A stretch of DNA of 63,168 nt, filler included, from Antechinus flavipes (taxonomy: Eukaryota), in NCBI RefSeq assembly GCF_016432865.1. It is 3 parts of 3 records of this genome, joined end to end, with 100 filler letters (N's around TTAATTAATTAA, not from the genome) between each part and the next. Parts side by side here need not be neighbours in the genome. Positions count along the whole stretch, not along the records: positions 22,308 to 47,380 come from NC_067402.1; 2 more parts are not named here. The stretch is one strand, 5' to 3'. Shown here piece by piece: positions 1 through 63,168 of this stretch (position 1 is the first letter of the stretch; every line of letters starts with the position of its first letter). A program made the translations under genes and the position numbers. The notes beneath the pieces were generated by a model, which saw only the letters and a program-made list of their open reading frames with translations, did not search any database and was not told where the DNA came from.

Positions 1-26099: not shown

Positions 26100-27130
26100 G
26101 CACCAAGCTGAAAGTAATGTCAGGAGAGAAGAGGAGCATATATGAAAGATGTTATAATGTTAAAATGACAGGTTTTGTTTTGGGGGGAATAAGAGAAAGT
26201 AAGGAGACAATAAACATCTATGTTTTGATTCTGTATGAGGAGTATGGTTGTACCAGCAATTGTAATAGGAAAGTTAAGAAGATAAGAATGTTCATGGGAA
26301 AAGCTAAGGAGTTCCCTTTTGGATGTAGTGAGTAGAAGGTGTCTATGGGACATTCAGATTGAAATACCCAATAGGCATTTGGAAATTGAAGATCGAGTTT
26401 GCTGGCTAAATATTCTTGAAAATCAAAAGTATAGATGAGAATTGAATCTGGGAGTTGATGAGATCCACAAATGAAATTGTGTAGAGGGAGAAGAGAAGAG
26501 GGAACTAGACAGAGTCTTAAGGGATATCTTTGGTAGGGTGGGAGAAAATTCAATAAAGGAGAGTGATAAAGAATTGCCATATAAGAAGAGAATCAAGACT
26601 ATTATCACAAAATCCTAAAGAGAGAAGAGGGTTACAGAGAAGTCAAGAAGGATAAGGATTGAGAGTTCATTAGATTTGATAGCAATTTCTATTGATAATG
26701 AAGTCAGATTCCTGATTATAAAGAATTATAGAATGACAAGAAAGGAAGTTGAAGCTATTATATTTGGCCAACTCAAACATTTCAGCCACAAGAGAGGAGA
26801 TAGAACAAATTAGAGGGAATAGATAGATCAAGTGAAGTTTTTAGCGGATGAGGCAGGCATAGGTATATGGATAAGCAATAGAAAAGTAGTCAGTAAATAA
26901 GAGGTAAGTGAAGATAAGTGAGATGGGGATGATAAAGAACATGCAATGTCTTAGAGTATATAGGATGCAATAGGACCATTTGTCTAATAAAGAGGCTTAC
27001 TTTGCCAAGAAAGGTCATCATTTCATCTGAGATGGATAAAGGAACAAACAGAAAGAAAAAACAAAAGGCACTGACAAGATAAGGAAGGAGAGGAAGCTCT
27101 TGGCAATTAGCCTTATTTTTTTTAGTAAAA
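26100..27130 (-). mobile_element. Ancient L2 LINE fragment
   Basis: Purine-rich antisense L2 body (gagggagaagagaagaggg...gtcaagaaggataaggattgag...gatcaagtgaag). Confidence 0.7.
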
Positions 27131-27144
27131 TATTAGGTACAAAC

Positions 27145-28260
27145 AAAACCAATGCAAACAACATTAGAAGGAAAGTAGGAAGCTAGGAAATATTTTTACA
27201 GTCTCTGATAAAGACCTCATTTCTCAAATATATAAGAAAGAGGTCACTCCTCAATTGAAAAAAATCACCAAAGGATAGGAATAGTCAATTTTGAAATAGA
27301 GAGATCAAAACTTCTTATAGTGATATAAAAATGACCTAAATCACTATTAATTAAAGAAATGCAAATGAAAACAACTCTGAGATATCACCTCACATCTATC
27401 ATGTTGGATAATATGATAGAAATGGAAAATGACAAATGTTGGAGGGAATGTAAGAAAATTGAAACAATATGCATTGTTGGTGGAATTGTGAACTGAGCCA
27501 ACCATTCTGGAGAGCAAATTAGAATTGTGACCCAACAGCTATAAAATTGAGCTTTTTTTTTTTTTGATTCAGCAAAAATCAAAGATCACATTTGAGTTTT
27601 ATCTGAAAGAGATCATAAAACATTTATAATTTTAATATATATATTTATAAATTTATATAAAAATATTTATAGCAGCTCTTTTTGTGGTGGCAAAGAATTG
27701 AAAATTGAGAGGATGCCCCTCAATTTGGGAATGCACAAGTTGTAGCATATGAATGTAATGGAATTATGCTACAATAAAATGATGAGCAGGCTATTTCAGG
27801 AAAACCTAGAAAGACAATTCAAACTGATGCAAAGTGAAGTAAGTAGATTGAGGAGAATGTTCTACACACTAATAGCAATATTATATTGTGTGAAGGACTT
27901 GGTTATTTTGATCAAGACAATGACTCTAGATAATTCCAAAGGCCTCGTGATGAAAAATGTTACCCACCTCCAAAGAAATAACTGGTGGAGTCTGAATGCA
28001 TATTAAAGCAAACTTATTTCTCATTTTCTTTATATTTTGTGTTTCTTTATTTTTAAGTCTGCATCTTCTTTCACAATCTGATGAATATGGAAATATGTTT
28101 TGCATGATTGTACATGTATAACCTATATCAAACTGCTTACTTTCTTAGGGAGGGGATACTTAATGGAGGAAGGGAGAAAATGTGGAACTCAGTTAAAAAA
28201 AGAATGTTAAAAATGTCTTTACATGTAATTGAGAAAAATAAAATATGAGTGAAGAAAAAC
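27145..28260 (+). mobile_element. Degenerate 5'-truncated L1 (ORF2 end plus 3'UTR)
   Basis: aagaaatgcaaatgaaaacaactctgagatatcacctcacatc and the downstream 3'UTR. Confidence 0.85.
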
Positions 28261-29899
28261 TAAAAATTTTTAAAAATATTTTACATATATTGGAAAAATC
28301 AAATGCTATTTAAAAAGAAAAAACAGAATATTCACAAAAATATAAACAAAATATGAAATATGAAACATTAGAGGACTGATGAGAAACTAAGAACCTTAAT
28401 AATGAAGATAGCATTTGATTGAAAATTAGTAAAGCTGGGTTTAATAGCTCTATCATTAATTGATTGTATGACCATGAGCAAATCATTTTACCATTCTGAC
28501 CTTGGAGTCAGGTTCTCTTAGCCACAATTTTGTCATGTGTATTCATGTAAACAATAAGGGAACATGAGGAACATAAAGGCAAAATAGAAAGAATAATGGA
28601 TTTGGAATCAATAGAAATTGGTTTTGTCACTGCTTACCTGTAAGACCTTGGACGATTCATTTAATTTTCTGGGCCCCAATTTTGTCATTTTTAAATTATG
28701 GAATTGGGATCATCCAGATCCCAAGTGTCCATTAATATCTATTTTAGTTTCAAATTATCTGGTTTCCTGCTCACTACTATTATTTAATCCTCATTCTTAT
28801 TCATGGGGTTCAAATAGAAATAGTCTCCCAAGTCATTATTTTATTATTTTAACATTTTATTTAATGTTTAATTTCAACTGACTATTTGAAAGGTGGATTA
28901 AAATAATTGCTTTTCCCATTTGAATAAAAATATTATGATAGAGGTTCACCTTCCATAAGCTCCTTGTAAACATCCTTTGTATAACTTCTATAGGAGACAA
29001 TAGGGATGACTTAGACTTCAGTCTGGATGTACATGATTTTGATGTACTGTGACTCTGTACTTGGAAAACTTTGTATTCCTTGTAGCTTTGGGTTTATGAG
29101 TTTTCAAAGTGGTGATATTTATTAGCAATATTTAAAAGTGCTTAAATTGAATCAATGTTATATTAAAATATTTAATATTAAAATATTAAAATATATATGA
29201 CCATAGCCTCTTCTAGGACAAATTGTCAGGTAAATTCTCTAGAATATTTTGAAACCAAATTTGGATTATGAGAATTTTTGTTTATAGAAGACAGAAGTGA
29301 ATTTCTAGCTTTCAGGTTGTATCTTTGCTAGATATTCAAGAGCAATATATTCTTTTTGTTAGTTTGTTTATTTTCAATTTTTAAAATATTTTCCAGTTTT
29401 TTTTTTTTATTATAGGTTTTTATTTACAAGATATATGCATAGGTGATATTTCAGCATTGACAGTTGCAAATCTTTTTGTTCCAATTTTTTCCCTCCTTCT
29501 CCCCAGTCTTTCCCCCAGATGGCAGGTTGACCAATACCATGTTTCCCCGATAATAAGACCTATCCCGAAAATAAGCCCTTCCTTTACTGTGTAAGATTCC
29601 TCTAAAATAAGCCCTCCCCCCAAAATAAGCCCTTTTGAGATTGCTGCTGTAGTGAAGGTGATCCCCTGCGCTACATGCTACATTACAGTACCCTCTATAT
29701 GCACCGTTTCCCCTCCTCCCCCCCCCCCTTCCCGGGTGAAACGCACGCCCCACTCCGAGCTGCATCCAATCAGAGCTGCAGCAGTGAGCACATCATTCTG
29801 TTCTTCCCCAGTGATTTGCTTGCTGGCGCCATTGAGAGCAGTGCCGTGGAGGAGAGCTGAGGCAGGACAACATAAAAACCCGGTATGTAAGCAGGAGTG

Positions 29900-30070
29900 A
29901 GGGGGCACCATGGAGGATAAAAGGGGCATGATGGAGGATAAAAGAAGAACTCAGGGGGCATGATGGAGGATAAAAGAAGAACTCAGGGGGCATCATGGAG
30001 GATAGAAGGAGCACTCAGGGAGCATGATGGGGTTAAAACATTATTGAGGGGCATGATGGAGTGAAAAGAA
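29900..30070. repeat. G-rich minisatellite inside the transposon
   Basis: About 6 copies of ggggcatgatggaggataaaag(aagaactcag). Confidence 0.85.
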
Positions 30071-30097
30071 GGACTGATGGTCATAATTTTATTATTC

Positions 30098-30781
30098 TGT
30101 CTGCACGGGTCACCGGTGTTTTGGCAATTCATTTGGATGGAAAGAAAGCCACACCTCTAATCATCAGTAAGGGCAAGAAAGATAAGATTGAACATGTATC
30201 AGGCATTTATGTTCTTGAAACCAAAAAAGCCTGGTGTACACAAGCTGTTATAAGAAAGTGGGTTGATTTAATGCTGCCACTTGTTATGCGAGGTAACCAA
30301 AGAGGTCTGATAATCTGGGATTCAGCCAGCACTCACCGTGCTAAAGAAATGAAGAACTTCCTTGCAGAGAGAAGAATAGATCAAGTAATTCCTGCAGGAA
30401 TGACTGCCTATCTCCAGACCCTTGATATTGCAATAAACAAGCCATTCAAGGACCATTTGCACATGGAAGTCAATTGACTACATTGAAAATAGAATGGAAA
30501 GAAATCAGCGTGGAAACTTTGTGAAGCCCTGTCTGCAAGAAGTCATAACTTGGGTGAAGAAATCATGGGATAAAATTACTGACAGCTGTGTCGCCAAGGC
30601 ACTACGAGCAGGTTACCTGGACAAGACATGTTCATTTAAAGAGAGCTATATTGCTGGACATGACAGATTGGGTCCACTTCTTCTGAAGGAAATAGAGGTG
30701 CAAGACATCCAGGATGGAATTCAGGGTATGGACATTTATGACAATGTTGTTGAAGAAGATGACATGATCATTATTGAATAA
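30098..30781 (+). pseudogene. C-terminal half of a pogo-family DDE_1 transposase, frameshifted
   Basis: LIIWDSASTH...IPAGMTAYLQTLDIAINKPFKD...ITWVKKSWDKI motifs; a 1-bp insertion at ~30475 joins ORFs 30061-30477 and 30494-30781; N-terminal DNA-binding domain and first catalytic Asp absent. Confidence 0.88.
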
Positions 30782-32936
30782 AGGTACTTTTTTTGTTCAC
30801 ATTTACCTGTTTATTAAAATTGCTGTCAATGTTCATTAAAATAAGCCCTCCCCTGAAAATAAGCCCTCTGGTGTTTTTTCTGTCCAAAAAAATAATAAGA
30901 CAGTATCTTATTATTGGGGAAACACGACACATGTTAAATATGTTAAAGTATAAGTTAAATACAATATATGTATACATGTCCAAACAGTTATTTTGCTGTA
31001 TAAAAAGAATTGGACTTTGAAATAGTGAACAATTAGCCTGTGAAGGAAATAAAAAATGCAAAAATAGACAAAAATAGAGAGATTGGGAATTCTATGTAGT
31101 GGTTCATAGTCATCTCCCAGAGTTCTTTCCCTGGGTGTAGCTGGTTCAGTTCATTAGTGCTCTATTGCAATTGATTTGGTCATTGTTGAAGAGGGCCACG
31201 TCCATCAGAATTGATTATCATATAGTATTATTGTTGAAGTATATAATGATCTTCTGGTCCTGCTCATTTCACTCAGCATCAGTTCATGTAAGTCTCTCCA
31301 GGCCTTTCTGAAATCATCCTGCTGGTCGTTTCTTATAGAACAATAATATTCCATAATATTCATATACCACAATTTATTCAGCCATTCTCCAATTGATGGG
31401 CATCCACTCAGTTTCCAGTTTCTGGCCACTACAAAGAGACCTGCCACAAACATACTTTCACATACAGGTCCCTTTCCCTTCTTTAAAATTCCTTTGGGAT
31501 ATAAACCCAGTAGTAACACTGCTGGATCAAAGGGTATGCACAGTTTGATAACTATTTTGAGCATAGTTCCAAATTGCTCTCTAGCATGGCTGGATATATT
31601 CACAATTCCACCAACAATGCATCAGTGTCCCAATTTCCCCACATCCTCTCCAACATTCAGCATTATCTTTTCCTGTCATCCTAGCCAATCTGACAGGTGT
31701 GTAGTGGTATCTCAGAGTTGTCTTAATTTGTATTTCTCTGATTAATAATGACTTGGAATATCTTTTCATATGGCTAGAAATAGTTTCAATTTCTTCGTCT
31801 GAGAATTGTCTATACATATCTTTTGACCATTTATCAATTGGAGAATGGCTTGATTTCTTATAAATTAGAATCAATTCTCTATATATTTTGGAAATGAGGC
31901 CTTTATCAGAACCTTTGACTATAAAAATGTTTTCCCAGTTTATTAAGAGGCAATATATTCTTACAGTCTACAAGTGACATACTGCCCAGTTCTTCTATTT
32001 AATTGCATAATGTACATTGGTCACTAGGTCTAACTTGGTTCCTTAAGGATAACTTTTCTTTAATTTCTGGTGTCAGGGACTTCAACTTGAATTGTTATAA
32101 TAATTATTTCTATTTCTGTAAACAAATGGACATAATAGACATTTATTCTATGCTGCTTTGTTCACATATTATTTATTGAGTTTATGGGGATGTCACTTAT
32201 TAAGGGCTTTTTGAATATATTCTTGGATTTTAGCTGTTCCATGGTCTCCATGCAAAAGTAGCTTGAATTCAGTTACATTCTAAAGATCTACCTATCATAG
32301 CAGATGATAAAATTTTGATTCAAGAAGATATGAGTTTGATTTTTGTCTCAGATACTTATTAGGTATATGACCATGAGTGACCATCTGGAAGTTACTTCTC
32401 TTTCTAGAATCTGGAGGTCCAGAGTTCTAGACTGTCTTTAATGGAGTTAGAAAGAAGATGATATTGGTGGTCTAAGCCACCTGATATGTGTTGTCTCCTG
32501 TTTCTCATTGAAGATGTCTTGCTGCTTTGACTAACTTGGTTTGATTGTCCGAGTAGAGGGAATTGGTTAATAACTAATGCTGGTAATAGCTGTGATGGCA
32601 GCTCTTTTTTCTGTTAAGTGTTGCTCTGCAAACCCTTGGAATAGATAAATATTAACTACTGTCACTATCACCAGAATCATCAACATCATTGTTGTCCTTG
32701 TCATCATCATTGTTATCACCATCACCATTGCACAAGAAAGTAATGCCAAATAGTTTCAAAAAGATTTCTGTAGATTTTTTTTACTTATTTATCATTTTTT
32801 GTAAGGATGCTTTTTTTGTGATGAAGTATTAATCTTTTTTGTTACCTTCAGGAACAATTTTTAACCTGAGGTCTGTGAAAATTTTGTTTAATATAAAAAT
32901 CTTTTTTATAATTATGTAAATAAAATTCATTTTTGT

Positions 32937-33084
32937 GGGGGCACCTAGATGTTGCAGTGGATAGAACACCAGCCTTGAGTAAAGAGGACCTGAGTTCAAA
33001 TTCAGCCTCAGACACTTAATACTTCCTAGCTGTTAACTCTTGGCAAGTCACTTAACCAATTGCTTTGCCAAAAAAAAAAAAAAA
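32937..33084 (+). mobile_element. WSINE1-like SINE
   Basis: ggggcacctagatgttgcagtggatag...gagttcaaat...A tail; TSD-like aaaattcattt/aaaatcattt. Confidence 0.85.
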
Positions 33085-34699
33085 TCATTTCTCTTATCTT
33101 CCCATGTATTTTATTTCATGCATTGGGGAATGTCATTTTGAGAAAAGGTCCAAAAGCATCCATAACACACATCTTGAAAAGCTTAAGAATTCTTTCCCTA
33201 TAGTAATAGACACTGTATGTCTTTTTTGTTTGTTTGTTTGTTTGTTTTTAATATTTTGTGGGTCTTTATTAGAATACTTTCAAAATCTGCTTAACTATAT
33301 TTTAAAATTCTGAAGATATATTTTGAGAGATTTGTAGTGGCATTGCATAGATATTAATTGTTTTGAGTTTATTTTTAGTAATTCAACTCTGATATCAGGA
33401 TGTCTGTAACATTTTTAACTTATTGAATCAAAGCCTTTCCTTGACATTTATATATATTTTGCTTGGAAAAGACCAGGTTATCTGTAGGTAACTTTTTCTT
33501 CCATTGGGCTGAAGAGATCTCTAACTTGAGCTAAAAACTTTTAGTCTCTGTCTTTGATTTGTATATCTTAAAAATTTTATACTTGTCGAGTCTCAATGCT
33601 ATTTAGAATCAATGGAAACAGATTCCATCATATGAAGGAGCTGTTTTTGTTATTTTTGTTAGAACTACATATATATATTTTTGTCATCTCTACCTAAGTG
33701 ATTAATGAGATATTTTGGTTTAATTCCTTTTTTAATTAGAAACTACTGTAATTCTATTTAGGAAATATAATGGATTTAAAGCTAGGCAAAACTATAGTAG
33801 ACTTATAATGTCTCCTAGAAAAATATTACATTTCATTTGAATTATTCTTGCCATTCTTGTGTTAGTTATAGATTTTAGAGGACAGTTTTATTTGTATATG
33901 TAACTGATTGAAAGATGGAGGGCTTTCAATATGAAAAGAAGTCCCTATAACACTATTTCTTTTTTCTCTTTTTCATGCTCCTAAAATGGGAAGGGACTTG
34001 ACTTGAAAAAGAATTTGTTCAGCATGAGGAAACTCTTCATTAGTTCATCTTTGTCACTGCAGTAACTCATTTATTGCAAAAAATCCTTTTGTAAAATTGG
34101 GACCATGGTTTTGTGTGTTTTTCCTTCTGTGATAATATACCCCAATGAGATTGCAAAAACATCTCCACTTGCTGCTTTTCATTTCTTTGAGTAGCAGTAA
34201 AACCTCCTTCTCATCCCCATTTTACCAAAATCCAGATGATTTAAAATTTCTGGGTACTGGAATAGCCAACTTAGCAAGTATTTTTCACCTGATGCTTGTT
34301 TAAATTGCCCATAAATATTGGATACTCAAGTTATGTTTTTTGGGAAACAATTGTGATTTGATTAATTTAAAGCATTCTCAGATTCTTCTTCAGTCATCCA
34401 GCACCAGTACATTTCTCAAAAGCTCTATTCATATTCCTGATGTCTAATGTATAAAACTGATTTTTCCTTCCCTTAAAGTACTGGGAGTGTAAATGAGTCA
34501 AGGTTTAGCAATAATTATTACTGTGGTATTATTATTGTGAAATGATGATGTAACAATAAAAAATATTTTAAGGCATCTATCATATGACACATTCTAGGAA
34601 TACAAAAGCCAAAGAGAAAAAGCCCATGCAAACATATAAGTACAACCACAATAAATTTTTTAAAGATTAGTTTTTTTGGGGGGGGCAGGGGTGAGGTGG

Positions 34700-35300
34700 G
34701 GATAGGGAGACATTCACAACTTAAGAGCTATAACATCCTAGATAGAGGCTATATATGAAGTAAGAATTGAAGGTTTTGAGGAGGATGTTAGGAGGGGTAC
34801 ATCTTAGACACAATGGATAATCAAGGGAAAGAAACAGAGACAGATCAACTTAGCTGTGGAGTGCAAAAAAGGAAGCAATGTATAATAATGGTAGAAAATG
34901 TAGATTGGCTCCAGGCTATAAAGGGCTTTAAATAACAGCAAATTTTGTATTTGGTATTAGAGGTAATTGGGAAACATTAGAATTTATTGAATTAGAATAA
35001 CATGGTCAAATCTACACTTTCAGAAAATTATTTTGTGGATGATGGATTGTAGAGGGAAGAGATTTGAGGCAGGAAAACAATTAAGGGTGTATCATAAGAA
35101 GCCTGTCAGTACTTAATGAGTGAATGACTTAAGTTGGTTAATGTGAGTAAAGAAAGGAATGGATGTTAGAAATGTCAAACTAGAATCAACAAAATTTGGT
35201 TTCTTCTTGACATATGAGATGGGAAAGGATGAGGTTTGCAGATGACTTTGAAATTGTAAAGTGAAGTGACTAGAAGGTATACTGATAGTCTTAATAAAAA
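34700..35300 (-). mobile_element. Ancient L2 LINE fragment
   Basis: Antisense L2 body (ataacatggtcaaatctacactttcag...gatttgaggcagg). Confidence 0.6.
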
Positions 35301-36412
35301 AGGGAAGTTCAGAAGAGCCACCTATGGCACTAACTAACTTGCAGTTTGATCTTGAAAAAAAATATTTTCCCTCTGTGTGCTTGAATTTCTACATCCGTGA
35401 AATGAGAGAAGTGGTTGAGTTGCCACTGGTAAGGTTCCCTCCCCACTTCATTTTGCTCCCTGCTTGACATCTCTTTCTCAGTCTTAATCAAAGTCTTCTT
35501 GCACTCTAGGAATTTTTGTCCTCATTGATACCTACATCTTCCAAACTAAGGTTCTGGGAATTCACCAGACACCATACTTCTTTTCACTCTTCACTCTTAT
35601 CAACATCTCTTTTATAGTCTGAACAACTTGCCAAGTGGGCACCTTTGCCACCTTTCCCCTGCCCTTCTAGTTTCAGCATCATGAATAATGATCCCATCAA
35701 CTATCCCTATTTTCTAGGTACTCACTAACCATCTATATAATGTTGTGGATCAAAGAGGACTTTTTCAACCACTCCCTTATGCATGTTGACTCCCCATTAG
35801 AATATAAGCTCCTTGAAGGAAATGAGAGTTTTTGCTTTTAATTTTGTATTTTGCATTTGCATTTGATATAGTTTTAATGCAGTGTTTGGCAATATAATAT
35901 ATAAGCATAATAAAAACCTAATTTTTTAATAAAATATACAAAGAATCTTTTACAGAAAAATGAACTAATTGTGACACTCAACCTTTAACTTCATAATCTC
36001 TCTGTTTCTCTCCAATTTGCCAAACACCATGATGCATCCTTGCCCTTTGAGAACATATATTTTGATATTTAATTCAAGAAGGGAGTCTATTTGTTTACTT
36101 CTGAAGGGAAGGGTGTAGTCTAGGAGACAAAAAATCTTTGACTCAATTCTTCTGGAATATTAAACTTAAACTATAATTTACATATTGTGATCTTCTTGTC
36201 CCAGATTCCAAAAACAACAAAAATATTCCTGAAATCATCTTGGACTAGAGTATCATGTCAGGGGACATGTGGGATCTTGCCAATTTGCCAGATTTCTCTC
36301 CATGCTAGAAATATTTAAATATTATATTGATGTTAAATTAAATAAAATTGCTTCTAATAGACTTGAAGCTAAAAACACAAAGCATGACACTAGATTTAAC
36401 TATTTTTATTTT

Positions 36413-36774
36413 ATTTTATTTTTTTTTTTGCTGAGGCAATAGGGGTTAAGAACTGAAAAGTGTATTTGTCATTGAAATGCTTTTTTTATATATGGTATCT
36501 TTCTAGGAAGAAATAAACTAATGAGTGAATGACGTAAGTTGGTTAATGTGAGTAAAGAAAGGAATGGATGTTAGAAATGTCAAATTAGAATCAACAAAAT
36601 TTGGTTTCTTCTTGACATATGAGATGGGGAAGGATAAGGTTTGCAGATGACTTTGTTATAACAATAACTAGGGTCACACAACTAGGCAGTATTAAGTGTC
36701 TGAGGTCATATTTGAACTCAGTCCTCCTGACTTCAGGGCTGGTGCTCTATCTGCTGTGCTATCTAGCTGCCCCC
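36413..36774 (-). mobile_element. WSINE1-like SINE split by a ~210-bp locally templated insertion
   Basis: SINE parts at 36413-36450 and ~36665-36774 flank copies of 37235-37301 (inverted) and 35114-35250 (direct). Confidence 0.88.
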
Positions 36775-38499
36775 AGTATTAACTAGTTTTAAAAATCGCT
36801 AGAATTTTTTTCCCTTTTATTCATTTCATTCTAAGGTCCCCTGCAGTTTCAAGTGTTCTTAATGTGATGTAATCATAAAACATATACTCATACTATTATA
36901 TTTGCAGACTTTGAATAATAGCTAGGTATTTTTTTAGCATGTCTTGTGATTTTTCTATTTCAATACAACTATCATGTATCTGTCATTGAAATCCTAAACT
37001 GCCCAAGTAATCTGTAATCCAATTTTGTCCTTGAACAATCATGAAGATACCTTGTTTGGCAGAGTTCTGATTTGCTTTTAGGTCATATATTACATAGTTT
37101 TCCAGGCTTTATAATTTTAAATCTCTGCAACTATGTCAACTCAGTATTTTCTAAAATTGGGTCATGCCTGAAATTTGCATTATGTTATAGATTACTTGTA
37201 CAAACTTTGGCTCCAGGGGTAAAGATGGGTTTCTTTTATTTCTTCCTAGAAAGATACCATATATAAAAAAGCATTTCAATGACAAATACACTTTTCAGTT
37301 CCTAAAATTACTTTCTCTGCTACACTGAAAGAAAATGTATTTTTAAGGAGCATTATACTGTGAATCTTCCAAAATGTTAGTTGAGATACCCAACATTGCT
37401 CAAACTTCATAAATCTCATGGGGTGAGGACAAATATAAGTCTTTCTTTTATTTATCTTGCTGGAAAGATTTTCTGTGAGCTACATTGCTTTGGCTTGAAT
37501 TATTCAATTAGAGAAGTGTTTTATAGCAGATAGAAATAGCTTTAAGGCTAAGCATTTTTGGATTCAGATTCCATTTTGGATACATATTGACTGTGAGTTT
37601 GATACAACTATCTGAGACTATAAGTCACAGGCTAATCTGGCTCTCAAGTAGTGTTTGCTCAGCTAGGTGTTCTCTACAACAGTGAAATTATAAGCACAAC
37701 CACAATTATGCTTTTTTTTTTCATCAGTCATTTGTGGGACATTAGAATTGTATTCCTCTGTCAATCTTTGATTACATTAGTGCATGGGAATCTAGGTGTA
37801 GAAAGTTCCTTAACCTATGTTTATTTGTAATTCATTCATAACTTAATGGTGCTTCGAAGCAGGAAATTTTCTTTATTAATGAAGATTAGCAACTATTCTG
37901 CATCTTCAAGAGATATTGCTTGCCAAAACTGAGAAGTTAATGACTTGTCTATGGTCACATAATAACTGTCGGAGGCATTTCTATATCTTCCTGACTCAGA
38001 ACATGTGGCCTCCTATTCACAAACACCATTCAGCCTTTCCAGCACCTGATAACAGTCAATTATTTGGAGATCATTCATTCATCCTTATATCCAAGGAACT
38101 ATTGAAGTTATGGAGTAATGGAGAATGACTTAGTTCACTATCAAATTAATGACATAAGCATTTTTCAGGGTTTTTATTTAATTCAAGTATTTCCAGAATA
38201 AATTTACTGCAATATTTTTTGATTTTACCATTTTACTGAGATGTTGCTATGGATACAAATCCAGAGCACTAGTATTGAAATCAGGAAATTGGTTCGAACA
38301 GGTGAAGAATTTGCTATTTAGTCTGCAATATAATAATTGGCTATGAATTAATAGCTCATCATGTTTGATACATCAAAACTTGCTACAATATTTGTATTAT
38401 TATTGAGTTATATGTTGAAGATTGTAGTTCATCTACAACTCTCTCATCTTACGCTATTATTAAACATTAATCCTCTACAGAAAATCCACCCAATGTACT

Positions 38500-38900
38500 G
38501 GAAATGTTCATTTGGCCAATTTTAAATATTGTGAATACCAGTTCAGTATTTGGGTATTCATTTGTCACCCCTTGCTATTATTACTTGGTTGATCTTTTCC
38601 AATTCTCCATTCCCTGTTGCCTTCTTCAAATTCTTAAGCATAAATTATTATTGAATAGATGCCATTCTCTATGAGCATTTCTAATAAATATTTCTCTTGA
38701 CCTTTTTGTTACCCAAAATTTGCATTTTAGGTGATTGAGGCATTCCAAGATTCATAATCAAAAAACATCATTGGCAGAACATTTGTGTTAAAAGGTTCAT
38801 TGGGAATCTTAGGATCATTAAAATCAATATTCAATTTCTCACACGCAATCCAATCTATTCTCTTCTTGTTCAATTTTGGGCCCAATATGTCTAACTATAA
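38500..38900 (-). mobile_element. Degenerate RTE LINE (ORF C-terminus)
   Basis: Minus-strand FNTNVLPMMFFDYESWN and QILNWY resemble RTE ILPVMLYGCESWN and VLHWYP. Confidence 0.55.
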
Positions 38901-41900
38901 TTTCAGTTCTAGATATATGTTTTAGATTGCTAAATTAAGATTTTAAGAAAAACCAATTGCATATCATAGTCTAGGCCACGGGCATTTTTAACAAAATATT
39001 TATAGATGTAGATATAAACATCAGAATATATGTATATATAATGTCAGTTTTATGTGTACCTATATCTATATACAAAATAGTAGAAAAATTTGAAACTGTT
39101 TAAACCTTAAAACCCAGTCTATTATTATGATTTTGAAATGATATATTTTTAATTATGTATGTCACCCATCATCAACAGAACAAAGCTTGAGTTTTCCCTA
39201 GTACTGATGTATATATGAATTGATTTGTTCAGATATTCTTATGCAAATTTCTATTATGAAGAATGGGTGCCTCTTGTAAGGATGCTCACAGGTATTAGAG
39301 ATGTTTTGCATAGTCAGATATATACATGTATGTTTGTATGTGCATGTGCATATATGTACATATGTAAACACATGTATAACACATATACATGTGATTATAT
39401 GCATATATATTTTTTGTTTATTTGTTGATATATTGAAGCAGTTTTCTCCAATAAAATGAGTTAATCTGTTCAGATAGTAATCATGATTTAAAAGCTGAGT
39501 ATTTTGGGTTAGAGTTGTGGTTTCATTATTTTCTTTTAAAAGTTTAATTTATTTTAATTAATAAGAATTTATTATTTTTCCTTTTCCTCAATACCTTGCA
39601 AGCATTAGAGAAAAAAGAAAATCAAAACTCTTGTAATAAATATCCCTGGTCAAGCAAAATAATTCCCATGACTAAAAATATATATCTCATTCTGTACCTT
39701 GAGTTCATCTTCTCTGTCAGGAGGTGGGAAGCATTTTTCAATACTGGTATTTGTATTTGTTTTATCTAACATAGTACCTGGGACATAATAGTTGCTTCAT
39801 AAATAAATGTGGCATGCTTTCCTATACCTTTCCCTCATGTTATTCTAACTTCAAAGAAGTGAGTCTACTGATGCATTAATAAGACCAATGTTTCAAGAAA
39901 GGCCTGAATATCCTTGATTCATGGTATAGCTGCAGGGGTTCAAATTCATTTGGGTCATTAGCCTCTCAGCACTAGCCGATAATTTTATCCCTAATTGCTA
40001 TTCAAATTTGAGAAGACTTAGTGATTAAGACAAAGCAAAACCTTTTAAACATGACTTTTATCACTGCTCTTCTACTTTGTTGTCATATAGTGTCCTTGCC
40101 TAAGGAGACCTCAAGCTGTGTTGATACAAGCATTCCTGAAGAAGAGTAAGAAATCTTCAATCCCAATGGTTCTTTGGGGCTGGACTCTGATTATTTTGCA
40201 CTGAGGAGATTTGGATACTGCCCTCACACTATGGATAATAAATGTGGTCCAATCTTAGAATTTTGTCTAATTCATGTAAGTTGTATTTATTCAGGCTAAT
40301 ATAGGTCTATATGGAATTGAAGGACAAATAAGAAACCTAGGGAAATTAGGCCTTATCCCTGAAAAGGAATAAAAAGAAAAAAAAAAAAAACCTCAGATAT
40401 TAAAAGAGCCAAAATAAAAAGGAGATGCAATAAGCAAAGTTTAAAAAAACGCACATAAAACCTTCAGATATTTTGGTCAAAAGAAGATGCACAAAGAACA
40501 TTTTGTTCAATTGATATAAAGAGAAGGAATATTAATAAGAGAATAACAAAAAATGAATGAGACTTGTAATGCCTTCTTTATTTCCATCTTTTCAGAGGAG
40601 ATTAAAGGCAAACTTTTAATTGGAGAAATTCCCAGTTCTGAGAGAGGAGGGAAGGTCAAATGCAAATGACTGCCTCTCTTTAAAGCATGCTTAGAGAATA
40701 TGGACGCATTGAAAACAGGATTTGAAAATATGTACTATAAGTTTGCTTAAGGAATTGTCAGTGGTCTTTTCAGAGACACTAGATGTGATTTTTTTTAAAA
40801 AAGAAATCATGGAAGATGGAAACATTCTCAAGTTATTTCATTTGCCCAATTTGAATTGCAAATAAGTTAACTCAGTGGTGATGACTAGCAAAACACTAGA
40901 CTTAATGACTGCTTATCAGCTATTTTGTAGTGAAGATTCCTTTTGTTTATGGGTTGAATTAGATACTGAAATCCCTTCTAACACCCAAATTCTATGAGAT
41001 CAGATTACATTTCAAGATCAATTTCATAAGTAAGTAACAAGAGATTTTTCACAGAAATCAACATGACCATAATGTGTAAACTTTTAATTCACATTAATTT
41101 CAGAGCTGGATAGGACCTTAGAGATGATCTAGACCAATCTCTAAGTTAAATAGCACTTGGAATCCTAATGCCCACATTTATAGAATCCACTACACTATTT
41201 ATTAGTTCTGGGATCTTGCACATTTAGCTTTTTCATCAATCACAAAGGAAAAATAATATTCAAATTAACAATCCTCACATGCTTGTTAGGAAGCCCAAAT
41301 GACATAACGAACAAGAGAGTGCTATGTGGCTTACTGCTAGCTCTCTATGCAAATGTTTTGTTGCATGAAAAGCTTCCAAGCATAGTAAAGAAAAGGTGAG
41401 TTTTGCTAATACATACTGGCTGTAGCATCACAGAAAAATATCTCTGACTTTTTCTGAGCAAACACAATAACTGGTTTGCACACTTTTTAAACAAAGGAAG
41501 TTTTTCAAATCATGAGTAATATGTTAAAATTTTGTGTTTGTCTATCTGCATATGCATCTATATGTAATATATATACATATTCTTATCCAATTATTAACCT
41601 ATTGAATTTATATTTTGACCTAATATATTTGTATTAATAGAATTCTATTATTAATGTGTTTGTAACACACAATTGAACAAGTGAAATTGGTCAGTCTGTG
41701 ACCATTTATACATAGAAAATAGTATACATATACTTAGACCCATGCAAATATATGATCATGGGCTCATTTGAAGGTCTTCCCTTCTGGTCCTTAAGTTGTA
41801 CCCATATTTAATCTCATAATCCCAAACTGCAAAGCAGAGATATATTTTAACATTTTTTTTCTAGTTAATAAAATTGCAACATCTTTCTCTTGAATCAGTT

Positions 41901-41924
41901 TGAGCTCCCTAAAGTCTCAAGTAT

Positions 41925-42190
41925 TGTTGTTGCTGTTGTTCACTCATGGCCAAGTCTTTGGGATTCCATTTGGGGTTTTCTTGGCAGAGATACTGGAGTG
42001 GTTTGCCATTTCTTTCTCCAGCTAATATTTACAGTTAATAATATAGGTGAGGAACTAAGGCAAACAAGATTAAATGACTTGCTCAGGATCACACAACTTG
42101 TAAGTTTCTGAGGTGGGATTTGAATTCATAAAGATGAGACTTACTGATTCCAAGCCCAGGACTTTATCTACTGCATCACTTAGTTCCCCC
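41925..42190 (-). mobile_element. MAR1-like SINE
   Basis: gttgttgctgttgttcactc...ggggttttcttggcagagatactggagtggtttgcc...catcacttagttccccc. Confidence 0.8.
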
Positions 42191-44840
42191 AAAATCTTAA
42201 GTACTAATTATTAAATAAGCCATAGCAATCTCCTTTACCAATAGCATTTACTTATGTGCAATTTATTAACAAATGAAATTCATAATAATGCAAAAACAAA
42301 AATAATCATTTATAATGTTTTAGTTTTAAGAATAATTAGTGGTGGAATTGCCTTAGAACCTCTGTTTAAAAGTGATTACTTCATCTTAATAAACTTTTAA
42401 ACCTTTTAGTTTTCTGCAGATATTCATTAAAATCTCTCAAAATTTTTTATGACCCTTCTCAGGAAATCAATTATAGTATTCTTTTTTTTTTTTATTTTCC
42501 CTTTTTTTCAGTTATGACAGAAAACTATCCAGAATTCAATGTACTTGTCAACTTTTAATGGACTCTTTACAGAACTCTTTATGATTCTTCACAATATAAA
42601 TGTTAAGGCAGTTGTACAAAGAAAGTAATTTCTCCTCATTTTTTTCTTTTTATCATCTATTTAGTTTAGCTCACAAATTCTTATAAATGTAAGCCAAAAT
42701 GCATATACTCTCTAACCCCATAGGGAGATGCAAGACATAGTAAGATAGTTCAAAACTAACTTCTACAATGCAAACACAAACTGCTTTTGGCATAACATTC
42801 CATTTTTCTATTAGAGGTTATATAGTCTCTATGGTATGGAATAATGAAAAAAAAAAAACCAGGTGTTTACAGAATAAAAATACATATTCATATATATATC
42901 TGTATGTATATTGGAAAGTCATCAAAACATAGTAAATAGGAAGCCAGAAAGATCTGGGCTCAAGTCCAAATCTACTGTATGTGACCCTAAGCAAATAATT
43001 TCAGGTCTCAGTAGCTCAGGCAAGTTGCTAAAACGACTCATTTCAAAGGGAATACTGATCTATTTTTTTTACCGGGTGTTTCATCTTCTAGCAGTCCATA
43101 TACCAATGAGGCATCATGGTATATTAGGAGGAGCACTATATCTGAAATTTGAAGACCTGGATTTAAAATCCACCTTTGATGCTTACTATACCATGTCCTT
43201 GGTCAAATCACTTAATTAACTTCTTTAGGGTTCAGTTTCCCCATCTCTAAGATGAAAGAATTGGACTAACATGGTTGTCTTCACATGATCATAGGTTTAA
43301 TCTTAGTGTTGAATATGATTTGGAAGACCATAAGATACAATCCCCTCTTTTAAAAGTTGAGGAAATCAGGATACAGAGAGGTTAGTGACTTTTTAAAGGT
43401 AGCATAGCTCTTATGTGGCTAAAGTAGAATTTTACCTGAATTCAATGTGAATACTCTTTTTACTATATCACACAACCTAAGGATAGCTGATGTATATAGG
43501 TTTTCAAAGTTTCAAAAGAATTTTACATAAATTGCCTCATTTGGTTCTAATAACAATCTGTGAAAAAGGGAGCAATGCTATCTCTTTTTTACATATTAGG
43601 AAACTAGTGAGTTGCTCAGATTGCCACAAGGTAAAAAAAGTGTGAACTAGGATTTGAATTCAGGTTTTCCTGACTCTAAGCCCATGCTACATTTGTGTGT
43701 ATAGATATGTATATGTGTATATATGTATACACATACAGACTTTTCTGTGGATATGTATATATAATAATTATTTTTCTAGATCATAATAAATTCATCTTTC
43801 TTTTTTCTTCCTTTTTTCTAGTTTTATCCTATGATAGAGCAAAAGGTTTGATATTAAGTTGTATGACTTGAAGAATATAATATGATTTTCAGAAAGGTAT
43901 TTTATTCTTTCTAGAATGAGGAAATTGACAAAAAAGTGAAATTTAAATATACAGTGATCACTTCAAACAATGAATGGATCTGTGATCTCATCCATGTGGG
44001 TAATTCCTTCAGAGGTGCAGATCAAAACTCATTCATAAGTTTTGCCATTTAATTTGCCATGACTTTTGTTAGTTTACTTCTATAAGTTGTCCTATGGAAT
44101 TTACCAAAGTATTGGATGCCTTCCTATGGGTCTTAAAATCTTAAAAGATTTTGTTTGTCAGTTTGTGAAATTTCTGTCTATTCTCTCTCTGTCATGCTTT
44201 TTGGTCACATCTTTTTTGAATCTTTTACAATACTCTTATGTCTGCTGGTAACGTGAAATCCCCTATTCATACCTAATATATGCAATTCTTATCTTTTGGA
44301 TAAGCTTCCATTTAGATACTTAGGAGATTGCAGTGTTTCATGATTCCTAAACATAAATAATCACTGGACGATTAATGGTGCTAAAATACGGGCCTTTATG
44401 AAATTCTGATTTTACTCAAAGTTGGTATAGCTTTGTGAGATATGATGTGTGCAGAGGGAGAATGACTTCTATTTTACTGGGAAAGGGGGAATTTTGTGTG
44501 TGTTTGTTTTGTTTTGTTTTGGTTTTTGAGGGAGAGAATGCTGAACATGATGCTGCATACTTGCCATAAGGAATTTACTTCAGGTGGCTTCAGAAACTCT
44601 TAAAATAGAAATGTGTAAAAAGGATAGAGAAGACTATGAGACTGTGGAGGGAGAAATAATTTGAATTATCAATGGATTCTCTCCAAGCCAGAAATGTGTA
44701 TGGGGGCTAACACTCTTTCTTTTTTTTTTTTTTTCTACTTCAGAGACTGCAATTCTAGAATCTCTTGAAAAGATTCCCGTGAATGAGAGCAGTTTTTTTC
44801 CTCTTGGTTTGAACTAGGATCTTGTTCCTTTCTAGAGAGC

Positions 44841-45284
44841 TGTGATATTCTCTCTAAAATGTAATGTTCTCTGTTGAGGTTTTCTTGGGGTATCTGGGAG
44901 CAGCTTTCATTTCCTTTCAGTAATTATCACAAGTGCAGCCAGGGATTCAAGTCCAAATCCTTTATTGTCTCCTTCAAAGTCTTGTCTCCTTCACTTGAGG
45001 CTCGGCTAGTTTTTCTGAAGGCCTTCCGGATTTTAGTTTCAATGGAGAAGCGAAGGAGAGCCTGTCCCCACTTCTCTGTCTTCCCTAGTTCTCATTCTGG
45101 CTGAGTTTGTCCAAGCTTATATGCTCTTTTATCAAAGGTGTGAATCTTGTAGAACTATAGTACGTATTAAGTATATGTAGTTCAGATCCATGCTAAAGTA
45201 GATAACTATTGTCTCCATCAATTCCACTGACTTAATACCTTGTAAGAATCCTTTGTTTCAAGTTCAGAATTCTAGCCCATAACA
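44841..45284 (-). mobile_element. Solo LTR (444 bp) with 5-bp TSD AGAGC
   Basis: TG...CA ends; AGAGC at 44836-44840 and 45285-45289; minus strand carries TATA-like gcatataagc and AATAAA. Confidence 0.85.
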
Positions 45285-45882
45285 AGAGCTAATTGGCTCT
45301 TGTATATATCCTGGTATATTGTAATCTATATAATTTCTTCAGATACTGCTTGATAATTTGCATGGTTTTTAACATGTCTACTTACTGTTCATTATTGACG
45401 GTGATCTTTGTGTAATTTGGAAAAGAAAAGATAAGCTGGTGAGAGCAAACTAAGTTCTCTGATCAGGTTGCTATTCTCAGCTATACGATGATTCAATACA
45501 ATTCCAATGATGATTCAATACAATTCCAAAGGACTTAAGATGAAAAATGCTTTCCTCTTCCTGAGAAAGAACTTAGGACATCTCAATACAGAACATTCTT
45601 AAAAAAACTTTTTTATTAATCTTACTTTTTATGTTTTCAACATGGAAATGTTTTATATGATTGCATATATAAGATATATCAAATTGTTTTTCTTCTCAAG
45701 TAATATAGAGAAATAAGTGTAAAAAGTAGGAACACAAATTTAAAAAAATGTAAAACATTTTATGCTACATGAAATTGAGAAAAAATAAAATTAAATAGAA
45801 ATGTTAAAAATTGTCATCAGGGAAGTAATTTTCTTCTAAATACAGATATATTCTCAGAGAATTTTTTTTTTTTTTATGTTGC

Positions 45883-46240
45883 TGTTAAGTCCAAGTTAGC
45901 TCCCTGGAGGCCTCAGGATCAGCAGAGTTAGGATAAATAAAAGTCCTTAGTCTTTAGGGGGAAAAGTGAAAGATGCAGGCAAACTGCCAGGAGTTTTGCC
46001 AAAGATCTCTTTTCGATTCTGGAGTCCAGAATCCCCACCTTTCTCCTCCTCATTCTGCCACCAAATGACTCTGGCCTGTTCTCACCCCACCCTCTTGCCT
46101 ATGATTATCTTAACACCAAATATTGAGCCAGTTTCAGAGCCATTTATCCCAACATATGCTAATAGAGTCATTGTCTCATATTCAATAGGTAATTAGCTTT
46201 AAGTGTTCTGATTCAAGTTTCATAGTTTCAGCCTTTTACA
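45883..46240 (-). mobile_element. Solo LTR (358 bp) with 6-bp TSD TGTTGC
   Basis: TG...CA ends; TGTTGC at 45877-45882 and 46241-46246. A 6-bp TSD is typical of class II ERVs; orientation inferred. Confidence 0.8.
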
Positions 46241-46349
46241 TGTTGCCATTTTAAATAGATTTTTATTCTCTAGGACAAGAGTGCATTTCAACTTGTTTAC
46301 ATTATTGATAAAGTTCATTATTGTTCCTTTTTCTCCCTCTGAACATCTT

Positions 46350-46960
46350 CAAGTATTCAGAATGCCCAGATTTACATAGTTGCTTAAATGCTTCTTTTAA
46401 ACTGCCACTGCCTTAGCTACAAATTTTGAACCTTCAGATTATGGAAAGCTGTGTGGAATGCTATTTCTAATGATGAATTTAGTTGACCTTCAATGGTGGT
46501 TCCAAAAAAATTCTTCCATATAGAACTACTTCATCCAATGGGAAACCACTGGGCATGTCTCCTGCCATGGCTCTTACACTCTGGTACAGCTTAATAGTGA
46601 TAGCTATTGAACTTCTCCAATTCTTTCAACTGATGCTCAAATTCTCACCAGTCTGGTTCTTATCTAGTCAAGCTGATTATTTTGTTATATTTGGTAATAT
46701 AATGTAATGTAGTATAGGTTGCTGCTACTCTGAGAAGCCACCAGAGATATTTTAAATGTGGCAGATATGTAGAATTCTTATCTTCTTCTTGGAGATTAAA
46801 GGAAAGATAGCCCAACTATACTATTCTTTACCTTGTCTACCTCTTCCAACCAGGTATATTCTTTAAGTGCTTCTGGATTTCATGATGGGGCCACTATAAC
46901 ATCATATGACTTGATAAAAACAGTGTTGTAGCAATTGGAAACAAAATTATCTGGAAGATT
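46350..46960 (-). mobile_element. Highly degenerate RTE LINE fragments
   Basis: Traces of LFYGEL-like and NTVF (endonuclease-like) segments on the minus strand. Confidence 0.4.
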
Positions 46961-47380
46961 GCACTTTCCATTCTTTTTGATTTTGTGCTAGACATTATAT
47001 TGGCATATATATCTCATAAGCATAAGTCTCATAGTGTTACATGATAATATTAATTATCTGGATATCATCAAAGTTACCTCTTTTATTGCATCTGCCAGGG
47101 ATTCCTATATGATTTAAATGTATCTTTTAGGGAAAAGATATTATAGATTTAGATTTAGAAATAACCTCAGAGGCCATCTCTTCATTTCACAAATGGGAAA
47201 GCTGACACTCTTATTAAGAAATGCATTGACACTACATTGTTGGTACCAAATCAGATATGTTTCTTCTTAGCTATCAATAAGTACTATTGAGTCTTTTATT
47301 CTCTGCCCCTTTTACTCAAGAATGACTCAAAAGATGTGAGCTGCTATAAAATATTGTTTACAAATTTCTGCCTATTCCCT

Positions 47381-47480
47381 NNNNNNNNNNNNNNNNNNNN
47401 NNNNNNNNNNNNNNNNNNNNNNNNTTAATTAATTAANNNNNNNNNNNNNNNNNNNNNNNNNNNNNNNNNNNNNNNNNNNN
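47381..47480. other. Artificial 100-bp scaffold spacer (44 N + TTAATTAATTAA + 44 N)
   Basis: Same layout as 22208-22307. Confidence 0.95.
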
Positions 47481-47855
47481 TCTCTCTGTCTCGCTGTCTC
47501 TGTGTCTCTATCTCTGTCTCTGTCTCTCTGTCTCTGCCTCTGTCTCTGTCTCCCTCCCTTCTCCTTCTCCTCCTCTTCCTTTTCTTTGCTTATCATTCTC
47601 TTTGTCTCTTTCTGTCTCCCTCTCCTCTCTTCTTTCTTCTCTGTTTCTCGTCTCTCTCCATCTCTCTCCCTCCCCCTCCCTCCTTTTTCCCTCCTTCTCT
47701 CCCTTTTCTCCATCTGTTTTTCGCTCTTTCTCTGTCTCTGCCTCTGTCTCCCCTCTTCTTATTTCTCCTCCTCTCTCTGTCTCATCTCTCTTTTTCCTTT
47801 GTCTCTTTCTCCTTCGTCTCTGTCTTTCTCTGTCTCTGTCTCTCCTTGTCTCTGA
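47481..47855. repeat. CT-rich simple repeat ((CT)n/(CTCTGT)n)
   Basis: Homopyrimidine-rich low-complexity tract. Confidence 0.95.
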
Positions 47856-48182
47856 AGCTGATAGCTTTTCAATTTGACCTAATGCCGGGGGGAGGGGGGG
47901 GGACTCCTGAGCAACTTTGTGGCCAGGCCCCCTTGGGCAGTCAAATCAGGCTGGGGAAGCCCACGGACCCTCTTTCAAATGCAGAGAATTTAAAAATAGA
48001 ATGACAAAATAATTAATACTGCTATGGAACATAATTATAAGGTAATTCAATTGAAATAGTTCTCAAGATAATGTTTAAAAGCCAAGTTCATGGATCCCAG
48101 ATCAGCATCAGTGATCATTTCAACCACTCAAAAGATGGCGCACCCAAGGGAGCCTATTCAAGTTCTATCCTCACCAGTAGTT

Positions 48183-48822
48183 AGAAACTGCCAGCATGTT
48201 ACCTGAAATAAAATAAGGGAGGAGCAGGGGGAAAGGTCAAAGCATTCATGGAGCACCTACTGTGTGCCAGCAGTAAGAAATTGCCAGCATAGTACTTGAA
48301 ATAAAATAGAGGGAGAAAAGTAAAAGCATTCATGGATCACCTACTATGTGTGCCAGTCAGTAAGAAATTGCCAGCATAGTGCCTGAAATAAAATAGGAGA
48401 GGAGCAGGGGGAAAGGTAAAAGCATTCATGGAGCACCTACTGTGTGCCAGGCAGTAAGAAATTGCCAGCATAGTACCTGAAATAAAATAAGGGAGGAGCA
48501 GGGGGAAAGGTCAAAGCATTCATGGAGCACCTACTATGTGCCAGTCAGTAAGAAATTGCTAGCATAGTGCCTGAAATAAAATAGGAGAGGAGCAGGGAGA
48601 AAGGTAAAAGCATTCATGGAGCACCTACTGTGTGCCGGCAGTAAGAAATTGCCACCATAGGGGCTGAAATAAAATAGGGAGGAGGGGGAAAGGTCAAAGC
48701 ATTCATGGAGCACCTACTATGTGCCAGTCAGTAAGAAATTGCCAGTATAGTGCCTGAAATAAAATAGAAGAGGAGCAAGGAGAAAGGTAAAAGCATTCAT
48801 GGAGCACCTACTGTGTGCCAGG
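48183..48822. repeat. Seven-copy ~87-94-bp minisatellite spanning a MIR 3' end and its flank
   Basis: Units start with agaaa(c/t)tgccagcat at ~48183, 48276, 48363, 48457, 48551, 48644 and 48734; the last unit runs into the MIR body. Confidence 0.95.
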
Positions 48823-48990
48823 AAATCCAATAAGTACTTTACAAAAATTATCTCTCGATCCTTACATCATCCCTCTAAGGTAGATGCTATTTCAAAATTC
48901 CCGCTTTTACAGATGAAGAAAGGGACAGATGGCAGTTAAGTGATTAAGGGTCACACAGCTATTAAGTGTCTGAGGTTGCATTTGGTTCTA
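48795..48990 (-). mobile_element. MIR SINE
   Basis: gagcacctactgtgtgccagg...ttttacagatgaagaaa...aagggtcacacagctattaagtgtctgagg. Confidence 0.75.
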
Positions 48991-49796
48991 GGTGCTTTAG
49001 CTCCAATGATTAAGTTGTTCTCTTGACCAGTTGACCTCTGGGGTGGAAATGGTGGGAACCTTAGGGGGAAGTGACCCCTCTCTCTTTTAAAGGTTTGTGA
49101 GAGGGGAGGAGAAGCATTTGGGGAACAGCGTGCCGTGCCCTCTGGGCCTGGGAAGATTGGATTCCAGAGGCTTCTGGGAAAGGGGAGGCCCCTCGGAACT
49201 GAGGTTCTCCAGGGAGAATGAGCGGGAGAGTGGGATGAGATTCCAGATATATGAAGGAGAAAATTCTGGAGGAAAAATGGGGGAGACAGACAAGACGAGC
49301 TCCCCGCCGCTCCGCTTCCACGTGGACGACGAGACATGGACTGAAGAAGGAAGGTGGCAGGATGCCCACCCAGGCTCAGCCCAGTTCAACGGGAAGCTTG
49401 GGTCGGGTTAGCCACTTTAGAGAGATCAAAGAGAGAGGGCCTGGGGCAGCGGGATGCTGATAACCCACAAGCCTCAGAACTTATTTTGCTGCTTTTCTCT
49501 ACCAGAAAAACCGCCTCTGGACTGGGAAGGACAGAGGTTAAATGAGGAGATAGGGAGAAAATACCTCCTTGCCTCCCATGAATTCAAGTCACCTGACCCA
49601 GATTAACTACGCTCTCCAGTGGCCCAAAAGCCAGCAGATGTGATCCTAAGCCTTTAGCAGTTCTCTGAAAGATGGCGGAGAATAAGAGGGGATCTGCAGG
49701 GCTGGAGGAGGCAAATGACCTCGTTTTCCAAAAAGGGAAGAGAATGGCAAATGCCTACTGTAGGGAATTCTACAGTTCTTATTAAAGAAATGTTAA

Positions 49797-49945
49797 GGGC
49801 AGCTAGGTGGGGCAGTGGATGGAGTACCAGCCCTGAAGTCGGGAGGACATGAGTTCAAATTTGGTCTCATTAACACTTCCTGTCGGTGTGACTCTGGGCA
49901 AGTCACTTAAGCCCAATTGCCTCAGCAAAAAAAAAAAAAAAAAAG
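49797..49945 (+). mobile_element. WSINE1-like SINE
   Basis: gggcagctaggtggggcagtggat...gagttcaaat...aattgcctcagc plus A tail; inserted in an L3 fragment. Confidence 0.88.
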
Positions 49946-50439
49946 GAATGGTGCTGGGTAGCCAAAGTTCCAATCCAGCTTCAGATACTTAACTGGCTTT
50001 GTGACAAATCATTGAACCTGCCTGCCTCAACTTTGGCATCTGTAAAATGGATCCAAGTGTAGTCTATGTTATCCTCTTCTATTCAAGAAACTCCCTATCG
50101 GAGGGGAAAAAAATCGAAACATAAGCGAGTGCAAGGGATAATGTTGTAAAAAATTACCCTGGCATGGATTCTGTCAATACAAAGTTATTACTAAAATAAA
50201 ATTTAAATTAAAAAAAAAAAAAAAACTCCCTATCACCCTCCATGATAAATACTCCTAGAGTTATATTGTGAGGAACAAATGAGGTCGCATGGAAAGCATT
50301 TTATAATGCTTTACCATTATATATAATGGTATTTTATATATATAATATATAATGCTTTACCACCACCATCACCACCACCACATCATCTAGGAAAGAAAAT
50401 GACCAATGAGATAGCCAGGATCCAAAAATAAATGAGTAA

Positions 50440-51110
50440 ATAAATCTTGACAGGCTACAGCACTGATTGTTCTGAATGTAAAATAAGGAAATATAGTAGA
50501 GATCATCTACTTGGGTATAAAAAAAAAAATCAGTCTCACAAATACAGGCCGGAAGGGTTCCTAGTTAGACAACAGTCATTCCGGGGGAAAATTTGGGGTC
50601 TTTTGAGGTGGTCTCATTCGGTTTGGAGCAATTGTATAACGGAGCAGCCAAGAAAAGGATTCAGGATGCATTTAGACAGGAGGCGTGGCTTCCAGGCTCT
50701 TGTTGGACAACTCTTAGAACATTGGGTTCAGTACTGGACACCACAAAGGAGAATGTCCAGAGGAGAGCAACCAGCAGTGAAGGGTTCCAAGTGGTCCATG
50801 TCATAGAGGGATCAGTTGAAGAAATTGGGCATATTTAGCCCCAGGGAAGAGAAGACAGGATGTGCTGATTGGTTTGAAGCATCTGAAAGTCTGTCTTGTA
50901 AAGGAGGGGTTCGATCTGCTCTTTTTGGCCCCAGCGGATAAATCTTGGAGAAAAGACGATTGCAAGAGATTAATTTTAACATGGAGGTCAGGGGGGGAAA
51001 CTCAACTTGCTCATAATTACAGCTATTCAGAATTGGAACACCTTGCTTCCTCCTCCTCCTCTGAGATGTTCAAGCAGAGGCTAGTAGGGATTTTATCTCC
51101 CTGTGGAGCT
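50440..51110 (+). mobile_element. L3/CR1 LINE 3' fragment
   Basis: gttcagtactggacaccaca...agaatgtccagaggagagcaacc...tgtcttgtaaaggagggg. Confidence 0.75.
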
Positions 51111-52999
51111 GGATGATTATATGGTCTTTGCACCATCGAGCTCTGACATCCTGGTATACTCTGGTCCTGTTCAAAGGGTGTGAGAGCCCATCCTTTCTTT
51201 GCTGGTACCAGTTCTTACTCCACACCTCTGGTGGGGGCTCATCAGAGTCAGCGCTGTTGCATCCTACCCTCAAGAGGAGGAACCTCCAGGGAAAGGCTGC
51301 GTCCCTTTCTCCCACTGTCTTCCCTTACAATGGAGAGGATGGTTGAGTGACAACACTGGGAGACCCAAAAAAATGGACAATCGCCATGGTTTATACCACC
51401 TCCTCATGATGCTTCAGATACGGAGACCCAGAATCTCAGAGCTCCAACTTCCAGGAGCCAGTATATGCCCGGCACTGGGCTGGGCACTGGGGATACGAAG
51501 AAATGCAGAACAACTTCCCTCGACAAACTGACAAGTCTTTGTTCTCAGATCTCCAGGGCTGGGGAACTCACTACTTAGTCAACTTATACTCTTGCTGTGA
51601 AGTTTTTGGGCTTCTTTTCTGTGACCTCTCAACCCTGCATCCATAATGATAGGAAATAATAGATGGCAGGGGATAGGCCGTCCCCAGTGAGAACCATCGC
51701 CTGTTATTGTCTGTCGCCTGGACCGTGACTTGGTGATAGGAAACAAGACATGTGAACATCAAAGGTGAAGAAAGAAAATACAGGCTCAACTCCAGGTCTT
51801 GACCGCTATGGACCAAAGGTCAGACGAGGGCTGCAAATACTTCCTGAGACAACTCTGGGTCAACAGTCACTTATTAGTCTCAACTTCCCTTTCCCCTTCT
51901 CGACAGTGGGAACGCTTAAAAAAACGCGTCTCCCAAGGTTGGGAGGGGATTCAATGAGATAGACTATATAAAGTACTTAAATCAATAGATAAATGGTGGG
52001 GTTTTGCTAATAAGGAATAAAAAGATCATAAACTTCAGAGTTGGAAGTATAAAGCCTCAATTCCACGAGGAGAAAAAGAAGCTGGGAGAGGGAAGCGACA
52101 CGGCCAATGTAACACTCAGGCAGTAAGAATGGACCATTTTGTTTCTGTCACCAGGGCTTAACCCCAGTGTCCTTGTATACAGCAGGTGCTTAGTTTTTCC
52201 TTTCCTTCTTTTCCCAGGGTTCTCGGTAAATGCTTAGTGAATGGAAATTAGTCCCCATGAGCTCTGCTTTGTTGCTACTGGAGAGAGTTTGCTTGGGTGT
52301 GTGTATGTTGGGGTGGAGTGGGGGTGAAGCTGCTTCCCCATGACCTCATCCCCGCCGCCTTCTTGTGCTGGGAACCAGTCTGACGAGGGCGGTGGGGGGG
52401 AAGAGCTGGCAGAGGGATCTGTGATACCCGGTGGGAGTATGAGAAACTTGAAGACTACTCAGTTCGTCCCTTAGGGGTCATCCCCACGGTCTAGCAGAAG
52501 GCAGACAAGACGGTCTCCCACGGAGACAGCTGTCGTCGTGTCCCTTCCCCAGCCAGCATATGAGTAGACGCCACCCAGCTTCTCAGACAGGCCGGGCTGG
52601 ATGGTTCTGGGCATGTGGAGACAGATACGTGGATGTCCACAGCAGGCGTGGTCCCTGCGTGTTGGATGGGTACACGGCTGGGTCCTCGGGTAGCCGGCCA
52701 TCTCACCAGAGGGATCCCTGCTGGGCATTCTAGCGGCCACATTGTGTGGTTTCCAGGCTCAGTCCCATCTAACTCGCCAAAGGCTTTGGGCAGGGCCTCC
52801 TTTATGGGCCTCACTTTCCTGATCTGTAAAATTGGCTGGTTTCAGGATTCTCTTGTCTAGAGCACATTCTGCCAGCTTTGGGAAGGGCCAGAGTACTAGG
52901 GTATCATTGCTAAGAGAGGCCTTAAAACAGAGTATGGCACAGCTGGGAGGGCTTAGAAAAGCGGTTCAGAACTCGCAGAGTCCTTAGAATACGAGGCAG

Positions 53000-54560
53000 G
53001 AAGAAGAGATCTTATCAGTGTCCTTAGCATGTGGGAGGTGGGCTTCGAACCGGGTGAGTCGCCAGGTGGGAGTCCAGTGGGCCCGAGTTTTGCGCTCAGA
53101 GGCGGCAGTCTATTTCCTCAGGACACTTCAGCTCCCAGGGCGCAAGCCGCCTCCCTCCTTCCCTCTCAGAGCTCCCCTGCCCACCCGCACCACTCCCTGC
53201 ACACGGCTCTGAGCGGCCCCCCTACAGCTACTGCGAGCCCTGGCTCCTAGACCCGATCCCGACACTCCTCGGGGCAGGGCTTAGGACTTCGGGACGGGCA
53301 GAGGCTTTCAGGCCGGTGTCCTCCTCCAATCTTAAACCCCACTTATTTTTTAAACAGTGAAGGAAAAGTGGCGGAGAGAGCGCAGGAGATTCAGGAGCCC
53401 CTGGGTCCTTGCGCGGGGCCCGGGATAGGCCGGCCCGGGTCAGAACCACGTTACTGTCTGGCGCGCAGAACGTCCCTCCTCCGGCCGGACTCCCAATCAC
53501 CGCTGCACACAGAGCCGGAGGCTCGCGGCCGCACTCCGTGCCCCCTAGCCCCCCAACTCTCTGGGGCCCCCCTCCTCCCCCACCTGCAGGCAGAGGCCCC
53601 GCCCCGCCCCGCCCCGGCTTCTGTTTACCTGCGCGGAGGGGAGGGACTGGGAGTGTTGGCGAGTGCGCGGGGGATCACTCCGGAGGCCGGGGCCGGGGCT
53701 AGGGGAGCCGGGGACTTCCTTGTGGGGAAGGCGGCGGGGCTGGGGGTGAGCGGAGAGTGGGAGGGATGGAGTAGAGGGCCGGTGGAGGCGATGGAGGAAG
53801 AGAACAAGGGGGACAGAGGGGAGGGGAGGGGAGGGGAGGCAACGAGTGGGAGGGAGACTGGAGGGAAATAGGGGCAAGGGGGCGACAAATGGAGGGAGGG
53901 CGACGGAGGGCTGGAAAGGGGGAGAGAGGGCAGGAAAGAGGGGCGATGAAGGGAGGCAACAGGCTGGAGGGGCCCCGGAGGGAGGCAAAGAGGGATTTGG
54001 GGGGCCCGCGCCTCTACCTGTCTGCAGTCCGCTCCCCCCGGGGCTCCCGCTCCCGCTCCAGTCCGTGCTGTCGCTGTCGCTGTCGCTTTCGCTGTCGCTC
54101 GGGCTCGGGCTCGCTCTGCAGCCGCCGCCGCTGCCTCCCCAGGCTTCCCGAGGGAGCCTTAAGGAGGGACCGGAGGCGGCTCCAGGCGGAGGCGGAGCCG
54201 AAGCCAGGATTAGGGTGGGGAGGGACGTCCTGCCCCCTGCAGGTGAGGTTCAACTCTTGGTGCTCCGTGGGGGATGGGGACCTCAAGTAGGGGGAGCCGT
54301 GACGTCAGTTAAAGTGCTGGCGTCACAGTTGCGAGGTTGCGGGAAGCTTGGGGGTTTGAGGGGTCCCGGGCCAGTCTGAGGGGGCAGGCCCGGCGGCAGC
54401 TCATTCCCCTGCTGGACAGTTCCCAGTGTGAAAATGGAAAAAAGGGTTTCCCGACGTCCGCTGCCCTCTGGCCCTCACAGCCAGGCTTGGGTCCGGGTCT
54501 CAGGCTTCTCAGCGACTAGAACCGATCCCGGGGCCGTGGCTGCCCTTGCTTGGGGGGATT
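53000..54560. promoter_or_regulatory. Large CpG island, probable bidirectional promoter
   Basis: Dense CpG; GC-box run at 53596-53616; perfect CRE TGACGTCA at 54300-54307; minus-strand donors at 53629 (CAG|GTAAAC) and 54018 (CAG|GTAGAG); plus-strand donor at 54242 (CAG|GTGAGG). Confidence 0.85.
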
Positions 54561-54879
54561 TTCAAGCCGAAGCTGGAGGACCTCCCTTGGGGGTATCATG
54601 CAAGAGTTCCTTTGGACGGAGCCCACTGGATACTCCCCCAAGTCTCTTCCACCTCTCTAGTTCTGCCATTCTGTGAACTCCAAATTCTACCCGCGTGGGA
54701 CCGAGCAAAGCAAAGCTAATCTGTCGGCCCTGGGGCGGCCTTTTAGACGCTTGGGACAAGCTAGCGGGAGACCCCCTGAGTCTCCTCTTTCCCGGTTCCT
54801 TCCCTTCCTCCTCTACGGCAAGACCCTGTACCCGTCTTGTTTCTCCGTTCTGGATGCCAGGCCTGACTCCACGACCCCA

Positions 54880-55080
54880 TTCGGAGTTCTCTTTTCAAAG
54901 ACACTGCAGTAGTTTGCCATTTCTTTCTTCGGCTCCTTGGACAGATGAGCAAACTGAGGCAAACCAGGGTTAAGTGACTTGCCGAGAATCACACAACTAG
55001 AAAGTGTCTGAGTCTGGATTTGAGCTCGGGAAGATGTCTTCCTGATTCCAAGACTGGCACTCTACCCATCTAGCTGCCCC
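54880..55080 (-). mobile_element. MAR1-like SINE
   Basis: acgaccccattcggagttctcttttcaaagacactgcagtagtttgcc...ctagctgcccc; retains CpGs. Confidence 0.75.
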
Positions 55081-55269
55081 CTTTCTCTGGATACTCTCCA
55101 TGTTACCAATACCCTTCGTAAAATGGGGTACCCAGAAATGAACACAATATTCCACATGTGGATCTGACCAAGGCCTGACTGTAGTCACCTTTCTTGTATA
55201 CTTTTGGGGGAAAAAAATTTTTACCTTTTAAAAATCTCCTTGGTGAAGAGACTTCTTAGTCCTGGAATT

Positions 55270-57005
55270 ATTTCTCTGCCAGTAAATGTAAATTAGCAAC
55301 ACAGAACATAACAATCAATGACCATGGGAATCTATTGTTTGATAAACCCAAAGATTCCAGCTTCTGGGATAAGAACTCACTATTTGACAAAAATTGCTGG
55401 GAACACTGGAAAATAGTATTTCTCAAATTGTAAAGACCTAAATCTCACATCCCATACCAAAATAAGGTCAAAATGGGTACATAATTTAGGCAGAAAGAGT
55501 ATAAGCAAATTAGGAGACCAAGGGATGATTTGCCTATCAGATCTTTGGAGAAGGGAGGAATTCATGACCAAAGAAGAAGAACCAGAGAACATTATGAAAG
55601 GCAAAATGGACAACTTTGATTACATTAATTTTTTTTTTAATCGCACAAACAAAACCAACCAAAGATTAAAAGGGAAGTACAAAGCTGGGAAAAAAATCTT
55701 CACAGTATTTCTGAGAAAGGTCTCATTTCTAAAATATATTAAGAACTGTGTCAAATTTATAAGAATACAAATCATTCTCTGATTGATAAATGGTCAAAGG
55801 ATATGAACAGACAATTTTCAGATGATGAAATTTAAGTCATCTATAGTTATATGAAAAAATGCTTCAAATCAGTATTGATTAGAGAAATGCAAATTAAAAT
55901 AACTCTGAGGTACTACTCAGATTGGCTAAGATGACAGGAAAAGATAATGATGAATGTGGGGGAGGTGGGATGTGGGAAAACTGGAACACTTATACATTGT
56001 CGGTGGAGTTGTGAATTGCTCCATACAACCATTCTAGAAAGCAATACTATTCCCAAAGGGCTAGAAAACCCTTTGATCCAACAGTGCTACTACTGGGTCT
56101 GTATCCCAAGGAAATCATAAATGAAGGGAAAGGACCCACATGTGTAAGTATGCGCTCTTTTTGTGGTAGCAAAGAATTGGAAATTGAGTGGTTGCCTATC
56201 AATTGGGAAATGGCTGAACAGACAATTTTCAGATGAAGAAATTAAAGCCATCTGTAATTATATGAAAAAATTCTCTAAATCACTATTGATTAGAAAAATG
56301 CAAATCAAAACAACTCAACACTTATCAGATTGGCTAAGATGACAGGAAAACTCAATTATAAATGTTGGAGGGGATGTGGGAAAACAGAGACACATACATC
56401 ATTGGTGAAGTTGTGAATTGATCCAACTATTCTGGAGAGCGATTTGGGCTATAAAACTATGCATATCTTTTGATCTAGCAGTGCCATTACTGGATCTGTA
56501 TCCCAAAGAGATCCTAAAGGAGGGAAAAGGACCCACTTGTACAAAAATGTTTGTAGCACCTTTTTTGTGGTGGTGAGGAATTGAAAAATGAGCCAATTTA
56601 TGGCTGAAAAAGTTATGGTATGTAAAAGTAATGGAATAATATAGTTTTATAAAAAATAATCAACAGGCTGATTTTAGGAAAGTCCAGAAAAGTTTGTATG
56701 AATTTATACTGAGTACAGCAAGCAGAATCAGGAAAGCATTGAACATAGCCACAAGATTATATGATGATCAACTATGATGGACTTGGTTTTACTCAGCAAT
56801 TCAGTGATCCACAGCAATCCCAATACACCTTGGTTGGAAAATGCTATTCACACCCAGAGATAGATTGAATATGGATCAACACACACTGTTTTCAATGTTT
56901 TTCCCCTTCTTCCTTCCCCCCCTTCATGGTTTTTCCCTTTTGTTCTGAATTTTCTCTCCTAACCGGATTCATATGAAAATATGAAAAAAGTGAATATATA
57001 TGAAT
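55270..57005 (+). mobile_element. 5'-truncated L1 (ORF2 3' region plus 3'UTR) with an internal ~410-bp repeat
   Basis: gataagaactcactatttgacaaaaattgctggg (L1 DKNCW motif); segment from tgaacagacaattttcag present at 55804 and 56215. Confidence 0.88.
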
Positions 57006-57699
57006 TAAAAATTCTGGAGAATAGTCTGGGGCACTAAAAGGATATGTGACTTGCAGGGGATCATATAGTCTGCTTATGTCAGAGGTAAGACTTGAACCCA
57101 GGTCTTTCAGACTGGGGTTGGCTTCCCAAGAAATGAAGGTTCATCTCTAGCAAGTCCAGGGTACATTATACATATCTTAAAGGAACATAAGACTGTATTA
57201 GCCTTTTGTTGTTGTTGTTGCTATTTCACAAGGTTTATTCTTAGAAACCTTACACGCCACTAAGACCCCCAGCTCTTTTTCAGAACTGTTATCTAGACAC
57301 ATCTCTCCCATTTTGTATTTGGAAAGTTGATACTTTAAAACCCAAGTGCTGACCTTTTTGAAAGCCCTAGCAAATTTCCTTTCACAATACACTTAGCTCT
57401 TAGAACATTAGAGTTATAAATTCTTAATTGAAGTCATCAAACATTCATTTTTAGTGCTAGACATGCTAGGTGCTGGGGCTATAAAGATAAAAATAGAAAG
57501 TCCCTGCCTTCAAAGAGCTCACATTCTTTTTTTAATTTACTTGTTCTTTATTGTTCACAAAATAAAGCTTGGCATTTAAAGTTTTTTTCACAACATGGTT
57601 CCAGTTAACCTTTCAGATATTTCATATTATTCCCTTCCATGCACTAATTGCAACAAATTGGCATTTTTACTCTGCCCTGAATGTATTCTAAATTCCACC

Positions 57700-58385
57700 A
57701 CTGTGCCTTTGTACAGGTTTATGAATCATGTTGAGAAAGAAAAATCAGAGCAAAAGGGAAAAAAAACATGGGATTGGTTAAAAAAAAAAACAGAAAAAGA
57801 AGTGAACATAGCATGTATTGATTTACATTCAGTTTCCATAGTTCTTTCTCTGTCCAAAGCGTACTGGGATTGCTTTGGATCACTGAACCACTGAGAAGAA
57901 CTAAGTCTTTCATAGTCGATCATTGCACAATCTTGCTGTTATTGCATACACTGTATTCCTGGTTCTATTTGTTTCGTTCAGCATCAGTTCATGTAAATCT
58001 TTCCAGGCCTTTCTAAAATCAGCTTGTTCATCATTTTTTATCGAACAATAATATTCTGTTACCTTTGTTAGCCATTCCCCAACTGATGGGCAACCATCCA
58101 TTTTCCAATTCTTTGCTACCACAAAAAGAGCTGCTATAAACATTTTTGCACACGTGGGTCCTTTTCCCTCCTTTATGATTTCCTTGGGACATAGACCCAG
58201 TAAAGTCACTGCTGGGTATGTACAATTTTATAGCTTTTTGGGCATAGTTCCATATTGCTCTCCAGAATGGTTGGATCAATTCACAACTTCACCAACTATG
58301 TATTTGTGTCCCAGTTTTCCCACATCTCCTCCAACATTTATCATTATTTTCCCCTCTCACCTTAGCCAATCTGAAAGGTGTGAGG
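57700..58385 (-). mobile_element. 5'-truncated L1
   Basis: Minus-strand ORF LLGLCPKEIIKEGKGPTCAKMFIAALFVVAKNWK... Confidence 0.9.
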
Positions 58386-58589
58386 TGGTATCCAAAGACC
58401 TCACATTCTACTGGGAGATGCAATAACAGCAAAAATGAATAACAACATTTATATAGCATCTTATATATATTATTTCATTCGAGTCTCACAGCAATCCTGT
58501 AAGGTAAGTAGAAACAAGAAAATTAATCTGTATCTCAGGCTTTCTTTTTCTTTTTACAGATGTAGAAGCTGAGGCTTACTCGAGGATAA

Positions 58590-60065
58590 AAATAACTCTT
58601 TGAAAATTGGAATTGGGCATGGGGAAGCCAGCAAAGCTGTGAGAGACTGAGAATGGCAAGGCAGATCATAAGGAGTCAAAGAATGGAATGGAATGTGAAA
58701 CATAAGAAAAATGACAGGTTTGAAGCACAGATCAAGAAGAAGAAACATAAGAATGTTTGGACTGCCTGGGAAGTGTGACCAGGCAAAGAACCTTGACACA
58801 AAAATCCAGGGAATAGCCCAGGCAACTCGTCCTGGAGCGGTGGAACAGGAAAGGAAAATAGAAATAGATAAAATCCAGCCATCACCACCTCAGTGAGGCC
58901 CTCTGTGGAAAACACATAGGAATATTATTGCTGGGTTTCTAAACCCACAGATTAAATTTTTTTTGCAAGAAACAAGAAAAAAAATCCAATTCATATATAC
59001 TGGAGCTGCAGTTGGAATTATGCAGGACTTGGCAGCAGCCAACATAGAGAACCAGGGACCTGGAATCGTATCTACTAACAATCAGGAGGGCTGGGTCTGT
59101 GACCAAAAATATCACATCCAGCAAGGTTGTCTATAGCATTGAATGACAAAGGATGTATGTATGTTCACCAAACTTGTAGATTATCAGGACTTTCTATCAA
59201 GCAAAGCTAAACTTAATGGACAATTTGACATGTCAGGGAGTCAATTTCAGGGAACTCAACAAGGACAACTGTTTAGGGTTTTGTTTTGTTTTATTTAACA
59301 TGGGAAATGTACATCGAGAATAGGGTAGCTCAAAAGAAAGATTGGGATGGAATTAAGGCAAAAATAGTAATCATGTTATACAATAAAGATGCAGAGAAAG
59401 AATAGGTACAAAGTCATTAGAGGGGGAAGGAGGGCCCATAGTTCTGAAAACCTGCTCACATCAGGAATGGGTTAAATAGGCAATGAGACACATATATCAT
59501 AGTATAGCACTCTTCATGGTGGGATGGGAGTGGATTGGGCAGTGGAGGAAGAAGACAAGGGAGAGATGATACATGGTGGGGGCGGGGGAGGTTAAATAAT
59601 AGCAAGGCAAGTTAAGGAGCAGAATTAAAGAAAAGAGTCAGCAGGGATAAGAAAGATATGTGTAGCGTGGGGGGGAGTATATGTGTATATCTACATATGT
59701 ATGCATAAATATATCCTATATTAACTATAGCCTGCTGGAGAAAAGTGAGCCTGCTGGAGGGAAGTGGAGGGAATGAAAGAGGAAAAAAGAATAAACAAGA
59801 TGTGCAGCAGAGAACAAAAGAACAATTTACAAGGAAGTAAAGAAAATCTGGACACTCATGAATATAATTTCTTCTACTAATATACATACTTTCTTGAACT
59901 GGTAATTGTTGTTATATATTCTGAATCCTCCCTGATGTTCTGCTAGGTACAAGACAATGTTCTCTTTTGTTTTGTTTTATTTTGCTTTGTATTCCTTTTC
60001 TGTTTTTCTTTTTTCTTATTCCATTTTTTAAAATAAAATTAATTTTTAATTTTTTTTTTAAAAAA
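58590..60065 (+). mobile_element. HAL1-like element: L1 ORF1 remnant followed by a 3' region with no ORF2
   Basis: HRSRRRNIRMFGLPGKCDQAKNLD..IQ...KIEIDKIQPSPP matches the L1 ORF1 RNA-binding region; ORF1 ends at ~59240; no ORF2 trace before the tail at ~60060. Confidence 0.65.
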
Positions 60066-60399
60066 AGCTGAAACTTAACTAAAAGAATAAATGATTTTTT
60101 CATAGTGACATGGATGATAAATGTCAGAGGCAGGATATGAACTCAGATCTTTCTGACTCTAAGTTCAATACCATATTCACTAGTCTATTCTAGCCTACCT
60201 CCCTGGAAACAGATAAGTAAAACACATGATCACTTGGAGGGGGGAGAGAATGCTAACCAATAAGTATATTTGAAAAAGCTTTAAGTAGAAGATGGCAACT
60301 AAGCTATATGAGCTTATATATATAAGCTATATAAGGAGGGAGTACATTTCAGGCAATCAGAATGGCCTATGCAAAGGTGTGGAGGTGAGAAATGGAATA

Positions 60400-60900
60400 C
60401 CAAGTTCAGGAAACAGCAATTAGGCAAATTTGGCCAGAAAATCAAATATGTGAAAGTTATTATGAAATAAATCTGGAAAGGTTGTAAGAGACTGCAAGGG
60501 CCAAACAGAGGAAATTGTATTTTGTCCTAGAAGGGATAGAGAGCTTGAGCAGGGGAGTTATGATTGGGCTTCTGTTACAGGTATATCATTTTGGCATTTG
60601 GGGCGTAATTGCACAGAGAAAAGGCTTTTGTAGGAAACTAGGAGATGATGAAAATTCAAAATTGGGTGGTGGTCGTGAAACTGGAAAGAAAGGGATGGAT
60701 ATGAGACCTGTAAAGAGAGAAATGACAAAACTTGCTAATCAACTGATCAATCAATCAGGTAACAGGTATTACCTGCTATGTGCCAGGCACTGTGCTAAGT
60801 GTTGGGGATACTGTAAGAAGTAAAATGCAGAGAAGAAGCTACAATATTGATTAAATATGGGAAGATGAGGGAAAGGAAAGCACTCAGGACTTGACATTTT
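60400..60900 (-). mobile_element. L2 fragments
   Basis: Antisense L2 body and caatcaatc...ctatgtgccaggcactgtgctaag end. Confidence 0.6.
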
Positions 60901-61179
60901 TCTTATATTACTTCCTGCATGATGGTATTCAAAAGTGTTTCATTTCTCATATTCTGGGAGATTTTTGATTCTTAAATTGTCTCGATGCAGGTTATCTTCA
61001 AAGTCAGTCATTTTGGCTTGCATGGAGTTCATGTATTCTTATATTATTGCTTTTTGCTTCTTTTTTGTGGAATTTCTCTCCACTTAATGTATTTTTTTGT
61101 GTTCTAATTTCTTATTCTTTTTTCTTTTAATTTTGTTTTATTGTTTCTTGATGTCTCATAAAGTCATTAGCTTCATTTG

Positions 61180-61680
61180 CCTAATTTTATTTTGTTTTAT
61201 TGAAGCTTTTTATTTTCAAAACATATGCAAGGATAATTTTTCAACATTGACCCTTGCAAAATTTTGTGTTTCAATTTTCCCCCTTCCCCCCACCCCCTCC
61301 CCTAGATGGCAAATAACCCGATATATGTTAAACATGGTAAAAGAAAATATATGTAAATCAAATATGGGCATACATATTTATACAATTATCTTGCTGCACA
61401 AGAACAATCAAATCAAAAAGGAAAAAATGAAAAAAAAAAAAGCAAACAACAAAAAAAGTGAAAATGCTGTGTTGTGATCCACACTCAGTTCCCACAGTCC
61501 TCTCTCTGGCTCTCATTATCACAAGATCATTGGAATTGGCCTGGATCATCTTGTTGAGAAGAGCCACGTCCATTAGAAGTGATCATCATATATCTTCTTG
61601 TTTCCGGGTACAATGATCTCTTGGTTCTGCTCATTTCACTTAACATCAGTTCCTCTAAGTCTCTCCAGGCCTCTCTGAAA
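61180..61680 (-). mobile_element. L1 3'UTR fragment
   Basis: aagctttttattttcaaaacatatgcaagg...gtctctccaggcctctctgaaa. Confidence 0.85.
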
Positions 61681-62599
61681 AAATTCTTGTTCTTTATCAT
61701 ATATTCAATTTTTCCTGTTCTATTTATATTTTTCTCAATTTTTCCTATTCTATTTATATTTTTCTCAATTTTCCCTATTCTATTTGTATTTCTTAAGTCC
61801 TGCATTAGGAACTTTGATTTCTGTTCTAATTCATTCATAATCTACTCTTTTTAAAAGTTCTATTTTTCTTTGGAATCATTTCTTCTGGAGTTTCTTGCTA
61901 CTATTTCATGATTTCTAGAGAGTTTCTTTCATCAGGTAACATTGATCCATTTACCTTCATATCATAATAACTGTTCTAAGAATTTTGGTTTCTTTTTGAA
62001 GTTTTACTCATTCTTCCTTCAATACTTATAATCTTCTCTAAGGGTTTATCTGCTTGTGAGTTGGATTTCATTCAACTTTTCTCAGTTGCTATTTGGGTAT
62101 TTCAGCTGTCCTCTTTTCCATTTAACTTTGTGAATCTAAATCACTCTTGCAAAGACCTCTCAAGATAGCCCCAATATCTCCTTGAGCTGGGAAATATGGG
62201 TGTTGGCAGGACAGGGTTCCTGCTTGAATGAAATCTAGGAGAAAATAGGTCTTGCCTGGGTTTCTGTTCCTCCCAATGGGCTATTCCCTTCCTGTCTGAT
62301 CTTCTTTGATCTTCATGGCTTAATTTCTGCTTTGGTTCTGTATTACATTCTACCAATTTTTTCCCTTCAAGTGGCTGGGTAAAATCAGTGCCTGCTCCTT
62401 CTTAGAGGATCAGTGGAATATGGGTAAGTTTATTTCTATGTAACCCTAGTGACCCTGACTCACAACTCTGAGACCTTCTTTGTTCTTACTTCGATAAGTG
62501 CGTGAATTTAGATGTGGTTAGGGACAGGCAATGAAAACTCTATGTTAAATACCTTCTGTCAATTCATGACATTTTTATCTAACTTTCAGAATTCTGTCA

Positions 62600-63050
62600 T
62601 TTTTTTTAAATTAAAGCATTTTATTTTCAAAATATGCACATATAATTCTTACCATTCACCCTTGTAAAACTTTATGGTCTGAATTTTTTTCTCCCTTCTT
62701 CCTCACCCATCCCCTCCCCTAGATGGCAATTCTTCTATACATATTTCCACAATTATTATTCTGTGCAAGAAAAATCAGATCAAAAAGGGAAAAAAATGAG
62801 AAAGAAAACAAAATGTAAGCAAACAACAAAAAGAGTGAGAATGCTATGTTGTGGTCCACACTCGGTTCCCACAGTCCTCTCTCTGGGTACAGATGGCTTT
62901 CTCCATCACAAGACCATTGAAACTGACCTGAATTACCTCGCCGTTGAAAAGAGCCATGTCTGTCAGAATCGACCATTGCATAATCTTGTCGATGCCGTGT
63001 ATGATGCTTTCCTGCTTCTACTCGTTTCACTCGGCAGCAGTTCATGTATG
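62600..63050 (-). mobile_element. L1 3'UTR fragment, unusually CpG-rich
   Basis: Homologous to 1470-1920; 8 CpGs in 62863-63033. Confidence 0.85.
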
Positions 63051-63168
63051 TTGGAGGTTCTTTCTTCTTATGGACTAAGCTATATTTACTCATTTCTTGG
63101 GCAGAGTTCCTTTTTTTTAAGGTTTTCAGGTTGGAAAAAAATTGTAGTTTGATCATTTTACTGGTCCC

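What the first reader, a model, noticed from the sequence alone, without database searches (positions are those of the whole stretch)
29537..30927. pogo/Tc2-like DNA transposon inserted inside a comparatively young marsupial L1
Seen: complete TIRs and a TA site interrupt the 3'UTR of an L1 whose ORF2 still has 100-130-codon open stretches, so the DNA transposon was mobile after that L1 family. The transposase remnant has one frameshift and otherwise reads open. Established: most mammalian DNA transposons are ancient, and late activity in bats and marsupials (e.g. hAT SPIN/OC1) is attributed to horizontal transfer. Inference: a late, possibly horizontally acquired pogo invasion. Whether this family is already catalogued is unknown to me.
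Basis: partly seen in the sequence, partly recalled or inferred. Interest (0 to 1): 0.7.

Follow-up and report, generated by a model that had tools for sequence, protein, structure and literature searches.

The report
Young Passer (pogo) transposon in marsupial L1
This is a crippled copy of a Passer-family (pogo/Tc2-type) cut-and-paste DNA transposon that jumped into the tail of a marsupial L1 element fairly recently; its closest relatives sit in sugar glider, bats, a galago, lizards, frogs and parasites, which fits horizontal spread but does not prove it.

Summary
Positions 29537-30927 are a 1391-bp element with 23-nt terminal inverted repeats. It sits at a TA target (left copy TA, right copy now CA) in the 3'UTR of a 5'-truncated, minus-strand marsupial-type L1. 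More than 100 contigs per run, from three coded organisms, join the two flanks without the element, so the flanks are one continuous L1.

The element is a non-autonomous internal-deletion copy of a Passer (PS, "TC2") transposon of the pogo superfamily. It keeps only the C-terminal 227 of 432 transposase codons, with one +1 frameshift, one 3-bp loss and no stop. The DNA-binding domain and the first catalytic Asp are gone.

The TIR matches published PasserB TIRs from a planarian (21/23) and a leech. Intact relatives are DD35D. An intact 432-aa transposase is 94% identical to the remnant. A 98% identical copy is annotated in the sugar glider, fused to a SCAN domain.

The copy differs from the family majority at about 2-3% of sites, so "late" is supported.

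Horizontal origin is likely but unproven. The host range is patchy and the tree disagrees with host phylogeny (lizard with galago, vesper bat with Xenopus). I could run no dS test and no orthologous empty-site test.

Two published Passer surveys list no marsupial. Repbase and Dfam could not be checked.

The parts
29535..29536 (.). Left copy of the target-site duplication (TA)
   Evidence: Empty L1 copies read CCAA-TA-CATGTT (joints). TA flanks 111 of 138 TIRs of the same type in metagenome loci.
29537..29559 (+). 5' terminal inverted repeat, CCATGTTTCCCCGATAATAAGAC. The ancestral start was CCGTG; the CpG has decayed to CA.
   Evidence: It matches the published Schmidtea PasserB1 TIR at 21/23. 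Apart from the CpG change it is identical to the commonest metagenome variant.
29568..29633 (+). Three subterminal copies of AAAATAAGCCCT (29568, 29604, 29622). They are inferred transposase-binding repeats.
   Evidence: 5 exact copies in the window, all within about 100 bp of the element ends; 0.38 expected by chance. The same motif lies beside the TIR in the Schmidtea element and in L005.
29634..30099 (+). Non-coding internal region (equivalent to the 5'UTR, plus the deletion junction). It contains a 32-bp tandem array x3.7 at 29923-30038.
   Evidence: No transposase similarity upstream of 30100. Region 29537-29939 is multicopy in all four runs, while the array region is rare in organism B. 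A loose end in run X2 before 30102 reads the upstream codons IPTTGYES, which match the IYIPTTGYES stretch of P0268. This marks the deletion breakpoint.
30100..30474 (+). Transposase remnant, part 1. It corresponds to residues 206-331 of the intact 432-aa P0268 and carries the 2nd and 3rd catalytic Asp. One codon (Met) has been lost after 30387.
   Evidence: Pfam DDE_1, E 1.4e-11. 119/126 identical to P0268. Part of the family has ATG put in behind 30387 (table 4).
30474..30476 (+). +1 frameshift between Asn331 and Asp332 of the reference frame
   Evidence: About a quarter of the depth in organisms I and J, and about half in A, lacks one base at 30474 (table 4).
30476..30781 (+). Transposase remnant, part 2. 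It corresponds to residues 332-432 of P0268, followed by the natural stop.
   Evidence: 95/101 identical to P0268 and ends at the same C-terminal residues.
30838..30867 (+). Two further AAAATAAGCCCT copies near the 3' end, in direct (not inverted) orientation relative to the left ones
30905..30927 (-). 3' terminal inverted repeat (reverse complement TCGTGTTTCCCCAATAATAAGAT)
30928..30929 (.). Right copy of the target-site duplication, now CA (TA with a T-to-C change)
   Evidence: Comparison with the empty-site joints. CA and TG are the commonest non-TA flanks.
29398..29536 (-). Distal part of the host L1 3'UTR, up to its poly(A) (a T run on the + strand)
   Evidence: Very high multicopy depth in organisms I, J and A. 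Loose ends before 29397 are T-rich.
30930..31207 (-). Proximal part of the host L1 3'UTR
   Evidence: multicopy in I, J and A; contigs join it directly to 29535.
31208..31967 (-). C-terminal ~250 codons of L1 ORF2 in two open stretches (128 and 138 codons). The L1 is 5'-truncated beyond this point.

Best explanation
Positions 29537-30927 are one copy of a non-autonomous, internally deleted member of a Passer (PS; "TC2") family of the pogo superfamily of IS630/Tc1/mariner cut-and-paste transposons.

Shown here:
- It has short TIRs that begin CCGTG (decayed to CCATG and TCGTG).
- It has subterminal AAAATAAGCCCT repeats.
- It has a TA target duplication.
- It keeps the C-terminal 227 codons of a 432-codon HTH_Tnp_Tc5 + DDE_1 (DD35D) transposase.
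- It has lost the first 205 codons, which hold the DNA-binding domain and the first catalytic Asp, and it carries a frameshift. It therefore cannot encode an active enzyme.

Inferred:
- It was mobilised in trans by a full-length partner like the intact 432-aa ORF P0268 or its sugar-glider copy. That enzyme would bind the TIR and subterminal repeats, excise the element and integrate it at a TA.
- It landed in the 3'UTR of a 5'-truncated L1 of a marsupial. The insertion is therefore younger than that L1 copy. With about 2-3% divergence from the family majority it is roughly 10 million years old, as an order of magnitude only.
- The deletion form, including the frameshift, is itself an amplified subfamily with thousands of copy-equivalents in at least three coded organisms.

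Origin (inferred, about 0.65): this Passer lineage entered marsupials by horizontal transfer, as it seems to have entered bats, a galago, squamates and frogs.
For: Structure and boundaries.

Empty sites and TA: with joints in 100 or more contigs per run in organisms I, J and A.

Protein family: DDE_1. The remnant is 94% identical to intact P0268 over 227 aa. P0268 and P0353 have HTH_Tnp_Tc5 + DDE_1. I counted DD35D by hand in P0268 and in the L005 ORF.

TIR: it matches the published PasserB TIRs of Schmidtea and Helobdella. TA flanks 111 of 138 TIRs of the same type in metagenome loci.

Youth: 28 or more private differences in 1391 bp, mostly C>T and G>A decay; 13 amino-acid differences plus one lost residue in 227 against P0268; P0268 and the Petaurus copy are 98% alike and unbroken.

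Lineage restriction of the host L1: the flanks are absent at 85% likeness or more in organism B, which still holds the element and its own MITE-like deletion forms.

Horizontal-transfer signal:
- Relatives at 72-82% amino-acid identity occur in Rhinolophus, Zootoca, Otolemur, Pipistrellus, Xenopus, Ranitomeya and Crotalus, and more distant ones (about 50-75%) in Helobdella, Trichuris, Stegodyphus, Galendromus and Enteropsectra.
- The quick tree conflicts with host phylogeny: Zootoca+Otolemur 98*, Pipistrellus+Xenopus 96*.
- Two Passer surveys list no marsupial.
- Dupeyron et al. already note the patchy TC2 host range.
Against: - No DNA of other marsupial copies could be fetched, so the age rests on a truncated table of differences and on protein identity.
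- Organisms are coded, so I cannot say which marsupials carry the family or whether organism B is a marsupial at all.
- Contigs were about 100 bp, so the orthologous site in relatives could not be read.
- The marsupial clade sits on a stem of 0.16 changes per site. Its nearest sampled relative is only 82% identical, so no donor is in hand.
- Both trees are quick trees (SH-aLRT only) and many inner forks are unresolved.
- The surveys that lack marsupials may simply predate the relevant assemblies.
Confidence: 0.85

Rival explanations
1. Vertical persistence. The Passer lineage has lived in marsupials since before their radiation, or since early therians, and stayed active in some lines. The copy is young but no horizontal transfer into marsupials occurred.
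For: The family is multicopy in at least four coded organisms, one of which lacks the host L1 family. This could mean it predates their split. The marsupial clade has a fairly long private stem of 0.16 and no close donor. 82% amino-acid identity to a bat copy is within the range of conserved host proteins.
Against: [quoted passage not shown] No marsupial appears in two Passer surveys. Within the clade, hosts are mixed without regard to phylogeny. Copies are only a few percent diverged.
Confidence: 0.25
2. It is a Tigger or other non-Passer pogo element, such as an ancient mammalian Tigger or Kanga-like fossil.
For: Pfam DDE_1 is shared by all pogo families.
Against: The TIR begins CCGTG and matches PasserB TIRs. 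Full-length relatives are DD35D with HTH_Tnp_Tc5 and no CENP-B_N. Named relatives are called "pogo transposable element with KRAB", that is POGK-like, which Gao et al. derive from Passer. Divergence is a few percent, not the 20-30% of ancient mammalian Tiggers (one search gives 21-28% for TIGGER1).
Confidence: 0.02
3. It is not a mobile-element insertion but a chance inverted repeat, an assembly chimera, or a fragment of a host (domesticated) pogo-derived gene.
For: None beyond the fact that POGK and POGZ are Passer-derived host genes.
Against: The TIR core is expected 0 times by chance. Hundreds of L1 copies lack exactly this segment. The segment is itself multicopy in four runs. It is frameshifted and lacks its N-terminal half.
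Confidence: 0.01

Closest known systems
Passer (PS) family, pogo superfamily, clade "PasserB/B1" (Scme-PasserB1 of Schmidtea mediterranea; Hero-PasserB of Helobdella robusta). Sources: Gao et al. 2020, PMC7386202; Wang et al. 2023, PMC9976928.
   Same: The TIR is CCGTGTTTCCCCGA(A/T)AATAAGAC (21/23 to Schmidtea). AAAATAAGCCCT repeats lie beside the TIR. The target duplication is TA. The partner transposase is about 431-437 aa, HTH_Tnp_Tc5 + DDE_1, DD35D.
   Different: The host is a marsupial, which neither survey lists. This copy is a 1.39-kb deletion derivative without the N-terminal 205 codons. At the protein level the closest sampled relatives are vertebrate copies (Rhinolophus 82%, Zootoca 79%, Otolemur 79%), not the planarian or leech ones. 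The published bat, lizard and afrotherian elements are PasserC, with CCGTA-type TIRs.
"TC2-like" pogo clade 39 of Dupeyron et al. 2020 (PMC7325037)
   Same: The host list is the same as in my searches: Helobdella, snake, gecko or lizard, a lemur-like primate, a mite and Stegodyphus. The authors raise the same question of ancient origin with losses versus repeated horizontal transfer.
   Different: No marsupial was reported there. I did not place the window sequence in their tree.
SPIN and OC1 hAT transposons, horizontally transferred into opossum, galago, vesper bats, tenrec, squamates and Xenopus (Pace 2008 and Novick 2010, as summarised in PMC5857283)
   Same: Young DNA transposons in a marsupial. 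The recipient set overlaps strikingly (galago, bats, squamates, frogs, marsupial), and relatives occur in parasites. Non-autonomous deletion derivatives have amplified.
   Different: They belong to a different superfamily: hAT, with an 8-bp TSD and a DDE/RNase-H hAT transposase. Here the element is pogo/Passer with a TA TSD.
POGK and other host-transposase fusion genes
   Same: POGK is KRAB + Passer transposase. The sugar-glider gene model XP_068919392.1 is SCAN + an unbroken transposase of this very family.
   Different: The window copy is a dead non-autonomous element, not a gene. Whether the Petaurus model is a real fusion transcript or an annotation artefact was not tested.

Membership tests
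Passer (PS) family of pogo | Catalytic triad DD35D (35 residues between the 2nd and 3rd Asp) | tested here: met
   I counted 35 by hand in intact P0268 (94% identical to the remnant) and in the L005 ORF. The window copy itself has 34 because one Met codon was lost; part of the family has ATG put in behind 30387.
Passer (PS) family of pogo | Short TIRs (<30 bp) that begin CCGTG or CCGTA | tested here: met
   The TIR is 23 nt. The left arm begins CCATG and the right arm TCGTG, both one transition from CCGTG. It matches the Schmidtea PasserB1 TIR at 21/23. 109 metagenome copies carry CCGTGTTTCCCCGATAATAAG.
Passer (PS) family of pogo | TA target-site duplication | tested here: met
   The left copy is TA and the right is CA. 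Empty L1 copies have a single TA at that point. TA flanks 111 of 138 related TIRs.
Passer (PS) family of pogo | DNA-binding domain HTH_Tnp_Tc5, with or without BrkDBD; no CENP-B_N | tested here: met
   This cannot be tested on the window copy because that region is deleted. P0268, P0353 and P0260 have HTH_Tnp_Tc5 + DDE_1 only. P0120 has a faint BrkDBD match.
Passer (PS) family of pogo | [quoted passage not shown] | tested here: inconclusive
   The reference sequences of the other families were not available by reference. The window groups at 99* with relatives that include Helobdella copies (a published PasserB host) and proteins named POGK-like. No non-Passer outgroup was included.
Autonomous (transposase-competent) element | Complete, uninterrupted transposase ORF with DNA-binding domain and all three catalytic residues | tested here: not met
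   Residues 1-205 are absent. There is a +1 frameshift at about 30474 and a 1-codon deletion.
Tigger family of pogo | CENP-B_N + HTH_Tnp_Tc5 DNA-binding domain, and Tigger-type TIRs | tested here: not met
   No CENP-B_N in the full-length relatives. The TIR is of the CCGTG type.
   The TSD is 2 bp (TA) and the transposase is DDE_1 pogo-type. The resemblance lies only in evolutionary behaviour.

The most novel reading that the evidence does not exclude
A Passer/TC2 transposon lineage invaded Australasian marsupials (the sugar-glider line and relatives) by horizontal transfer within roughly the last 10-20 million years. It amplified to thousands of copies, mostly as deletion derivatives. It may still be transposition-competent, because unbroken 432-codon ORFs 98% alike survive. 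It has also begun to be captured as a SCAN-transposase fusion gene. That would make it one of very few naturally active cut-and-paste transposons in a non-bat mammal, and a marsupial counterpart of the SPIN/OC1 invasions, with overlapping recipients (galago, bats, squamates, frogs) and parasite carriers (whipworm, leech, microsporidian).
Probability: 0.3. Interest if true: 0.7.

Novelty: new member of a known kind. Interest (0 to 1): 0.5.

Why it matters
Recent DNA-transposon activity is rare in mammals outside bats. The documented transfers into marsupials that I found in the library are hAT elements in the opossum (SPIN, OC1, OposCharlie2) and BovB retrotransposons in marsupials generally.

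A young Passer family in a marsupial would have three consequences if confirmed:
- It would add a second DNA-transposon superfamily to that short list.
- It would extend the known mammalian range of Passer, published so far as monotremes, afrotherians, a few rodents, one shrew, bats and cetartiodactyls.
- It would give a dated, nested insertion (inside a lineage-specific L1) that can calibrate the time of invasion.

The unbroken transposase in the sugar glider, and its SCAN-fused gene model, make two questions directly testable: whether a marsupial carries an active cut-and-paste element, and whether a host-transposase fusion is being born.

If the family is already in Dfam or Repbase, this window adds only a well-resolved example.

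Tried and rejected
So I could not fetch DNA for P0268, the Petaurus copy or any other relative. That ruled out DNA-level identity, a TIR check of the intact partner, and dS.
- A scan of viral contigs with the TIR pattern gave 0 hits, so there is no lead to a viral vector.
- An Rfam scan of the piece gave 0 hits.
- A PDB sequence search with the intact transposase gave 0 hits.
- Pfam gave nothing for the L1 C-terminal pieces. I used the PDB ORF2p match instead.
- Gentles et al. 2007, the opossum TE catalogue, is not held. No paper in the library links Passer, TC2 or TcMar-Tc2 to a young marsupial family.
- The "careful" tree did not finish in time. Both trees reported are quick trees.
- Sequencing-run organisms are coded, so host species and carriers cannot be named. 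The Logan contigs are about 100 bp, so no contig spans from unique flank into the element and the orthologous site in relatives could not be read.
- An "AC" target duplication (element 29538-30926) was considered. I rejected it because it needs two extra bases in the empty site that the majority of L1 copies do not have, and because relatives use TA.
For the trees the remnant was read through with X at the frameshift.
Full report
**1. What is in the sequence**

Positions 29537-30927 carry an inverted repeat at their ends.
- The 19-nt core TGTTTCCCCGATAATAAGA occurs twice in the whole window, at 29540-29558 (+) and at 30906-30924 (-, one mismatch). None is expected by chance.
- Read out to the ends, the arms are 23 nt. 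The left arm is CCATGTTTCCCCGATAATAAGAC. The reverse complement of the right arm is TCGTGTTTCCCCAATAATAAGAT. They agree at 19/23 and all differences are transitions.
- Five exact copies of AAAATAAGCCCT lie within about 100 bp of the two ends, all on the + strand. Only 0.38 are expected by chance.
- Inside the element there is a 32-bp tandem array (29923-30038).
- Two adjacent reading frames (30100-30474 and 30476-30778) together encode the C-terminal part of a DDE_1 transposase (Pfam PF03184, E 1.4e-11).

**2. The host element and the target site**

The L1 is on the minus strand, which the finding did not specify.
- Two open stretches of 128 and 138 codons (31967-31584 and 31621-31208) carry the L1 ORF2 C-terminus.
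- The second stretch matches residues 1164-1265 of the 1275-residue human LINE-1 ORF2p (8sxt_A, E 8e-23).
- The only named relatives in the protein word search are Tasmanian-devil proteins, at about 70%. So "marsupial-type L1" is supported, but the species is not identified.
- The L1 is 5'-truncated just above 31967.

I laid Logan contigs of four public runs on 29300-31200 (the organisms are coded I, J, A and B).
- Positions 29364-29536 and 30928-31200 are enormously multicopy in I, J and A, and absent in B.
- In each of I, J and A, more than 100 contigs join about 29535 directly to about 30929, skipping 1393-1397 bases.
- Loose ends before 29397 are T-rich, which is the L1 poly(A) tail.

So the two flanks are one continuous L1 3'UTR. 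The empty site reads CCAA-TA-CATGTT. The filled site reads CCAA-TA-[29537..30927]-CA-CATGTT. This is a TA duplication whose right copy has suffered a T-to-C change.

**3. Which family**

The word search with the 138-aa piece gave 65-76% identical fragments from Crotalus horridus, Pipistrellus kuhlii, Helobdella robusta, Galendromus, Stegodyphus, Hemicordylus, Micrurus and a microsporidian.

The exhaustive search added full-length relatives of about 430 aa. These have HTH_Tnp_Tc5 + DDE_1 and no CENP-B_N.

Two papers define the Passer (PS) family of pogo. The defining features are DD35D, short TIRs that start CCGTG or CCGTA, a TA target duplication, and transposases of 400-500 aa.

Their supplementary tables give the TIR of Schmidtea mediterranea PasserB1 as CCGTGTTTCCCCGAAAATAAGAC, followed by AAAATAAGCCCT motifs. 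They give the TIR of Helobdella PasserB as CCGTGTTTCCTCATATATAAGACA. The window TIR matches the planarian one at 21/23 and shares the subterminal motif.

A scan of JGI metagenome contigs with the TIR pattern returned more than 120 loci.
- Most are 318-610-bp MITEs.
- The commonest variant, CCGTGTTTCCCCGATAATAAG, is identical to the window TIR apart from its CpG decay.
- 111 of 138 TIR matches are flanked by TA.
- One locus, L005, carries an intact 431-aa DD35D ORF behind the same 5' end.

**4. The autonomous partner**

A profile built from the window pieces and their relatives (A2) found P0268, an unbroken 432-aa protein from a Logan contig.
- It is 94% identical to the remnant over all 227 retained residues and ends at the same C-terminus.
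- Its 90% cluster contains XP_068919392.1 of Petaurus breviceps papuanus, the sugar glider. This protein is 626 aa: a SCAN domain followed by the entire transposase, 98% identical to P0268 and without a break.
- P0268 is DD35D by my own count of the residues.

The window copy corresponds to residues 206-432 only.
- No trace of residues 1-205 exists in the element. Those residues hold the DNA-binding domain and the DET motif with the first catalytic Asp.
- There is a +1 frameshift between residues 331 and 332, and the Met codon of DQVMIPAG is missing.
- The contig data show that part of the family has that ATG. About a quarter of the depth in I and J, and about half in A, lacks the extra base (table 4). 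So both lesions, and the large deletion, belong to an amplified non-autonomous subfamily, not to this copy alone.
- A loose end in organism B reads the upstream codons IPTTGYES, which match the IYIPTTGYES stretch of P0268. This places the deletion breakpoint at about 30100.

**5. Mechanism**

Shown:
- the anatomy of a cut-and-paste pogo element;
- a TA duplication;
- an empty donor-type site in sister L1 copies;
- the existence of an intact cognate transposase.

Inferred from what is known of Passer (transposition demonstrated for fish copies, PMC9976928) and of the Tc1/mariner/pogo group:
- The 1.39-kb derivative kept both TIRs and the subterminal repeats.
- It was therefore mobilised in trans by the full-length element's DD35D enzyme and integrated at a TA in the L1 3'UTR.

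**6. Age**

The insertion must postdate the L1 copy. The evidence for its age is as follows.
- That L1 family is shared at 85% or more by organisms I, J and A but not by B.
- At least 28 positions of the 1391 differ from what nearly all contigs of all four runs show. Most of them have T or A in the window where the family has C or G (table 3). The table is cut, so 2% is a minimum.
- Independently, 13 amino-acid changes in 227 codons against P0268 imply about 2.5% DNA divergence under neutral decay. This is my own arithmetic.
- The L1 flanks show 10 or more such differences in about 446 bp.

At typical mammalian neutral rates this is of the order of 10 million years, with wide error. That is far younger than the ancient mammalian DNA transposons. 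For comparison, TIGGER1 is 21-28% diverged.

The 98% identity between two unbroken ORFs suggests even more recent activity in the sugar-glider line.

If the unique-flank depth of 27-40 is taken as single copy, the interior of the element corresponds to thousands of copy-equivalents. The tool warns that this is not a copy number.

**7. Horizontal or vertical?**

For transfer:
- Full-length relatives are scattered: Rhinolophus 82%, Zootoca 79%, Otolemur 79%, Hyla 76%, Ranitomeya 75%, Pipistrellus 75%, Xenopus 74%, Crotalus 72%, Trichuris suis 63%, and further off Stegodyphus, Helobdella, Galendromus and Enteropsectra.
- The tree ignores host relationships. Zootoca pairs with Otolemur (98*), Pipistrellus pairs with Xenopus (96*), and the inner branches are very short.
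- The remnant is about as close to a snake (76%), a bat (74-75%) and a leech (72%) as those are to each other.
- No marsupial is listed in either Passer survey.
- DNA transposons are reported to evolve neutrally within genomes between transfers.

Against, or missing:
- The marsupial clade has a private stem of 0.16, and no donor closer than 82% is in hand.
- I could not run dS tests or empty-site tests across marsupials.
- The organisms are coded.
- The trees are quick trees.

I put horizontal entry into marsupials at about 0.65 and long vertical persistence at about 0.25.

**8. Novelty**

The kind is known: Passer/TC2, with its patchy distribution and a horizontal-transfer-prone behaviour like that of SPIN and OC1. 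A young marsupial member is not in the papers I could search. It is annotated only as an "uncharacterized protein" in the sugar glider. It may nevertheless be in Dfam or Repbase, which I could not query. Hence my rating of "new member of a known kind" and a moderate interest score.

**9. Limits and conduct**

The remnant was read through with X at the break for the trees.

Noticed in passing
P0353 (XP_068919392.1, Petaurus breviceps papuanus) and P0379 (XP_012664069.2, Otolemur garnettii): Gene models fuse a SCAN domain to a complete transposase of this Passer lineage. The sugar-glider model has residues 48-136 as SCAN and 195-626 as an unbroken transposase. The galago model is named "myeloid zinc finger 1 isoform X2"; its cluster representative P0271 carries SCAN plus the transposase domains, and P0379 itself was not scanned. 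Other relatives are fused in gene models to KRAB/zf-C2H2 (Ranitomeya), DnaJ (Pipistrellus), R3H (Rhinolophus) and a 7tm_3 receptor (Dendropsophus). These are either recurrent exon capture of the transposase, as in POGK, or annotation artefacts.
   Followed up: partly
Loci L001-L120 (JGI metagenome contigs Ga0210059_*, JGI24158J21664_*, JGI24159J19872_*, JGI24021J15306_*, JGI24022J15233_*): An unidentified eukaryote in these metagenomes, with contigs up to 68 kb, is full of 318-610-bp MITEs. They carry exactly the ancestral form of the window's TIR (CCGTGTTTCCCCGATAATAAG) and TA duplications. L005 (Ga0058703_1019014) holds a full-length 431-aa copy. The host organism was not identified.
   Followed up: partly
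Protein hits P0297 (Trichuris suis), P0007/P0018/P0312 (Helobdella robusta), P0013/P0349/P0351 (Enteropsectra breve): Relatives of the marsupial element occur in a pig whipworm, a leech and a microsporidian. These are parasites or blood-feeders of the kind proposed as vectors for SPIN/OC1 transfers. No vector claim was tested. The viral-contig scan was empty.
   Followed up: no
window 29568-29633 and 30838-30867: The subterminal AAAATAAGCCCT repeats are in the same (direct) orientation at both ends of the element, whereas the TIRs proper are inverted. In the metagenome MITEs (L002, L007) the corresponding motif beside the left TIR is in the opposite orientation.
   Followed up: partly
window 29923-30038: A 32-bp tandem array (x3.7, 89% matches) lies inside the non-coding part of the element. 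It is well represented in organisms I, J and A but nearly absent in organism B, so it appears to be a subfamily-specific expansion.
   Followed up: partly
window 27224-27846 (+), within about 22308-28000: A second, older L1 lies on the + strand, tail-to-tail with the host L1. Its ORF2 C-terminal region is only 67% identical, in inverted orientation, to 31869-31260. Its open stretches are shorter, at 71-90 codons.
   Followed up: partly
window 35114-35250 and 36519-36655; 36446-36517 and 37305-37235: Two short repeats are 97% identical: a direct one of 137 bp and an inverted one of 72 bp. They suggest a recent local duplication or two copies of a young short repeat. They were not classified.
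   Followed up: no
run X16 (organism J) against X15 (organism I), window 29300-29427: The low-copy left flank is matched with 0 differences by a 1210-bp contig of X16, and with 2 differences plus 6 gap positions by a 1202-bp contig of X15. Organism J is probably the window's own species, and organism I a close relative or a different individual.
   Followed up: no
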